63,690 bases of DNA from an uncultured Eggerthella sp. (GTDB lineage Bacteria > Actinomycetota > Coriobacteriia > Coriobacteriales > Eggerthellaceae): assembly GCA_900544455.1 (NCBI GenBank), contig UQVJ01000001.1:1-63690 (forward strand), read 5' to 3'. The notes under the pieces are model-generated. The model was not told the DNA's origin, did no database searches, and worked only from the letters and a program-made list of their open reading frames with translations. Positions 1 through 63,690 of the stretch are shown here, piece after piece (the first letter of the stretch is position 1; each line of letters starts with the position of its first letter). Position numbers and translations under genes: made by a program.

Positions 1-1617
1 GACCTGTTTGAGCACTTCCATCACTTCGGCAACGTTTTCTTTCAGCGGGTCCTCGATGTACAGAACGCCCCACAAAACGTTGTCCACTGCCAGGAACAAA
101 GGCGAAGTGCCACAGGCCTTCTCATGGATGGCCTCAAGCTCGGCAGGAGCAATGGGCACATGTTCGTCTTCCACCACGAAGTGCTCGGAACCGATCACGC
201 AGCGCTTGCCGTTGATGCTGGAGGCAATGCCGTGGGCAACTACGTACTCCACTTCAGCGTGGCGCTCGCGGTGCTCCAGCCCGCGCTTCATGGCTTCGTT
301 CACCACGGCGCGCGCAACGGGGTGGGGGAAGTGCTCCTCCAAGCAGGCAGCCAGGCGAAGCACCTCTTCAGCGGGCATTTCGTTGTAGCTGGTTACCTCG
401 CGCACCGAAGGCGTTGCCTGGGTAAGCGTGCCCGTTTTGTCGAACACGATAACGTCGGCTTCGGCCATGTGCTTGAAGTAGCGCGAGCCCTTCACCGTGA
501 AGCCGCGCTTGGCGCTTTCGCTTTGCGCCGCCATAACGGCGATGCTGCCGGAAAGGCGCAGCGCGCAGGAGTAATCCACCATAAGCGCGGCGGCCGTTTT
601 GGTGAGGTTGCGCGTGGTAAGCGCCACGATGCCCGCCAGAAGGAAGTTCCACGGCACCAGCTTGTCGGCCATGGCTTCGATGTGCTTCTGGTCGGACGAT
701 TTCAGCGCTTCGGACTGTTCCACCATCGAAACGATGGAGCGTAGCTTGCTTTCCTCGGGGCTGCCGGAAATGCGTATGAAGATTTCGCCTTCTTCCACGG
801 TGGTGCCGGCGTATACGGTGTCGCCCGTTTTGCGCACGATTGCCAGCGGTTCGCCAGTAAGCGAGCTTTGGTTTACGCCTGCTTCGCCTGAAATGACCTC
901 GCCGTCGGCGGGAATCTGGCAACCAAGGCGCACTACCACGGTGTCGCCGTGTTTCAGCTCGCCAATGGCAACCTCGCGTTCAACATCGCCTTCCACTACG
1001 GTGGCGGTGCTGGGGATGTCGAACAGCGATCGCACCAGGCTGCTTTCGCTGCGGCGCTGGGTGTAATCTTCCAGGATTTCGCCCACCTTCAGAAGGAAGA
1101 TGGTGCTGCCGGCGGTTGCTGGCTTGCCCTGGATGAAGCCCATAGCAATTGCCGCGCCGTCCAAGACGGGCACGTCAAGACGACCATGGCGCAGGGAATC
1201 GAGCGCTGCTTTCCAGAATGGGATAGCGGAAATGATGGTCCATGCAGTGCGTAGCGGTACCGGAAGGAACCAGCGGCGCATAGCGCGGAACACGATCATG
1301 TTGGCAATCTGCGTGAACAGATGACGCGGACGCGGTGCCAGCATAAGCGAGTTTTCGGGCTCCCAGGCTTTAACCTCTTTGTACGTAAGCGCTTTGAGCT
1401 TGCTTACGATGGTGGTGCGTGCCAAGGCAAGCTCGGCTTTGCCGACTCCCTCGAATGCCACGGAAAGCGAGCCTGCCTTTGGGTAGGCAACGCACTTGGT
1501 TACGCAGGGGAGTGCCAAAAACGTTTCCTCGAGCGCGATCGCATCATGCTCAGGGATTTTCCCCTGAAGATCGAATCGGATCCTTCCGGGGATCTCGTGT
1601 TTGATCGCGAAACGCAT
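1..1617 (-). CDS. Heavy-metal-translocating P1B-type ATPase (SCA-motif, P1B-6-like), 3' end truncated by window edge
   Basis: Not in the ORF track because it has no stop in the window. Minus-strand translation from ATG 1617 gives MRFAIKHEIPGRIRF..., and the same strand contains LTGEP (A domain), VDYSCAL (TM metal site), FDKTGTLT (phosphorylation site) and FPHPVA (N domain). Confidence 0.92.
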   Translation of the reverse strand, partial: MRFAIKHEIPGRIRFDLQGKIPEHDAIALEETFLALPCVTKCVAYPKAGSLSVAFEGVGKAELALARTTIVSKLKALTYKEVKAWEPENSLMLAPRPRHLFTQIANMIVFRAMRRWFLPVPLRTAWTIISAIPFWKAALDSLRHGRLDVPVLDGAAIAMGFIQGKPATAGSTIFLLKVGEILEDYTQRRSESSLVRSLFDIPSTATVVEGDVEREVAIGELKHGDTVVVRLGCQIPADGEVISGEAGVNQSSLTGEPLAIVRKTGDTVYAGTTVEEGEIFIRISGSPEESKLRSIVSMVEQSEALKSSDQKHIEAMADKLVPWNFLLAGIVALTTRNLTKTAAALMVDYSCALRLSGSIAVMAAQSESAKRGFTVKGSRYFKHMAEADVIVFDKTGTLTQATPSVREVTSYNEMPAEEVLRLAACLEEHFPHPVARAVVNEAMKRGLEHRERHAEVEYVVAHGIASSINGKRCVIGSEHFVVEDEHVPIAPAELEAIHEKACGTSPLFLAVDNVLWGVLYIEDPLKENVAEVMEVLKQV

Positions 1618-1622
1618 GGTTG

Positions 1623-1889
1623 CTACTTGCCTTCTGCTTCCTGAGCTTCGGCGAGTTCCTTGGCGGCCTCTTCTTCAGCTTCTTCCGCACCCTTGTCGTA
1701 GCCAGCTTCAGCGAGGATGTCGTCGAGCTCTGCCTTTGCCTCGTCGACGATGGACTCAGCTTCTTCCTTGACCTTCAAACCCTGGGCAACGGTTGCTACG
1801 GCCGCCTTGCGCACTGGTTCGCTTTTCAGCGCCTTGACGCCGAGGGTTCCCAGCAGAAAGCCTGCTCCTACGAGAATTCCATGGTTCAT
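1623..1889 (-). CDS. Small ATPase-associated protein (DUF1490/DUF6110-like): N-terminal hydrophobic helix and acidic coiled tail
   Basis: AGGAGG RBS before ATG 1889; 88 aa MNHGILVGAGFLLGTLGVKALKS...; ends 5 nt before the ATPase start. Confidence 0.75.
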   Translation of the reverse strand: MNHGILVGAGFLLGTLGVKALKSEPVRKAAVATVAQGLKVKEEAESIVDEAKAELDDILAEAGYDKGAEEAEEEAAKELAEAQEAEGK

Positions 1890-1921
1890 TGCGTCCTCCT
1901 TAGAACTGCTTTTGTATGGTG

Positions 1922-1998
1922 AAAGTTCACCACCCTTAACATTCAAAGTTTACCACTGCAAACATCGTCTGGTTAAAAAAGTTTGCTAGTGTTAACAG
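1922..1998. promoter_or_regulatory. Three related pseudo-palindromic boxes, candidate DtxR/MntR-family metal-repressor operators
   Basis: AAAGTTCACCACCCTTAACAT (1922-1942), AAAGTTTACCACTGCAAACAT (1945-1965) and AAAGTTTGCTAGTGTTAACAG (1978-1998), directly upstream of the metal ATPase operon. Confidence 0.5.
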
Positions 1999-2280
1999 AA
2001 GTGTAAGGCGGCAATTCGAGGCAGGTGCAACCAAGCTCGTAAGGTGCATGATCCCGACTTGAAACGCGCTGTGCTGCGGGCTCGGTCAAGGGGGGGGGAT
2101 CCCAATGTGATAATGCGCTGTTCGCAAGCGCGGCATTTGGTCGATAAGAGGCGACTGCCTCATCATTGGAGGCGAACCATCAGGCTATTCGTCGTTTGCG
2201 GGCAAACGACCTTTGCGCTCTTTGCTCAATGCCATCCACGAAGGGCGCATGGTTGTTGCCGGTGGGCTATTTAGCAGGCT

Positions 2281-3387
2281 CTAAACCAATGAGTAACGGA
2301 GAACGCCTTGCGCGTCCTCTTCCCTGTTTATTCGGCCTTTGTCGGCAAGATACTCAAGATACGAAAACGTCATGGCAATGCGTCGCACACGCATGCCGAA
2401 CTCCAGCTCGTCGAACGCTCCATGAGAGCGCTGTGCAGAGGCGGCAACCTCTTTCGCTGTTGCGGTCTTTAGCTGAGACATGATTTCCATTCGCTTGGCC
2501 AGTGGTTTTTTGAACTTGCTAATCATGTATTCGTAGAACGCATCGATGTGGGCTGCTCCATAGAGCGGTTCGTGATGGGACATGAACACCGTTTCGAAGT
2601 CCATCGCCTTTAGGCGGGGGAATGTGCTCAGGAAACGGTCGAGCAAGTGGTCGTTGCGCCCAAACTGAACAAGAGAGGGTGCAGCATCTACCACATGGTC
2701 GCCGCTGAACAGTATCTTTTTCTTTGAATCGCCGAAGCACAGGTGCTCGGGTGCGTGACCGGGTGTTTCGATTGCGGAAATGGCCCAATCGCCAACCGAT
2801 ATGATATCGCCATCATGAAGGATGCTAGCGTGGGGCGTGGAAGGTTGTTGCACCTGCATGATGTACAGCAGCGTGTCGCGAAATTCCTCCCAGCAGGTGT
2901 CCAGTGCTTCGGGCCATCCGATCGCGCGTGCGTAATCGCGGCAAAAATCTTCGTTCACCTGGGGTAAGGCGCCATGGTATACCGTGCGTCCCCCTTGGTT
3001 CAAAAAATAAGAGAGGTTGCCCACGTGGTCGGCGTGAAAATGAGTTATAGCAACATCGGTATTGCTCCAGGGCACTTCGGCTCGTCGAAGCATGGCATCG
3101 AGGTGTTCTGTTCCAGTGAGCTGGGGGTGGCCGAGGTCTATGAACAAGCCCTGTTTGCCACGCTCAAAAAGCAGATACCGATCAATACGATCGGCAAAGT
3201 AGAAATTCTTGACATCGAATACGGCATGCAAGAGTCCGGGCACTGGTTCTTCCAGGGAAACCATCTTGTACGTTACATCGCCGAGCATATCGTCAAAACC
3301 GCTTTTGTCTGCGGTTGAGCTGCTGAATGTATCGGCTTTCGCAGTTGGCTGAATCGTGGAGCTGGGTTGTGCTGGGCTCTGTGACAT
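2281..3387 (-). CDS. MBL-fold metallo-hydrolase with C-terminal winged-helix-like region
   Basis: THFHADH, TPGHAPEH and SGDH motifs; start moved to ATG 3387 (GAAAGGA RBS). Confidence 0.85.
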   Translation of the reverse strand: MSQSPAQPSSTIQPTAKADTFSSSTADKSGFDDMLGDVTYKMVSLEEPVPGLLHAVFDVKNFYFADRIDRYLLFERGKQGLFIDLGHPQLTGTEHLDAMLRRAEVPWSNTDVAITHFHADHVGNLSYFLNQGGRTVYHGALPQVNEDFCRDYARAIGWPEALDTCWEEFRDTLLYIMQVQQPSTPHASILHDGDIISVGDWAISAIETPGHAPEHLCFGDSKKKILFSGDHVVDAAPSLVQFGRNDHLLDRFLSTFPRLKAMDFETVFMSHHEPLYGAAHIDAFYEYMISKFKKPLAKRMEIMSQLKTATAKEVAASAQRSHGAFDELEFGMRVRRIAMTFSYLEYLADKGRINREEDAQGVLRYSLV

Positions 3388-4030
3388 GGGGATTCCTTTC
3401 ATCGTTCCTATGATACGGGCCAGAGCCCTGTTTTGCGCATGGATTGTCGTTATTCGCTCGCGAGTGGCCAATTGCTTGCCATAACTTTGGTCCGTTGCCC
3501 CAATTTATCTGCGGATCAGTGTTCCGTCCCGCTGCCGCAACAACTTTTCGCGCGATTTTGCATGAAAATTGCGATTGCGGACGATTCGGACTCGTAAGTT
3601 CGGGGTTTTTTCGGGTAAATCCCCTCGTTTGAGGGCTAAAATCGCCGTTTTGCGCCAAGTGCAACTTGTTGAGGGATCCCCAACCGCAAATTTCTTGCAA
3701 AACTAACTGGATTTTTGTTTTGGCTCTCGCTTTTAGGGGGACTTAAGGGGCGGGCGCCTTTGCGGCGTGGGCGCGGAATCTCGATTTGCGTGCGAGCGTG
3801 CTGAATCCGCGCGTGAGCGGCGAGGGCATTTCCGTTGCTGGTGGCATTAGCTCGCTTGCCGATGAACCGCGCAGCGGACAGGCGCGAGTGGGCATGCTGG
3901 CTACCATTGAATGCAGTGGACACTTGCCAGAACCTGCTTAGCCCTTCTTCGACGGGTTCGGCCCCCGCCAGACGCTGCTGCGTTGGGCGGGGCCTGTCCG
4001 CAAAACGCACACGAATCCGGAAGGAGACCT

Positions 4031-4978
4031 ATGAAGATCGCTGTCCTGGAACCGCTGGGAATATCTGACGATAGCCTGCGTGGCCTGCTTGCCAAGGCAA
4101 CCGAGGGCCATGAAGTTGAGGTGGTGACGTATCCCGATCGCAAAGAGGACGAGGCTTCGCTTATCGAGCGCAGTTCCGATGCCGACATCGTAGTGGTGTC
4201 GAACATCAAGTATCCAGCTTCCGTGATGGAGAAAAATTCCAACCTTAAGTATGTGTGCGTTGCATTCACCGGCTACGACCATGTTGATATGGCGTATTGC
4301 CGTGAACATGGCATTCAGGTTTCCAACTGCGCTGGCTATTCCACGGTTGCCGTTGCCGACTTGGTGTTCGGTTTGACCTTGGACGTTCTGCGCAACATTT
4401 CCGCCCTGAACGCTATTGTTCGCCAGGGTGGCACTAAAGATGGCCTGGTGGGGCCTGAGCTTGAGGGCAAGCGTTTTGGCGTTGTTGGCGCTGGTGCTAT
4501 CGGTTCGCGTGTGATGCGCATCGCCCAGGCGTTTGGTTGCGAAGTGGTGTGCTACTCGCGTACCAAGAAGGACATCCCGGGTGTTGAGTTCGTCGAGTTG
4601 GATGAACTGCTGAAGACATCCGACGTGGTAAGCCTGCATATCCCGCAGACCTCTGAAACCACAGGCCTTATCAATGCGGAGAAGATTGCGCTGATGAAGC
4701 CCACGGCGGTGCTGATCAACTGCGCTCGCGGTCCTGTTGTCGATTCCGAAGCGCTTGCCGCTGCGCTCAACGAGGGGCGCATTGCCGGTGCCGGCATTGA
4801 CGTTTTGGAGATGGAGCCTCCGTTCCCTGCTAATCACCCGCTTCTGAACAGCAAGAACACCGTGGTAACTCCGCATGTTGCCTTTGCTTCTCATCAGGCA
4901 ATGGAGAAGCGTGCCGTTATCGTGGCGGACAATGTTGCGTCCTATCTGGAAGGCGATACGGCAAACCTGGTTTCATAG
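4031..4978 (+). CDS. D-isomer-specific 2-hydroxyacid dehydrogenase
   Basis: GVVGAGAIG Rossmann motif, LINCARGPVVD, TPHVAF; AAGGAG RBS before ATG 4031. Confidence 0.92.
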   Translation: MKIAVLEPLGISDDSLRGLLAKATEGHEVEVVTYPDRKEDEASLIERSSDADIVVVSNIKYPASVMEKNSNLKYVCVAFTGYDHVDMAYCREHGIQVSNCAGYSTVAVADLVFGLTLDVLRNISALNAIVRQGGTKDGLVGPELEGKRFGVVGAGAIGSRVMRIAQAFGCEVVCYSRTKKDIPGVEFVELDELLKTSDVVSLHIPQTSETTGLINAEKIALMKPTAVLINCARGPVVDSEALAAALNEGRIAGAGIDVLEMEPPFPANHPLLNSKNTVVTPHVAFASHQAMEKRAVIVADNVASYLEGDTANLVS

Positions 4979-4994
4979 CAGATTGCCATGTTTC

Positions 4995-5130
4995 GGGTGG
5001 GAAAGTAGGGCAGGCACCAGATTCCCACTTAGGCATAGCACGCAAAGACAGAGCCTCGCTTGCGAAGAAATGTGCAAGCGAGGCTCTACTTGTTGGACGG
5101 GAATCCAGTGCCTGTTCCTATCTCTCACTT
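4995..5130. repeat. Long nested imperfect inverted repeat (about 136 nt)
   Basis: Inner perfect 14-bp stem AGAGCCTCGCTTGC (5050-5063) / GCAAGCGAGGCTCT (5074-5087); outer arms GTGGGA..GTAGGGCAGGCAC..GATTCCC and GGGAATC..GTGCCTGTTCCTAT..TCTCAC. Confidence 0.7.
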
Positions 5131-5222
5131 GCCCCAATCCTTCTGTTATTGGCTCAGCCTAATGCCGGCTATGGGGAATGGCAGGGTACCGAACGGGGTG
5201 CTCTACGCTCATAATTGCAGTC

Positions 5223-5744
5223 ATGCACAAGCTTTACTTCGCATACGGATCAAACATGGACTTCGATCAAATGAAGTTCCGCTGCCCTGGGGCTGAATAC
5301 CTGGGCGTAGCAACGCTGCCCAACTATGAGTTGAAAATGGATGCAGCGGGCTTCGCAACGGTAATCCCCGCACCGGGCAAGCACGTGCAGGGCGCGCTCT
5401 GGGACTTGAGCAACGCCAACGAAAACAAGATGGATGGTTTCGAGGGCGTTTCTTCCCATTGTTACGAGAAAAGCTATGTGGAAGTGCAGTACGCCGGCAA
5501 CCATACCGAAAGCACCATCATCTCGGGCGCATTCGGTTTTGGCGAATTCGAGCCTGCCGCCCAGGATGCTTACACGTTAGAAGCACTCATCTACCTTTCC
5601 CTGCGCGGCCCCTTCTACGACTGGTCGTTCCGCGAAGATTATGTGACCAAGGTGCGAAACGGTGCCGCCGGTATTGGCGTTGATGCGCACACCCTCAACC
5701 AGTTGCAAAACATACAGATCATTCCCAGCGCGCATGTTGCTTAA
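5223..5744 (+). CDS. Gamma-glutamylcyclotransferase-family protein
   Basis: N-terminal YFAYGSNM signature, VQGALW, DGFEG. Confidence 0.85.
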   Translation: MHKLYFAYGSNMDFDQMKFRCPGAEYLGVATLPNYELKMDAAGFATVIPAPGKHVQGALWDLSNANENKMDGFEGVSSHCYEKSYVEVQYAGNHTESTIISGAFGFGEFEPAAQDAYTLEALIYLSLRGPFYDWSFREDYVTKVRNGAAGIGVDAHTLNQLQNIQIIPSAHVA

Positions 5745-5749
5745 GCTGT

Positions 5750-5776
5750 AACGCCGTTCAATGAGCGGCGTTTTTT
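5750..5776 (+). terminator. Intrinsic terminator
   Basis: AACGCCGTTCA/TGAGCGGCGTT stem followed by a T-tract. Confidence 0.8.
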
Positions 5777-6048
5777 GTGCATGGCGGCGCTGGCGAGGTG
5801 AGGCCCGTATAGCTGACGGGCGGCGTCGGGTTAAGGCCAAGGAGGTCGATGAAGCGGTTGCTGAACGCTGCCGATTATTTGGCAGAACGTTGCCTGAAGT
5901 GGAGTTTCGGGCGCTTGATATGGCGGCGACCAAGCCCCTTGCCCTTGCGAACCTGCCGCTTCACTAACTCACAACAATTCACTGCTATCCTTTTAATAGA
6001 AGTATTCAGGCGCTCTTCGGGGCGCCTTGTTGTTCAGAAGGGAAACGC

Positions 6049-7314
6049 ATGACGGTTTTGGGTAGTGTGAAACGTCACTATGAAAAAGTTATTTGCGTTT
6101 GCTGCTTCTTGATCCTGTTTACCAATATCGGATTGCCCTCAACTTCATTTTCCGTATATCAGCCCTATCTTGTTGCCATTCCGGGGGTTGGGCATGCAGG
6201 GGGTTCGGTAATCCTTTCTGTGCGCACGTTTGTTTCCCTTGTTGCCATGTTCTTTGTGGCGCGCTACTACAGTTGGCTCAACTGCCGCATTGGCGCCTTT
6301 GTTGCCTCGATTTGCGTGGCCATCGGCTTTGGCTTGTATGCCCTCAACACCGAAAGCTACACTGGCCTATGCATTGCCTCGGTGTTTACGGGGCTGGGTT
6401 ATGGATTGGGTGGCATGATCTGCTCAACCATGCTTATCGGCCGCTGGTTTGAAACGAATGTTGCAACGGTTGCGGGCATTGCCGCCGTGGGCTCGGGTGT
6501 TGCCGCGGTGGTTTTGCCGCCTATTGTGGTTGCGGTGGTGAATGCCACTTCGCTTTCTGCCGCATTTGCCCTAGAGGCGGCTTTGGCATTGACGCTGGGG
6601 CTTTTGGTGTTTGCTCTGCTGCGCAATTTCCCAGAAGACATGGGCTTAAAGCCCTATGTTTCGAAGAAGGCCGAAAAGAGCAAGAGCGCAGGCAAACCGA
6701 AGCGCGCTCGCATGAATAGGGATGTGCCCCATTCGTTCCTTCCCGTATTGATGGTTGCCATGATATTCGTTGGCTGTGCAAGCGTAGGAGGCAATGGCTA
6801 TTTGGGCGTCTTGTTCACTTCCGAAGGGTTTTCAACCGAGGCTGCAGCAGCCCTCATCGCAGTGAGTGGCGCCTGCCTGATGGTGTCGAAGCTCTTCAAC
6901 GGGGTGATATTCGACACCATTGGCACACGCAACGGTTCGGTGCTGTTTTTCTTGCTTTTCATCGGGGGCACGGGTTTGCTGTGTTTAAGCGATATGGGCT
7001 CGAGTTGGTTGGCCACAGCGGCTGCGGTCATGTTTGGCCTGGGCCTTTCCTTGGGCACGGTGGGTATTTCGGTATGGTCTATTGAACTTGCGCCAAAGGG
7101 AAGGGAAGTGCAGACCATTCGCAATTTCCAGATTTGCTATGCCCTGGGCGGCTTCATTTTCATGCTGCTGCCGGGTTTTCTCGCCGAAGCGTTCGGCACT
7201 TACCTGGTTTCCTATGCGGCGTTGTTCTTCATGCTTATTGCCGCTGCAGCCGTGATTGTGGGGCTGTACACCGCGTGCGACCTGAAGGCGGCTCGTAACG
7301 GCGAGGGCCGTTAG
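6049..7314 (+). CDS. MFS transporter
   Basis: 421 aa with about 12 hydrophobic segments in two halves, a central polar loop and the GVIFDTIGTR motif-A-like repeat. Confidence 0.88.
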   Translation: MTVLGSVKRHYEKVICVCCFLILFTNIGLPSTSFSVYQPYLVAIPGVGHAGGSVILSVRTFVSLVAMFFVARYYSWLNCRIGAFVASICVAIGFGLYALNTESYTGLCIASVFTGLGYGLGGMICSTMLIGRWFETNVATVAGIAAVGSGVAAVVLPPIVVAVVNATSLSAAFALEAALALTLGLLVFALLRNFPEDMGLKPYVSKKAEKSKSAGKPKRARMNRDVPHSFLPVLMVAMIFVGCASVGGNGYLGVLFTSEGFSTEAAAALIAVSGACLMVSKLFNGVIFDTIGTRNGSVLFFLLFIGGTGLLCLSDMGSSWLATAAAVMFGLGLSLGTVGISVWSIELAPKGREVQTIRNFQICYALGGFIFMLLPGFLAEAFGTYLVSYAALFFMLIAAAAVIVGLYTACDLKAARNGEGR

Positions 7315-7394
7315 ATCGGAATTTGTCCGGTCTGTTTAATTCTTCCCTGTTCTTCCCCTTTTGTCCTCGGGAGATTTCAGCGGCTGCTTCAAAC

Positions 7395-7431
7395 GTAACA
7401 ATGATTAACTCCGCTTTACATTTATGTAAGA
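7395..7431 (+). promoter_or_regulatory. Candidate PHO-box-like direct repeats (OmpR/PhoP family)
   Basis: GTAACA, TTAACT, TTTACA and GTAAGA at 10-11-nt periodicity upstream of a Pit gene. Confidence 0.4.
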
Positions 7432-7572
7432 TTTCGCTTGCTAAGCTTGCATCCGCAATAAGGGAAACCGTGCGGATCTGCAGGCGGCAGAAACTCGGAT
7501 AAAGCCTGTTGGATACTCTGGCGATTCCCTTTGCGCGTGATGGCGAATGAAAAGGGAGGAACAGAGAAAAAC

Positions 7573-8730
7573 ATGGATATCGCAACACTGGTTGTCGTTG
7601 TGCTGGTCATCGCGGTGGCGTTAACGTTCGACTTCACGAATGGCTTCCACGATACGGCAAACGCTATGGCAACCTCAATTGCAACGGGTGCGTTGAAGCC
7701 GAAAACGGCTGTTATCGCAGCTGGTACGTTGAACCTGATCGGTGCGTTTTTGTCCACCGAGGTGGCCAAAACCATTTCGGGCGGCATCATCAATGAGCAA
7801 CAAGTTACCATCGGCGCCGAATTCATATTTGCCGGATTGGTAGGTGCTATTCTGTGGAACCTGATGACGTGGTTGGTTGGCCTGCCCTCTAGTTCCTCCC
7901 ATGCGCTGTTCGGCGGCTTGGTGGGCGCGGTAATCGTGGGCGCAGGCGTTGAGGGCATTAACTTCGGCGCTGTTGTTGCAAAGGTTCTTGTTCCTGCTCT
8001 TATTTCTCCTATCGTTGCCGGCTTGGCAGCATTCGTGGCGGTGAAATTAATATATTTCATTGTCCGTAAACTGGACGAAAAGTATGTAGAGACGGGCTTC
8101 CGTCATGGTCAGACCATTACGGCATGCTTGGTAGCGCTTTCTCATGGCACTAATGACGCTCAGAAGACCATGGGCATCATCACCCTTACCCTTATTGCCG
8201 TCGGTCTGCAGCCTTCTGGTTCTGGTCCTCAGCTGTGGGTTATTGCTGTGTGCGGCCTCGCAATTGCATTGGGCACTTATATGGGCGGCTGGCGTGTGAT
8301 TCGCACGCTGGGCAAGGGCCTTACCGAAATCGCAACGCCTCAGGGCTTTGCGGCAGAGGCTAGCTCGGCAACCACCATCTTGGTTTCTTCCCACTTGGGC
8401 TTCGCCCTTTCCACCACGCAGGTTTGCTCCGGTTCCATCATCGGCTCTGGCCTGGGCAAGAAGGGCGGCACAATCGACTGGAAGGTTGCCGCTCGTATGC
8501 TTATCGCTTGGCTGGTGACGTTCCCCGCTGCAGGTGCGATTGGTGCTGCTGCTTGCGCCGTTGCCAAGATCAACGTTTGGGGCACGCTTGCCGTTGCCGC
8601 AATCGCCGTTGTTGCAGCGCTTGTCATCTTCAGGCTCTCGCGCCGTAACCCCGTTAATGCGATGAACGTAAACGAAGGCTCCGAAGTCAAGGTAAACGCC
8701 AAGGCTGCAACGGCCGCGGCTGCAGCGTAG
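7573..8730 (+). CDS. Inorganic phosphate transporter (PiT family)
   Basis: NGFHDTANAMAT and SHGTNDAQK PiT signatures. Confidence 0.95.
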   Translation: MDIATLVVVVLVIAVALTFDFTNGFHDTANAMATSIATGALKPKTAVIAAGTLNLIGAFLSTEVAKTISGGIINEQQVTIGAEFIFAGLVGAILWNLMTWLVGLPSSSSHALFGGLVGAVIVGAGVEGINFGAVVAKVLVPALISPIVAGLAAFVAVKLIYFIVRKLDEKYVETGFRHGQTITACLVALSHGTNDAQKTMGIITLTLIAVGLQPSGSGPQLWVIAVCGLAIALGTYMGGWRVIRTLGKGLTEIATPQGFAAEASSATTILVSSHLGFALSTTQVCSGSIIGSGLGKKGGTIDWKVAARMLIAWLVTFPAAGAIGAAACAVAKINVWGTLAVAAIAVVAALVIFRLSRRNPVNAMNVNEGSEVKVNAKAATAAAAA

Positions 8731-8742
8731 AAAGGGAATCAC

Positions 8743-8973
8743 ATGCAAGAACTCATGAATTTTGCGACGGTTCTGATCGTTGCGGTGGGCATTGCTGGTT
8801 GCATTGGCGTGATGTACGCATCGGGTCTGCGCCTATGGGCAAAGAGCGGTGCTCCTGAAGGCGGAGACGGCTCTCCCAATTACCTGTTTCGATTCGCTTC
8901 GGTGGCATGCTTCGCGGCATGCGTGGTCGTAGTGCTGTTTGCGCTGTGGCTGATGATTCCGATGTTCCATTAA
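8743..8973 (+). CDS. Small two-TM membrane protein, co-transcribed with pit
   Basis: 76 aa, two hydrophobic helices, AAAGGGA RBS, 12 nt after the pit stop. Confidence 0.75.
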   Translation: MQELMNFATVLIVAVGIAGCIGVMYASGLRLWAKSGAPEGGDGSPNYLFRFASVACFAACVVVVLFALWLMIPMFH

Positions 8974-8991
8974 TAACGAGGGGATAAGAAT

Positions 8992-9858
8992 TTGGAAACT
9001 TTGGAAAGTATTCTGGTAGGCATCGACGGTAGCGAGCGCGGCAAGAAAGCACTGAAATGGGCTGCTCGTCTAGCCAACCGTGAAGGTGCTCATTTGACGC
9101 TGCTTGCGGTAATCGACCCTGCATCAGATCAGCTCACCGGCTCCGACCATCGCGTTTTGCGCGAAGCTGTGGAAAACGTGTTGGGTGAAGCGCAGCAATT
9201 CGTTCGCAACGATTACCCTGAGTTGGCCATGGACGCTTCGTACGTGAGTGGCGATATCGTAGAGGCCTTGGTTGGTGCGGCGGAAAGCCACGACATGATC
9301 GTAATGGGATCCCACCATGGCGCCTCGGTCGCAGAACGTGTATGGGGTGCAAAAGGTTTGCGTGTTTCGGTTTCGGCAAGCGTTCCCACGGTGGTCGTTC
9401 CCGCCGACTGGGACCCCTACAACGAGGCCAAGGGCATTGTGGTAGGCGTTGGCCCACAGGATGAGGTTAGCGACAAGGCTGTTGAGCTGGGTGTTCACTT
9501 GGCTAAGGTTCTCGAAGAGCCGCTCGAGCTTATTTCTTCCTGGGGCATTCCCACCTTGCTTTCGCGCTCTGCTGAATTCATGGGCGGCGGCTTGGCGCCG
9601 GTTGGTGAATCGTTCCAGCGCAACCTCGACGCACGTGTTGCGGCTATTCGCGCAGCAGAGCCTGCTCTTGAGGTTGAAGGTTATTCGATAGAGGCACCTT
9701 CCCCTACGCAGGCTTTGATGCAGCGCAGCAAGGACTGCCGTGTTCTGCTGTTGGGCACACATGCTCGTTCGGCGGTAAGCAGGGCCCTGTTTGGATCTAC
9801 CACCTGTGGTGTGTTGGCTCACCTGCAGGTACCCACTGCGGTTGTGCCGATGGACTAG
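8992..9858 (+). CDS. Universal stress protein (tandem USP domains)
   Basis: ILVGIDGS...MIVMGSHHG and LLLGTHARS...LFGSTT motifs; TTG start after GAGGGG. Confidence 0.92.
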   Translation: METLESILVGIDGSERGKKALKWAARLANREGAHLTLLAVIDPASDQLTGSDHRVLREAVENVLGEAQQFVRNDYPELAMDASYVSGDIVEALVGAAESHDMIVMGSHHGASVAERVWGAKGLRVSVSASVPTVVVPADWDPYNEAKGIVVGVGPQDEVSDKAVELGVHLAKVLEEPLELISSWGIPTLLSRSAEFMGGGLAPVGESFQRNLDARVAAIRAAEPALEVEGYSIEAPSPTQALMQRSKDCRVLLLGTHARSAVSRALFGSTTCGVLAHLQVPTAVVPMD

Positions 9859-9873
9859 CAATTCTAATCGCAG

Positions 9874-9916
9874 AAAGCGCGTTGAGGCTGATGCTTCAAC
9901 GCGCTTTTTTGTTTTT
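9874..9916 (+). terminator. Intrinsic terminator
   Basis: AAAGCGCGTTGAGGC/GCTTCAACGCGCTTT stem followed by a long T-tract. Confidence 0.85.
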
Positions 9917-9972
9917 GGTCGGGATGGTGTCTAGGTGGGGGCGACGCCTGGCTGGTTCATGTGATGCTGGCG

Positions 9973-11025
9973 CTACTCTTTCCTTCTCATCTCGAAGGAA
10001 TCGGCGGGGTAGAAGCGGCGGCAGTTTTCGCATGTGGTGAGCACTACCCGTCCTTCATTCACCAGATATACCAGGTGGGCAAAGGTTTCTCCCAGCGAAT
10101 AGAATTTCTGGTCGATGGTCCATTCGTCCCAGTTGGGGTGCTTCCACGAGGCATTGCGTGCGATATCAATCAGGCTGGCATGGCCGTCGACCACCAGCTG
10201 GTACAGTTCTTCCAGTCGGTTAGCGTGGAAGCTTTTCAGGAAATCGACGCGCTCGGCAACCCCCGTGAAGGGGCGGCCGTGCCCGGGCAGAATAAGATCA
10301 ACGTCCAAATCCCGCACCTTGTCCAGACTTGTCAGGAATTCCCTTAACGCATCGTACGAGCAAACCCAACTCATGATGGTGGGCGTGATGCGCTCCAGTA
10401 CGTGGTCGCCCGCAATGAGGATTTTCGCCGTAGGTTCGTATAGGCAGATATGCCAGTCGTCGTGGCCGGGTGTGGTTATGACGCGAAAGCGGTAACTGCC
10501 GTTGTGATACACGTCGCCATCGGCCAGGTAAAACAGGTCAGGCTGGTTTTTTAGCGGAAGAAGCTCGGCAGAAACGCGGTAGGTAGAAGCGTCGCGTGCC
10601 TGCATGCTTCGTTCATCGTACGTGTTGGGGTGCGTAAGATAGCCGATGAGCGGGTTGAATACCGTCGCTTGCATGTTCATGAGGTTTTGCACTTCTTGGA
10701 TAGAGTGCATGTTGGCGTATATGCGCATCCAGCGTCGCCATATGCGGTCGAGGTTGCTGGTGTGGTCGGGGTGGGAATGGGTAAGGACGATCTCCACTGA
10801 TTCCCAGGTGCGGTCCAGCTTGCGCAAAGCGTCGTCGAGTGCTTTTTCGCAGTCGGGGTGGTCGAAACCTACGTCGATAATGGTGGTTTTATCTTCACTC
10901 AGGATGAAGTACGAGTTCAGGTAATTCAGCGGGTTATCGGGAAGGGGCACAGGCACGCGCCAAATGCGTGGAAACACCTCTTCAATTTCGCCGTTGTTAT
11001 ATTGGTCTGCGTAGTTCGCCGTCAT
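9973..11025 (-). CDS. MBL-fold metallo-hydrolase with C-terminal winged-helix-like region
   Basis: PVPLPDNPLNYLNSY, THSHPDH, TPGHDDWH, AGDHVL, LPGHG; start moved to ATG 11025 (AGGA RBS). Confidence 0.9.
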   Translation of the reverse strand: MTANYADQYNNGEIEEVFPRIWRVPVPLPDNPLNYLNSYFILSEDKTTIIDVGFDHPDCEKALDDALRKLDRTWESVEIVLTHSHPDHTSNLDRIWRRWMRIYANMHSIQEVQNLMNMQATVFNPLIGYLTHPNTYDERSMQARDASTYRVSAELLPLKNQPDLFYLADGDVYHNGSYRFRVITTPGHDDWHICLYEPTAKILIAGDHVLERITPTIMSWVCSYDALREFLTSLDKVRDLDVDLILPGHGRPFTGVAERVDFLKSFHANRLEELYQLVVDGHASLIDIARNASWKHPNWDEWTIDQKFYSLGETFAHLVYLVNEGRVVLTTCENCRRFYPADSFEMRRKE

Positions 11026-11168
11026 GATGGTTCCTAACAGAACGTGTTCATTGTTCCAAGAACCAGCGTAACGCAAAAGTTGCCGAGTGGTGCGGTAGGA
11101 TGGGTGGCGTTGATGAATCGTGGGCGAGCGCTATGCCTGACCTGCGAGTGTGCAGGGAGGTGCGGTAA

Positions 11169-12080
11169 GTGGCAATCTATAGCGAAAAGGCGGAGAAGGC
11201 AACGGGCCTCCAGCTTTCCGATGCCCATTTCCATCTGGGGTTCGTTTCGAACCCTGTCGATTTCGCTGCGGATGCCCAGCGTGCCGGGGTGTCTGTTTTC
11301 GCCGCTTCGGTCACTCCTAGCGAGTATCGGGATACCAAAAGGGCGCTTTGCTGGGCGTCCGAATCTGGCAAAGCGAAAGCCAGCACAACCGGCAAACGCA
11401 CCAAGAGAACGCTTTACTGGGCGGCTGCCCCTTTGCAGCCTGTTGGCGATTCCGCTTCCATAAAGCTTGCGGTGGGGCTGCATCCCTGGTGGGTTTCCGC
11501 AGACGAACGGCACCTTGCCGAAGTGCTACGTGCATTCGATGGCGCTTTGCCCGAAACGCAGTATGTGGGTGAAGTTGGCTTGGACTTCTCGAAGCGCAGA
11601 ATAGCAACGCGCGATGCTCAGCTCCGCGCGTTTCGCCATATCGCAAATGCATGTGCAAAGGACGGCGGCAAGGTTCTTTCCATCCATTGCGTTAAAGCAT
11701 ACGACGACGTTTTGAACATTTTGGATAGCTCGGGTTGTTTCGCGTCGTGCACCTGCATCTTCCATTGGTTTAGCGGCTCGTTCCAGCAGCTGGAGCAAGC
11801 GGCGGATGCGGGGTGCTTCTTTTCGGTTGGCGCACGTATGCTCGAAACGAAAAAAGGGAGCGAATATGCAAAGGCAGTCCCCTTGCGGAAACTTCTTTTG
11901 GAGACCGATGCCCCTGCCGCGATTGATCCCGAGCAAGAACATCCTTCGGTACTTTATTCATACGACCAGATGAGGCTCCAGCTTGTTGAGACCCTAAGGC
12001 GACTCGCTCGAATAAGGGGCATTGGCGAATCGGAGCTTGCTGCCATAGTTCAGCAAAATGCGTGCGAGGTTTTTTGCTAG
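11169..12080 (+). CDS. TatD-family deoxyribonuclease
   Basis: DAHFH, GLHPW, VGEVGLDF, SIH, FHWFSG, LLETDAP. Confidence 0.92.
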   Translation: MAIYSEKAEKATGLQLSDAHFHLGFVSNPVDFAADAQRAGVSVFAASVTPSEYRDTKRALCWASESGKAKASTTGKRTKRTLYWAAAPLQPVGDSASIKLAVGLHPWWVSADERHLAEVLRAFDGALPETQYVGEVGLDFSKRRIATRDAQLRAFRHIANACAKDGGKVLSIHCVKAYDDVLNILDSSGCFASCTCIFHWFSGSFQQLEQAADAGCFFSVGARMLETKKGSEYAKAVPLRKLLLETDAPAAIDPEQEHPSVLYSYDQMRLQLVETLRRLARIRGIGESELAAIVQQNACEVFC

Positions 12081-12111
12081 ATCGTCTTCTTACGGCGCTA
12101 TCATGGGCGCT

Positions 12112-13029
12112 ATGGAAAATGCTCTTTTAACAGTTGCCTCGCTTACCGCCATCATCGCGCTCGGTTTCGTTGTTGCGCGAACGATGGAGCTGCCCAGAGG
12201 CTTCACCGACACACTTTCGAAAATTGTCTTCCGTATCACTTTGCCTTGTGCGATTTTCCACGCTTTCGCTTCGAATGGCTTCGATGCCTCGCTGCTACTC
12301 CTTGCCTTGGTGGGGTTGGGCTGCACTTTTGTTCCGTGGCTGATCGGCACATTGCTCACCGCGCGTGAAGACCGAGACCATCGGATTCTGATGATGATGA
12401 ACATATCGGGCTTCAACATTGGCTGCTTTGTGCTTCCCTTCGCCCAAGCGCTCTTTCCGCCGGCTGCGGCACTTGCTGTGTGTTTGTTCGATGCCGGTAA
12501 TGCTTTGATGATGAGCGGGGGAACGTATGCGTTCTCAAGTGCGATCCTTGACAAGGGTGGATCCCATTACGAACGTGCCGTGTTGGCTGCGAAGCGCCTG
12601 TTTTCATCTGCGCCATTCGACCTGTATTGCGTGCTCATTATCATTTCGCTGATGGGCGTTACCATTCCTGAGCAGGTGGTTTCGTTTATCGAGCCAATTT
12701 CAAACGCTAATTCGTTCTTGGCTATGTTCATGCTGGGTTTAATGGTTCAGTTTTCATTGGGCAAAGGCAAAGTGTTCCAGCTGGTGCGCTTGCTGGGCTT
12801 GCGCTTCCTGTTCTCTGCTGTGATGAGCATCGGCGCAATGACGCTGCTTCCCTTCGATCCCGTTACCCGTATGGTTATTGCCGCCTTATTGTGGTCTCCC
12901 ATGGGCGCGCTCGGGCCGGTATACACGCTTTGGGCAAAAGGCGATGTGGGCCTGGCTGGTTTTGCCAATGTGGTCACGGTTGCGGTGGGCATTGTTGCCA
13001 TGACGGCTGCCGCGATGATGATCGCGTAG
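12112..13029 (+). CDS. AEC (auxin efflux carrier/malate permease) family transporter
   Basis: About 10 TM segments, VFRITLPC and FNIGCFVLPF motifs; start 12112 (12103 possible). Confidence 0.85.
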   Translation: MENALLTVASLTAIIALGFVVARTMELPRGFTDTLSKIVFRITLPCAIFHAFASNGFDASLLLLALVGLGCTFVPWLIGTLLTAREDRDHRILMMMNISGFNIGCFVLPFAQALFPPAAALAVCLFDAGNALMMSGGTYAFSSAILDKGGSHYERAVLAAKRLFSSAPFDLYCVLIIISLMGVTIPEQVVSFIEPISNANSFLAMFMLGLMVQFSLGKGKVFQLVRLLGLRFLFSAVMSIGAMTLLPFDPVTRMVIAALLWSPMGALGPVYTLWAKGDVGLAGFANVVTVAVGIVAMTAAAMMIA

Positions 13030-13129
13030 CTTTTTGTTTGGTGTCGCAGGCGGTTTTTGCCCTGGCTCCAAAGGGGCATATGGTCCTCCGCTGAACAAAT
13101 TTTCGCTCGGCGGGGGCGTATCATCAGGA

Positions 13130-13723
13130 TTAGCTCAAAATGACGTGCTTAAACGACTCTTCGATTGGCAGTCCGGTAGTGTACACGCCGTAGCTGTGGC
13201 TACCATCTTTGGGAAGCGAAAGGCTACCAGGGTTGAACAGCCAAACCGTAGGATCTTCCGAGCAGGGTTCGTTCACTTTGACATGGGTGTGTCCGTACAA
13301 AAGTGCGGTATTGACTGGCATCTGGGGAAGATTGCCTGCTGCTCCGTCTCTGTCGGGGCCGAATACGTGCCCGTGAGTGAGGAACAGCGTTCGGGGAGTT
13401 TGCATTTCGTACCCCGCATCTTCGTCGATATATTCAGGATCAAGGATGGTGGAATAGTCCGCCATGCAGGGGAAGTTGAGCACCATCTGGTCAACCTCGG
13501 CGTCGCAGTTGCCGCGTACGGCAATTATGCGATCGGCTAGGGGGTTGAGCAGGGCAATTACTTCCTTGGGGTCGTAGCCATCGGGCAAGGCGTTGCGCGG
13601 CCCGTGATACAGAATGTCGCCTAGCAGGATAATCTTGTCAGGTTTTTCAGCGTGAACAGCATCGATGAATTTGTGGCACCATGTTGCAGAGCCGTGGATA
13701 TCGGAAGCAATCAGGAACTTCAA
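13130..13723 (-). CDS. yfcE: YfcE/MJ0936-family phosphodiesterase
   Basis: ASDIHGS, LGDILYHGPRN, VRGNCD, THGH, YGHTH, NPGS; TTG start after GAAAGAGG. Confidence 0.9.
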   Translation of the reverse strand: MKFLIASDIHGSATWCHKFIDAVHAEKPDKIILLGDILYHGPRNALPDGYDPKEVIALLNPLADRIIAVRGNCDAEVDQMVLNFPCMADYSTILDPEYIDEDAGYEMQTPRTLFLTHGHVFGPDRDGAAGNLPQMPVNTALLYGHTHVKVNEPCSEDPTVWLFNPGSLSLPKDGSHSYGVYTTGLPIEESFKHVILS

Positions 13724-13962
13724 GGCAGCCTCTTTCCGTGTGCAATGGTCGCATTTATTGTATCGCTCGCTGCTGTTTTGCAAGGTGATGCAGAAAAAGA
13801 AGCATGATCGATTTGCCTCTATCCAGGCTAGGCAAGCGGGGGTTGCGCAGACGTCTATTGTGGCAGCTCAGGCGGCGGTTATCTGGATTCCTATTCTGGT
13901 TGCTTGGCCAAGAGCCGTTCAATGCTCGTTGTTAAAGCGAAGTTTCATCTGCAGAAAAATTG

Positions 13963-13991
13963 TTGACAGGAAAGATGTTTCAGGAAAAAAT
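13963..13991 (+). promoter_or_regulatory. Candidate sigma70 promoter of the trp leader
   Basis: Perfect TTGACA at 13963-13968, 17-nt spacer, weak -10 AAAAAT. Confidence 0.45.
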
Positions 13992-14040
13992 AACCACAGT
14001 TTCGCAAGCGAATATGATTCGCTGAAGAAACCATCAAACC

Positions 14041-14312
14041 GTTGAAGCGGAAGTCAAAGCGAGTAGGCGCGCACAGAGAGTCCGGGATGCTGGGATCCGG
14101 ATCGAAAAGCCGTTCGCCAAATGGACCGCTGAGGGCGCATGCGAATGCAATTTGCTAGTAGGGTGCGACGTGAGGGCATACGTAAGTTGCCGGGGATATG
14201 TTGGTATCCTGCTAAGCGCACGATTCGTTTCGTGAAACAAGGTGGCACCGCGAGCTTTGTATTTTCTTAAAGCCCGTCCTTGATCGTAGAAGTATCAGGG
14301 ATGGGCTTTTTT
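14041..14312 (+). ncRNA. T-box riboswitch, Trp-specific, transcription-antitermination type
   Basis: Stem I (AGCGG..CCGCT) with AGAGAG and GCTGGGA boxes; specifier TGG at 14122-14124 followed by A; T-box AAGGTGGCACCGCG at 14239-14252; antiterminator arm CGTCCTTG; terminator AAGCCCGTCCTTGAT/ATCAGGGATGGGCTT followed by a T-tract. Confidence 0.93.
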
Positions 14313-14345
14313 GTTGCCTTTCCCGTGTAAGGAAAGGGCTAATCG

Positions 14346-15848
14346 ATGGACACTACGCTATTGCAGCCGAGCTTGGAAGAAGTTCGTGCTTTGGCTGCGC
14401 AGCCTGGCATTTGCCGCGTTCCCGTGAAACGTGAGCTGTTTGCCGACTGCATCACCACTATCGAGGCAATGCGTGCGCTGCGTGCTGCCAGCAACCATTG
14501 TTTCTTGCTGGAAAGCGCTGAGGCCGATCAGTGTTGGGGCCGCTATTCCTTTTTGGGCTTCAATCCCACGCTTGAGGTAACCTGCCTGGATGGGCAACTC
14601 AGCATTCGCCGCAATGTGGAAGGCGACGAACCGCTGCGCGAAACGCGTCAGGTCGATCACCCGGGCGCCATTATTCGCCAGATTATCGCAGAGAACAAGA
14701 GCGCCAAGGTTGAGGGGTTCCCAACATTTACTGGTGGTCTGGTGGGCTATTTCTCGTATGACTACCTCAAGTACGCTGAACCCACGCTGCGTCGTCCCGG
14801 TTTAGACCGTGAGGATTTTCTCGATGTTGACCTGATGCTGTTCGATCAGGTTATCTGCTTCGACAACTACCGCCAAAAGATCATCCTCATTGCAGGTGTT
14901 CGTGCCGACGACGTTGAGAACTCATACGCTCAGGCGCAAGCAAAGCTCGATGAGATTGAAGGCTTGTTGGTGGGGTCTGCTCGTTACGAATTTGCCCCTT
15001 TGAAGTTGAAGGAGCCGCTTGCGCCGCAGTTTTCAACCGAAGAGTTCTGCGAGAAGGTGGAAACTGCCAAGCGTCATATTTTCGAGGGCGACATATTCCA
15101 GGTGGTGCCTTCCAACCCCCGAACTGCGAAAGCGGAAGGAAGCCTGTTCGATACCTATCGTGTGTTGCGCAGCCAGAACCCTTCCCCATATATGTTCTAC
15201 TTCACCAGCGATGATGTGGAAATCGCGGGCGCATCTCCTGAAACGCTGGCCCGCTTGCAGGACGGCAGGCTGTTCACTTACCCCTTGGCTGGCACCCGCC
15301 CGCGCGGCGCCACTCCTGAAGAAGATCGAGCCATGGAGGCGGATCTTCTTGCTGACGAAAAGGAACGCGCCGAGCATGATATGCTCGTTGACCTTGGACG
15401 TAACGACTTGGGGCGCGTGTCTCAGCTGGGTAGCGTAAAGGTGGAAGAGTACCGAAATGTGCTGCGCTTTTCTCGGATCATGCATATCGGCTCAACCGTT
15501 ATCGGTCAACTTGCCGAAGGGAAAGACGCGGTGGATGTGATGGATTCCATCCTTCCGGCGGGCACGCTTTCCGGAGCACCCAAGCTGCGTGCCTGTCAGA
15601 TTATTCAGGATTTGGAGGGTGCCAAGCGCGGCATCTACGGCGGCGCCATCGGCTATCTGGACTTCACCGGCAATCTTGACACTTGCATTGGGATCCGTCT
15701 TGTTTACAAGAAAAACGGCCGCGTATGCGTGCAGACGGGCGCCGGCATCGTAGCTGACAGCGTTCCCGAAAGCGAAGACCGCGAATGCTACAACAAGGCG
15801 CGCGCGGTAATGGAAGCGCTGAGAACTGCCGAAGGGGGCCTGGCATGA
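14346..15848 (+). CDS. trpE: Anthranilate synthase component I
   Basis: LLESAE, GDIFQVVPS, NPSPYMF, PLAGTRPRG, AEHDMLVDLGRND, AGTLSGAPK. Confidence 0.97.
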   Translation: MDTTLLQPSLEEVRALAAQPGICRVPVKRELFADCITTIEAMRALRAASNHCFLLESAEADQCWGRYSFLGFNPTLEVTCLDGQLSIRRNVEGDEPLRETRQVDHPGAIIRQIIAENKSAKVEGFPTFTGGLVGYFSYDYLKYAEPTLRRPGLDREDFLDVDLMLFDQVICFDNYRQKIILIAGVRADDVENSYAQAQAKLDEIEGLLVGSARYEFAPLKLKEPLAPQFSTEEFCEKVETAKRHIFEGDIFQVVPSNPRTAKAEGSLFDTYRVLRSQNPSPYMFYFTSDDVEIAGASPETLARLQDGRLFTYPLAGTRPRGATPEEDRAMEADLLADEKERAEHDMLVDLGRNDLGRVSQLGSVKVEEYRNVLRFSRIMHIGSTVIGQLAEGKDAVDVMDSILPAGTLSGAPKLRACQIIQDLEGAKRGIYGGAIGYLDFTGNLDTCIGIRLVYKKNGRVCVQTGAGIVADSVPESEDRECYNKARAVMEALRTAEGGLA

Positions 15849-16420
15849 TCTACCTCATCGATAACTACGACAGCTTTTCCTACAACCTGTATCAGCTGAT
15901 AGGCGAAGTGGATCCCGCTATCGAGGTTCTTCGAAACGACGCGCTTTCGGTTGAAGATCTCGAGGCGAAAAACCCTGAAGCGGTGATTCTTTCCCCCGGT
16001 CCCGGTCGGCCTGCCGATGCGGGTATTTGCGAAGAAGTGGTGCTGAAGCTATCCGGCAAAGTTCCCATCTTGGGTGTGTGTTTGGGGCATCAGGCAATAT
16101 GCGAAGCATTCGGCGGCACGGTGGGGTATGCCAAGGAGCTGATGCACGGCAAATCGTCTCTGGTAAAGGTTGATGCGCAATCACCCCTGTTCAACGGCTT
16201 GCCTGCTAAGGTTCGGGTTGCTCGTTACCATTCACTTGCAGCCGACGAAGAAAGCCTTCCCAAATGTTTGCGGGTTATTTCCCGTGCCGATGATGGGGAA
16301 GTGATGGCTGTGCAGCATGCCGAGTTCCCTACCTATGGCGTTCAGTTCCATCCCGAATCGATTCTCACCCCCGATGGCCGGGCGATGATCGAAAACTTCT
16401 TGGCCATAGCAACGAAGTAA
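15845..16420 (+). CDS. trpG: Anthranilate synthase component II (glutamine amidotransferase)
   Basis: LIDNYDSF, SPGPGRP, GVCLGHQ, QFHPES; ATGA overlap with trpE. Confidence 0.96.
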   Translation: MIYLIDNYDSFSYNLYQLIGEVDPAIEVLRNDALSVEDLEAKNPEAVILSPGPGRPADAGICEEVVLKLSGKVPILGVCLGHQAICEAFGGTVGYAKELMHGKSSLVKVDAQSPLFNGLPAKVRVARYHSLAADEESLPKCLRVISRADDGEVMAVQHAEFPTYGVQFHPESILTPDGRAMIENFLAIATK

Positions 16421-16459
16421 TACACGGCGTTTGCGCCGATTGCGCGAAAGGAAGCAACG

Positions 16460-17485
16460 ATGATCAGGGAAGCAATTTTCAAGCTGGTAAACAAGCAGGA
16501 CCTAACCTACGACGAAGCCTACGACGTGATCAACGAGATCATGTCGGGCGAAACCACCCAGGTGCAGACGGCAGCATTTCTTTCGGCTCTTTCCACAAAG
16601 TCGACCAAGAGCGAAACGATTGCCGAAATTGCAGGGTGCGCTGCCGCCATGCGCAGCCATGCCACCAAGGTTGACTACGATAAGCCGCTGCTCGAGATTG
16701 TGGGCACGGGCGGCGACAAAACTGGCAGTTTCAACATTTCCACCACCGCAGCGCTTGTTATTGCGGCGGGTGGGGCAAAGGTTGCCAAGCACGGAAACCG
16801 TGCGGCATCAAGCAAATCGGGTACGGCCGATTGCCAAGAGGCGCTGGGTGTGAACATCGAGCAGAGCCCCGAGCTGTGTAAGAAGCTCCTCGACGAAGTG
16901 GGCATGTGCTTCTTCTTCGCCCAGAAATACCATACAGCCATGCGCTACGTGGGCCCCATTCGCAAAGAGCTGGGTTTTCGCACCGTGTTCAATATTCTAG
17001 GCCCGCTCACCAACCCCGCCTCGCCCGACAAGATGATTCTCGGCGTATACGATGAATCTTTGGTGCAGCCTTTGGCGCATGTGCTGGTGAGCCTGGGTGT
17101 GAAGGACGGCATGGTGGTATATGGGCAGGATTGTCTGGATGAGCTTTCCACGGCATGCCCCACCACGGTATGTGAATTCCACGGCGACGATTATTTGTCT
17201 TACGTTCTTACGCCTGATGAATTGGGCATGAAGCGCTGCATGAAAGAAGATCTGCAAGGCGGTTCTCCGGAAGAAAATGCGCAGATCACACGTGACATTC
17301 TTTTCGGCAAGGAAGTGGGAGCAAAGCGCGACACCGTTTTGCTGAATGCTGCTGCGGGCCTCTACATTGCCGGGTTGGTGCCCTCGTTGAAAGATGGCGT
17401 CGCAAGGGCCCAGGAGCTTATCGACAGCAGCAAAGCAGCCGAAACGCTGGAGTCGTACATTCGAGTATCAAATCAGGAGGCTTAA
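16460..17485 (+). CDS. trpD: Anthranilate phosphoribosyltransferase
   Basis: [32 protein letters not shown]. Confidence 0.97.
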
Positions 17486-18307
17486 GTGACCATCCTTGAT
17501 GAAATAGCCGCCTACACACGTCAGCGCATGGCGGAAGAGGAAGGGCTGACGCCAACAGCCAGCCTTCGGCAGCAGGCTTGCGCCATGGCATCAGCTGAGC
17601 GTGAAGCCAACGGTGGTGTATTTCCCTTTCGATTCAGCGCCGCATTGGCAGAGCCCGGCCTTTCCTTTATCTGCGAAGTTAAGAAAGCGTCTCCTTCTAA
17701 GGGGGTTATTGCCGAAGAGTTTCCGTATCTGGATATCGCAAAGAGCTACGAGGCGGCAGGGGCGGCGGCGATTTCCTGCTTAACCGAGCCGAAATGGTTC
17801 ATGGGTGCCGATGCCTATTTGACCGAGATAGCGGCAGAAACTTCTGTGCCTGTGTTGAGGAAAGATTTTGTGGTTTGCGAGCGCATGATTTACCAGGCCA
17901 AAGTACTCGGTGCCTCTGCTGTGCTTTTGATCTGTGCCATTTTAAGCGACGAACAACTTGTTGCTTATCGTGAGCTTGCTGAAAGCCTGGGTCTTTCGGT
18001 TTTGGTTGAAGCGCATGACGAAAAGGAAATTGCCCGCGCGGTTGCCTCGGGTGCAAAGATCGTTGGTGTGAACAACCGCAACCTGAAGGATTTTAGCGTC
18101 GACTTCGATAACGTCCGCCGTCTTCGCGCGCATATTCCTGAAGACGTGCTGTACGTGGCGGAATCGGGCGTGGCAAGCGCCGATGATGTTGCGGCTATCG
18201 CCCAGATGGGTGCGGATGCTGCCTTGATCGGTGAAGCACTGATGCGCGCCGATGATAAACAGGCAACGTTGGCGGGATTCCGTGCTGCGGCTGAGGTGGC
18301 ACGATGA
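17486..18307 (+). CDS. trpC: Indole-3-glycerol phosphate synthase
   Basis: ICEVKKASPSKG, SCLTEP, LRKDF, GVNNRNL, AESGV. Confidence 0.97.
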   Translation: MTILDEIAAYTRQRMAEEEGLTPTASLRQQACAMASAEREANGGVFPFRFSAALAEPGLSFICEVKKASPSKGVIAEEFPYLDIAKSYEAAGAAAISCLTEPKWFMGADAYLTEIAAETSVPVLRKDFVVCERMIYQAKVLGASAVLLICAILSDEQLVAYRELAESLGLSVLVEAHDEKEIARAVASGAKIVGVNNRNLKDFSVDFDNVRRLRAHIPEDVLYVAESGVASADDVAAIAQMGADAALIGEALMRADDKQATLAGFRAAAEVAR

Positions 18308-19032
18308 GTCCGGCAAGCCGTCAGCATCAGGCGAGGGAATGGCTGCTATCGCCGCAGGGTTCGGGGTATCCGCGTGTGAAACTGTGCGGGATGTCGCGCG
18401 AAGAGGATGTGCGCTCAGTTGCCCAGACGCGCCCCGATATGTGCGGTTTCATCGTGGACTTCCCCCAATCGCACCGAAGTGTTTCAGTGGAGCGCCTGAC
18501 GGAATTATGCGAGCTGCTCGATGAAGAGGATGCCAAGGTGGCAGCCCGCATGGCAACCAGCGGCAATCCGGTGAGCCTTCATCCAATATGGCGCGTAGGG
18601 GTATTTGTCGATGAGCCGCTTGATTCCTTGATCCGCATCGTTTCGAATGGTTCAGTTGATCTGGTGCAGCTCCATGGAAACGAAAGTAATGCCTACATTT
18701 CCGAGTTGAGGCATCGAACCCGAGTAGGAACCATCCAGGCTTTCCGTGTGAGAGGCAGCGAAGATGTTTCCCGCGCCGAAGGAAGCAGCGCCGATATGAT
18801 CTTGCTCGACAGCGGGCAAGGCTCGGGCAGTGCATTTGATTGGGGCGACGTTTCCCGCGTTCATCGCCCGTTCATTTTGGCTGGCGGGCTTACTCCTGAA
18901 ACCATCGGTAAGGCACTAACGGAAGTACACCCCTGGGGTATTGACATGAGTTCTGGTATCGAAACCGACAAACTAAAGGACCCCGCAAAAATTGCAGCAG
19001 CTGTTGATGAGGTCCATCGATGGCGGTTGTAG
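18304..19032 (+). CDS. trpF: Phosphoribosylanthranilate isomerase
   Basis: VKLCG, VGVFVD, VQLHGNE, LAGGLTP, DMSSGIE; exact start uncertain. Confidence 0.93.
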   Translation: MSPASRQHQAREWLLSPQGSGYPRVKLCGMSREEDVRSVAQTRPDMCGFIVDFPQSHRSVSVERLTELCELLDEEDAKVAARMATSGNPVSLHPIWRVGVFVDEPLDSLIRIVSNGSVDLVQLHGNESNAYISELRHRTRVGTIQAFRVRGSEDVSRAEGSSADMILLDSGQGSGSAFDWGDVSRVHRPFILAGGLTPETIGKALTEVHPWGIDMSSGIETDKLKDPAKIAAAVDEVHRWRL

Positions 19033-19143
19033 CTCCTCCAGCGCCTCGATCGGCGTGGGCAGTTCTAGCGTGCTGATAAATCGGCGGCTTATCCACTTAA
19101 GTAGAACCATCAGGCCAACGCCTGATTTATGAAAGGAAATATC

Positions 19144-20328
19144 ATGACGAAGGGAAGATTCGGCATCCATGGTGGGCAGTACATGCCCGAAACGCTGATG
19201 AATGCCGTTATCGAGCTCGAGGAAGCTTACGACCATTACAAGGATGACCCGGAATTCAAGGCGGAGCTGAACACGCTCCTGAATGAATACGCCAACCGTC
19301 CTTCGCTTCTGTACTACGCCGAGCGTCTTACCAAGGCGTTGGGAGGTGCGAAGATCTACCTGAAGCGCGAAGACTTGAACCATACCGGTGCGCACAAGAT
19401 CAACAACGTGCTCGGTCAGGTTCTGCTTGCCAAGAAGATGGGCAAGACGCGCGTTATTGCCGAAACGGGTGCGGGTCAGCACGGTGTTGCCACGGCTACG
19501 GCGGCGGCACTGATGGATATGGAATGCGAAGTCTTCATGGGCAAGGAAGATACCGAGCGTCAGGCACTGAACGTATACAAGATGCGTTTGCTGGGTGCTA
19601 AGGTACATGCTGTGGAAACGGGAACGGCAACGCTGAAAGATGCCGTATCGGAAACTATGCGCGAATGGACTAACCGCATTGCCGATACCCATTACGTGCT
19701 TGGCTCCACTATGGGCCCTCATCCTTTCCCCACCATCGTGCGAGACTTTCAGGCGGTAATCTCGCAAGAGATTATCGATCAATGCATGGAGAAGGAGGGC
19801 CGTTTGCCCGACTGCGTGCTTGCTTGCGTGGGCGGTGGCTCGAACGCCATGGGCACCTTCTATCACTTCATTGAGCATCCCGAAGTTCAACTCATTGGGT
19901 GCGAAGCTGCGGGGCGTGGCATCGACACCTTCGAAACGGCGGCCACCATCAACACGGGCAGCCTTGGTGTATTCCATGGCATGAAGTCGTATTTCTGCCA
20001 GGACAAGTATGGTCAAATCGCGCCAGTGTATTCCATTAGTGCTGGTCTTGATTACCCCGGAATCGGACCCGAGCATGCATGGTTGCACGATACAGGCCGT
20101 GCTCAGTACGTGCCCGTTACCGATGACGAAGCGGTGGATGCCTTCGAGTATCTGAGTCGTTTGGAGGGCATTATCCCTGCTATTGAGAGCGCTCATGCAG
20201 TTGCCTATGCCTGCAAGATCGCGCCGAAAATGAGCAAAGATCAAATTATGGTAGTCACGCTTTCCGGTCGCGGCGATAAGGATTGCGCCGCCATCGCTCG
20301 TTATCGAGGAGAAGATATCAATGAGTAA
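19144..20328 (+). CDS. trpB: Tryptophan synthase beta subunit
   Basis: [46 protein letters not shown]. Confidence 0.98.
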
Positions 20329-21100
20329 CCCCCGCATCAAAGCTGCCTTTCAGGGTGGAAAAGCCTTTATTCCCTTTGTTACCTGCGGCGACCCAAATCT
20401 GGAAACCACCAAGAAAATTGTTGCTGAGCTTGCACGGGCGGGTGCTGCCGTTATCGAGTTGGGCATTCCGTTTTCTGACCCTACAGCAGAAGGGCCAGTA
20501 ATCCAGTCTGCCAATATGCGCGCGCTTGAGGCGGGCACCACCACCGACAAGGTGTTTGATATGGTGGCCGACCTGCGTAAAGCCATCGACACGCCCTTTG
20601 TGTTCATGACCTACGCCAATGTGGTGTTTCACTACGGCATCGAGGAGTTTTGCGCTCGTGCGGCAGAGGTTGGCGTGGATGGGTTAATTCTCCCCGACGT
20701 TCCTTTTGAGGAAAAAGAGGAATTCGCTGGCCCGTGCCGCGCTCACGGTATGGATCTTATCAGCATGATTGCGCCTACGTCTGAGGAGCGCATCGACACG
20801 ATTGCCCGTGATGCAGAAGGCTTCATTTACTGCGTAAGCTCTTTGGGCGTTACGGGAACACGTTCGAGCATCACCACTGATCTCGATTCAATCGTGGCGC
20901 GTATTTGCGCAGTTACCGATACCCCTATTGCCATCGGGTTCGGTATTTCCAACCCTGAGCAAGCGGCAATCATGGCGGCAAAGAGCGATGGCGCTATTGT
21001 TGGATCCGCTATCGTGAAGATTATTGCTGCCGAAGGCGAAAACGCTGTTCTGGCGGTTGGTGAATTTGCCCGCAAGATGGTGGAAGCCGTTCGTGCATAG
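20321..21100 (+). CDS. trpA: Tryptophan synthase alpha subunit
   Basis: [34 protein letters not shown]. Confidence 0.97.
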
Positions 21101-21168
21101 CCGCTGGCGCCTGGGGTCTTTCCTATTCGCAACGTATCGAGTGGAAGCCGTTCGTGCATAGCCGCTGG
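21080..21168 (+). repeat. Exact 28-bp direct repeat duplicating the trpA 3' end
   Basis: GTGGAAGCCGTTCGTGCATAGCCGCTGG at 21080-21107 and 21141-21168, separated by 33 bp. Confidence 0.95.
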
Positions 21169-21481
21169 ATATGCAGGGTAATTGCCTTCTTTCGCCTAAG
21201 CGGACCAGGAGCCCGGTCTTCTGGTCCGCTTCTTTATTGGCGGCAACCGGTGTGGTGCCTTCCTTGGTCGGGGGGGGGTGCAAGGAGCAAGCCCAATTGC
21301 GAAGGCCGGCTGTTTCGTTGCGGCGCCAAAAGGCCATGAAGCAGCAGGCATGGATTCGGCGTGGTTATCAAGCGATGAAACGGTGACGGCTTGGTCAAGA
21401 ATGAGTGAAAAGCGCGTGGAGGGGGTGGCGGTCTTCTTCCAGGCTGCTAGGTTGGAAAGCCGAGAGAAAGGAAGCGCATCG

Positions 21482-22450
21482 ATGGCGAATTCGGTTCAGC
21501 AAAGTGGCGATGGTGCTAGGAAGGGCAAGCTGGCGGTACTGTTCGAGGATCTTTCGATTGCTCAGGTGATTGCTGGTGCCCTAGCGGCTGCAACGGTGTT
21601 TTTGCTGTCTTCCGTTATCGGTGTTGCTGGCTCTTTGATCGGCGCGGCGGTTGGCTCGGTCGTATCGGCTGTTTCGTCTCAGGTGTATAAGAAAATGCTA
21701 TCTGCTTCTGCCGACAAGATTCGCGATGTTGCACCAGATGGGGTATCGGCAAATCAGGCAGATCTCAACGAAACGCGTTTGATGGCCCCGGTTTCGTCGA
21801 GTAAAACCCGCGTTATCGATTCGGGGAAGGTTGCTGCAAGTGCAACGAAGGTTATGGGTGCTGACGACATTCGCTACCAAGTTCATGCTTCGTCGGATAA
21901 GGCGGTAGATCCCGCACTGCAACGTGCACATGTGCGTCGCCGTCGGAAGGCTCGCGTTCAGCGGAGTGTGATTATCGTTTCCGTTGTTTCTGCTTTGATC
22001 GCCATTGTGATTTCGGCGGGGCTCATCCACGTATTTACCGATGGCCAGGGCATTGGTGAAAAGACAGAGCCCATATTCACAGCAAGCGAGGCATCCCAGG
22101 CAAAGCAAAGCTCTTCGGCCAACAGCGGAGCTGCGAAGGAAGCAACCTCAAATGAATCGACGTCCACCAAGTCGAATGAAGGCCCTTCCCAGTCGGGGGA
22201 ATCCTCGAGCGCCGATTCGTCCAACTCGTCCAATAGCAGCAGCTCCGGTTCGGGATCCTCTGGCTCTTCGAATGGCAGCTCGTCTTCTTCCGGTAGCGCT
22301 TCGGAAAATTCCGGCTCTTCGACCGGTTCGGGTTCCAGCTCGTCTGGGAACGAAGCCCCTGGGTCTTCTGCTGGCTCTTCGGCCGGTTCGGGATCGTCCT
22401 CTGGTTCTTCCGGCAGCGGTTCGGCTTCCGCTGGCTCGAACAACGGCTAA
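21482..22450 (+). CDS. Hypothetical membrane protein with Ser/Gly-rich low-complexity C-terminal tail
   Basis: AGAAAGGA RBS; N-terminal hydrophobic hairpin, basic RRRRK patch plus TM helix, then about 110 aa of S/G/N-rich sequence. Confidence 0.8.
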   Translation: MANSVQQSGDGARKGKLAVLFEDLSIAQVIAGALAAATVFLLSSVIGVAGSLIGAAVGSVVSAVSSQVYKKMLSASADKIRDVAPDGVSANQADLNETRLMAPVSSSKTRVIDSGKVAASATKVMGADDIRYQVHASSDKAVDPALQRAHVRRRRKARVQRSVIIVSVVSALIAIVISAGLIHVFTDGQGIGEKTEPIFTASEASQAKQSSSANSGAAKEATSNESTSTKSNEGPSQSGESSSADSSNSSNSSSSGSGSSGSSNGSSSSSGSASENSGSSTGSGSSSSGNEAPGSSAGSSAGSGSSSGSSGSGSASAGSNNG

Positions 22451-22593
22451 GAGCAAGCCCCCCGACGGTTTTTTGCCGTACCCCGTTCTTTGCTATGTCA
22501 AGTGGGGCATTTTGCTGCTTTCAATTCCCTTACGGCGGCGGTTGTGACGTGCGGAAAAGGGTATGATGGTGGTTCTAAGGAAAGGAACGCTCC

Positions 22594-22935
22594 ATGGCTC
22601 TTATTGCACGACTCCTTCAGTCGTTACCGCTTGTCATAGTACTGGTTCTTCTGGCTCTGATCATCTATTTTGTGGTGTCGTGGGCTCGCTCGCCTGAGCG
22701 CGCAAAGGAAGTGCTTATCAAGTTCTTCACCGTGCTCAATTCGATTCTTTCGATCTTCTTCCTTTTGGCCACTGCATATGCGTTTTTCGAGGGCAATCAA
22801 CCGGTGTTGGAGCTCACGGTTTCATTCTTGGTGGTTACCGTGCTGGCTCTTGCCATCACCCGCATTTGTCGCTGGCGCTTTGTGAAGAACCATCCCCATT
22901 ACATGGATAAAAGCCAGAGGGTTACCTTCCTATAA
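22594..22935 (+). CDS. Hypothetical three-TM membrane protein
   Basis: AAGGAAAGGA RBS; 113 aa with three hydrophobic segments. Confidence 0.8.
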   Translation: MALIARLLQSLPLVIVLVLLALIIYFVVSWARSPERAKEVLIKFFTVLNSILSIFFLLATAYAFFEGNQPVLELTVSFLVVTVLALAITRICRWRFVKNHPHYMDKSQRVTFL

Positions 22936-22969
22936 AAAGAACGTCCCGCCTGAACCGAGTCCTAATGCT

Positions 22970-23002
22970 GAACCCGAAATGATAGTTCATTTCGGGTTCT
23001 TT
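22970..23002 (+). terminator. Intrinsic terminator
   Basis: 13-bp perfect stem GAACCCGAAATGA/TCATTTCGGGTTC followed by TTT. Confidence 0.75.
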
Positions 23003-23316
23003 CGTATCGGAAGGCGCTTTTGCACCAGGAAGCAATTTGGATCAAGAGGGGGGCGCTCGTCGAAGCTGCTGGTTTTCTTTGGCGCAATGTAATGTGCTTG
23101 GCTTGAGCGGTGATGCTTTTTCTGAATAGTGCTAGACGTTTTCATCAATATGTTGGGTTTTTGAACGTCTGAACAACAGGATGCTTTCATGCGGGTAACC
23201 GAACCGTCTGGCTTCGCGGGAGTATGTCGGGGGAGCGTCATACTGATGATTGCAAGGTGGGTGACCAAATCCGAGCGAGCGGGGGCTTGCTCGGCTATCG
23301 CCAAGGGGGAATAACC

Positions 23317-23910
23317 GTGAGCACCGTCGATAAGAAGCTTATGGGGCAGATGCTTCGATTTGCTAAAGCTGTTGTAATCACCAGTGCAAATGCAAAGGAA
23401 GGCACATCGGTTGCCGATTGCGAAAAGCCTGGTAAACGCGACGCCGAATACCTACGTGCCATTATGGAGCGAGGGCTTCGCACCCTGCCTCTTGAACAGC
23501 GCGTCCTTTCGGAGGCCGCTTTCGATAAGCGTGCATTTGATCTGGGCAAGGTTTTTGTTATTCGCCAGTTGGGCATTTGGGAAATGATGAGCTACGAAAC
23601 CCTTCGTCGTGACAGTGAATATGTGGCTTTCCCCGAATTGCTTGATGGCATGGAAAAAGAGGGTTTGGTAAAGCGCATCGTTGACACGGTTGATGGGAAA
23701 GACAACGATGTGGTGATCCTTACCGAAGCCGGCAAGCAGATGTTCTCCGAACAGGAAGAGGCTCTTGAACAGCGCGCTGAAGAACTGTTTGGTAACCTTA
23801 CCGAGGGCGAGAAAATGCAACTCTATTTGTTGCTGCGCAAGGTTCAGGGTTCCCCTGCATACGAATCGGAATCTTCTGCTGATGTGCGCAAGCGTGCAGG
23901 AATCGCGTAA
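23317..23910 (+). CDS. Divergent MarR-like winged-helix protein
   Basis: C-terminal half LLDGMEKEGLVKR...VILTEAGK...NLTEGEKMQLYLLLRK is MarR-like; GTG start after AAGGGGGA. Confidence 0.7.
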   Translation: MSTVDKKLMGQMLRFAKAVVITSANAKEGTSVADCEKPGKRDAEYLRAIMERGLRTLPLEQRVLSEAAFDKRAFDLGKVFVIRQLGIWEMMSYETLRRDSEYVAFPELLDGMEKEGLVKRIVDTVDGKDNDVVILTEAGKQMFSEQEEALEQRAEELFGNLTEGEKMQLYLLLRKVQGSPAYESESSADVRKRAGIA

Positions 23911-23974
23911 CGGGCTAAAACAGGGTAATGCCTTGTCATTCCAGAAAGCCTGGCCAATGAACTAGGGGCCAGGA

Positions 23975-24018
23975 AATCAAGAGGCCTTAGGGAGGGGTTT
24001 CCCTAAGGCCTCTTGATT
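23975..24018. terminator. Bidirectional terminator-like hairpin
   Basis: 19-bp perfect stem AATCAAGAGGCCTTAGGGA/TCCCTAAGGCCTCTTGATT between convergent genes. Confidence 0.8.
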
Positions 24019-24033
24019 GATTCGATACGCGTT

Positions 24034-25857
24034 TTAGTCGTTGTCGGTCTCTGTCTTCAGCTTGTGGCAGGCTTCCGCCATTTCATCAACCATTTCATCG
24101 AAGAGTTTTAGGGCATCTTCGACGGGTTTGGGGCTGAGCATGTCAACGCCAGCGCCACGCAGAAGGTCGATTGGCGGCTTGGAGCTGCCACCCCTCAGGA
24201 AGCCCAGGTAGTCTTCGCGGCTCTCTTCTCCCAAGTCCAAAATGCGCTGAGAGAGCGCAATGGCGGCTGCGAAGCCCGTTGCGTATTGGTATACGTAGAA
24301 GCGGTAGTAGAAGTGGGGGATGCGCGCCCATTCGAGGGCGATGTTCTCGTCGAGTGCAATGCCGTCGCCGAAGTACTGCGCGTTCAGTTCCTCGTAGATG
24401 CCGCAGAGTGCATCGGCGGTGATACCTGCGCCCTGCGCAGTGAGCTCGGCTACCTTAAGCTCGAACTCGGCGAACATCGTTTGGCGGTACAGCGTTGCGC
24501 GGAACTGCTCCAAGAAGTGGTTTAGGAAGTAGGCGCGCTCGCGTTCGCTCTTAGCATGGTCAAGGAAGTAGCGCGTAAGCAGCGCTTCGTTGCAGGTAGA
24601 TGCCACTTCTGCCACGAAGATGACGTAGTCGGAATAGCATACAGGCTGATTGGCGCAAGAAAGATACGTGTGGATGGAATGGCCCATTTCGTGGATCAGC
24701 GTGAACACATCATCGAGCTTACCCTGGAAATTGAGCAGGATTACCGGGTGCATGCCGTAGCCGCCGGCGGAGTAGGCGCCGCTGCGTTTGCCCGGAGTTT
24801 CGTACACGTCGATCCATCGCTCCGAAAGGCCGCGGCGTACTAAGGAAAGGTAGTCTTCACCCATGGGACGCAGCGCTTCCAGGATGATGTCGCAGGCTTC
24901 TTCGTAGGTGAAGGTGAGTTCTACATCGTCGACGATAGGCACGTACAGATCGGAGAAGCGCAGCTCGTCTACGTCCAGCAGCTCTTTGCGCAAGGCGACG
25001 TACTTGTACATGGCATCCATGTTGTTATGCACGGTGTCGATGAGGTTCATGTACACCTGGGTCGGTACTTCGTTGGCAGAGAGCGCTGCTTCCAGGGCGG
25101 AGCTGTAACGACGCGCTTCCGCGAAGAACTTCAGTTGTTTGTTCTGGGCGCCTAGCGTTGCGGCGAAGGTGTTGCGGAATTGGCGGTAGCTGGAATACAG
25201 CGATTCGTAGGCAGATTCGCGCAGCGTTCGATCGGCTGACATCATAAGGGGGATGTAACTGCCGTGCGTTACCGGATGCGCAACACCTTCGGCATCATGT
25301 GCGTCGGGGAATGTAAGATCGGCATCGTTGAGCAGGGAAAAGATATTGTCGGGTTGGTTGGCCATGTCGCCCGCAGCTGCCAGGAGCTTCTCTTCAGCAG
25401 GAGAGAGCACGTGCTCGCGCCTGCTGAAGATGACATCCAGGCAGCGGCGATACAGCTCCAGCCCTGGTTCCTGCGAGTAAAACTGCTCCATTTCCTGCTC
25501 GCTTAAGCCAAGTAGCTCGGAGGTGAACCAGGAAGAAGCACTGGAGATCGAAACCCAGAGCGTCATAACCTGGCTCGAATAGTCCTGGTAGCGCGATTCG
25601 CGCGTGTCTTCGTCGCTTTTTCGTTCGGCGTAGTTAACCAGCTTGGTAAGGGCCAGGCCCGCTTCGTCATCGAGCTTTAGATAGGCAAGCAGGTCGGTAG
25701 CCGAAGTGCTGATTTTTCCCTGGAACGATGCGAATTGGGACGGCAGTTCCTTTGCTTCCTCGAGCGCAGCCAAGAAAGCCTCGTCGCTTTCGAAGACGCT
25801 GGAAAGATCCCAGCGATACTGCTCGTCGATCTCGTCGCGGGAAGAATACGTTGTCAT
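24034..25857 (-). CDS. pepF: Oligoendopeptidase F (M3B)
   Basis: RWDLS start, GKRSGAYS, HEMGHSIH, AEVASTCNE, WARIPHFY. Confidence 0.96.
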   Translation of the reverse strand: MTTYSSRDEIDEQYRWDLSSVFESDEAFLAALEEAKELPSQFASFQGKISTSATDLLAYLKLDDEAGLALTKLVNYAERKSDEDTRESRYQDYSSQVMTLWVSISSASSWFTSELLGLSEQEMEQFYSQEPGLELYRRCLDVIFSRREHVLSPAEEKLLAAAGDMANQPDNIFSLLNDADLTFPDAHDAEGVAHPVTHGSYIPLMMSADRTLRESAYESLYSSYRQFRNTFAATLGAQNKQLKFFAEARRYSSALEAALSANEVPTQVYMNLIDTVHNNMDAMYKYVALRKELLDVDELRFSDLYVPIVDDVELTFTYEEACDIILEALRPMGEDYLSLVRRGLSERWIDVYETPGKRSGAYSAGGYGMHPVILLNFQGKLDDVFTLIHEMGHSIHTYLSCANQPVCYSDYVIFVAEVASTCNEALLTRYFLDHAKSERERAYFLNHFLEQFRATLYRQTMFAEFELKVAELTAQGAGITADALCGIYEELNAQYFGDGIALDENIALEWARIPHFYYRFYVYQYATGFAAAIALSQRILDLGEESREDYLGFLRGGSSKPPIDLLRGAGVDMLSPKPVEDALKLFDEMVDEMAEACHKLKTETDND

Positions 25858-25976
25858 TGCGTGCTCCTTGCGTATGCTTGGCAGCTTTTCCGTACATTGA
25901 ACTGTTTGTGCTCGGCGGTGGAGCCGTGGCGCTCGACGGGAGCGACTGCCAAGTGTTTACCTTTTCGCAAGCAATA

Positions 25977-27932
25977 CTACGACATTGGCTGCAACTTACG
26001 TTGCTGGTACAGCCCATTGTCATAGAAACCGAGTTTTCGATAATACCCACGCGTGCCAACGGCGCTGATAACGTTGATGCGTTGGTATCCTGCCTGGGAG
26101 GCGAGCTCGCAAGCGCGGTTTACCAGCTGGGTGCCCAAACCGCGATGTTGGGCATTGTTGATGCCGGCGTGCTGCAGTTTTTCCACTCGGCCATATACGT
26201 GCACTTCACGGATCATTGCTTCGCCCGCTTGGAGGGGAAAGGGTAGGGCGTAAGCGCTATCGGTCGTCTTGGACGTTGCCTCTTGGTACTCTTCTTCTAA
26301 CTGGGCTATTGCATTGGCGTGGGGCAGCGAAAGGCGCAGGAAGCCAGCAATCTTTCCTTGCGGCGTTACCCATTGAAGGAAGCGTTCGCCGGTGGCAGTG
26401 GTTTCGTACTCGATTATCTCAAGCGAAAGGTCTTCAGCGGAAACGTTGGCAAGGCTCACTTCGCGATGGCGAATTTCTGCCGTGGCAAGACCTTCGGAAT
26501 CAATTCGCTGTTCAACCAGCTGGCGCAGGTTCACCTTTTTATTGCCCGCTTTGATATCGGGTGCCGAAATGTCTCGAATCATGCGGGAAATGCGCGTAAA
26601 GGCAGGTGTTGCGCAGGTGTCGGAGACCAACACGTCTACCAAACTGGGTTCAGGGTAGGGCTGCCAGGTGCGATCTTCGTAGCGCTCGCAGAGCCCGGTT
26701 CCTTCCACAAGGACGCAGGGGTAGAGCTTCACTTCGTCGGGTTGGAAGGCGGGATCATTACAAAGACGCAGGTAGTCGGCTTTATCCGATTCTGGTGTGG
26801 CACCCAGTAAATTCACCATGGCATGAACATGGGTTTTGAAGCCGAACAAACGCAGCAGCTCGAATGCGCGTTGGATTTGCTCCGTAGAGGTATGCCGGTC
26901 GTTGAGCGTATGCACCTTTTCATCCAGACTTTGGATGCCCATTTGAACTTTAGTGCAGCCCATGCGGCGCAGTGCCGCCAAGTGGGTGGGCGTTATGCGC
27001 TCGGGACGCGTTTCTATTACCAAGCCTACTACGCGGTGGTGTCCATCGACGTTGGCAAGGTGTTCGGCTTCGAGTTCTTCCCACGTTGCCTTTTGCCATT
27101 GGGCAACCGATGCCCATGCGTCATTTTCGCCATACAAACGGTCAAAGGCCTGGTTGTATGTTGTTTCTCGGTTGTCGATACGATGCTGTTCTTCAGAAAC
27201 GAAGCGCTTGAGGGATTCTGGGTCGCAGGAGATTCCCGCCGATTCGTAGGCGCGTTTGCGTGCGGGAAGGCTCTCATGCGCCTGGGAGCCATCGTTCAGC
27301 GCCCGGAACAGTTCGCGGATGAACCAGATCTGATAGCTTTCCGGGTAATCGCTCCAAGTGCCGCCCAAAACGATGAGCTCGACTTTGTCGGTGACGTGGC
27401 CCATTTCGGTGAGGGCCTTGAGGCGCGCAGCTACCTGCAAGTAGGGATCGAAGAAGGTGCGCTCGGCGCGCTGACACGCAGGCTCGTCGGCCAGATAGCT
27501 TTTGGGCATGCGTAAATCGTTGGGGCAGTACAGGCAGTTGCTTGAGCACTTCCATGGCTTGGTGAGCACGGTGATGGTGGCAACGCCCGAAGCGGTGCGA
27601 CGGGGTTTCATCTGCAGGGTGCGGACAAGGCGGCGCTGTTGTTCTTCGCTTAAGCCCCAATCGTTCCAACGCTGCGGCTGGTTTTTCTGCACGTCAAGGT
27701 AGAAAGCCATGAGTTGGCGCTTCGAGAGGGGGCGTGCTTTTGGCAGTTCCGAAGGCTCAGGTGTGTGGTTTTGGACGCTGCCGTTTGTAGCGTTTGGTTC
27801 AGTGCACCCGCCAGCGCGTTGTGATTCAAGAATGCGCTTGTTGTGGCGGTTGATTACCTTTGTGAGTTCGCGCTCATCAAGGCGCTCCTTTGCCTTAAGC
27901 GCATCGAGTATGTCAAAAAGAGCTTGTTCCAT
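25977..27932 (-). CDS. elp3: Elp3-family radical SAM/GNAT protein (tRNA U34 carboxymethyl/acetyltransferase)
   Basis: KPRRTASGVATITV, CSSNCLYCP, PKSY, LGGTW, ETRP, IREVHVYG, QHRGLG, ISAVGTRGYYRKLG. Confidence 0.9.
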   Translation of the reverse strand: MEQALFDILDALKAKERLDERELTKVINRHNKRILESQRAGGCTEPNATNGSVQNHTPEPSELPKARPLSKRQLMAFYLDVQKNQPQRWNDWGLSEEQQRRLVRTLQMKPRRTASGVATITVLTKPWKCSSNCLYCPNDLRMPKSYLADEPACQRAERTFFDPYLQVAARLKALTEMGHVTDKVELIVLGGTWSDYPESYQIWFIRELFRALNDGSQAHESLPARKRAYESAGISCDPESLKRFVSEEQHRIDNRETTYNQAFDRLYGENDAWASVAQWQKATWEELEAEHLANVDGHHRVVGLVIETRPERITPTHLAALRRMGCTKVQMGIQSLDEKVHTLNDRHTSTEQIQRAFELLRLFGFKTHVHAMVNLLGATPESDKADYLRLCNDPAFQPDEVKLYPCVLVEGTGLCERYEDRTWQPYPEPSLVDVLVSDTCATPAFTRISRMIRDISAPDIKAGNKKVNLRQLVEQRIDSEGLATAEIRHREVSLANVSAEDLSLEIIEYETTATGERFLQWVTPQGKIAGFLRLSLPHANAIAQLEEEYQEATSKTTDSAYALPFPLQAGEAMIREVHVYGRVEKLQHAGINNAQHRGLGTQLVNRACELASQAGYQRINVISAVGTRGYYRKLGFYDNGLYQQRKLQPMS

Positions 27933-28008
27933 GCGCCTGATTATAGGCGAAGGCGAAATCTGTCATGTTGGTGATGCAGGCGCTTTGGGCGATATGCCTC
28001 CCGAAGCC

Positions 28009-29058
28009 CTATGCGAACAGCATGAACAGGTGAGCAAGAAGGAAACCGATAAGGCCGCAGGCAGGGAAGGTAAGCACCCATGCAAGAACCATGTTTCGGG
28101 CAATTCCCCAGTTAACGCGCTTGAACGATTTGCTGGCGCCAACGCCCATGATGGCCGATGTGTTGCAGTGTCCAGTGGAAACGGGCATGCCGGTAAGGCT
28201 TGCAAACAGTAGCGTGAAGGTGGTGGAGAAATTGGCGGCTACGCCCTGATATTTTTCAAGCTTGACCATGTCCATGCCCACCGATTTGATGATGCGCTTG
28301 CCGCCGACGATGGTGCCCAATGAAATGGCAAGCGAGCAGATGATCATGAGCCACATGGGGAATCCGCTGGAATCGGGGGTTGGGTTTCCGAAGGAAAGGG
28401 CAATGCCCAGCATGGCGATAGACATGAACTTCTGGCCGTCTTGAGCGCCATGCAAAAATGAAAGAGCTACGGCGCATACGTCTTGGATGCCGGTAAAAGC
28501 GTGGTTTGCTGCCTGGCGGTTTACGTGTTTGCAGGCTCTTTCGATGACCTTAACAAACAGCCAGCCAAGGAAAAAGCCGGCTACCAGCGAAAACACCATG
28601 CCGTAAATAACCTTGGCCCATTCTGCGGGAACTACACCTGCAAGTCCGTTCAGGGCAATGGCGCCGCCCGTTACGCCAGCGATAAGGCTGTGGGATTTCG
28701 AACAGGGAATGCCGAAGAACCAGCAGAAGATACCCCATAAAATGGCGCCGATCATTGCCGCCATCAGGGCGTAAAGCGCCGCATCGGTGTTGCCCGAGAA
28801 GTCGACCATCCCGAACATCGTTTTGGCTACGGCGGTTGATATGTAGGTCATACCCACAAGACCCACGAAATTGAATACCGCAGCCAGTCCGATGGCGACG
28901 CTGGGCTTTAAGCAGCGAGTGGAAACAACGGTGGCAATAGCGTTTGGCGCATCGGTAGCACCTGATACGGCGGTAACGCCGATTACCAGAATCAAAATGA
29001 CGAAGAGGCTTGGTTGAGCCATAGCCTGAGAGATGAAATCAAAGAAAGAAAGCGCCAT
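28009..29058 (-). CDS. Inorganic phosphate transporter (PiT family), second paralog
   Basis: GATDAPNAIAT and LHGAQDGQK signatures; AAGGA RBS. Confidence 0.93.
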   Translation of the reverse strand: MALSFFDFISQAMAQPSLFVILILVIGVTAVSGATDAPNAIATVVSTRCLKPSVAIGLAAVFNFVGLVGMTYISTAVAKTMFGMVDFSGNTDAALYALMAAMIGAILWGIFCWFFGIPCSKSHSLIAGVTGGAIALNGLAGVVPAEWAKVIYGMVFSLVAGFFLGWLFVKVIERACKHVNRQAANHAFTGIQDVCAVALSFLHGAQDGQKFMSIAMLGIALSFGNPTPDSSGFPMWLMIICSLAISLGTIVGGKRIIKSVGMDMVKLEKYQGVAANFSTTFTLLFASLTGMPVSTGHCNTSAIMGVGASKSFKRVNWGIARNMVLAWVLTFPACGLIGFLLAHLFMLFA

Positions 29059-29631
29059 TACGTTCCTTATATTTCCTTGTATGGTCGCAATTCAACATTG
29101 CATTTTTGTAACATTCATGGGTCGTATTTGACCAATTGTTAACAATGCTACCCTACGTGCGCCCTCCTGGTGGTTGCAAACTGGGTGCTTTCAATAATTT
29201 CCTGCTATTTCGCTCGTTTTGCCCATCGTTTCTCTTCGGATGTTGCATTTTCAGTCGGATTAGTGTGGGATTTTGCCAGGGTGAGTTCAGTCGAACTAGC
29301 GTGCGATCTTTGCCGGGGGGGGTGAGGGCGCGAGTGCCTTGCTTGGTTGATGTCGCAGGGCCCCGTGCTGCTTGGCATGATCGGCTTCGAAGGCGCACGC
29401 GTCTTGCACGGGATGTGCTCCGTTGCGACGTTGGCGGCATATCGGCGTTTTGCTCACTTTGTTCGGCTTTTTTCGCTTGCCGTATCTGCGAGCGCTCTTG
29501 CCCTCATTCCATCGCCTCACCAGCTGCACTGCGGTATCATGATAAGAACTGTTTCAAAAGAGCTTTGAAGTGCATTTAGCGTTCAAACAAGCAGGAAAAG
29601 GCACCCAGCATAATAAAGAAGGGTAGGATTC

Positions 29632-32600
29632 ATGGTTTCTCGCATTTATGTTGAGAAAAAGCCCGGTTTCGATGTCGAGGCGGGGCAGCTCTTGCACGAG
29701 CTGCAGACGATTTTGGGCGTGAGGGCACTTACGGGTTTGCGCCTTGTTAACCGCTATGATGTCGAGGGCATTTCCGATGAGCTGTTCAAGCAGTGCATCC
29801 CCGTGGTATTCAGCGAGCCCCAGGTAGATACATCTTGCGAAAGCTGCCCCGAAGTTGAGGCTGCCCTGAAGGGCGAAAGCCCTGCGGGTCAGACGGTTTT
29901 CGCCATCGAGTTCCTTCCCGGTCAGTTCGATCAGCGCGCTGATTCTGCAAGCGAATGCATCCAGCTCATCAGCCAGGGCGAACGCCCTGCAGTCCGTAGC
30001 GCCAAAGTGTATGTGCTCGAGGGCGAACTTTCCGAGGCGGACGTTGCTGCCATCAAACATTACGTTATCAATCCGGTTGAAGCGCGCGAAGCTGCGCTCG
30101 AGGCGCGCGAAACGCTTGAAATGCAGGTGCCCGAACCCGAACCGGTAGAGGTTATCGAGGGCTTCACCGAGCTTGACAACGCTGGTCTTGCCCAGTTCCG
30201 CGAAGAGCGCGGTCTTGCCATGGACCAGGCGGATATCGAATTCTTCCAGGCTCATTTCAAGGAAATCGGACGCAACCCCACCATCACCGAGGTTCGCGTT
30301 GTTGACACGTACTGGTCCGATCATTGTCGCCATACCACATTCGGCACCGAACTTACCGACGTCAAGATCGACGACGAAACGGTGCAGCTCGCATTCCAGA
30401 AGTATCTCGCTATGCGCTCTGAGCTGGGCCGCGAGCATAAGCCGGTATGTCTGATGGATATGGGCACCATTGGTGCCAAGTACCTGCGCGCACATGGTGG
30501 CCTTCAGGGGCTCGACGAGTCCGACGAAGTTAATGCCTGCACGGTAAAGTGCAAAGTCGACGTTGACGGCGAAGAGCAGGACTGGCTGTTCCTGTTCAAA
30601 AATGAAACCCATAACCATCCCACGGAAATCGAGCCCTTCGGTGGCGCGGCAACGTGCGTGGGCGGCGCTATTCGCGACCCTCTTTCGGGCCGCAGCTATG
30701 TATATCAGGCTATGCGCGTAACCGGTGCAGGCGACCCGACCGTCCCCGTTTCCGAAACGCTTGAAGGCAAGCTTCCCCAGCGCAAGCTGGTTACCACCGC
30801 TGCCGCTGGCTATTCTTCTTACGGCAATCAGATCGGTCTTGCTACGGGCCAGGTTCACGAGCTGTATCATCCGGGCTATGTTGCCAAGCGCATGGAAGTG
30901 GGCGCGGTAGTGGGCGCAACGCCCGCCAGCCATGTCCGTCGCGAAGAGCCTGCTCCGGGCGATAAGATCGTTCTGCTGGGTGGTCGCACTGGTCGCGATG
31001 GCATCGGTGGCGCAACCGGCTCTTCCAAGACGCAGAACGTCGAAAGTGTGGAGAAGTCCGGTGCGGAAGTGCAGAAGGGCAATGCCCCGGTAGAGCGCAA
31101 GATCCAGCGTTTGTTCCGTCGCGGCGAGGCATGCCGTCTTATCAAGCGATGCAACGACTTCGGCGCTGGTGGTGTTTCCGTTTCCATCGGCGAGCTGTGC
31201 GATGGCCTGCTCATCGACCTGAATGCTGTTCCTAAGAAGTACGAAGGCTTGGACGGCACCGAGCTCGCAATCTCCGAAAGCCAGGAGCGCATGTCGTGCG
31301 CTCTTGCCGCAGAAGACGTCGAAGAATTCATCGGCTATGCGCACGAGGAAAACCTTGAGGCAACGGTTGTTGCCACGGTAACCGAAGAAAAGCGTTTGCG
31401 CATGGAATGGAACGGCGATGCAATCGTCGATATCAGCCGTGCTTTCCTTGATACCAATGGCGCCCCGAAGTATCAGGATGTTCACGTTCAGGCGGGCGAG
31501 TCGTATGCTCCCGCATGGGAAGGCTCCACGCTCGAAGAGCGCATGACATCGCTGGTCACCGACCAGAACGTCTGCTCGAACAAGGGCTTGGGCGAACGTT
31601 TCGACTCCACCATCGGTGCAGCTACCGTGCTCATGCCCTTTGGTGGCAAGCGTCAGCTCACGCCTTCGCAGGCCATGGTTGCCAAGTTCCCCGTCGATGG
31701 CGAAACCACCACGGCAAGCGCTATGGCTTGGGGCTTCAATCCGTATCTTTCCGAGAAGAACCAGTTCAAGGGTGCTTACCTTGCTGTTGTGGAAAGCGTG
31801 GCGCGCCTGGTTGCCACGGGCTTCACCCGTGAATCGGCCTACCTTTCCCTGCAGGAGTACTTCGAACGCTTGCGCGATATCCCCGAGCGTTGGGGCAAGC
31901 CTACCGCTTCCGTTCTGGGCGCTTTGATGGCTCAGGTGGATTTGGGCATCGGTGCCATTGGTGGCAAGGACTCCATGTCGGGCAGCTTCGAAGAAGGCGA
32001 AACCGAAATCCACGTTCCGCCTACGCTCATCAGCTTTGCAGTTTCCACTGGCTCTATCGACCGTGTGGTTTCTCCTGAGTTCAAGCGCGCTGGGTCGCGC
32101 ATCGTCAGCATCGCACCCGCATTTTACGACATGGATTCTCTGGTCCCCGAAGCGGATGGCATGAATGCCGCATTTAGCCTGGTTGAAACGCTTATCGGCG
32201 AAGGCAAGGTTTCCGCTGCGGCAACGTTGGGTTACGGCTGCGCTGCCGAGGCTCTGTTCAAGATGGGCGTTGGCAATGGCGTGGGCGTAAAGCTTTCCGA
32301 CGAAGTTGAGGCGGACGACCTGTTCAGCTTGGCTTATGGCAGCTTCATCGTTGAGCTTGCCGAGGGTGCTGAAATCCCTGCCAATACCGATCTGGTAACC
32401 GTTTCCGAGCTTGGCTGCACCACCGAGGCTTATGAATTCGCAGCGTGTGGCGAGGCTATCAGCATGACCAAGCTGCAGGAAGCTTGGGAGGGCGGCATCG
32501 AATCCGTATTCCCGTATCGCGGCGAAGGCGAAAAGGTTGAGCAGGTTAACTGGTCGGAAAAGCTCCCTCTGGTTTGCGGCGAATCGTTCGCGAAGCCGCG

Positions 32601-33390
32601 CGTTATCATTCCTGTGTTCCCTGGCACCAACTGCGAATACGACACCGCTCATGCCTTCAAGCGCGCCGGCGCCGAACCTGAGGTCCTGGTGATCAACAAC
32701 CTTACGCCCGCAGCGGTTGCCGAAAGCACCGATGCGTTGGTGAAGGCCATCAACAACAGCCAAATCGTTATGCTTCCCGGCGGTTTCTCCGGCGGTGACG
32801 AGCCCGATGGTTCGGCGAAGTTCATCACGGCATTCTTCCGTGCGCCTGCCGTTACCGAGGCGGTTCGTGAGCTGCTTCAGAAGCGCGATGGTCTGATGCT
32901 GGGTATCTGCAATGGCTTCCAGGCCCTTATCAAATTGGGCTTGGTTCCCTATGGCGATATCGTTCCTGCAACGCCCGAGGCTCCCACGCTTACGTTCAAC
33001 ACCATCGGTCGCCACCAGAGCGGCCTGGTTCGCACGCGCATCGCTTCGAGCCTTTCTCCTTGGCTTTCGCGCTGCAATGTGGGCGACATTCACACGGTTG
33101 CCATCAGCCACGGCGAGGGTCGTTTCGTGGCAAGCCCCGAAACAGCTGCTCAGCTTGCTGCAGCAGGTCAGATTGCAACGCAGTATGTTGATGAGGCGGG
33201 TAATCCTTCGATGGACCTTTCGGTTAATCCCAATGGCTCCATTTTGGCTATCGAGGGCATTACCAGCCCCGACGGTCGTGTTTTGGGCAAGATGGGCCAT
33301 ACCGAGCGCTCCGGCAACGGTTTGTACAAGAATGTTCCCGGCAATCTGTACCAGCCTCTGTTCGAGGGTGGCGTAGAGTACTTCAAGTAA
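29632..33390 (+). CDS. purL: Phosphoribosylformylglycinamidine synthase, single-chain (clostridial type)
   Basis: DTYWSDHCRH, KNETHNHPTEIEPFGGA, GGFSGGD, LGICNGFQ, MGHTER. Confidence 0.97.
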   Translation: MVSRIYVEKKPGFDVEAGQLLHELQTILGVRALTGLRLVNRYDVEGISDELFKQCIPVVFSEPQVDTSCESCPEVEAALKGESPAGQTVFAIEFLPGQFDQRADSASECIQLISQGERPAVRSAKVYVLEGELSEADVAAIKHYVINPVEAREAALEARETLEMQVPEPEPVEVIEGFTELDNAGLAQFREERGLAMDQADIEFFQAHFKEIGRNPTITEVRVVDTYWSDHCRHTTFGTELTDVKIDDETVQLAFQKYLAMRSELGREHKPVCLMDMGTIGAKYLRAHGGLQGLDESDEVNACTVKCKVDVDGEEQDWLFLFKNETHNHPTEIEPFGGAATCVGGAIRDPLSGRSYVYQAMRVTGAGDPTVPVSETLEGKLPQRKLVTTAAAGYSSYGNQIGLATGQVHELYHPGYVAKRMEVGAVVGATPASHVRREEPAPGDKIVLLGGRTGRDGIGGATGSSKTQNVESVEKSGAEVQKGNAPVERKIQRLFRRGEACRLIKRCNDFGAGGVSVSIGELCDGLLIDLNAVPKKYEGLDGTELAISESQERMSCALAAEDVEEFIGYAHEENLEATVVATVTEEKRLRMEWNGDAIVDISRAFLDTNGAPKYQDVHVQAGESYAPAWEGSTLEERMTSLVTDQNVCSNKGLGERFDSTIGAATVLMPFGGKRQLTPSQAMVAKFPVDGETTTASAMAWGFNPYLSEKNQFKGAYLAVVESVARLVATGFTRESAYLSLQEYFERLRDIPERWGKPTASVLGALMAQVDLGIGAIGGKDSMSGSFEEGETEIHVPPTLISFAVSTGSIDRVVSPEFKRAGSRIVSIAPAFYDMDSLVPEADGMNAAFSLVETLIGEGKVSAAATLGYGCAAEALFKMGVGNGVGVKLSDEVEADDLFSLAYGSFIVELAEGAEIPANTDLVTVSELGCTTEAYEFAACGEAISMTKLQEAWEGGIESVFPYRGEGEKVEQVNWSEKLPLVCGESFAKPRVIIPVFPGTNCEYDTAHAFKRAGAEPEVLVINNLTPAAVAESTDALVKAINNSQIVMLPGGFSGGDEPDGSAKFITAFFRAPAVTEAVRELLQKRDGLMLGICNGFQALIKLGLVPYGDIVPATPEAPTLTFNTIGRHQSGLVRTRIASSLSPWLSRCNVGDIHTVAISHGEGRFVASPETAAQLAAAGQIATQYVDEAGNPSMDLSVNPNGSILAIEGITSPDGRVLGKMGHTERSGNGLYKNVPGNLYQPLFEGGVEYFK

Positions 33391-33409
33391 GAAACACTGC
33401 TTTCTTCTT

Positions 33410-33450
33410 GAAACGCCCCCGTTTCCTGCAAGGAGCGGGGGCGTTTCTGT
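33410..33450 (+). terminator. Intrinsic terminator
   Basis: GAAACGCCCCCGTTTCCT/AGGAGCGGGGGCGTTTC stem after purL. Confidence 0.75.
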
Positions 33451-33696
33451 GCGTTTGTATGATAGCAAGCGGAAATCGGGCGGAATGCAGCTGGGGGGGC
33501 GATGCCCTTCTTGCCTGCGAGCTGAATCTGTGCACGTGCTTCGGGTTCGCTTCCTATAGCTTGCTTTCCCCGTTGTGGCTCGAAACGCACCTTACCGATG
33601 CGCGTAAACGCCCTTTGGTGAAATCAAACGAATATAGGATAATGAAACAAGTATGCACATTGCTGGCCACCAGCATCCCTCGTGAAAGGAATCTTT

Positions 33697-35376
33697 GTGG
33701 CTGAATTCATTTACCAGATGTATCAAGCGCGCAAAGCCCATGGCGACAAGGTTATCTTGGACGACGTGACGCTTTCGTTTTACCCTGGCGCCAAGATCGG
33801 CGTAGTAGGCCCTAATGGCATGGGCAAGTCAACCTTGCTGAAGGTTATGGCTGGCCTCGAAGAGGTTTCTGCGGGCGACGCGCGTCTTACCCCTGGCTAT
33901 ACGGTTGGCATTCTTCAGCAGGAGCCCCCGCTCGACGAAGAGGCTACGGTAATCGAGAACATTCGCATGGCGTTTGCCGATGTGCTTGCCAAGGTTGAGC
34001 GCTTCAATGCCATCGGCGCGGAAATGGCCGATCCCGATGCCGATTTCGATGCCCTGATGGAAGAAATGGGCGCGCTCCAAAACGATATCGATGCTGCAAA
34101 CGGATGGGATCTGGACAGTCAGCTTTCCCAGGCAATGGATGCCTTGCAGTGCCCCGACCCCGATGCTCCTGTAAAGGTGCTTTCCGGTGGCGAGCGTCGT
34201 CGCGTTGCGCTGTGCAAGCTTCTGCTTGAAGCGCCCGACCTGCTTCTTTTGGACGAGCCCACCAACCACTTGGATGCCGAATCGGTGCTGTGGTTGGAGC
34301 AATTCCTTCATCGATATCCTGGTGCGGTGCTTGCGGTAACGCACGATCGCTACTTCCTCGACAACGTCGCTGAATGGATCTGCGAAGTTGATCGCGGTCA
34401 TCTGTATCCCTACAAGGGCAATTACTCTACCTACCTGGAAACCAAGGCTGCCCGTCTGGAATCGCAGGGTCAGCAGCAGGCGAAACTGGCAAAACGCATG
34501 AAGAATGAACTGGAATGGGTTCGTTCTAGCCCGAAGGCGCGCCAAGCCAAGAACAAGGCGCGTCTTGAGCGTTATGAGCAGATGGAAGCCGAGGCACGTA
34601 GCGCCAAGAGCGTTGACTTCACCGATATCACCATTCCTGTTGGTCCTCGCTTGGGCTCTAAGGTTCTTGAGGTTGAGCATATGCACAAGCAGTTCGGCGA
34701 CCGCGTGCTTATCGACGATCTTTCATTCAGCTTGCCGCGCAACGGCATCGTTGGTGTTATCGGCCCCAATGGCGTTGGCAAGTCGACCCTGTTCAAGATG
34801 ATTGTGGGCAAAGAGCCGGTTTCTGGCGGCACGCTTGAGCTGGGTGAAACCGTGCAGATTTCCTACGTTGATCAGAATCGTGAAGGTCTTGACCCGAAAA
34901 AGACGCTTTGGGAAGTGGTTTCCGACGGGTTGGATTATATCCGCGTAGGCGAAACCGAGATTCCCAGCCGTGCGTATGTGGCGAACTTCGGCTTTAAGGG
35001 TTCTGACCAGCAAAAGCCCGCCGGCGTTCTTTCTGGCGGTGAGCGCAATCGCTTGAACCTTGCCCTTACGCTGAAGCAGGGGGGTAACCTACTCCTGCTC
35101 GACGAGCCCACGAACGACCTGGATGTAGAAACGCTTGAAAGCCTCGAAGAAGCGCTGCTGGCGTTCCCCGGCTGCGCAGTAATCACCAGTCACGACCGTA
35201 TGTTCCTTGACCGTATTGCCACGCATATTCTTGCATGGGAGGGTACCGACGAAAACCCCGGCAATTGGCATTGGTTCGAAGGCAACTTCGATTCTTATCA
35301 GAAGAACAAGATCGAACGTCTGGGTGAAGAAGCTGCAAAACCCCATCGTCTGCATCGCAAGCTTACGCGCGACTAG
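33697..35376 (+). CDS. ettA: Energy-dependent translational throttle protein (ABC-F)
   Basis: Two ABC domains (GPNGMGKST, GPNGVGKST), SFYPGAKIGVVG, ELEWVRSSPKARQAK; GTG start after GAAAGGA. Confidence 0.96.
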   Translation: MAEFIYQMYQARKAHGDKVILDDVTLSFYPGAKIGVVGPNGMGKSTLLKVMAGLEEVSAGDARLTPGYTVGILQQEPPLDEEATVIENIRMAFADVLAKVERFNAIGAEMADPDADFDALMEEMGALQNDIDAANGWDLDSQLSQAMDALQCPDPDAPVKVLSGGERRRVALCKLLLEAPDLLLLDEPTNHLDAESVLWLEQFLHRYPGAVLAVTHDRYFLDNVAEWICEVDRGHLYPYKGNYSTYLETKAARLESQGQQQAKLAKRMKNELEWVRSSPKARQAKNKARLERYEQMEAEARSAKSVDFTDITIPVGPRLGSKVLEVEHMHKQFGDRVLIDDLSFSLPRNGIVGVIGPNGVGKSTLFKMIVGKEPVSGGTLELGETVQISYVDQNREGLDPKKTLWEVVSDGLDYIRVGETEIPSRAYVANFGFKGSDQQKPAGVLSGGERNRLNLALTLKQGGNLLLLDEPTNDLDVETLESLEEALLAFPGCAVITSHDRMFLDRIATHILAWEGTDENPGNWHWFEGNFDSYQKNKIERLGEEAAKPHRLHRKLTRD

Positions 35377-35408
35377 TGTCCAGCGGATAGTTTTTCGAAT
35401 GCTCAAGC

Positions 35409-35447
35409 AGAGAGGCAGCCTCTTTCGGGGCTGCCTCTCTTTTTGTT
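35409..35447 (+). terminator. Intrinsic terminator (ettA)
   Basis: AGAGAGGCAGCCTC/GGGGCTGCCTCTCT followed by a T-tract. Confidence 0.85.
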
Positions 35448-35536
35448 GGCAGGTTTCACTGCGGACGTTTGGATTGCGCTCGGAATAAGGCAGCCACAGC
35501 GGCATAGCGTTGAAAATCGAAATAGTGCGAATGTGC

Positions 35537-35577
35537 AAAAAAAGAGAAAAGGCAACCTCGAAAGAGGTTGCCTTTTC
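35537..35577 (-). terminator. Intrinsic terminator (gpmA)
   Basis: 14-bp perfect stem GAAAAGGCAACCTC/GAGGTTGCCTTTTC with a minus-strand T-tract. Confidence 0.85.
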
Positions 35578-35612
35578 ATGCGTAAGCTTGCTGGGATTGA
35601 AGCGATCGAAAC

Positions 35613-36371
35613 TTATTTGGCTTTGCCCTGGTTTGCTACAGCGTTGATTTTGGCGTTGATGGTTTCTTCGTCGCCAACGTACTTCTTGTCAAGAACGTTG
35701 AAATCCTGGTCAAAGGTGTAAACCAGAGGCACGCCCGTGGGGATGTTCACGCCTACGATTTCGTCGTCGGAAAGCTTGTCGAACTGCTTTACCAGAGCGC
35801 GCAGGGAATTGCCATGGGCAACGATGAGCACGCGTTTGCCGGCGCGCATCTGAGGCTCGATTTCTTCCTCGAAGTAAGGCCATGCGCGAGCGATGGTGTC
35901 TTTCAGGCATTCTGCCAGGGGCATTTCATCGGCAGGAGCGTTGCGGTATGGAGCCATAAGGCGAGGATTGCGCTCGTCGGTTTCCTCCAGTGCGGGAGGA
36001 CGTACGTCGAAGCTGCGGCGCCAAATCTTAACCTGGTCTTCGCCGTATTTTGCAGCGGTTTCGGCCTTGTTCAGACCCTGAAGAGCGCCGTAGTGACGCT
36101 CGTTCAGGCGCCACGTCTTGTTGACGGGCAGCCATTCGCGATCCATTGCCTGAAGAATGTGGTTCAGCGTGTGGATAGCGCGCTTGAGGTACGAGGTGTA
36201 GCACACATCGAAGTCAAAGCCAGCTTCGGCAAGGGCGCGACCGCCATCGGATGCTTCTTTGCGGCCTGTATCGGTAAGGTCGACATCCATCCAGCCGGTG
36301 AAAAGGTTCAGCTTGTTCCATTCGCTTTCGCCATGGCGAACCAAGACGAGTTGCATGGTCGAATCAGTCAT
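35613..36371 (-). CDS. gpmA: 2,3-bisphosphoglycerate-dependent phosphoglycerate mutase
   Basis: [36 protein letters not shown]. Confidence 0.97.
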
Positions 36372-36648
36372 GATTCCTTCTCTTTCTCGTAGTAAGCGGG
36401 TTGCCCCGATTTTATTCGTAATGCGCGTTGTGCGCTAAGCAAGCAAAGCAGAGAGCACATGCGCAACATATTTAGTATGACGTTTCGGCAAATGCGTGGG
36501 GCACTGGTCGGGGAGCGTTGCCGTGCTTTCGTTGGACGGCGTATTTAAGCCGGGTGCTGCACCTTTCTGTCCTTTGTGCTGTACACGCAGCATGGTAATG
36601 GGTTGGTATGATGGAACGAAAAGAAACTGCGCTTTAAGGAGCTTAAGC

Positions 36649-38298
36649 ATGAACGAAATAAAATGCCCGCACTGCGGAAAGGTGTTCCAGGTAGACGAGC
36701 GCGGTTTCGCCGATATCTTGCGTCAGGTGCGCACTGCCGAATTCGACAAGGAAATAGCTCAGCGCGAAGGTATGCTGCAAGAGAGGAATGCCCAGGCGGT
36801 AAAGCTTGCGGTTGCCAAGGCTCAGCAGGATGCTCAAGCGGAAGCTGCTCAGCGCGATGCTCTCATTGCTGAATTGGAAACGCGTCTTGCTGCCGAAAAG
36901 CGCGAACGCGAACAGGCAGAAAAGTCGTCTCAGCTTGAGCATGCCAACGAACTTGAAGCGGCGCTTGCGAAGAAGCAAGTTGAAATTGCCCAGTTACAGG
37001 CGGATGTGAAAAGGTTATCGGCCGACCATGATGCGGAAAATCGTATTGCCAAGGCGGAGCATGAACGTCTGCTTTCCGATGCAACCGCTCAGCGTGATGC
37101 GGAGATTGCGGCATTGCGCCAGCAGATTTCCTTTCAGGAGAGCGCCTTCAAACAACAACTTGAATCGCAGATTCAGCACTATTCTCAGAAGATGGCCGCC
37201 GATAAGGCGGAAAGTGCTCGTGTGGCTGCTGAAGAATCGGCAAAGCTGCAGCAGACCATCGCCGCGCAGAAGCAGCAGATAGAGTCGCAAACCCAGCAGT
37301 TCAAAGCAGAAAAAGAGCTTGCGGTAAGCGAAGCTCGTGCTGCTGCCGAGCGTCAGCGCGATGAGCTGGCTGCTCAGGTTAAGCTTCAGGAAGCCCAGTC
37401 TGCGCAGGAGAAGGCCGCCCTGCGCGAGAAGATGACCAACGAACTTGCCGCAAAAGATGAGCTCATCAAGTACAAGGACGAAGAAATCGCCCGCGTCAAG
37501 GAAATGAAAGCACGTCTTTCCACCAAAATGGTTGGCGAATCGCTTGAGCGTCATTGCGAAACCGAGTTCAACAAAATTCGTGCCACGGCATTCCCTCATG
37601 CGTATTTCGAAAAAGACAACGATGTGGTCGAGGGCACCAAGGGCGATTTCGTCTTCCGCGAAACCGATCCGGCAACGGGCGAAGAAGTGGTTTCCATCAT
37701 GTTCGAGATGAAGAACGAAAACGATGAAACGCGCACTAGGCACAAGAACGAGGATTTCTTTGCCAAGCTCGACTCCGACCGCAAAAAGAAGGGGTGCGAG
37801 TATGCGGTTCTGTGTACCATGCTTGAACCCGACAACGATCTTTATAACGAAGGTATTGTCGACGTGAGCTACCGATATGAAAAGATGTACGTTATCCGTC
37901 CGCAATTCTTCATACCCATCATTTCCATTCTGCGTAACGCTGCGTTGTCTGCCCTGCAGTACAAAACCGAGCTTGCCGAAGTACGCAACCAGAACATCGA
38001 CATCACGAACTTCGAAAACTCGATGGAAGATTTCAAAACAAAGTTTGCACGCAATTACGACCTTGCTAGCCGCAAGTTCCAGACGGCTATAGATGAAATT
38101 GATAAGACCATCGACCACCTGCAGAAAACGAAAGAAGCGCTGCTGGGCAGCGAAAGAAATCTGCGCTTGGCAAACGACAAGGCGCAAGACCTTACCATTA
38201 AGAAGCTTACGCGCAAGAATCCCACTATGAAGGCGAAGTTTGCTGCGCTGAAGGAAACTGAAAGCGCCTTGCCTGACGGTGTTGATCAAGAAGATTAG
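36649..38298 (+). CDS. DUF2130-family protein (Zn knuckle, long coiled coil, C-terminal globular domain)
   Basis: [10 protein letters not shown] start (AAGGAG RBS); [35 protein letters not shown]. Confidence 0.85.
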
Positions 38299-38423
38299 GG
38301 AGCTTTGAGTGCTTCTTCCATTTTTGTAAATCTTTCCCGAATAGCCTGAAAAGGGAAAGTAATAAGGCTCGCTTCGGCTTAGAATGGCTTCGTTTTGTTT
38401 AAGAGGCTGAGTTTCAGGAGCGC

Positions 38424-39611
38424 TTGGTGACCCAGAAAATGACAGGCAGGCAATGGCTCGCCCTTGCAGGCATCGCTGTTGCTGCGTTTGTGTTCAATTC
38501 TTCGGAGTTTATGCCAGTAGGCTTGCTTACCGATATCGGCAAAACGTTTGGAACCAGTGAGGCTACGACGGGTATGCTGGTTTCGGTGTATGCGTGGGCG
38601 GTAATGCTGCTTTCCGTGCCGTTGATGATCATTGCGACGCGCTTAGATTTTCGCAGGCTGCTCCTGGTGGTTATTGTTGTGTTTCTTATTGGGCAGGTGC
38701 TTACATCTCTGTCGACGAGCTACTGGATGCTCATGGCGGCACGTATGGTGGTTGCTTGCGCTCATTCGGTATTCTGGGCCATCGCCGCGCCTATCGCAGT
38801 GCGTCTGGTGCCGAAAAACAAGCGGGCTCTTGCTTTGAGCGTTGTCGAAACGGGTACGGCCGTTGCCGCTATCGTAGGATTGCCATTGGGTCGAGCTATT
38901 GGTTTGGCGGTGGGGTGGCGCCTAACATTTGCCATTGTGGCGGTAATATCTGTGCTCTTGCTGGTGTATCTGCTTATCACTTTGCCCTGGGTTCCCGGTG
39001 CGGAGCCTTTCAGCGTTGGTCAGTTGCCGGGGTTGTTTCAGAACAAGGGTTTGGTGGCATTGTTCATTCTTACCGCGCTGTACGCATGGGGCTACTACAC
39101 GGGCTACAGCTATATTGAGCCTTTCTTGCTGCAAGTGGCAGGATTGGAAAACGATGTGGTTACCCTGGTTCTTTCCGTGTTTGGCGTTGCAAGTATCATC
39201 GGCAGCATATTGTGCTCCAAGCTGTATCCTCGCTTCCGTTTTCCCTTCTTCAAGGTCATCACCATCGGTGTGCCGGTAGCCTTGCTGCTGATGCATGCTG
39301 CGGCGGGTTTGGGCCTTGCGGCAATACTTGGCGTTGTTGTTCTGTGGGGCATAAGCGCGGCTTCGGTAAGCGTTGTGTATCAGGCAGAAATTATCAATGT
39401 TTCTTCCGACGAAGAAGAAACGGTTGCCATGGCATTTTTCTCGGGAATCTTCAACTTCGGTATCGGTACCGGTGCTCTTTTGGGTGGTCAGGTGGTCAAT
39501 ACGCTAGGCATTGCGAGCGTGTTTTATGCGGGCGGCGTTATTGGCGCGGTTTCGGTTCTGTTCTGCTTGGCTGTGGCGGTTGGGCGCCTTAAGCGGTATT
39601 CCGTGAAATAG
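38424..39611 (+). CDS. MFS transporter (DHA1, SotB-like)
   Basis: FNSSEFMPVGLL, about 12 TM segments, FSGIFNFGIGTGALLGG. Confidence 0.9.
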   Translation: MVTQKMTGRQWLALAGIAVAAFVFNSSEFMPVGLLTDIGKTFGTSEATTGMLVSVYAWAVMLLSVPLMIIATRLDFRRLLLVVIVVFLIGQVLTSLSTSYWMLMAARMVVACAHSVFWAIAAPIAVRLVPKNKRALALSVVETGTAVAAIVGLPLGRAIGLAVGWRLTFAIVAVISVLLLVYLLITLPWVPGAEPFSVGQLPGLFQNKGLVALFILTALYAWGYYTGYSYIEPFLLQVAGLENDVVTLVLSVFGVASIIGSILCSKLYPRFRFPFFKVITIGVPVALLLMHAAAGLGLAAILGVVVLWGISAASVSVVYQAEIINVSSDEEETVAMAFFSGIFNFGIGTGALLGGQVVNTLGIASVFYAGGVIGAVSVLFCLAVAVGRLKRYSVK

Positions 39612-39839
39612 CCCGAAACGTTCAGTTTCTCGTTCGATGCTTTAAAGGTGCAGGTATGCGCGGTTTGGACCATTGGTCTTTATTTCGCCTTTGTTTCGAA
39701 AATGTCCAGACTCTGTGACGATGCGAAATTAATCAATGTTGGGCAATTGAAACTTTTGCCGAAAGGGCGAATATAGAGCCATCGAACGCAAGGGGCGTTC
39801 GGTATAAGCGCTTGGGCGCTTAAGTGTTAGGACGAACTT

Positions 39840-39887
39840 TTGAATTACCGCAACCTGCATACTGAAATTATCAGCTCCATTATTTAG
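39840..39887 (+). CDS. Putative Ile-rich attenuator leader peptide MNYRNLHTEIISSII
   Basis: AGGA at 39829-39832, TTG start 7 nt later, 4 Ile among the last 6 codons, TAG at 39885-39887; followed by competing hairpins and a terminator. Confidence 0.6.
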   Translation: MNYRNLHTEIISSII

Positions 39888-39944
39888 GGCTCGGGTTGCT
39901 TTGAATCAGCTGCCCGAACCCTAATCGGGCAGCTGATGGTTTTG

Positions 39945-39987
39945 AATCCGGAGGCTGTTTAAAGAAACGGCTTCCGGATTTTTTATT
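39945..39987 (+). terminator. Attenuator-type intrinsic terminator in the 5' leader of an MFS gene
   Basis: AATCCGGAGGCTGTTT/AAACGGCTTCCGGATT followed by TTTTATT, about 100 nt before the ATG and more than 330 nt after the previous gene. Confidence 0.8.
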
Positions 39988-40088
39988 CTCGTAACATCTG
40001 CTCCCCGCGCGTCGTCTTCTTCGAACAGCCTTTTGATCCCAAACCTTGATTCATCGGTTCACGGATTGAAGGAAAAGAAGGAAACGGA

Positions 40089-41423
40089 ATGTCAAGTACG
40101 GTAGCAACAGCATCGGCAATGGCGCCTGTGGGTGTCGGATCGAAAGAGAAGAATTCAACAGCTGAAATCGTGGCAGCTTCAATGGTGGGAACCGCTATCG
40201 AGTTCTACGACAATTACTGCTACAGTATCGCGGCGGCAAGCTATTTTGGGCTGATCTTCTTTACCGATGTTGCGAAGTCCGATCCGGTGTTGGCAACGTT
40301 GCTTTCATTCGTGACTTTCGCCGTTTCGTTTTTGGCACGTCCGTTTGGCTCGTTGATATTCGGTCATTTTGGCGACAAGCTTGGCCGTAAGAAAACACTA
40401 GTGGTTGCCCTGATGCTTATGGGCATCGCAACCTTTGTGGTGGGTTTGCTTCCCGGGTATGAGGTTCTTGGCCCGACTTCCGTTGTTCTTTTGTGCGTGT
40501 GCCGCGCTTGCCAGGGTTTGGGCCTTGGTGGCGAATGGTCCGGCGCTGCCTTAGTAGCGACCGAAAATGCCCCGAAGGGGAAGCGAGCCCTGTACGGTGC
40601 GTTCCCCAACATGGGCGCTCCCATCGGCTTCTTTTGCGCATATGGCGTAAACCTGCTGCTTGATTCTACCTTGCCCGCCGATGCGATGGTTGCGTGGGGT
40701 TGGCGTATCCCGTTCCTGCTTTCCGCATTGCTGGTGGTAGTTGGGCTGGTTGTGCGCTTGCGCATGACGGAAACTCCCGTATTCCAGAAAGCACAGCGCG
40801 AAAACCGCACGGTAAAGATGCCTCTTGCTATGCTTCTTCGTCACAACTGGAGGCAGGTTGTGCTCGGCACCTGCGCGGTTAGCATTACCTATACGCTCTT
40901 CTATGTGTTGGGAACTTGGTCGCTTTCCTACGGTGTGTCAACCTTGGGCTTCACTCAGCAGCAGTATCTGGGAATGCAGATGGTATCGGTGTTCTTCTTT
41001 GCGGGCTTCATCGTTGTCGGTTGCCTGAGTGCTGATCGTTTCGGCAGGAAGCCTGTGGTTGCACTTGCTACCGTGGCAACCTTGGTGTTTGCGCTCTTTG
41101 CTCCCATGCTGCTTTCTGTTCATAGCGCTTTGAACGTGATGCTGTTCCTCTGCATCGGTTTTATGTGCATGGGCGCTGTTTTCGGGCCCACCGGTTCGTA
41201 CTTGCCTGAGTTGTTCCCCGCCCGCGTTCGTTATTGCGGTTCTGGCCTCTCCTATAACTTGGCTGCAATTGTCGGCGGCGCCTTCGCTCCCACTATTGCT
41301 TCGGCGCTTGTTATGAATTTCGGCATCATGTCCTTGGGCTGGTACCTGGGAGGTATGGCTGTTGTTTCTCTTGCTGCCCTGTTCTTCTTCCGTGAAAGCA
41401 AGGATGTTAACTACGAGGAATAG
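40089..41423 (+). CDS. MFS transporter, metabolite:H+ symporter (MHS; ShiA/YhjE-like)
   Basis: GTAIEFYD, ARPFG...GHFGDKLGRK, GLGGEWSGA, GWRIPFL, ETPVF. Confidence 0.93.
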   Translation: MSSTVATASAMAPVGVGSKEKNSTAEIVAASMVGTAIEFYDNYCYSIAAASYFGLIFFTDVAKSDPVLATLLSFVTFAVSFLARPFGSLIFGHFGDKLGRKKTLVVALMLMGIATFVVGLLPGYEVLGPTSVVLLCVCRACQGLGLGGEWSGAALVATENAPKGKRALYGAFPNMGAPIGFFCAYGVNLLLDSTLPADAMVAWGWRIPFLLSALLVVVGLVVRLRMTETPVFQKAQRENRTVKMPLAMLLRHNWRQVVLGTCAVSITYTLFYVLGTWSLSYGVSTLGFTQQQYLGMQMVSVFFFAGFIVVGCLSADRFGRKPVVALATVATLVFALFAPMLLSVHSALNVMLFLCIGFMCMGAVFGPTGSYLPELFPARVRYCGSGLSYNLAAIVGGAFAPTIASALVMNFGIMSLGWYLGGMAVVSLAALFFFRESKDVNYEE

Positions 41424-41580
41424 CGTCAGGCATCGGCTTGCCTAGAAATCAAAGAATGTCCCTTGATACAGCGTTGAACTGCCCCACATTTCTCTCGATT
41501 CAAGGAGGGGCGGTTCACGGTGCGTCGAGGGGCATTCTTCGCTTGATGGGGTGGGGTTGTTTCCGGTGATGCTATCATGG

Positions 41581-41598
41581 TGTACATAAAAGTACCCA
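41581..41598 (+). promoter_or_regulatory. Candidate WYL-regulator binding site (copy 1)
   Basis: TGTACA-TAAAA-GTACCCA upstream of the WYL gene; matches a copy upstream of the HIRAN gene. Confidence 0.45.
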
Positions 41599-41624
41599 GT
41601 ACTGGTTCAATTGAAAGGTTCGCC

Positions 41625-42605
41625 ATGGCAACTACAGCTCAGAAACTCAAGCTTATGTATCTGGCAAAGCTCTTAGGGAATGAAACTGATGACGAACATG
41701 GCCTTACCGGTCCGCAGATTATTCAGCGCTTGGCTGAGTTGGGCATCGCAGTTGAGCGGAAGACGCTCTATCGCGATTTGGATTGCTTGCGCGAATTCGG
41801 CTACAACATCGTGAAGTATCAGCGTTCACCTATTGAATATGGCCTTGCTTCGCGTGAGTTCCAGGAAAGCGAATTGCTGTTGTTAGCGGATGCGGTGCAA
41901 TCTTCCCGTTTCCTTACCGAGCGTAAGTCGAATGCGTTAGTTAAGGCCATTGGTAAGCTGGGTAGCAAATATTTGGCAGACGATCTAAGAAGGAACCTTC
42001 ATGTTGAGGGGCGTATCAGATCGCAGAATGAATCGGTGTTCTACAACATCGACGCTATTCAGCGAGCTATTTCCGCTAAGAAAAAAGTACGTTTCCGTTA
42101 CTTCAAATACGACAATCGGAAGAAACGGGTTCTGCAGCGCGATGGGCGCTTCTATGAGGAAACGCCGTTGCACCTGGTGTATATGGATGACTGCTATTAC
42201 CTGGTTGCCTGGAACGATAAGCATGAAAGCACCACTAACTACCGCGTAGACAGGATGCTGAACATCGATGTGTCTGAAGAAGTTGCAACGAGCAACGAGC
42301 AAACGGCTGAATTTGATGCAGCGAAGTACCAGAAGAGGGTATTCGGCATGTACAGCGGCGATGCTGTTGCGGTTACCCTGCTTGTGAAGCCAGATGCCAT
42401 CAGCACAGTAATCGACCGCTTCGGCGATGCAGCTGATGCCGAAGCGGTCGAGGATGGCTCGATGCGCGTGCGCACCAAGGTTATGCAGGCGCCTACGTTC
42501 TATGGCTGGTTGGCAACTCTGGGAACCAGCGTGATAATCGAGCAGCCGCAATTCTTGAAAGAGGAGTACCGAACGTACCTCCAGGGGATTATCGAACAGT
42601 ACTGA
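41625..42605 (+). CDS. HTH-WYL-WCX transcriptional regulator
   Basis: ETDDEHGLT...ERKTLYRDL HTH; YYLVA and YRVDRM WYL core; FGMYSG and FYGWL WCX; GAAAGG RBS. Confidence 0.93.
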   Translation: MATTAQKLKLMYLAKLLGNETDDEHGLTGPQIIQRLAELGIAVERKTLYRDLDCLREFGYNIVKYQRSPIEYGLASREFQESELLLLADAVQSSRFLTERKSNALVKAIGKLGSKYLADDLRRNLHVEGRIRSQNESVFYNIDAIQRAISAKKKVRFRYFKYDNRKKRVLQRDGRFYEETPLHLVYMDDCYYLVAWNDKHESTTNYRVDRMLNIDVSEEVATSNEQTAEFDAAKYQKRVFGMYSGDAVAVTLLVKPDAISTVIDRFGDAADAEAVEDGSMRVRTKVMQAPTFYGWLATLGTSVIIEQPQFLKEEYRTYLQGIIEQY

Positions 42606-42618
42606 GCACGTACGGCAT

Positions 42619-42882
42619 TCATTGCGTTTCCTCCCATTTCCAGGAATTAATGAACTCGTTTACGCGAAGAGACATATGGGAAGTGAGCCCCGTCATGCAT
42701 CTGAGGGCGTTTACGTAAGCGACCTTAAGAGGAAGGTCGTGTTCGGTCCTGAAATCCTCGGGCTCTCTGATTTCGTGTTCCAGTTCGTCGATGAGATAGT
42801 TTAGGTCGTCTTTGATGCTGATGAGTTCATCAAATTCTCTGCTATCGAGCGTTTTGAGAAACTTGGTTGGTGAATCAAACAT
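42619..42882 (-). CDS. Hypothetical acidic helical protein (87 aa)
   Basis: Starts 5 nt after the HIRAN stop with an AAGGTAGG RBS and fills the gap to the WYL stop. Confidence 0.7.
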   Translation of the reverse strand: MFDSPTKFLKTLDSREFDELISIKDDLNYLIDELEHEIREPEDFRTEHDLPLKVAYVNALRCMTGLTSHMSLRVNEFINSWKWEETQ

Positions 42883-42887
42883 GATGC

Positions 42888-43220
42888 CTACCTTGGTCGA
42901 TTGTCAGTTACGTACAGGCCAACGCGAACCTGCTTCCAGGGAGCAGCTTCTTTGTCGACTTGGAGAATGCGGCATTCGAGGATGTTCCTGTGACCAAAGT
43001 GGAACAAGGTTGAAGCCAGGCTGTTCTGATCGGCGGGAACATAGCCGACCATGACGCCATTGAAGTACAGGGCGATTGACTCTGGGTCGTAGGGGTTGCC
43101 TGGTTCGGGGCAAAGTTCAATGCCGTCGCCAATGCTCATCTGATTGATAACGAGGGCGCCATCGTAGTGTTGGAATCCTGCAATGAAGAATGTTGAGAGA
43201 TGTCGACTGGGCTGATACAT
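42888..43220 (-). CDS. Stand-alone HIRAN-domain protein
   Basis: IAGFQHY, EPGNPYDPESIAL and VGYVP HIRAN motifs; AAGGAGGAGG RBS before ATG 43220. Confidence 0.92.
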   Translation of the reverse strand: MYQPSRHLSTFFIAGFQHYDGALVINQMSIGDGIELCPEPGNPYDPESIALYFNGVMVGYVPADQNSLASTLFHFGHRNILECRILQVDKEAAPWKQVRVGLYVTDNRPR

Positions 43221-43419
43221 GGCCTCCTCCTTAAAACGGCTGGATGGCAAGAGGCGAGGGGGCCGGTAAGGTGGCCGGCCCCTTTCTTCGACCACGACAA
43301 GCAAATAAGAAAGGATGAAAGTGAGTTGCATGACTAGGAGTTTGTTTGCTTGTATGTGGCGGCCTCGGTAGGAATGGCCTCTTGATGGTTTGAATAATAC
43401 GCAGATCGCAGCTTGTATG

Positions 43420-43437
43420 TGGGTACCACAGTGGACA
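43420..43437 (-). promoter_or_regulatory. Candidate WYL-regulator binding site (copy 2)
   Basis: Minus strand TGTCCA-CTGTG-GTACCCA, just after a terminator and upstream of HIRAN. Confidence 0.45.
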
Positions 43438-43460
43438 TCAAGAAATAATTGTGAAATACG

Positions 43461-43491
43461 AAAGAAAAAAGGCCCGCGTTGGCGAGCCTTT
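43461..43491 (-). terminator. Intrinsic terminator
   Basis: Minus strand AAAGGCTCGC-CAAC-GCGGGCCTTT followed by TTTCTTT. Confidence 0.8.
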
Positions 43492-43581
43492 GGTGGTTGC
43501 TGGTATGGGTATTTGCTAAGTGCGCTTTGCGCGAGCCGCTGCGCCTTTGCGGATAAACAGTAGGGGTTGGTTTTGCTGCCG

Positions 43582-44067
43582 TTATTGTCCGATCTTTGAA
43601 CCGCAGGCGATGCAGAAAACGTTTTCGGCGTTTTGTTTCGTTCCGCATTTGGGGCAGTACTGAACGGAAGGGTCGATAACGGGCTGGCACTTTGCTGCGG
43701 TCGCAGTGGTTTCTGAATTCTTCCTTGAGGCTTCTTGCGGCGCCGGAGCCTTTGGGGCTTTCTGCGGTGCGGGAGCCTTTGGGGTTTCCTGTGGCGCTGG
43801 GGTGGCTTTGGCTGCAGCAGGGGAAGAAGCGGTGGAAGAGTCTGAATTGCCTGAGTTCGAACTGGTATTGGCTGGCCCCTCTGCTTTCCGCTTCTTGTTG
43901 TTCGCAATCATTTCAAGGATGGCGCCCAAGATAGCGGGGGAAAAGAACCCGATGGTTTCGAACAGTGCCGGTCCGCTGCTGAAGTCGATGAATTCTTGCC
44001 CCGTAATGATGGCGCAAAGTATCGCGACTGCCTGGATAACATAAAGAATAATTGCAGCTGTTTTCAA
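43582..44067 (-). CDS. Membrane protein with Pro/Ala/Lys linker and C-terminal zinc ribbon
   Basis: TTG start after AGAAGGAG; two hydrophobic helices; YCPKCG...FCIACG. Confidence 0.8.
   Translation of the reverse strand: MKTAAIILYVIQAVAILCAIITGQEFIDFSSGPALFETIGFFSPAILGAILEMIANNKKRKAEGPANTSSNSGNSDSSTASSPAAAKATPAPQETPKAPAPQKAPKAPAPQEASRKNSETTATAAKCQPVIDPSVQYCPKCGTKQNAENVFCIACGSKIGQ
43731..43810 (-). repeat. 27-bp tandem coding repeat (about 3 imperfect copies)
   Basis: Encodes KATPAPQETP / KAPAPQKAP / KAPAPQEA. Confidence 0.8.
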
Positions 44068-44093
44068 GGTTTCTCCTTCTGATTGCAAGTGCG

Positions 44094-44858
44094 CTACGAG
44101 TGCTGTTGTTTCGCCAGGTCTTTTGCGACTTCGGCGCCGATAGCCAAGCCCATTGCCGCAGGAACGAAGGCGTTGCTGCCGGGAACGCTGCGTCGGTCGA
44201 GGCAGGTACGCTCGCTGTTGGGCGGGCACACGCACCCTGCGGCACAGCCGGCCTTGCCATCTTCTTCAGGTTTGACGGTAGGCTCTGGCGAATACGCCAC
44301 TTTTAAATTATGAATGCCACGTTTGCGCAGTTCTTTGCGGATTATGCGAGCAAGGCGGCAAATGGAGGTCTCTGAGATATCGGCGATGCGAATAGCCGTG
44401 GGGTCCAATTTGTTGCCAGCACCCATGGCGGAAATGATGGGCGTTCCTGCTGCCTTCGCCTGGGCAACCAAGTGAAGCTTTGCCGTTACCGTGTCGACGC
44501 AATCGACGATGTAGTCGTATTTCGAAAGATCGAATTCGCTTGCCGAATCGGGTAGGTAGAAGCATTTGTGCTTGGTGATTTTGCAGCTGGGGTTTATGTC
44601 GAGCAGGCGTTCCTCCATGGCATCCACTTTATCCATGCCGACGGTTTTCCAAGTTGCGATTATCTGGCGGTTTATATTCGTCAGGCACACCTTGTCGTCG
44701 TCGACGATATCGATGGCGCCCAATCCGCTGCGCACGAGCGATTCGCAGACGTAGCCGCCTACGCCGCCGCAGCCAAACACGATAACGTGGGCTTTTTGCA
44801 GCGATTCAACGCCGTTGCCGCCAAGTGTCAAACGGGTGCGGGAAAACTGATCGAGCAC
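44094..44858 (-). CDS. tcdA: tRNA threonylcarbamoyladenosine dehydratase (ThiF family)
   Basis: DQFSRT, GCGGVG, TNINRQ, SAMGAGNKLDP, PGSNAFVP. Confidence 0.9.
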   Translation of the reverse strand: MLDQFSRTRLTLGGNGVESLQKAHVIVFGCGGVGGYVCESLVRSGLGAIDIVDDDKVCLTNINRQIIATWKTVGMDKVDAMEERLLDINPSCKITKHKCFYLPDSASEFDLSKYDYIVDCVDTVTAKLHLVAQAKAAGTPIISAMGAGNKLDPTAIRIADISETSICRLARIIRKELRKRGIHNLKVAYSPEPTVKPEEDGKAGCAAGCVCPPNSERTCLDRRSVPGSNAFVPAAMGLAIGAEVAKDLAKQQHS

Positions 44859-44910
44859 GGTATGCCTTTCCTTGATATCGACAGATCACTGGTAAACGTT
44901 GCCATTGTAG

Positions 44911-44943
44911 AACAAAAGAGCCCGCTCGATTGAGCAGGCTCTT
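44911..44943 (-). terminator. Intrinsic terminator after the hydrogenase operon
   Basis: Minus strand AAGAGCCTGCTC-AATC-GAGCGGGCTCTT followed by TTGTT. Confidence 0.7.
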
Positions 44944-44966
44944 CATGTGCGCTATGCAGGCGATGC

Positions 44967-46700
44967 TTACTGCTGACGTGCTGCAGGCATTCCCCAGGCG
45001 AAATGGTTGGAATGAAGCAGCTGTTCTGCCTTTTCAGAGTTCGGTTCACCGAAATACTTTTCGTAGCATTCGACAACCGAGGGGTTTTCGTGGCTGAAGC
45101 GCAGCTTCGAATTAGTGTCGATGTCGCGCAGGATGAGCTCACGCTCGGCTGCACATTCGCGGCCCTCGTGGATGGGCTGACCGCCGCCGCCAACGCAGCC
45201 GCCAGGGCAAGCCATGACCTCTACGAAGTCGTAATCTACCTCGCCGTTTTCGATGGCGTTGCAGAGGTTGTCGGCGTTTTGCAGGCCGCTGACAATGGCA
45301 ACGGTGAGTTCTTTGCCTGCCAGGTTGTAGGTTACCTCGCGCCAGCCTTCGCAGCCGCGTACGGCGCTGAAGGCGTCGGGATCGGGGTTTTTGCCGGTGA
45401 CCAGGAAGTGGGCGCTGCGAAGAGCTGCTTCCATTACGCCGCCGGTGGCACCGAAGATGTGTCCTGCGCCAGTGGCTTCACCCAAGGGCATGTCGAATTC
45501 CTCTTCGGGCAAGTTCCTTACGTTGATGAACTGAGCTTTCAACATGCGTCCGAGTTCGCGCGTGGTAAGCACCACATCGACATCGGGGCCGGTTCCGGTG
45601 GTGTCCATGTCTTCATAAGCGCATTCGGCCTTCTTGGCAATGCACGGCATGATGGATACCACGGCAATCTTTGCAGGGTCGACGCCCAGGATTTCTGCAT
45701 AGTAATTCTTCGCAATGGCACCGAAGATCTGCTGAGGCGATTTCGTGGTTGAAAGGTGCTTTACCAGGCTGGGGTGCTTTGCCTTCAGGAAGCGTACCCA
45801 ACCAGGACAACACGAGGTGAACATGGGCTGGCCAGGCTCTTCCTTCAGGTGATGGAGGAGCTCGGTGCCTTCTTCCATGATGGTCATATCTGCTGCGAAG
45901 TCGGTGTCGAAGACGTAATCGAAGCCCAACTTGCGTACAGCTGCCACCATGCGACCCATTGTGGCTTCTTCTTTCGGAAGGCATACCGATTCGCCCCATG
46001 CCGCCCTGATGGAGGGCGCGATCTGAACGATGGCGATGCGCTCCGGATCGGCGATGAGGTCAAACACCTTCTGAGTGTCGTCGCGCTCGGAGAGGGCCCC
46101 ACAGGGACAATGTGTGACGCATTGGCCGCACAGCGCGCAGGCTGCTTCGGATACGTCGCGGCAGCCCGCAGCACCCACATGGGCGTTCGAGCCCGTGCGG
46201 GTAAGATCCCATACGTTCAGGTTCTGGACCTTGCTGCATTCGCTTACGCAGCGCATGCAGCTGATGCACTTTGAGGCGTCGCGGACGAGCGGAAAATCGG
46301 TGGGGTTCTTCTGCTGATCGTATTCGACGGGGTAGGGGATGTTGGTGATGTTCAGCGCGGCTGCGTTGCGCTGGATCATGCAGTTGCCATTGCGTGTACA
46401 TGTGGTGCATTCGCTTTTATGGCGCGAAAGAATAAGCGCCATCGTTTCGCGGCGGGAGGCAACAACACGGGGGCTCATGGTGTTTACCACCATGCCTTCG
46501 GCAACTTCGTTGTTGCATGAGGAAACGAGCTTGTCCGTGCCCTCAACCTCTACAACGCAGATGCGGCAGGCGCCGATTTCGTTAATGTCTTTCAGATAGC
46601 ACAGCGGGGGGATCATGGAGCCTGCCTGGTAGGCGGCGTTCAAGATGGTGGTGTGCTCGGGAACGGAGACTTCCTTCCCGTCGATGGTCAACGTTACCAT
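44967..46700 (-). CDS. hydA: [FeFe]-hydrogenase catalytic subunit (group A, M3 architecture)
   Basis: H-cluster motifs TSCCPGW, MPCIAKKAE and EVMACPGGCVGGGGQP; N-terminal 2Fe-2S, His-ligated 4Fe-4S (HKSECTTC) and two further 4Fe-4S motifs. Confidence 0.97.
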   Translation of the reverse strand: MVTLTIDGKEVSVPEHTTILNAAYQAGSMIPPLCYLKDINEIGACRICVVEVEGTDKLVSSCNNEVAEGMVVNTMSPRVVASRRETMALILSRHKSECTTCTRNGNCMIQRNAAALNITNIPYPVEYDQQKNPTDFPLVRDASKCISCMRCVSECSKVQNLNVWDLTRTGSNAHVGAAGCRDVSEAACALCGQCVTHCPCGALSERDDTQKVFDLIADPERIAIVQIAPSIRAAWGESVCLPKEEATMGRMVAAVRKLGFDYVFDTDFAADMTIMEEGTELLHHLKEEPGQPMFTSCCPGWVRFLKAKHPSLVKHLSTTKSPQQIFGAIAKNYYAEILGVDPAKIAVVSIMPCIAKKAECAYEDMDTTGTGPDVDVVLTTRELGRMLKAQFINVRNLPEEEFDMPLGEATGAGHIFGATGGVMEAALRSAHFLVTGKNPDPDAFSAVRGCEGWREVTYNLAGKELTVAIVSGLQNADNLCNAIENGEVDYDFVEVMACPGGCVGGGGQPIHEGRECAAERELILRDIDTNSKLRFSHENPSVVECYEKYFGEPNSEKAEQLLHSNHFAWGMPAARQQ

Positions 46701-48523
46701 GCTCGGCTCCTTCCGCCTTTGAATGCACCGTAGCCGAAGTGATCGCACCCCAGGCAGCGGCCCGCTTCTTGCATCATTTCCTCTTCGGACATGCCGATTT
46801 CGCACAGCTCGAAATCGCAGCTGCGCTCTGCGCCGGGGCGCTCCTTCATGGTTACGCGGCCGCAGGGAACGCGATCTGCCAGGTTGGGAGCGGGGATGTC
46901 CACATCGCAACGGATTTCATGGTTGCCGCCCAGATACGTATCGATGGCACGTGCTGCAACCTTGCCGCCCTCGATAGCGCGAATGACGGTTGCCGGGCCC
47001 CAGCTACAATCGCCGCCAGTGAAGAAGCCAGGCTTTTCAGGAATGCTGGAATCGGGCTGGGCTTGGATTTCGTTCCACTTGCAGGGCAAGCCGAATTCCT
47101 CGAATGCGCCAGAGTCGATGTTCTGGCCGATGGCAACAATGATAGTGGTTGCGGGAATGCGAACCTCGGGTTTGCTTGCCGCCTTGGGAGAGGGACGACC
47201 GCCGCGTACCGTGGAAATCATCTGAGGCTGGCCCCAGAGTGCCACGGCATGGCCTTCATCGTTGACTTCAACATGAGCGGGGGCAACGAGTTCCATGAGC
47301 TCGCAGCCGTCTTCGATGGCTCCGTCGATCTCTTCAGCGAGTGCCGTCATATCGGCGCGGCGACGACGGTATACGATCTTTACCGATTTGGCGCCCATGC
47401 GGCGTGCGCTTCGAGCGGCGTCCATGGCAACGTTGCCGCCGCCAACGACAACAACGTCTTGACCAGAGAGATCGGCAATGTTGCTGTCGCCGATTTCGCG
47501 CAGCATGGCAACAGCTGGCACTACGCCTGGCGCATCCTCGCCTTCGATGCGGAGCTTTTTGTCCGAGTGAGCGCCGATGCATACGTAAACGGCATCGAAG
47601 TCGTGCTCGAGGTCGGCGATCGCAATATCATTGCCCACAGAAACGCCCAGCTTAACCTCTACGCCCAAAGAAGTGATGTGCGCGATTTCGGTGTCGAGCA
47701 AGGTTTTGGGCAGGCGATAGTTGGGGATGCCGTAGCGGAGCATGCCGCCAAGCTTGGCGCGCTGTTCGTATACCGTTACGGAATGACCCATACGGGTTAG
47801 GTAATATGCTGCGGTAAGACCGCCGGGGCCACCGCCGATAACGGCGACCTTTTTGCCGGTGGGCTCTGCCACTTCGGTGGGGCGGTTGGGCGTTTCATGG
47901 TCGCAAGCGTAGCGCTTCAGGCCGCGGATGTTGACGGCGGAATCAACGAATCTGCGACGGCAGGTGTTTTCACAGGGATGCTCGCATACATAGGCGCAAG
48001 CGCTCGGGAAGGGATTGTCTTTGCAGATGAGCTCGATGGCATCATCGAAGCGACCAGCTTTTACCAGCGCAATATAACCAGGGATGTCGACATTTGCCGG
48101 GCAACCTTGAACGCAGGGAACGGGGTGGTCGGATGTGCACAGGCAACGGCCTTCTGCATGGAGTTCGTAGTCTTCGCGGAAAGCGCGCACTCCAGTGAGG
48201 GCCATTTCGGCAGCCTGGGTGCCGATTGCGCAATCTGCTGAAATGCGTACATTTTCGGCGAGGGCTTCAATATGCGCAAGGTCGGCATCGGTTGCCGTTC
48301 CTTCCAGCACGTTGTCGAGCAGTGATTCGATCTGCGCCAAGCCGATGCGGCAGGGAACGCATTTGCCGCATGTTTGCGTACGGCACAGGGCGATAAGGCC
48401 GCGCGTCACATCAACGGGGCAGGTACCTTGAGGATGCGAAACAAGACGGCGGGCCATGTCTTGACATACGCCGCGCACGGTCTTTTCCGCTTCGCTCGAG
48501 GTGCGGATTTCCAATGGGCTCAT
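46694..48523 (-). CDS. GltD-like FAD/NAD(P)H oxidoreductase with N-terminal NuoF-like 4Fe-4S domain (hydrogenase partner subunit)
   Basis: TCGKCVPCRIG...ADCAIG; PCVQGCP; CAYVCEHPCENTC; GGGPGG; GGGNVAMD...YRRRR; GAGGAG RBS; overlaps the hydA start. Confidence 0.92.
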   Translation of the reverse strand: MSPLEIRTSSEAEKTVRGVCQDMARRLVSHPQGTCPVDVTRGLIALCRTQTCGKCVPCRIGLAQIESLLDNVLEGTATDADLAHIEALAENVRISADCAIGTQAAEMALTGVRAFREDYELHAEGRCLCTSDHPVPCVQGCPANVDIPGYIALVKAGRFDDAIELICKDNPFPSACAYVCEHPCENTCRRRFVDSAVNIRGLKRYACDHETPNRPTEVAEPTGKKVAVIGGGPGGLTAAYYLTRMGHSVTVYEQRAKLGGMLRYGIPNYRLPKTLLDTEIAHITSLGVEVKLGVSVGNDIAIADLEHDFDAVYVCIGAHSDKKLRIEGEDAPGVVPAVAMLREIGDSNIADLSGQDVVVVGGGNVAMDAARSARRMGAKSVKIVYRRRRADMTALAEEIDGAIEDGCELMELVAPAHVEVNDEGHAVALWGQPQMISTVRGGRPSPKAASKPEVRIPATTIIVAIGQNIDSGAFEEFGLPCKWNEIQAQPDSSIPEKPGFFTGGDCSWGPATVIRAIEGGKVAARAIDTYLGGNHEIRCDVDIPAPNLADRVPCGRVTMKERPGAERSCDFELCEIGMSEEEMMQEAGRCLGCDHFGYGAFKGGRSRAW

Positions 48524-48751
48524 GGAATTCTCCTCGGTTTGTATGGTTGAGCTGGGTGTTCCCAGCCTTATGCATACGGCCTCGCCGAAACGGAATCGGC
48601 GCTTTGTCCTGTGAGCGCGTATGCTTATACAAAGTATAACAACGGTCAAGGGCGAGCGGGGTTGGTTTACCGACGAGCGGCAACAAAATGAAATTGCACC
48701 CATGGAAATCGGATACCCGTGGATGCAATTGTCCGCTATAAGGTTGCGGTT

Positions 48752-50170
48752 TTAGTGTTGGTTCTCTTCCAGGAATTGCTCCATGCCGGGAAATGCCTTG
48801 ATGGAACGATCGAATACGCCCATCAAGTAGGCAAGCGTTAGCCCGTAGTTGGAAACCGGCACGCCCGCGTGTACGCATGCTTGAATGCGGGAGAGCACGG
48901 CGCGACGGTTGAAGGTACAGCCTCCGCAGTGAATTACCAGGTCGTAGCTTGAAAGATCTTCTGGAAAATCTACGCCTCGCACGTTTTCGATAGTAAGTCC
49001 TTGCCCGATGCGGGCGCGAAGCAGACGGGGGATCTTCACCGTGCCGATATCCTCTTCGATGGGGTGATGGGTACAGGCTTCCGCGATAAGCACGCGGGAG
49101 TTTTCCGTGAGTTCACCAATGGCGAGCGTTCCTAGGGCTTGGGTGGGTAAGTCTCCCTTGAAGCGGGCAAATGCAACGGAAAAGCCGGTGAGGGGGACGT
49201 TTTCCGGCACGCCCGCAGCCACTTTGTCGAACGCCTGGGAATCGGTAACTACCAATGCGGGTGGCTCTTTCAGCGCTGCCAATGCGCGCGGCAGCTCCTT
49301 ATCGGTGACGCAAAGCGAAAGGCAACGGGAATCCAGCAAATCGCGAATAGCCTGAACTTGCGGCAGGATAAGGCGCCCTTTCGGCGCTTCTTTGTCGATG
49401 GGGATAACCAAGATAACCACCGAACCCGGCTCAACGATATCGCCGATGATTTTCGGATCGTTCACGAATTCCTCGGGCGCGTTGTCGAGCAGGGCTTGGC
49501 GCAGCTCAAGCACCCCTTCTTGCTTTGCCGCGCACATGCAAACCAGGGGTTTCTGCTGAAGGCTATGGGGAAGGGCGCTGCGGCATGCTGCGGTAAGCGC
49601 TTCTTGTTGGGAGTCGATGACGGTTCCCCGTGGTGTGCGGATTTCGGCTGGGTCCGGTGGGTCGGACTCGGGGCCCCGAGCGTTAGTGGGAAGCAGGTCC
49701 GTTTTGTTGCACACTATGATGAAGGGGACGCTTCGGCTGGAAAGCTGAGCGGCTATCTCTTCTTCGTAGGGGCCCCAGATGCCTGCCTCGGTTACGATAA
49801 CGCCCATATCGCAACGGTCGAATACCTTTTTGGTGCGTTGGGTGCGCAGTTCGCCCACGGTTTCCTGGTCGTCGTCGATGCCTGCAGTGTCGACAAACAG
49901 CACGGGGCCCAAAGGCAGAAGTTCCATGGGCTTGTCTACGGGGTCGGCGGTGGTGCCTGCGACGGCGGAAACGATGCTTGTTTCCTGGTTTGTGATGGCA
50001 TTCAGCACGCTCGATTTGCCTACATTGCGTCGCCCGAACAGGCCGATTGCCATGCGCATGCCCTTGGGGGTACGCATGAGCGCAGGGCCACTTTCGGCGA
50101 GAAGGGGCGTGCCTGTAGAAGATGTTTGTGGCGTTTGCCCCCGTGGGTGGCTGTTTTGCGCGATGCCCAT
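48752..50170 (-). CDS. hydF: [FeFe]-hydrogenase H-cluster maturation GTPase
   Basis: GRRNVGKSS, GTTADPV, DTAG, NKTD, APKGRLILPQ, EACTHH, HCGGC; start may lie downstream of 50170. Confidence 0.95.
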   Translation of the reverse strand: MGIAQNSHPRGQTPQTSSTGTPLLAESGPALMRTPKGMRMAIGLFGRRNVGKSSVLNAITNQETSIVSAVAGTTADPVDKPMELLPLGPVLFVDTAGIDDDQETVGELRTQRTKKVFDRCDMGVIVTEAGIWGPYEEEIAAQLSSRSVPFIIVCNKTDLLPTNARGPESDPPDPAEIRTPRGTVIDSQQEALTAACRSALPHSLQQKPLVCMCAAKQEGVLELRQALLDNAPEEFVNDPKIIGDIVEPGSVVILVIPIDKEAPKGRLILPQVQAIRDLLDSRCLSLCVTDKELPRALAALKEPPALVVTDSQAFDKVAAGVPENVPLTGFSVAFARFKGDLPTQALGTLAIGELTENSRVLIAEACTHHPIEEDIGTVKIPRLLRARIGQGLTIENVRGVDFPEDLSSYDLVIHCGGCTFNRRAVLSRIQACVHAGVPVSNYGLTLAYLMGVFDRSIKAFPGMEQFLEENQH

Positions 50171-50402
50171 ACGAACCCTTTCCCGTGCGTCTTTCTAGGA
50201 ATGATCCCATTGTATTGTTTCGTTTCTTTAACAGATTATGGTGCCGTTTGTAGATGAGCGTGGTTTCTGGTGAGCGGGCTGTATCAATTAGCAGTAGATT
50301 AGACACAGTTGCGCATACGTGCGATAACCATATCTTCGGCAAAGGTGATGCCCGTTTGCTTTTGCCGTTTGTTTCTATAAAGGCAAAGCGAAAGAAGAAC
50401 TT

Positions 50403-51857
50403 ATGACGGAATTCCGCTACGATCCGAAATCGCTTCGCGCCGACGAGTTCATCAACGACGCGGAGATCCTCGATTCCATTGCCTACGCTGATGCGCATAA
50501 AGATGATATCGAGTTGTGCCGCCGCATTTTGGGCAAGGCACGTGCCAACCTGCATCCTTCCGCAGATCATGGTGCGGTTATAACCCATCGCGAGGCAAGC
50601 GTTCTTTTGGCGTGCGAAGATCCGCAGATCAATAAGGAAATCAAAGAACTGGCGCACCAGATTAAGCTTGCCTATTACGGTAATCGCATTGTTCTTTTTG
50701 CGCCGCTGTATCTTTCTAACTACTGCGTGAACGGCTGCCTGTATTGCCCGTACCACGCAAAGAATCGCACCATTCCCCGCAGGAAGCTCACTCAGGAAGA
50801 GATCCGCGATGAGGTTGTTGCCCTACAGGATATGGGTCACAAGCGCTTGGCCATCGAGGCGGGGGAAGATCCGAAACACAACCCCATCGAATACATCCTG
50901 GAAAGCATGGAAACCATCTATTCCATCAGGCATCGAAATGGCGCTATCAGGCGCGTTAACGTGAATATTGCCGCAACTACGGTCGAAGAGTACCGCATGC
51001 TTAAAGAAGCGGAAATCGGTACGTACATCCTGTTCCAGGAAACATACAACAAGAAGGGTTACCAGGAGCTGCATCCTACGGGCCCTAAAAGCAATTACGA
51101 CTGGCATACCGAAGCGATGGACCGCGCCATGGAAGGCGGCATCGACGACGTGGGCCTGGGCGTTTTGTTCGGGTTGCAGGGGTATCGCTACGAGTTTGCC
51201 GGCTTGATCATGCATGCTGAGCACTTGGAAGCAGTGCATGGCGTGGGCCCTCACACCATCAGTGTCCCGCGCGTTAAGCCTGCGATGGATATCGACCCTG
51301 AGGTGTTCGACAACGGCATTCCTGACGAAATGTTCGAGAAGATCATTGCCCTTATTCGCATCACCGTGCCCTATACCGGCATGATTATCTCTACTCGCGA
51401 AGGTCAGCAGGTGCGTGAGCACGCGTTACAGTATGGCGTAAGCCAGATTTCCGGTGGGTCCCGCACCAGTGTTGGCGGCTACAACGAGCCGGAGCGCCCG
51501 CATGATACCGAGCAGTTTGACGTATCGGATCAGCGCACGCTCGATGAGGTTATCAGCTGGTTGATGGACAATAACCACATACCTAGCTTCTGCACGGCTT
51601 GCTATCGCGCCGGCCGCACGGGCGATAGGTTTATGAGCTTCTGCAAGAACGGTGAGATCCTTAACTACTGCCATCCGAATGCCCTGATGACGCTTACGGA
51701 GTACTTGGCCGATTACGCCACTCCCGAAACCAAGGAAAAGGGCCTTGCCATGGTTAAGCGTGAACTGTTGAACATTCCCAACGAAAAGACGCGTCTCGTT
51801 GCCGAGCGGCATGTTGGCGAAATTCTTGCAGGAACGGGAAACGATTTCAGATTCTAA
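50403..51857 (+). CDS. hydG: [FeFe]-hydrogenase H-cluster radical SAM maturase
   Basis: FAPLYLSNYCVNGCLYC, HTISVPR, C-terminal CTAC-X22-C auxiliary cluster motif. Confidence 0.96.
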   Translation: MTEFRYDPKSLRADEFINDAEILDSIAYADAHKDDIELCRRILGKARANLHPSADHGAVITHREASVLLACEDPQINKEIKELAHQIKLAYYGNRIVLFAPLYLSNYCVNGCLYCPYHAKNRTIPRRKLTQEEIRDEVVALQDMGHKRLAIEAGEDPKHNPIEYILESMETIYSIRHRNGAIRRVNVNIAATTVEEYRMLKEAEIGTYILFQETYNKKGYQELHPTGPKSNYDWHTEAMDRAMEGGIDDVGLGVLFGLQGYRYEFAGLIMHAEHLEAVHGVGPHTISVPRVKPAMDIDPEVFDNGIPDEMFEKIIALIRITVPYTGMIISTREGQQVREHALQYGVSQISGGSRTSVGGYNEPERPHDTEQFDVSDQRTLDEVISWLMDNNHIPSFCTACYRAGRTGDRFMSFCKNGEILNYCHPNALMTLTEYLADYATPETKEKGLAMVKRELLNIPNEKTRLVAERHVGEILAGTGNDFRF

Positions 51858-51928
51858 AGAGCGATAAGATTAGTTGCGGGCCGGCACCTGCCAGCCCGCA
51901 TTTTCATTTCATAAGGAAGAGGTGCCCC

Positions 51929-53332
51929 ATGCAGGTAGCCGAGGAAGATATTGAGGCATTTGTTGCGGAGCAGTGGCCGGCATTTTTAGCCGATGCTGAA
52001 CGATTGATTTCCATTGACAGCTCGCTTGATGCTGAACATGCAGCACCTGGTGCTCCTTTCGGTCCGGGGCCCCGTGCGGCGCTTGACGAAGCACTTGCCA
52101 TTGCGCAGCGTATGGGGCTGGAGCCCCATGACGGAGATGGGTATGCCGGTTTTGCTGATTTGCCAGGCGAAAGCGGGCAGCAGATTGGCGTTATCGGCCA
52201 TGTTGATGTGGTTCCTGCTGGGGAGGGTTGGGATTTCGATCCGTTTAGCCTCACATGCAAGGAAGGCATGCTTGTAGGGCGTGGAGCTTCCGACGATAAG
52301 GCACCCCTGCTCACGGCGTTGTATGGCTTGAAATTCTGGCTTGATCGCGGTGCGAACCTGCGCCATGCGGTGCGTTTCATTTTCGGCTGCAATGAGGAGT
52401 CGGGGATGGGCGATGTCCCTTACTACTTGGAGCAGAATGATGCCCCCGATTTCCTGTTCACCCCCGATGCTGAATTTCCCTTGTGCTATGGCGAGAAAGG
52501 GCAATTTGGAGCAACGATAACCTCTGGGATCATTGAGGGCACCATTGTCTCCTTTACGGCTGGAACGGCTCCCAATGCGGTGCCTGGTATAGCACGTGCT
52601 GTGGTTTGCGCTGATGTAGGGAGTCTGCCAAAGGCAGATCGCATAGAAGTTTCCCCTTGCAAAGAGGGGGCCCTTGTTACTGCAATGGGTATTGCGGGGC
52701 ATGCCTCGCTCCCTGAAGGCACGTTGAATGCTATTGGTGTCCTGTGTCGCTATCTTCTTTCTGCTGGCGTGTGTTCCAGCGAAGAAAATGCATGGTTGCA
52801 ATTTGCTGCCAGCATGGCTGAATGTACCGATGGGACAATTGCCGATGTTGCCTGTTCAGATGCTGATTTTGGTAATTTGACCAGCGTTGTTGGCATGATG
52901 AACAAGGTCAACGGCGCTTTTGTCATGACTGAGGACATTCGCTTCCCCGCGGCAATTACCGGCAGCGAGCTCAGCGCTGCATTTGAGGCATTGTCGCATG
53001 TCCAAGGCGCTTCGATTGCCGTTACCGCATGCAAGGATCCTTTTGTGGTGGACCCCGATACGGCCCCCGTTCGTGCGCTCATGGATGCGTATTGCTCCAC
53101 CACAGGCAAAAAGGTGCGTCCTTTCACCATGGGAGGCGGCACCTATGCTCGCGAGTTCCCCAATGCCGTAAGCTTTGGCCCCGCAGAAGAGGGGGCGTAT
53201 CCCGTACCGAGTTGGGTAGGGGGCATGCATGCTGCCAACGAGGGCATTGCCGAAGAAGAGCTGAAGCGCGCTTTGCGCATCTATATCAGGGCGTTTGGCA
53301 ACCTTGCGGAAGTGGAAGACCTGCACAAATAA
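51929..53332 (+). CDS. M20 metallo-dipeptidase (PepV/Sapep-like)
   Basis: GHVDVVP, GRGASDDK, CNEESG, PDAEFP, GGGTYAR, HAANE. Confidence 0.92.
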   Translation: MQVAEEDIEAFVAEQWPAFLADAERLISIDSSLDAEHAAPGAPFGPGPRAALDEALAIAQRMGLEPHDGDGYAGFADLPGESGQQIGVIGHVDVVPAGEGWDFDPFSLTCKEGMLVGRGASDDKAPLLTALYGLKFWLDRGANLRHAVRFIFGCNEESGMGDVPYYLEQNDAPDFLFTPDAEFPLCYGEKGQFGATITSGIIEGTIVSFTAGTAPNAVPGIARAVVCADVGSLPKADRIEVSPCKEGALVTAMGIAGHASLPEGTLNAIGVLCRYLLSAGVCSSEENAWLQFAASMAECTDGTIADVACSDADFGNLTSVVGMMNKVNGAFVMTEDIRFPAAITGSELSAAFEALSHVQGASIAVTACKDPFVVDPDTAPVRALMDAYCSTTGKKVRPFTMGGGTYAREFPNAVSFGPAEEGAYPVPSWVGGMHAANEGIAEEELKRALRIYIRAFGNLAEVEDLHK

Positions 53333-53493
53333 GCTTTTTGCTTATGACGGAAACGCCTAGTTGCAGGAATGGGTGGTTGCTCAAAGCGTTACCGCCGGAC
53401 AATTCGCGGCACTGTCGAAATTGCAGAATATCAGAGAAGAAGAAGTAGCATCTGGTCTTGATGGATGCCACTTCTTTGCATGCTGATAGTGGG

Positions 53494-54300
53494 CTAAACG
53501 CTTTCGATGCTTATGCTGCGCCAATCCCCTTGGGCGGTTGGCGCGTCGATAGAGGTGTACCCTATGAGGCGAGCATAGCGATAGGCCTCATGGACGTTAT
53601 CGCCAATGCGGTTTGCGTGGTGGGCATCAGAGCCCACGGTCAGTGGCACGCCAGCCTGGAAAAAGCGCTTCAGCAAGGGTTCCTGCGGATAAAAATCGGC
53701 AAAGTCCTTGGTCATGCCTGCCGTGTTGATCTCAACGTGGACTTTGCCCTCGCGGGCTGCCTGCGCCATGGAATCGAATAGCGGAGCAAGGTCGAGCGAA
53801 GGCGCATAGCCGGAAAGGCCAAACAGGCGCGGCAAGTCGGGATGCGCCATGGAATCGAACAGGCCGCTTGTTGCCGCCTTGCACCATTCTTCAGCGTAGA
53901 GCCGCCAAAGCTCGTTTGCCCCCAGCTCTTCCCAGATGCGCATGTCTTCATCCCAGTCGAGCGCCTTTTCTTGAAGGTAGTGTATGGATCCAAGAAGGAA
54001 CGTTGCGTTGCCGCGTGTTTCCGCCAAATCGGTGCTGCAGCCCGGGTACCAGTCTGCTTCCAAGCCATGCACAATTTCGAGTTCGGGAAATTCGCCCCGC
54101 ACGCGCTCGATTGCGAAAGCGTACTGCTTGAGCTTGCCTTCTTCGATGGAGCAATCGATGAAGCTTGGCCTGCCCCAATGGTCGGTGCAGGCTATGGTTG
54201 TTATTCCCTTCGCTAGGGCTTCCTGCATGTTTTCCTGAAAAGTGCTCTTCCCGTCGGAAAACACGGTGTGGGTATGGCAATCAACCAGTTCGATGGGCAT
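53494..54300 (-). CDS. PHP-domain phosphatase (histidinol-phosphatase HisJ-like)
   Basis: DCHTHT, TDH, GSIHY, AHPDL, EINTAG, GSDAH. Confidence 0.88.
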   Translation of the reverse strand: MPIELVDCHTHTVFSDGKSTFQENMQEALAKGITTIACTDHWGRPSFIDCSIEEGKLKQYAFAIERVRGEFPELEIVHGLEADWYPGCSTDLAETRGNATFLLGSIHYLQEKALDWDEDMRIWEELGANELWRLYAEEWCKAATSGLFDSMAHPDLPRLFGLSGYAPSLDLAPLFDSMAQAAREGKVHVEINTAGMTKDFADFYPQEPLLKRFFQAGVPLTVGSDAHHANRIGDNVHEAYRYARLIGYTSIDAPTAQGDWRSISIESV

Positions 54301-54319
54301 AACGTTCCTTTCGGACAGG

Positions 54320-55177
54320 TTATTTCGATGTAATGCCGCTTGTTGCTATGCGGATGGCTTCTTCATGGCTGTCGGTAACGGTGAACAAGTTGATGTCGGA
54401 TTCGCTGATCATGTTCTGATCAAGCAAAGGCCCCTTGATCCACTTGACCAGGTCTTGCCAATATTCGGTACCGAACAGCACGATAGGCATGTTCCCGATC
54501 TTATGCGTTTGCGCCAGCACCAGCACTTCGAACATCTCGTCAAGCGTGCCGTAGCCTCCAGGGAAGAAGATTGCGCCCGAAGAGTACTTCACGAACATGG
54601 TCTTGCGGACGAAGAAATAGCGGAACTCGATTCCTAGATTTACCCAATCGTTGGTGGTTTCTTCGAAGGGGAGCTCAATGGAAAGACCCACCGAAGTGCC
54701 TCCCGCAAGCGCTGCTCCGCGGTTGGCCGCCTCCATGATGCCGGGGCCGCCGCCGGTAATGACGGCGATGTCCTTATTGGCGAGCTTGCCTGCAATTTGC
54801 ATGGCGTGTTCATAGTAAGGGTCGGTTGGTTCGGTTCTGGCTGATCCGAATATGGATACCGCCGGCCCTAATTTGGCAAGAGCGTCAAAGCCGTCTACGA
54901 ACTCAGACTGGATGCGTAGTGTGCGCCAAGGGTCGGCATCGCGCCAATCAGTGCCCGGCTCTTCGCTGATCAGCTTTCCTGTGGTGCTGTGGCGAGGGAC
55001 CATCTTTCCGCGCAGGGTTACCGAGCCACGGCGGTAGGGCGTTCCGAGGGGCGAAGCGTCGCCGGTCTGTTTTCCTTCATCGGCGCTAAGCGTTGTTGAA
55101 AGATATTTTTCCAAGGCGTTTTCAACTGCTGCCTCGGTTGCTTTCTTCGCCTGCTTCTTCGTGATTTTCTTTGCCAT
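54320..55177 (-). CDS. LOG-family (TIGR00730) nucleotide phosphoribohydrolase
   Basis: FGSAR, TGGGPGIMEAANRGA, YFFVRKTMF, PGGYGTLDE. Confidence 0.92.
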   Translation of the reverse strand: MAKKITKKQAKKATEAAVENALEKYLSTTLSADEGKQTGDASPLGTPYRRGSVTLRGKMVPRHSTTGKLISEEPGTDWRDADPWRTLRIQSEFVDGFDALAKLGPAVSIFGSARTEPTDPYYEHAMQIAGKLANKDIAVITGGGPGIMEAANRGAALAGGTSVGLSIELPFEETTNDWVNLGIEFRYFFVRKTMFVKYSSGAIFFPGGYGTLDEMFEVLVLAQTHKIGNMPIVLFGTEYWQDLVKWIKGPLLDQNMISESDINLFTVTDSHEEAIRIATSGITSK

Positions 55178-55336
55178 TTCGGTCCCTTCCCCTCGCGTCG
55201 ATACGCTCTTTCAGCATACCCGATGAACCGCGTTAAATGCACCGAGCGGCACCATACTGCTACACTGGCATGAAAAGTCGTCGTTCCATCGGAGGGAAGG
55301 TTTGGAGCGGCGGATCGAGGGGGAAAGAAGATTACC

Positions 55337-56044
55337 ATGGGAAGCACCGCAACAGGGGAAGGCAAGGCTGCCATAACCCGCTCCATGCCTTTGCGCGTAG
55401 CCATATATTTTGGTGGCATTTTGATTTTGGGCGTTGGTGTTGTCTTGAGTGCGCGAAGTGATTTCGGCGCGCCGGCATTCCAGTCGATACCGTTGGTGTT
55501 CAGCGAAGGCACTCATCTGCTTACCTTGGGGCAATCGTGCATATGCCTATACTGCATCGATATCCTTATTCAGGTTCTGGTGTTTCGAACGCTCAATGTC
55601 AAAATCGCTCTTCAGATTCCTTTTGCCTTTGCGTTCGGTTGCCTGATCGACCTATTTGACTTCGTATTGGGGCTTGATTTCTTCTGGTTTTGCCATGACC
55701 CAAGCCTGCTAACCAGCTGCATAATGTTCACGATCGGCATCACGCTTATCGGCATAGGGGTAAGCGCCATGGTGGCTATGAATTTCGTTTTGAACCCTGC
55801 CGATGGTTGCACGCAGGCCTTTATGAAAATCACCCATCTTCCCTTCGGTAAGGCGAAGATCATCAACGACGTGTTGCGTTTCTCTATTGCATGCGTAATG
55901 GCGCTTGCGATGACGGGCCACCTGTTCGGCGTGGGCGTTGGTACGGTTATTTCAATGGTTGCCATTGGCGCCATATGCCAGGTGGTATCTGATGGCGCCC
56001 GCGGTTTTTACCGTCGTGCCTATGTGCCTGCGAGCTTTGCATAA
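55337..56044 (+). CDS. YczE/YyaS/YitT-family membrane protein
   Basis: About 6 TM segments, NPADG and GVGVGTVI motifs; GAGGGGG RBS. Confidence 0.8.
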   Translation: MGSTATGEGKAAITRSMPLRVAIYFGGILILGVGVVLSARSDFGAPAFQSIPLVFSEGTHLLTLGQSCICLYCIDILIQVLVFRTLNVKIALQIPFAFAFGCLIDLFDFVLGLDFFWFCHDPSLLTSCIMFTIGITLIGIGVSAMVAMNFVLNPADGCTQAFMKITHLPFGKAKIINDVLRFSIACVMALAMTGHLFGVGVGTVISMVAIGAICQVVSDGARGFYRRAYVPASFA

Positions 56045-56059
56045 TGCTTTGAACCACTT

Positions 56060-56097
56060 ATTTCATGCGTGTTAACTCTTGAAATCTGCTTTGTTAC
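56060..56097 (-). promoter_or_regulatory. Candidate actinobacterial GlnR box upstream of gltB
   Basis: Minus strand GTAAC-N6-GATTT-N6-TTAAC-N6-GAAAT, matching the a-site/b-site GlnR layout. Confidence 0.5.
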
Positions 56098-56262
56098 GTA
56101 TCGAAACGAAGCCAAAAGCTGTCTGCCGAAGGCGGTACCTTGTTTGCTAGCGAATTATCCCCACCTTTCTTAAAACGGGAAAGGCAAACGGTTCGCGTAA
56201 GTCGTTGAGCGGAGAGGACAAGCACTCAGCGGCTTTTCGATTGTGAGAGTGAGAGGTTCAGA

Positions 56263-59200
56263 ATGCAAACACGGAACGTGCCTGTGCAAAACGGGCTGTA
56301 TCGTCCTGAGTTCGAGCATGATGCGTGCGGTATTGGCGCGCTGGCACACCTGAAGGGTGTGCGCTCGCATCAGATGATCGACGATGCCCTTTCGGTCCTT
56401 GTCAATCTGGAGCATCGCGGTGGTAAGGGTTTGGAGCACAATACGGGCGATGGCGCCGGTATCTTGTTCCAGGTTCCGCACCACTTCTTCCGTAAGGAAG
56501 CGCAGAAGTACGGTCACCTTCTTCCCGATGAGGGCGACTATGGCGTGGCTATGCTCTTTTTTCCCCAAGACGAGCGTGGCGTAGAGGTTTCCAAGCGCAT
56601 TTTCGAAGAAGGTTGTGCGAAGGCTGGTTTGCCCCTGCTGTTTTGGCGCGAGGTTCCCATCGATCCCCACGATTTGGGCTCCACCGCACGTGCCTGCATG
56701 CCTACTATCCTGCAGGCATTCGTAGGTCGCCCCGAAGACGTTGAGCGCGGCGAAGCGTTCGAGCGCCGCCTGTACGTATGTCGCCGTATGGTGGAAAAGG
56801 CCGCCGATGCCGAGCATGCGCTGAAGGGTCATATCTTCTATGTGTGCTCTTTCAGCGCACGTACCATCGTGTACAAGGGCATGCTTGTTGCTACCCAGAT
56901 GCGCCGTTTCTACCTGGACCTTTCCGATGCAGCGGTGAAGACCGCAATCGCATTGGTTCATTCGCGCTACTCCACGAACACCACCCCTTCGTGGGAACGT
57001 GCCCATCCGAATCGTTACATCATCCATAATGGCGAAATCAATACGTTGAAGGGCAACGTGAACTGGATTCGCGCCCGCGAACCAAACCTGTACTCGCCGG
57101 TTCTGGGCAAGGATCTGGAATCTGTTCTGCCTATCATCAACAAGGAAGGTTCCGACTCCGCCATCCTCGATAATGTGCTCGAGTTCTTGGTGATGAATGG
57201 TCGCGATATGACCCGCGTCGTTTCCATGTTGCTGCCCGAGCCGTGGGACCACAACGAAACGCTCCCCGCTCGTCGCCGTGCCTATGACGAGTACCAGTCC
57301 ATGCTCATGGAGCCGTGGGACGGCCCCGCTGCTATCGCCTACACCGATGGCTCCACGTTCGGTGCTGCGCTCGACCGCAACGGCCTGCGTCCTGCTCGTT
57401 ACTACGTTACGCGTGACGATCGCTTCCTGCTTTCATCCGAGGTTGGAACCATCGAAATCGAGCCCTCCAACATCCTTACCGCAGGTTGCCTTGGTCCTGG
57501 CGAAATGGTGGAGATCGACACTACGGCCGATCGCGTTATTTGGAATGACGAACTGCGTGCCCGCTATGCAAAGGAAAAGCCCTACAGCGATTGGGTAAAG
57601 GAAGAGAAGATCGAAGTTTCCGATCTTGACGCCCCCGTTCAAAACGATGCTGCGCGCGATGCCGAGGTTCCGATGACCGTACGCATGGCAAAGCTGGGCT
57701 ACCATTGGGATGACGTGGACGAGGTGGTTCGCGCCATGGCCGAAAAGGGCGGTGTGCCCCTGGCTTCCATGGGAATCGATGCCTCTCTCGCATGCCTTTC
57801 GAAAAAGAACCGTTCCTTCTTCGATTACTTCTACCAGCTGTTCGCCCAGGTAACCAATCCTCCTATCGACGCTTTGCGTGAGAGCCTGGTTACTTCGAGC
57901 GTGCTCTATATTGGCAACCACGGTAATCTTCTGGAGGATTCCCGCACGGCATGCCAGCTGATTCGCCTCGATGGCCCCATGCTGACGAAGGATCAGTTCG
58001 ATCGCATTTGTGCGGTAGACCGCGTTGGATTCAAGGCTCAGCGCTTCAGCGCTACGTATCGTCGCGAAGACGGTGAGAACGCCTTGGAAGAGGCACTGGA
58101 AAACTTGGCTTGCAATGTTGAAAAGGCCGTGCGCAACGGGGTAAGCATCATCGTGCTTTCCGACCGTGCTGCAGAAGGCGAAGTGCCTATTCCTTCGCTT
58201 CTGGCGGTTTCTTCTGTTCACAACCACCTTATTCGTGTGGGCGTTCGCACCTTTGCCGATTTCGTGGTCGAGACAGGCGATGCCATTTCCGCACATGACT
58301 TCGCTGCTTTGGTTGGCTATTCCGCTTCGGGCATATACCCCTATATGGCCCATGAGTGCATCGCTGATTTGGCGGCAAAGGGCGCTTTATCCGTATCTGC
58401 CGAAGAGGGCATTGCGAACTACAACAAGGCGGTAACCGCGGGAATTACCTCCATCATGTCGAAGATGGGTATTTCTACGGTTCAGAGCTACCATTCTGCC
58501 CAGATCTTCGAGGCTGTTGGTTTCAAGCAGGAGTTCGTTGATCAGTATTTTGCTGGCACCGTTTCCCGTGTGGGCGGCTTGGGTGTTGCCGATGTTCAGC
58601 GCGAAGAGAACCAGCGCTACGACGACGCCGTGGCTATCCTCAACACGCCGGCACCCGAACAGCTGCCTTCCTTGGGCCTTACCAAGTGGCGTCCGCAGGG
58701 CGGTGAAGAGCATCTTATCGATCCGCAGACCATCTACCTGCTGCAACATGCTTGCCGTGAGGGCAATTATGAGATGTTCAAGGAATACAGCGATCATCTG
58801 CATCAGGAAGGGCGTGCGATTCGCTTGCGCGATCTGCTCGACTTCGTAACTGATCGTACCCCTGTTCCGTTGGAAGAGGTTGAGCCCGCCACAAGCATCG
58901 CTAAGCGTTTCAACACGGGCGCTATGAGCTATGGTTCCATTTCCGAGGAAGCTCACAAGTGCATGGCTATTGCCATGAACCGTCTGGGCGGCCGCTCGAA
59001 TTCTGGTGAAGGCGGCGAAGACCCGAAGCGCGAGACTCCGCTGCCTAACGGCGATTCCATGAATTCTGCCATTAAGCAGATTGCTTCCGGTCGCTTCGGC
59101 GTAACGAGCCGCTATCTTTCTTCGGCTATCGAGATTCAGATCAAGATGGCTCAGGGTGCAAAGCCTGGCGAAGGCGGCCACCTGCCTGGTAAGAAGGTAT

Positions 59201-60867
59201 ATCCCTGGATCGCCGAAGTTCGCCAGTCAACGCCGGGCATTGGCTTGATTTCGCCTCCGCCGCATCATGACATCTACTCCATCGAAGACTTGGCAGAGCT
59301 GATCTTCGACTTGAAGAACGCAAACCCCAATGCGCGCGTTTCCGTGAAGCTCGTTTCCGAGGCCGGCGTTGGCACCATCGCAACCGGCGTTGCCAAGGGC
59401 GCTGCCGACAAGATCCTGATCTCTGGCCACAATGGCGGTTCGGGCGCTGCTCCGCGCGATTCCATCTGGCATGCAGGTTTGCCTCTCGAGCTTGGCATTG
59501 CCGAGGCTCAGCAGACGCTGCTGCAGAATGGCCTGCGTTCCCGCGTTGTTCTTGAGGCTGACGGCAAGCTGATGGACGGCAAGGATGTTGCCGTGGCCTG
59601 CTTGCTCGGCGCTGAAGAGTTCGGTTTTGCGACGATGCCGCTCATTGCTATGGGCTGCCTGATGCAACGCGACTGCCAGCAGGATACGTGCCCCGCTGGT
59701 ATCGCCACGCAGAACTGCCGCTTGCGCAAGTGCTTCCGCGGCAAGCCCGAGCACGTGGTGAACTTTATGCTCTTCGTTGCCGAGCAGCTGCGTGAGGTTA
59801 TGGCATCGCTTGGCTTCCGCACGGTAGATGAAATGGTTGGCCATCCCGAGTGCTTGCGCCAGGTTGAAGTGCCGGGCAACTGGAAGGCTAACCTGCTCGA
59901 CCTTTCTTCGGTGCTCGCCAATGGCGAATGCGAGTTCGGCGCCCATATTCCCGGTGCTGCCGGTCGTCATTTCTTGCCTCAGATGAAGTACGACGTGGAG
60001 CTGGAAAAGTCGCTTGACTCCACGTTGTTCCTGCCCATGACTGAGCAGGCTCGCAAGCACATGAAGCCAGTTCGTTTCCGTGCCGATATTGCCAACGTAA
60101 ATCGTTGCGTGGGCACCATCTTGGGCGCTGCGGTAACCAAGGCGCACCCCGAAGGCCTGCCCGATGGTTCGGTGACGGTTGACTGCGAAGGCTCTGCCGG
60201 CCAGAGCTTTGGCGCCTTCATCCCGAAGGGCGTTACGCTCAACGTTACGGGCGATGCGAATGACTACTTCGGCAAGGGCCTTTCCGGCGGTATCCTTTCG
60301 GTTCATCCTTCCGAAGATGCCACGTACAAGTTCGACGAGAACACCATTGTGGGCAACGTTGCCTTCTTTGGAGCAACGTCGGGTCGCGGTTTTGTAAACG
60401 GCCTTGCTGGTCAACGCTTCGGTGTACGCAATTCCGGTGCCACCATCGTGGTTGAAGGCGTTGGCAACCATGGCTGCGAATACATGACCGGTGGCACTGC
60501 CCTGATCTTGGGCGAGGTTGGCTTGAACTTCGCAGCGGGCATGACCGGTGGCGTAGCCTACGTGTACGACGAGTACGGCACGTTGGAAAGCCGCTGCAAC
60601 ATGGGCTCGGTAAAGCTTGAAGTTCCCACCGAGGCCGAAATTGAGCTTATCCACAGCCTCATCGAAGAGCATGTCGGTTATACGCAGAGCCCCCGTGGCA
60701 TCAAGATGCTGTATCGTTTCGAAGCTATGAAGCAGCACTTCGTAAAGGTAATTCCGGTTGAATATGAGCGTGTTCTGCAGATCGTTGCCGCGGCAGAGGC
60801 CGAAGGCAAGAGCCATGAAGAAGCGCTTGAAGAGGCATACGAGATTGTAGGAAAGGGGCGCCAGTAA
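56263..60867 (+). CDS. gltB: Glutamate synthase large subunit
   Basis: EHDACGIG (Ntn Cys), HSRYSTNT, EPWDGPA, FAQVTNPPID, AQGAKPGEGG, 3Fe-4S GCLMQRDC...CP. Confidence 0.98.
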   Translation: MQTRNVPVQNGLYRPEFEHDACGIGALAHLKGVRSHQMIDDALSVLVNLEHRGGKGLEHNTGDGAGILFQVPHHFFRKEAQKYGHLLPDEGDYGVAMLFFPQDERGVEVSKRIFEEGCAKAGLPLLFWREVPIDPHDLGSTARACMPTILQAFVGRPEDVERGEAFERRLYVCRRMVEKAADAEHALKGHIFYVCSFSARTIVYKGMLVATQMRRFYLDLSDAAVKTAIALVHSRYSTNTTPSWERAHPNRYIIHNGEINTLKGNVNWIRAREPNLYSPVLGKDLESVLPIINKEGSDSAILDNVLEFLVMNGRDMTRVVSMLLPEPWDHNETLPARRRAYDEYQSMLMEPWDGPAAIAYTDGSTFGAALDRNGLRPARYYVTRDDRFLLSSEVGTIEIEPSNILTAGCLGPGEMVEIDTTADRVIWNDELRARYAKEKPYSDWVKEEKIEVSDLDAPVQNDAARDAEVPMTVRMAKLGYHWDDVDEVVRAMAEKGGVPLASMGIDASLACLSKKNRSFFDYFYQLFAQVTNPPIDALRESLVTSSVLYIGNHGNLLEDSRTACQLIRLDGPMLTKDQFDRICAVDRVGFKAQRFSATYRREDGENALEEALENLACNVEKAVRNGVSIIVLSDRAAEGEVPIPSLLAVSSVHNHLIRVGVRTFADFVVETGDAISAHDFAALVGYSASGIYPYMAHECIADLAAKGALSVSAEEGIANYNKAVTAGITSIMSKMGISTVQSYHSAQIFEAVGFKQEFVDQYFAGTVSRVGGLGVADVQREENQRYDDAVAILNTPAPEQLPSLGLTKWRPQGGEEHLIDPQTIYLLQHACREGNYEMFKEYSDHLHQEGRAIRLRDLLDFVTDRTPVPLEEVEPATSIAKRFNTGAMSYGSISEEAHKCMAIAMNRLGGRSNSGEGGEDPKRETPLPNGDSMNSAIKQIASGRFGVTSRYLSSAIEIQIKMAQGAKPGEGGHLPGKKVYPWIAEVRQSTPGIGLISPPPHHDIYSIEDLAELIFDLKNANPNARVSVKLVSEAGVGTIATGVAKGAADKILISGHNGGSGAAPRDSIWHAGLPLELGIAEAQQTLLQNGLRSRVVLEADGKLMDGKDVAVACLLGAEEFGFATMPLIAMGCLMQRDCQQDTCPAGIATQNCRLRKCFRGKPEHVVNFMLFVAEQLREVMASLGFRTVDEMVGHPECLRQVEVPGNWKANLLDLSSVLANGECEFGAHIPGAAGRHFLPQMKYDVELEKSLDSTLFLPMTEQARKHMKPVRFRADIANVNRCVGTILGAAVTKAHPEGLPDGSVTVDCEGSAGQSFGAFIPKGVTLNVTGDANDYFGKGLSGGILSVHPSEDATYKFDENTIVGNVAFFGATSGRGFVNGLAGQRFGVRNSGATIVVEGVGNHGCEYMTGGTALILGEVGLNFAAGMTGGVAYVYDEYGTLESRCNMGSVKLEVPTEAEIELIHSLIEEHVGYTQSPRGIKMLYRFEAMKQHFVKVIPVEYERVLQIVAAAEAEGKSHEEALEEAYEIVGKGRQ

Positions 60868-62327
60868 TGGGCAAAGCAGGAGCATATCTCGAGCACGATC
60901 GCGTTGCTCATGGTGAACGTGCGGCGTTGGAGGCCATTGAAGATTTCAAAGAATTCGCCTTGCCGCTTTCCGAAGAGGAGCAGCAGATCCAGGCGAGCCG
61001 TTGCATGATGTGCGGTGTGGCGTTTTGCCAGGCTGGCTACAGTTTCGGTAAGGCGCGCCCTTCGGGCTGCCCGCTGCACAACCTTATTCCTGAATGGAAT
61101 GATTTGGTGTATCGCGGTTTGTGGGACGAAGCGGCCGAACGACTGTCGCTCACCAATCCGTTCCCTGAGTTCACGGGCCGTGTATGCCCGGCGCTGTGCG
61201 AGGCTGCTTGCAACCTTGCCTCCATCGAGGGTCCTACCACCATCCGTGACAACGAGCGTGCCATTTCCGATCATCAGTGGGCAGCGGGCGGTCCTAAGCC
61301 CCTGCCGAAACCTGCGGCGGGTGCGCCGAAGGTTGCGGTGATTGGTTCTGGCCCCTGTGGTTTGGGCGCTGCTTGGCAGCTGGCCGAAGCGGGCATTCGC
61401 GTAACTGTATTTGAGCGCCATGACCGCGCTGGCGGTTTGCTGATGTACGGTATCCCGAACATGAAGTTGCCGAAGGAAATCGTTGATCGTCGCATCAAGT
61501 TCCTCGAAGAAGGAGGCATTTCCTTCGAACTGAATACCGACGCATCTGAAGAAGCAGTGGCAGCGCGCCTGAAGTCCGACTTCGACGCGGTTGTTGTTGC
61601 CGTTGGCGCAGCGGCTCCGCGTGGTCTTGCCGCTCCTGGTGCCGACCAAAAAGGCGTGGTGTTCGCGGTTGATTACCTTACTTCTTCCACGAAATCGGTA
61701 ATCAGCGGCACTGAACCGGTAATTTCTGCCAAGGATCTGGACGTTGTTGTTATCGGTGGTGGCGACACGGGCACCGACTGTATCGCAACGGCTCTTCGCC
61801 AGGGCGCAAAGAGCGTGCATCAGCTGGAGTACAACGCCGCGCCTCCCGAGGTGCGTGCTGCTTCCAACCAGTGGCCCGAATGGCCTTTCGTGAAAAAGAC
61901 CGACTACGGCCAGCGTGAGGCAATCGAGCATTTCAAAGAAGATCCCCGCTCGTTCGCTGCCGATACGGTAGAGGTTCTGGGTGAAGAAGGACACGTAACC
62001 GGCTTGCGCGTGGTTACGCTTGATTGGAGTCAGGGCGCTCCCCAGCGTCAGATGGATACCGAGCGCGTTATGCCTGCTCAGCTGGTTCTAATTGCATGCG
62101 GTTTTACGGGACCCGAACGTGGCATCTATGATGCTCTGGGTGCTGAGGTTGTCGACGGACGCGGAGTTCGCCCTGTTATGGTTGAGGGCACACATCGCGT
62201 TAAGCACGAGGGCGAGACGCCCATCTATGCTGCAGGTGATGCGAAGCATGGTTCCACCTTGGTGATCAATTCGCTTGCCGATGGCTTGGCTTGCGCAAAA
62301 GAAGTTGCTGCTGATCTGCTGAAATAG
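60867..62327 (+). CDS. gltD: Glutamate synthase small subunit
   Basis: RCMMCGVAFC, GCPLHN, GRVCPALCE, GSGPCG, GGGDTGTDC; TAATG coupling with gltB. Confidence 0.96.
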   Translation: MGKAGAYLEHDRVAHGERAALEAIEDFKEFALPLSEEEQQIQASRCMMCGVAFCQAGYSFGKARPSGCPLHNLIPEWNDLVYRGLWDEAAERLSLTNPFPEFTGRVCPALCEAACNLASIEGPTTIRDNERAISDHQWAAGGPKPLPKPAAGAPKVAVIGSGPCGLGAAWQLAEAGIRVTVFERHDRAGGLLMYGIPNMKLPKEIVDRRIKFLEEGGISFELNTDASEEAVAARLKSDFDAVVVAVGAAAPRGLAAPGADQKGVVFAVDYLTSSTKSVISGTEPVISAKDLDVVVIGGGDTGTDCIATALRQGAKSVHQLEYNAAPPEVRAASNQWPEWPFVKKTDYGQREAIEHFKEDPRSFAADTVEVLGEEGHVTGLRVVTLDWSQGAPQRQMDTERVMPAQLVLIACGFTGPERGIYDALGAEVVDGRGVRPVMVEGTHRVKHEGETPIYAAGDAKHGSTLVINSLADGLACAKEVAADLLK

Positions 62328-62340
62328 TATTTGGTGAAGC

Positions 62341-62372
62341 AAATGGGGCTCCTTGGTGGAGCCCCATTTTTT
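62341..62372. terminator. Terminator between convergent gltD and sdhB
   Basis: AAATGGGGCTCC/GGAGCCCCATTT followed by a T-tract. Confidence 0.85.
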
Positions 62373-62396
62373 ATGCGCTGGTACCGGCGTTATGTG

Positions 62397-63167
62397 TTAG
62401 GCATCGCTTCCAAAGACATTTCGGATGCTCTGTACCGTGGTATCGCGGTTCATTTGGGCGATAGAAGTGGTAAGGGGAATGTCTTTGGGGCATACCCGAA
62501 CGCAATTTTGGGCATTGCCACAGCTGGTTATGCCATCGGCTCCCATAATTGAACGCAGACGCTCTTGTTTGTTCAACTTGCCGGTGGGATGGGCATTGAA
62601 CAAGCGGACCTGGGAAATGGCGGCAGGTCCGACGAACTGATTTGCATGCCCGGTATTAGGGCAGGCTTCGAAGCAGCAGCCACAGGTCATGCAGCGAGAC
62701 AGCTCATAGGCCCAGCTTTGAGTGCGTGCGGACATGCGTGGTCCTGGTCCTAAATCGAAAGGACCATCTATGTCGATCCAGGCATGAGTCTTTTTCAAAG
62801 CATCAAACAAAAGGGTTCTGTCCACTTTCAAGTCGCGTACCAGGGGGAACTTGGTTAGTGGCTCCAAGCGAATGGGTTGCCCTAGATCGTCGATAAGAGC
62901 CGAACAGGCTTGGCGTGGTGTGCCGTTGATGATCATGGTGCAGGCTCCACAAACCTCTTCAAGGCATACGCTTTCCCAAACCACGGGGGTGGTTGGTTTG
63001 CCTTGGGCGTTTACGGGGTTCTTCCTAATTTCCATCAGGGCTGACACCACGTTCATATGCGGTTGATGGGCAACGCTGAATTCTTCCCAATGCGGTTTTG
63101 CGTTGGGGCCTTCTTGTCGCTTGACGATGAGACGAATAGGGTCATGGCCTGCGGTTTCGGTATTCAT
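62397..63167 (-). CDS. sdhB: Succinate dehydrogenase/fumarate reductase Fe-S subunit (Bacillus-type)
   Basis: CLEEVCGAC...C, CMTCGCCFEACP, CGNAQNCVRVCP; AAGGAGG RBS before ATG 63167. Confidence 0.93.
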   Translation of the reverse strand: MNTETAGHDPIRLIVKRQEGPNAKPHWEEFSVAHQPHMNVVSALMEIRKNPVNAQGKPTTPVVWESVCLEEVCGACTMIINGTPRQACSALIDDLGQPIRLEPLTKFPLVRDLKVDRTLLFDALKKTHAWIDIDGPFDLGPGPRMSARTQSWAYELSRCMTCGCCFEACPNTGHANQFVGPAAISQVRLFNAHPTGKLNKQERLRSIMGADGITSCGNAQNCVRVCPKDIPLTTSIAQMNRDTTVQSIRNVFGSDA

Positions 63168-63180
63168 GGCAAGCCTCCTT

Positions 63181-63690
63181 CTAATGAGCTTTCGTGTAAT
63201 CGCGTTTACGGGGCGCAATAAGTGAGGTGTCTACCTTTTCGTAGTTGAGCATCGGGCTGTGCGAAGCAGCATCGTAACGAGCGATGGTGGTTTTAAGCCA
63301 TTCCTCATCGTTGCGATCGGGGAATTCCGGTTTAAAGTGGCTTCCCCTGCTTTCGTTTCGCTCCAACGCGCCCTTTGTGATGACCATGGCGAGATCAACC
63401 ATGCCATAAAGCTGACGAATGAACGGCACATTTGCGTTGCTCCAAGTTGCTTTGTCTTGAACGCCGATACGGGAAAGTCGTTCACCGATTTCTTCGAGCT
63501 TAACCAACGTTTCGGCCAAATCCGCGTTGTTGCGAACCACGGTGACATTCTTTATCATCAGCTCGCCCATTTCCTGATGCAGACGGTAGGCGTTTTCGGC
63601 GCCATCAAGCTTCAAAATGCTTCGATAATCTGATTCATCCTTTGCAGTGGCTGCTTTGTAGACGCTTTGGGGGATGTTCTGGCCTTCTGG
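63181..63690 (-). CDS. sdhA: Succinate dehydrogenase/fumarate reductase flavoprotein, C-terminal part (5' truncated)
   Basis: Frame open to the window edge; RNESRGSHFKPEFPDRNDEEWLKTT and PRKRDY tail. Confidence 0.92.
   Translation of the reverse strand, partial: PEGQNIPQSVYKAATAKDESDYRSILKLDGAENAYRLHQEMGELMIKNVTVVRNNADLAETLVKLEEIGERLSRIGVQDKATWSNANVPFIRQLYGMVDLAMVITKGALERNESRGSHFKPEFPDRNDEEWLKTTIARYDAASHSPMLNYEKVDTSLIAPRKRDYTKAH

Follow-up and report, generated by a model that had tools for sequence, protein, structure and literature searches.

A candidate isoleucine-responsive leader-peptide attenuator upstream of an MHS-like carrier gene in an uncultured Eggerthella sp. and its relatives

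Leader-peptide attenuation is a textbook form of control, described mostly for biosynthetic operons of Proteobacteria and for a few systems in Actinobacteria and Firmicutes. The his operon leader of Salmonella and E. coli is a six-segment relay attenuator, in which the codons are clustered, alternate neighbouring segments pair, and the position of the ribosome picks either the terminator or the antiterminator set. In Salmonella, a leader ORF with proline codons precedes the Mg2+ transporter gene mgtA (mgtL/mgtA). The leader considered here lies in a 63,690-nt stretch of DNA from an uncultured Eggerthella sp. (GCA_900544455.1, contig UQVJ01000001.1, positions 1-63,690, forward strand), which as a whole is called the window. 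Like the his leader, it combines a short ORF, clustered codons, a chain of segments and a proposed odd or even set of pairings chosen by the ribosome. It departs from the his leader in that Ile rather than His would be sensed, in that uptake carriers rather than a biosynthetic operon would be regulated, and in that segment a, which lies within the ORF, has the fourth segment (d) and not its neighbour as partner. No relation to the his leader by sequence was found, the Rfam His leader being without a match in the window. With mgtL it has in common that the speed of leader ORF translation would set transporter expression, while the signal, the mode of termination and the family are all different.

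Branched-chain amino acids have their own described leaders. Rli60, upstream of ilv-leu in Listeria monocytogenes, is characterized in the part of PMC5864092 used here as an experimentally shown ribosome-mediated attenuator with a 13-residue peptide, overlapping terminator and antiterminator hairpins and a branched-chain amino-acid response, which had first been listed as a small RNA. The Eggerthella leader resembles it as a Gram-positive leader-peptide attenuator with branched-chain codons and overlapping hairpins; Rli60, however, governs biosynthesis together with CodY and is a separate RNA family, whereas the element in the window is a prediction (PMC5864092, in part). For ilvB of Corynebacterium, Mycobacterium and Streptomyces, candidate leader peptides containing stretches of Ile, Val and Leu codons and followed by terminators are given in the part of PMC1262725 on which we draw, where the genome set is without Coriobacteriia. 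These too are actinobacterial short ORFs with Ile codons and a terminator behind them, but the genes that follow are biosynthetic, and the ORFs overlap with their terminators (PMC1262725, in part). Finally, T-box leaders occur before amino-acid transporters in Firmicutes, where low tRNA charging blocks the terminator and turns the transporter on, and T-box specificity can be used to guess at the substrate (PMC2494555, in part). In contrast to a T-box, which reads uncharged tRNA directly and free of translation, the sensor proposed here is the translating ribosome. The present genome would use both devices, with T-box-like leaders for the trp and ilv biosynthetic operons (5' of trpE and ilvD) and a leader peptide for the carrier.

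The 210 nt at 39781-39990 form a strongly structured leader upstream of an MHS-like MFS carrier gene, from which the terminator is separated by 100 nt. Judging from sequence, the region is most probably a ribosome-dependent (leader-peptide) transcription attenuator with a his-type relay, which would sense charged Ile-tRNA and control read-through into the carrier gene. Its parts are as follows.

39700-39723, forward strand: conserved upstream block, (near-)invariant in 10 genomes and common to leaderless orthologues of the same genus
39747-39777, forward strand: putative promoter, conserved in position, with a -35-like hexamer at 39747-39752 and a -10-like region within 39769-39777
39781-39803 and 39805-39822, forward strand: two 5'-terminal hairpins (predicted folds), with stems invariant and loops variable within the genus
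39829-39832, forward strand: Shine-Dalgarno-like AGGA, 7 nt 5' of the TTG
39840-39887, forward strand: leader uORF with TTG start, 15 codons plus stop, (L/M)NYRNLHTEIISSII*
39864-39878, forward strand: segment a, inside the uORF, paired with d in the minimum-free-energy fold
39884-39900, forward strand: segment b, beginning at the stop codon, pairs with c
39905-39924, forward strand: segment c, partner of b or d
39925-39943, forward strand: segment d, partner of c (13-bp hairpin 39905-39937), of e (antiterminator) or of a
39927-39939 with 39948-39960, forward strand: antiterminator d:e, with d side 39927-39934 and 39937-39939, and e side 39948-39950 and 39953-39960
39944-39987, forward strand: intrinsic terminator, stem 39944-39981 of 17 pairs, T-rich tail to 39987
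40089-41423, forward strand: carrier gene, MFS protein of 444 aa, Pfam Sugar_tr and MFS_1, nearest to the MHS subfamily

The 5' arm of the terminator is segment e (39944-39960), which is followed by the loop and by the 3' arm, f (39965-39981). The block at 39700-39723, a possible operator or promoter-upstream element, is also found approximately 100-170 nt 5' of the ATG in the leaderless orthologues L007-L009 and L038-L040. A consensus scan of 39400-40300 gave no sigma-70-type site, and the promoter is therefore proposed because its position is conserved. Transcription probably begins near 39781, and the two terminal hairpins (39781-39822) probably stabilise the 5' end of the RNA. At loci L030 and L032 a 5' hairpin was seen by eye at the equivalent place with a different stem sequence.

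A preliminary description of this DNA had already proposed a TTG-started uORF with a ribosome-binding site and four Ile codons, a perfect 13-bp hairpin at 39905-39937 and a strong terminator at 39945-39987. All three were recovered, the last being the same feature as our 39944-39987. The Ile codons lie in two pairs, at 39867-39872 and 39879-39884, with the stop codon at 39885. The pairing then suggested between the stop-codon segment (39884-39895) and 39913-39924 also holds, with a single C.A mismatch, RNAfold giving the same register with more pairs. Its contact between the Ile codons and 39931-39937 proved to be the core of the a:d outer stem, which has 13+2 bp (39864-39878 with 39928-39943) and is part of the minimum-free-energy fold. 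The antiterminator, which had been missed by eye, is d:e according to the pairing counts given below.

At -93.9 kcal/mol, the fold of the leader is more stable than that of any of the 200 shuffles used as the null, which average -58.1 +/- 4.3 (z = -8.40). The terminator contributes a stem of -25.6 kcal/mol and d:e alone is weak (-14.1 kcal/mol). At full length, c:d with e:f reaches -50.6 kcal/mol versus -35.6 for b:c with d:e. Since the ground state always contains the terminator, read-through must be kinetic.

We propose that translation of the uORF would go on as RNA polymerase transcribes segments b to f, and that these segments would pair in relay. With plentiful Ile, the ribosome would reach the stop codon at 39885 and cover b, c:d and e:f would form, and transcription would end near 39987. 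When Ile is scarce, the ribosome would stall at the first Ile pair (39867-39872), covering a and freeing b; b:c could then form, the freed d would pair with e, the terminator would come too late and the carrier gene would be transcribed. In the absence of translation, a:d and b:c would form and e:f would again terminate. Translation of the uORF, stalling and the kinetic competition are steps that we infer from sequence. A search of sequencing runs gave no RNA run with this stretch; one run of uncertain kind contained 0.10 of its words.

Folding with a masked ribosome is partly consistent with this scheme. In 25 of 25 Coriobacteriia leaders, the 5' arm of the terminator was paired more with the ribosome at an early Ile codon (0.55-0.93, at an Ile codon at least four codons before the stop) than with the ribosome at the stop codon (0.25-0.59). 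The behaviour of four Lactobacillaceae leaders in this test was not clean. In the window, masking at the Ile pair adjoining the stop fails to select the antiterminator, unlike masking at the first Ile cluster. A ribosome stalled at these stop-adjacent codons covers b much as one at the stop does, so the model leaves their role unexplained. The window's own best fold for the stalled state is c:d with b:e (-36.7 kcal/mol), ahead of b:c with d:e (-35.6). As a family antiterminator b:e (39891-39897 with 39945-39951) was rejected, for it is not conserved (63.1% paired versus 64.2% when slid by one). A duplex-energy control in which segments were swapped across lineages gave -16.5 kcal/mol for native d:e versus -13.4 +/- 4.3 for swapped, some 3 kcal/mol in favour of the native pairing; this control is weak, since core motifs are common to the leaders and automatic segmentation was wrong for two of those from Lactobacillaceae.

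Within the genus the leader is present in 10 of 58 genomes, where it is near-invariant although the flanking DNA is variable, the beginning of the carrier gene included; on this pattern it is under selection. The preliminary reading as an Ile attenuator was to be judged by the upstream regions of orthologues, and it has been borne out there. A covariance model placed a leader 5' of 29 of the 80 orthologous carrier loci, 28 of which were also found independently by the Ile-count rule. From one orthologue to another the peptides differ and the Ile codons, the start codon, the frame and the hairpin chain are kept. The carrier-linked leaders occur in Eggerthellaceae, Atopobiaceae/Olsenella and Lactobacillaceae, and related leaders stand in other Coriobacteriales 5' of CstA carriers, of a LIV-type branched-chain amino-acid ABC operon and of a hydratase-like gene. 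Two further matches of the Ile-count rule (L038, L039) were false positives, formed by the C-terminus of the upstream gene. Weak model matches (L149, L150, G103:C22, G037, G275 and a second match at L077) were left out of the membership. No further LIV-type leaders were found in the family of G026, the genome with this leader, where 2 of 19 genomes were matched, namely G026 itself and one weak partial match.

In the Eggerthella genome itself, a scan for short ORFs with at least four Ile in the last eight codons plus a T-run returned three places, among which only the present leader is convincing. The other Ile-rich short ORFs (contigs C133 and C2) were discarded, as they lay inside a coding region or had no clear terminator followed by a gene. 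The leader is absent from the CstA gene of this genome.

A coding signature is seen in the leader ORFs: an in-frame start is present in all 45, a Shine-Dalgarno-like tetramer 3-16 nt upstream in 41, and at least three Ile in the last 10 codons in 44. The exception is the leader of the LIV operon, with four Leu, one Val and two Ile in the last 10 codons; leader codons thus seem to follow the type of gene regulated, with this one LIV-type example. In 30 of 30 leaders the Ile blocks are 9, 12 or 15 nt apart, so that every indel between them keeps to a multiple of three, unlike the spacing 3' of the ORF, which is 11-14 nt. ATT and ATC replace one another among the leaders. In the first nine codons, third-position synonymous changes are seen within the genus, and frameshifts and stops are absent (by eye). 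Two peptide reads of 68 and 27 residues were left out of the length range given below and are probably an overshoot of the start-picking rule.

The pairing counts were made on 30 diverse leaders. The alignment was fitted to the c:d and e:f fold, in which 92.8% of the cells are paired and 23 of 28 pairs have changed on both sides. Taken separately, c:d has 89.9% of cells paired with 7 of 12 pairs changed on both sides, and e:f has 95.0% with 16 of 16. The alternative fold, b:c with d:e, was not used in the fit. It is 88.2% paired versus 33-47% when slid, 9 of its 20 pairs have changed on both sides, and its covariation score was reached in none of 500 shuffles. Stem b:c is paired in 91.5% of cells in 22 Eggerthellaceae and in 89.1% in the 30 leaders (5 of 9 pairs changed on both sides); the corresponding values for d:e are 100% and 87.5% (4 of 11 pairs). 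Besides the terminator fold, these counts support an alternative fold that would occupy the 5' arm of the terminator. The a:d stem is 71% paired versus 25-51% when slid, with weak covariation, and is moderately supported as a lineage-dependent default fold.

Could the element be read in another way? Perhaps it is an independent small gene, either for a trans-acting sRNA of approximately 200 nt or for a 15-residue peptide, which ends at its own terminator while the carrier is transcribed from a promoter of its own downstream. The terminator is indeed strong and present in the ground-state fold, the near-invariance within the genus resembles that of many sRNA seed regions, and the 100 nt between the terminator and the carrier gene include a conserved stretch. 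We nevertheless find this improbable. The element always stands on the same strand directly 5' of an uptake or amino-acid gene, and the CstA-type copies have only 14-48 nt between the model match and the start of the gene, too little for a separate promoter, which argues for action in cis. Moreover, in leaderless orthologues the promoter block corresponding to 39747-39777 directly adjoins the 5' UTR of the carrier, which places the leader inside the carrier's transcription unit. A second promoter may lie in the 100-nt gap in the window, and the terminated leader RNA could act in trans as a side function. It is similarly unlikely that a nascent arrest peptide comparable to TnaC or to the erm leaders senses free Ile or a ribosome-targeting drug rather than the supply of Ile-tRNA. 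Such a peptide would agree with the loose C-terminal pattern that recurs in Coriobacteriia (Ile, any residue, Ile, Thr or Ile, Ser, any residue, Ile, Ile, stop), and with the fact that the best-conserved Ile codons are the two adjoining the stop, a place ill suited to the classical model. The 41 distinct peptides have, however, little but Ile in common, and they run from 11 to 25 residues. Some of the leaders have their stop where b begins, others three codons within it; the LIV-operon leader has changed to Leu and Val codons, and the genes regulated are importers, with neither efflux nor resistance among them.

A riboregulator that binds a protein, a tRNA or a ligand, such as a divergent T-box or a riboswitch, with the uORF incidental, seems to us the least credible of these explanations and very improbable, even though the leader RNA is highly structured and this genome has T-box-like leaders before trpE and ilvD. 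Translation is indicated by indels that keep the frame and by the conservation of the start and Shine-Dalgarno sites, and Rfam offered no candidate. In the window, Rfam 15 searched to an E-value of 10 gave no family match (best score 22.6 bits versus a cut-off of 100), and the T-box model (RF00230) had no match in 39000-41000 at E-values up to 10 while finding three other places in the genome. No leader family was matched at 26 related loci at the gathering score or at E-values up to 0.1; 20 of these, orthologue loci, gave tRNAs only, and the six further loci gave one spurious miRNA match below cut-off. In the freely accessible article texts searched we found no description of the leader. The leader family is thus absent from Rfam, while its kind, the leader-peptide attenuator, is already known.

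The attenuator that we favour would act on genes of uptake. The product of the carrier gene matches TIGR00883 (MHS) over the full model length with 402.7 bits, below the cut-off of 443.45 and the best among 15 families, and by these matches is clearly a member of the MFS; its orthologues share 52-99% identity. The genes downstream of the leaders encode MHS carriers, CstA carriers (15 by Pfam), a LIV-type binding protein with permease, and the hydratase-like protein, whose gene is followed by an aminotransferase gene in one genome. The neighbours of the carrier gene vary among lineages, a class IV aminotransferase gene being found at L079 only, where it is divergent. Since the Eggerthella genome has ilvC, ilvD and ilvE-like genes, Ile auxotrophy of the cell is unlikely. 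The carrier may import Ile or a compound convertible to Ile. The preliminary description guessed at Ile, a branched keto acid or 2-methylbutyrate as substrate, and the context found here bears on such a role in Ile supply only indirectly.

Members of the family stand before uptake genes of gut bacteria that are abundant and little studied, and from them MHS-like and CstA carriers gain a functional label open to testing, 'needed when Ile is short'. It appears as one regulatory cassette that has moved among unrelated carrier genes and two phyla, and it offers a natural case in which a change of regulated gene has seemingly been accompanied by a re-coding of the sensed amino acid from Ile to Leu/Val/Ile. 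For annotation, an element that would otherwise be taken for an intergenic terminator or a small RNA can be recognised. Tentatively, and with more doubt than confidence, we suggest that the leader marks an Ile-acquisition regulon in gut Coriobacteriales and some Lactobacillaceae, comprising MHS-like carriers, CstA carriers, a LIV-type ABC system and a 2-oxo-acid-hydratase-like enzyme. If this is true, the MHS-like and CstA carriers would take up, besides Ile or peptides, 2-oxo-acid precursors for transamination to Ile, the distant 2-oxo-acid-hydratase-like enzyme would form part of a salvage step not described so far, and the leader would be a codon-readable substrate label for carriers that have none.

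Between an MFS gene (38424–39611) and the MHS-like MFS carrier gene (40089–41423) lie 477 nt, which contain every feature that the preliminary description had listed for an Ile-sensing attenuator. The uORF at 39840–39887 has the translation claimed for it and a TTG start with AGGA 7 nt upstream; the perfect 13-bp hairpin at 39905–39937 is present, and the terminator before the carrier is a 17-pair stem (39944–39981) with a T-rich tail. The leader can be divided as follows.

Elements of the leader
39781–39822, two small hairpins at the presumed 5' end, from folding
39864–39878, segment a, the Ile-codon stretch
39884–39900, segment b, the stop-codon stretch
39905–39924, segment c
39925–39943, segment d
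39944–39960, segment e
39965–39981, segment f

The 210 nt from 39781 have a fold energy of -93.9 kcal/mol (z = -8.40 against 200 shuffles). The minimum-free-energy fold is a long composite hairpin rather than the 13-bp hairpin: a pairs with 39928–39943 and b with 39908–39924, and the terminator comes next. The termination fold consists of c:d and e:f. The antiterminator, which the preliminary description had left open, can now be identified as d:e, in which 39927–39934 pairs with 39953–39960 and 39937–39939 with 39948–39950; its loop has a different length and sequence from one genus to another.

Helices in 22 Eggerthellaceae leaders (share of cells paired; pairs with both sides changed)
c:d, 91.4%; 2
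e:f, 95.6%; 4
b:c, 91.5%; 2
d:e, 100% over 11 pairs; 0 (7 pairs invariant, 4 changed on one side)

An alignment of 30 diverse leaders was fitted to c:d and e:f; in this fold 92.8% of cells pair, and 23 of its 28 pairs show changes on both sides. The alternative b:c and d:e pairings played no part in the fitting; 88.2% of their cells are paired, compared with 33–47% when slid, and nine of their 20 pairs are changed on both sides, a number reached by 1 of 500 shuffles. Their covariation score (0.244 versus 0.161) was reached by none of the 500. Pairing of a with d is weaker (71% of cells), and b:e pairing shows no conservation across the same 30 leaders.

To model ribosome positions, the RNA was removed as far as 13 nt beyond the first nucleotide of the codon in the A site, and the remainder was folded, stopping where f begins. 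A ribosome placed on the stop codon or on the last Ile codon lets c:d form and leaves the terminator's 5' arm largely unpaired (pairing probability 0.25–0.59 in 25 Coriobacteriia leaders). Placed on an Ile codon that lies at least four codons ahead of the stop, it allows b:c and d:e to form, with pairing of the 5' arm at 0.55–0.93; this pairing is higher for the early-Ile stall than for the stop position in all 25 Coriobacteriia leaders. For d:e to appear, a stall at the penultimate codon is enough in several lineages. Four Lactobacillaceae leaders, in which b lies inside the last codons, gave no clean behaviour. In the window the stalled-state optimum is c:d plus b:e (-36.7 kcal/mol), and the b:c plus d:e fold (-35.6 kcal/mol) lies within about 1 kcal/mol of it; in both stalled folds occupation of e requires a free b. 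An 8-nt mask gave the same picture for this leader. Since the ground state of the full transcript contains the terminator (-50.6 kcal/mol), read-through must be kinetic, as in other attenuators.

In the mechanism that we propose, shortage of Ile would stall the ribosome at the first Ile pair and leave b free; b:c and d:e would then form, letting polymerase read through the terminator and transcribe the carrier gene. When Ile is abundant the ribosome would go on to the stop codon and cover b, c:d and e:f would form, and transcription would end. Without translation, a:d and b:c would leave e:f still free to form. The his leader of enteric bacteria is a six-segment leader with the same relay logic. 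The Ile pair adjoining the stop codon is the best conserved of the Ile codons; a ribosome stalled there should have an effect like that of one at the stop, a role for which the model does not account.

The coding character of the uORF was assessed in 45 leaders. All have an in-frame start, 41 of them with a Shine-Dalgarno-like tetramer 3–16 nt upstream, and they specify 41 distinct peptides, mostly of 11–25 residues (the start-picking rule probably overshot in two cases). At least three Ile codons occur among the last 10 in 44 of the 45; the exception, the leader of a LIV-type operon, has four Leu, one Val and two Ile codons there, which fits a system carrying all three amino acids, though this is one case only. 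The two conserved Ile blocks of the structure-guided alignment are separated by a multiple of three nucleotides in 30 of 30 leaders (12 nt in 21, 9 nt in seven and 15 nt in two). Between the second block and the core of b, a mostly untranslated stretch, the distance is 11, 12, 13 or 14 nt. Where the ORF stops depends on the lineage, either where b begins or three codons inside b, with the Ile blocks in the same position relative to b in either case.

Upstream regions of carrier orthologues, which the preliminary description had proposed to align for a conserved Ile-rich uORF, were compared for the best 80 of 570 carrier relatives in species-representative genomes. At each locus the upstream short ORF richest in Ile over its final 10 codons was taken, and the 30 loci where it had at least three were flagged. 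Two (L038 and L039) were rejected as the flagged ORF is the C-terminus of the upstream gene, leaving 28. A covariance model gave full-length matches upstream on the carrier's strand at 29 of the 80 loci, namely these 28 and L029, whose leader sits further upstream. Going by record titles, the loci with the leader belong to Eggerthellaceae (labelled Eggerthella, Senegalimassilia, Slackia and Ellagibacter), Atopobiaceae/Olsenella and Lactobacillaceae (four of seven loci); among the 80 it was not found at Bifidobacterium, Arthrobacter or other loci. By eye, Bifidobacterium orthologues share another conserved element with an 8-bp hairpin, about 150–200 nt before the carrier gene (L046, L047, L055, L057, L058, L061, L064, L066–L071, L073); five such loci, scanned together with two other Bifidobacterium loci, had no Rfam match to it.

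Model R1, built from 21 Eggerthellaceae leaders, matches Atopobiaceae and Lactobacillaceae leaders over the full length of the model (E 1e-4 to 5e-12) and found one match in each of 23 of 151 genomes of the window's class. R2, rebuilt from 30 diverse leaders, gave full-length matches in 28 of 151 genomes of the order, three additional weak hits being left out of the count. Of 151 genomes of the phylum it matched five, all inside the order; the 140 genomes outside it had none, which doubles as a specificity control.

These searches revealed other genes behind the leader. In genus g13 (17 of 26 genomes with R1 in the class, 16 of 17 with R2 in the order) it precedes a CstA-family carrier gene and not an MHS-like carrier, none of which was found there by tblastn. 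The Pfam check covered 15 of the CstA-family genes behind leaders. The CstA-type genes start 14–48 nt after the model match, a gap in which a separate promoter is hardly possible, so the leader must act in cis. One genome (G026) carries two leaders 2.8 kb apart. The first precedes genes for a LIV-type binding protein (Peripla_BP_6), nearest to a high-affinity branched-chain amino-acid binding protein, and a BPD_transp_2 permease; the second precedes a distant relative of 2-oxopent-4-enoate hydratases and then a class I/II aminotransferase. Another (G280) has one leader before CstA and one before a similar hydratase-like gene with xanthine-dehydrogenase-like subunits downstream. The hydratase-like proteins (269–345 aa) are distantly related to 2-oxopent-4-enoate and 2-oxo-hept-4-ene-1,7-dioate hydratases, at 55–60 bits, far under the cut-offs.

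Hydratase-type loci
L151, G026:C26:85500–92100, minus strand
L152, G280:C1:441300–444800

Within the genus, the leader is present in 10 of 58 genomes, an eleventh match (G052) being a 27-nt fragment. Carriers 98–99% identical to that of the window occur in Eggerthella sp. metagenome-assembled genomes. When the 10 genomes are aligned, the leader (about 39781–39987) is almost invariant, and the promoter spacer, the stretch 3' of the terminator and the first carrier codons vary. Other members of the genus have a carrier gene 77% identical and no leader; in these the same upstream block (window 39700–39777) directly precedes the carrier 5' UTR, which places the leader inside the carrier's transcription unit. 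We infer that the promoter lies within this block; a consensus scan around the leader found no sigma-70-type site.

Several other features of the locus were observed. The part of the block at 39700–39723 is kept in the genus whether or not the leader is present, and may serve as an operator ahead of a shared promoter. By eye, several Eggerthellaceae genera share a short motif around AAACAGC that comes after a T/C-rich run in the stretch from terminator to carrier gene (about 40017–40088, and the corresponding place in L025–L045), and the last 70 nt before the carrier ATG are kept within the genus; the motif region could be a second regulatory site or promoter. Between the end of the upstream MFS gene and the presumed leader transcript start lie 170 nt; the gene resembles Cmx/CmrA-type efflux carriers, its nearest model being the 'sugar transporter' PRK03545 (369 bits, cut-off 401). 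Three neighbours of the unit may be defence- or repair-related and seem to have no connection to the leader.

Neighbouring genes
36496–38298, DUF2130 protein
41577–42605, WYL and WCX domain protein
42888–43907, HIRAN-domain protein, opposite strand

The reading of the leader as an Ile-sensing attenuator, advanced in the preliminary description, stands as far as the comparative evidence of conserved uORF and folds goes, and the leader is quite probably a cis-acting, ribosome-dependent, Ile-responsive attenuator. The mechanism is classical. No Rfam 15 family matches the leader in the window or related loci, and full-text searches of openly accessible articles found, for these taxa, no account of an Ile leader peptide that precedes genes of the MHS, CstA or LIV type. 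Leader peptides of ilvB are described in other Actinobacteria (Seliverstov et al. 2005, PMC1262725), the Rli60 attenuator is demonstrated in Listeria (Brenner et al. 2018, PMC5864092) and His leaders are described in Firmicutes (Ashniev et al. 2022); no account of the present leader came from these papers or from Naville and Gautheret (2010). So far, neither the family nor its hosts and targets seem to have been described.

The carrier scores below the MHS cut-off and its neighbour genes vary between lineages. In one Paucilactobacillus locus (L079) a divergent class IV aminotransferase gene of the branched-chain or D-amino-acid type (L079:1–885, minus strand) adjoins the leader-carrier unit. 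The company of the leader, namely the LIV-type system, CstA carriers, the hydratase-like gene with its aminotransferase and the class IV aminotransferase, argues for a role in Ile supply.

The window's genome (1.83 Mb, 147 contigs, 93% complete) holds one leader copy only, and ilvE-like, ilvD and ilvC genes; no BrnQ turned up at this level of completeness. Three T-box-like leaders score 74–80 bits against a gathering score of 93.

T-box-like leaders
window 14033–14284, plus strand, 80.1 bits, E 6.6e-18, before trpE, trpG, trpD and trpC
C87:999–1204, minus strand, before ilvD
C20:21757–22011, plus strand

The genes at 14346–18307 (anthranilate synthase I, a glutamine amidotransferase, a phosphoribosyltransferase-family gene and indole-3-glycerol-phosphate synthase) look like a trp operon under tRNA-sensing control, and the ilvD gene continues on contig C117 towards ilvC. 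T-box-like leaders stand at trp and ilvD and a leader peptide at the carrier; biosynthesis in this organism thus seems to be under tRNA-sensing leaders and the carrier under a leader peptide.
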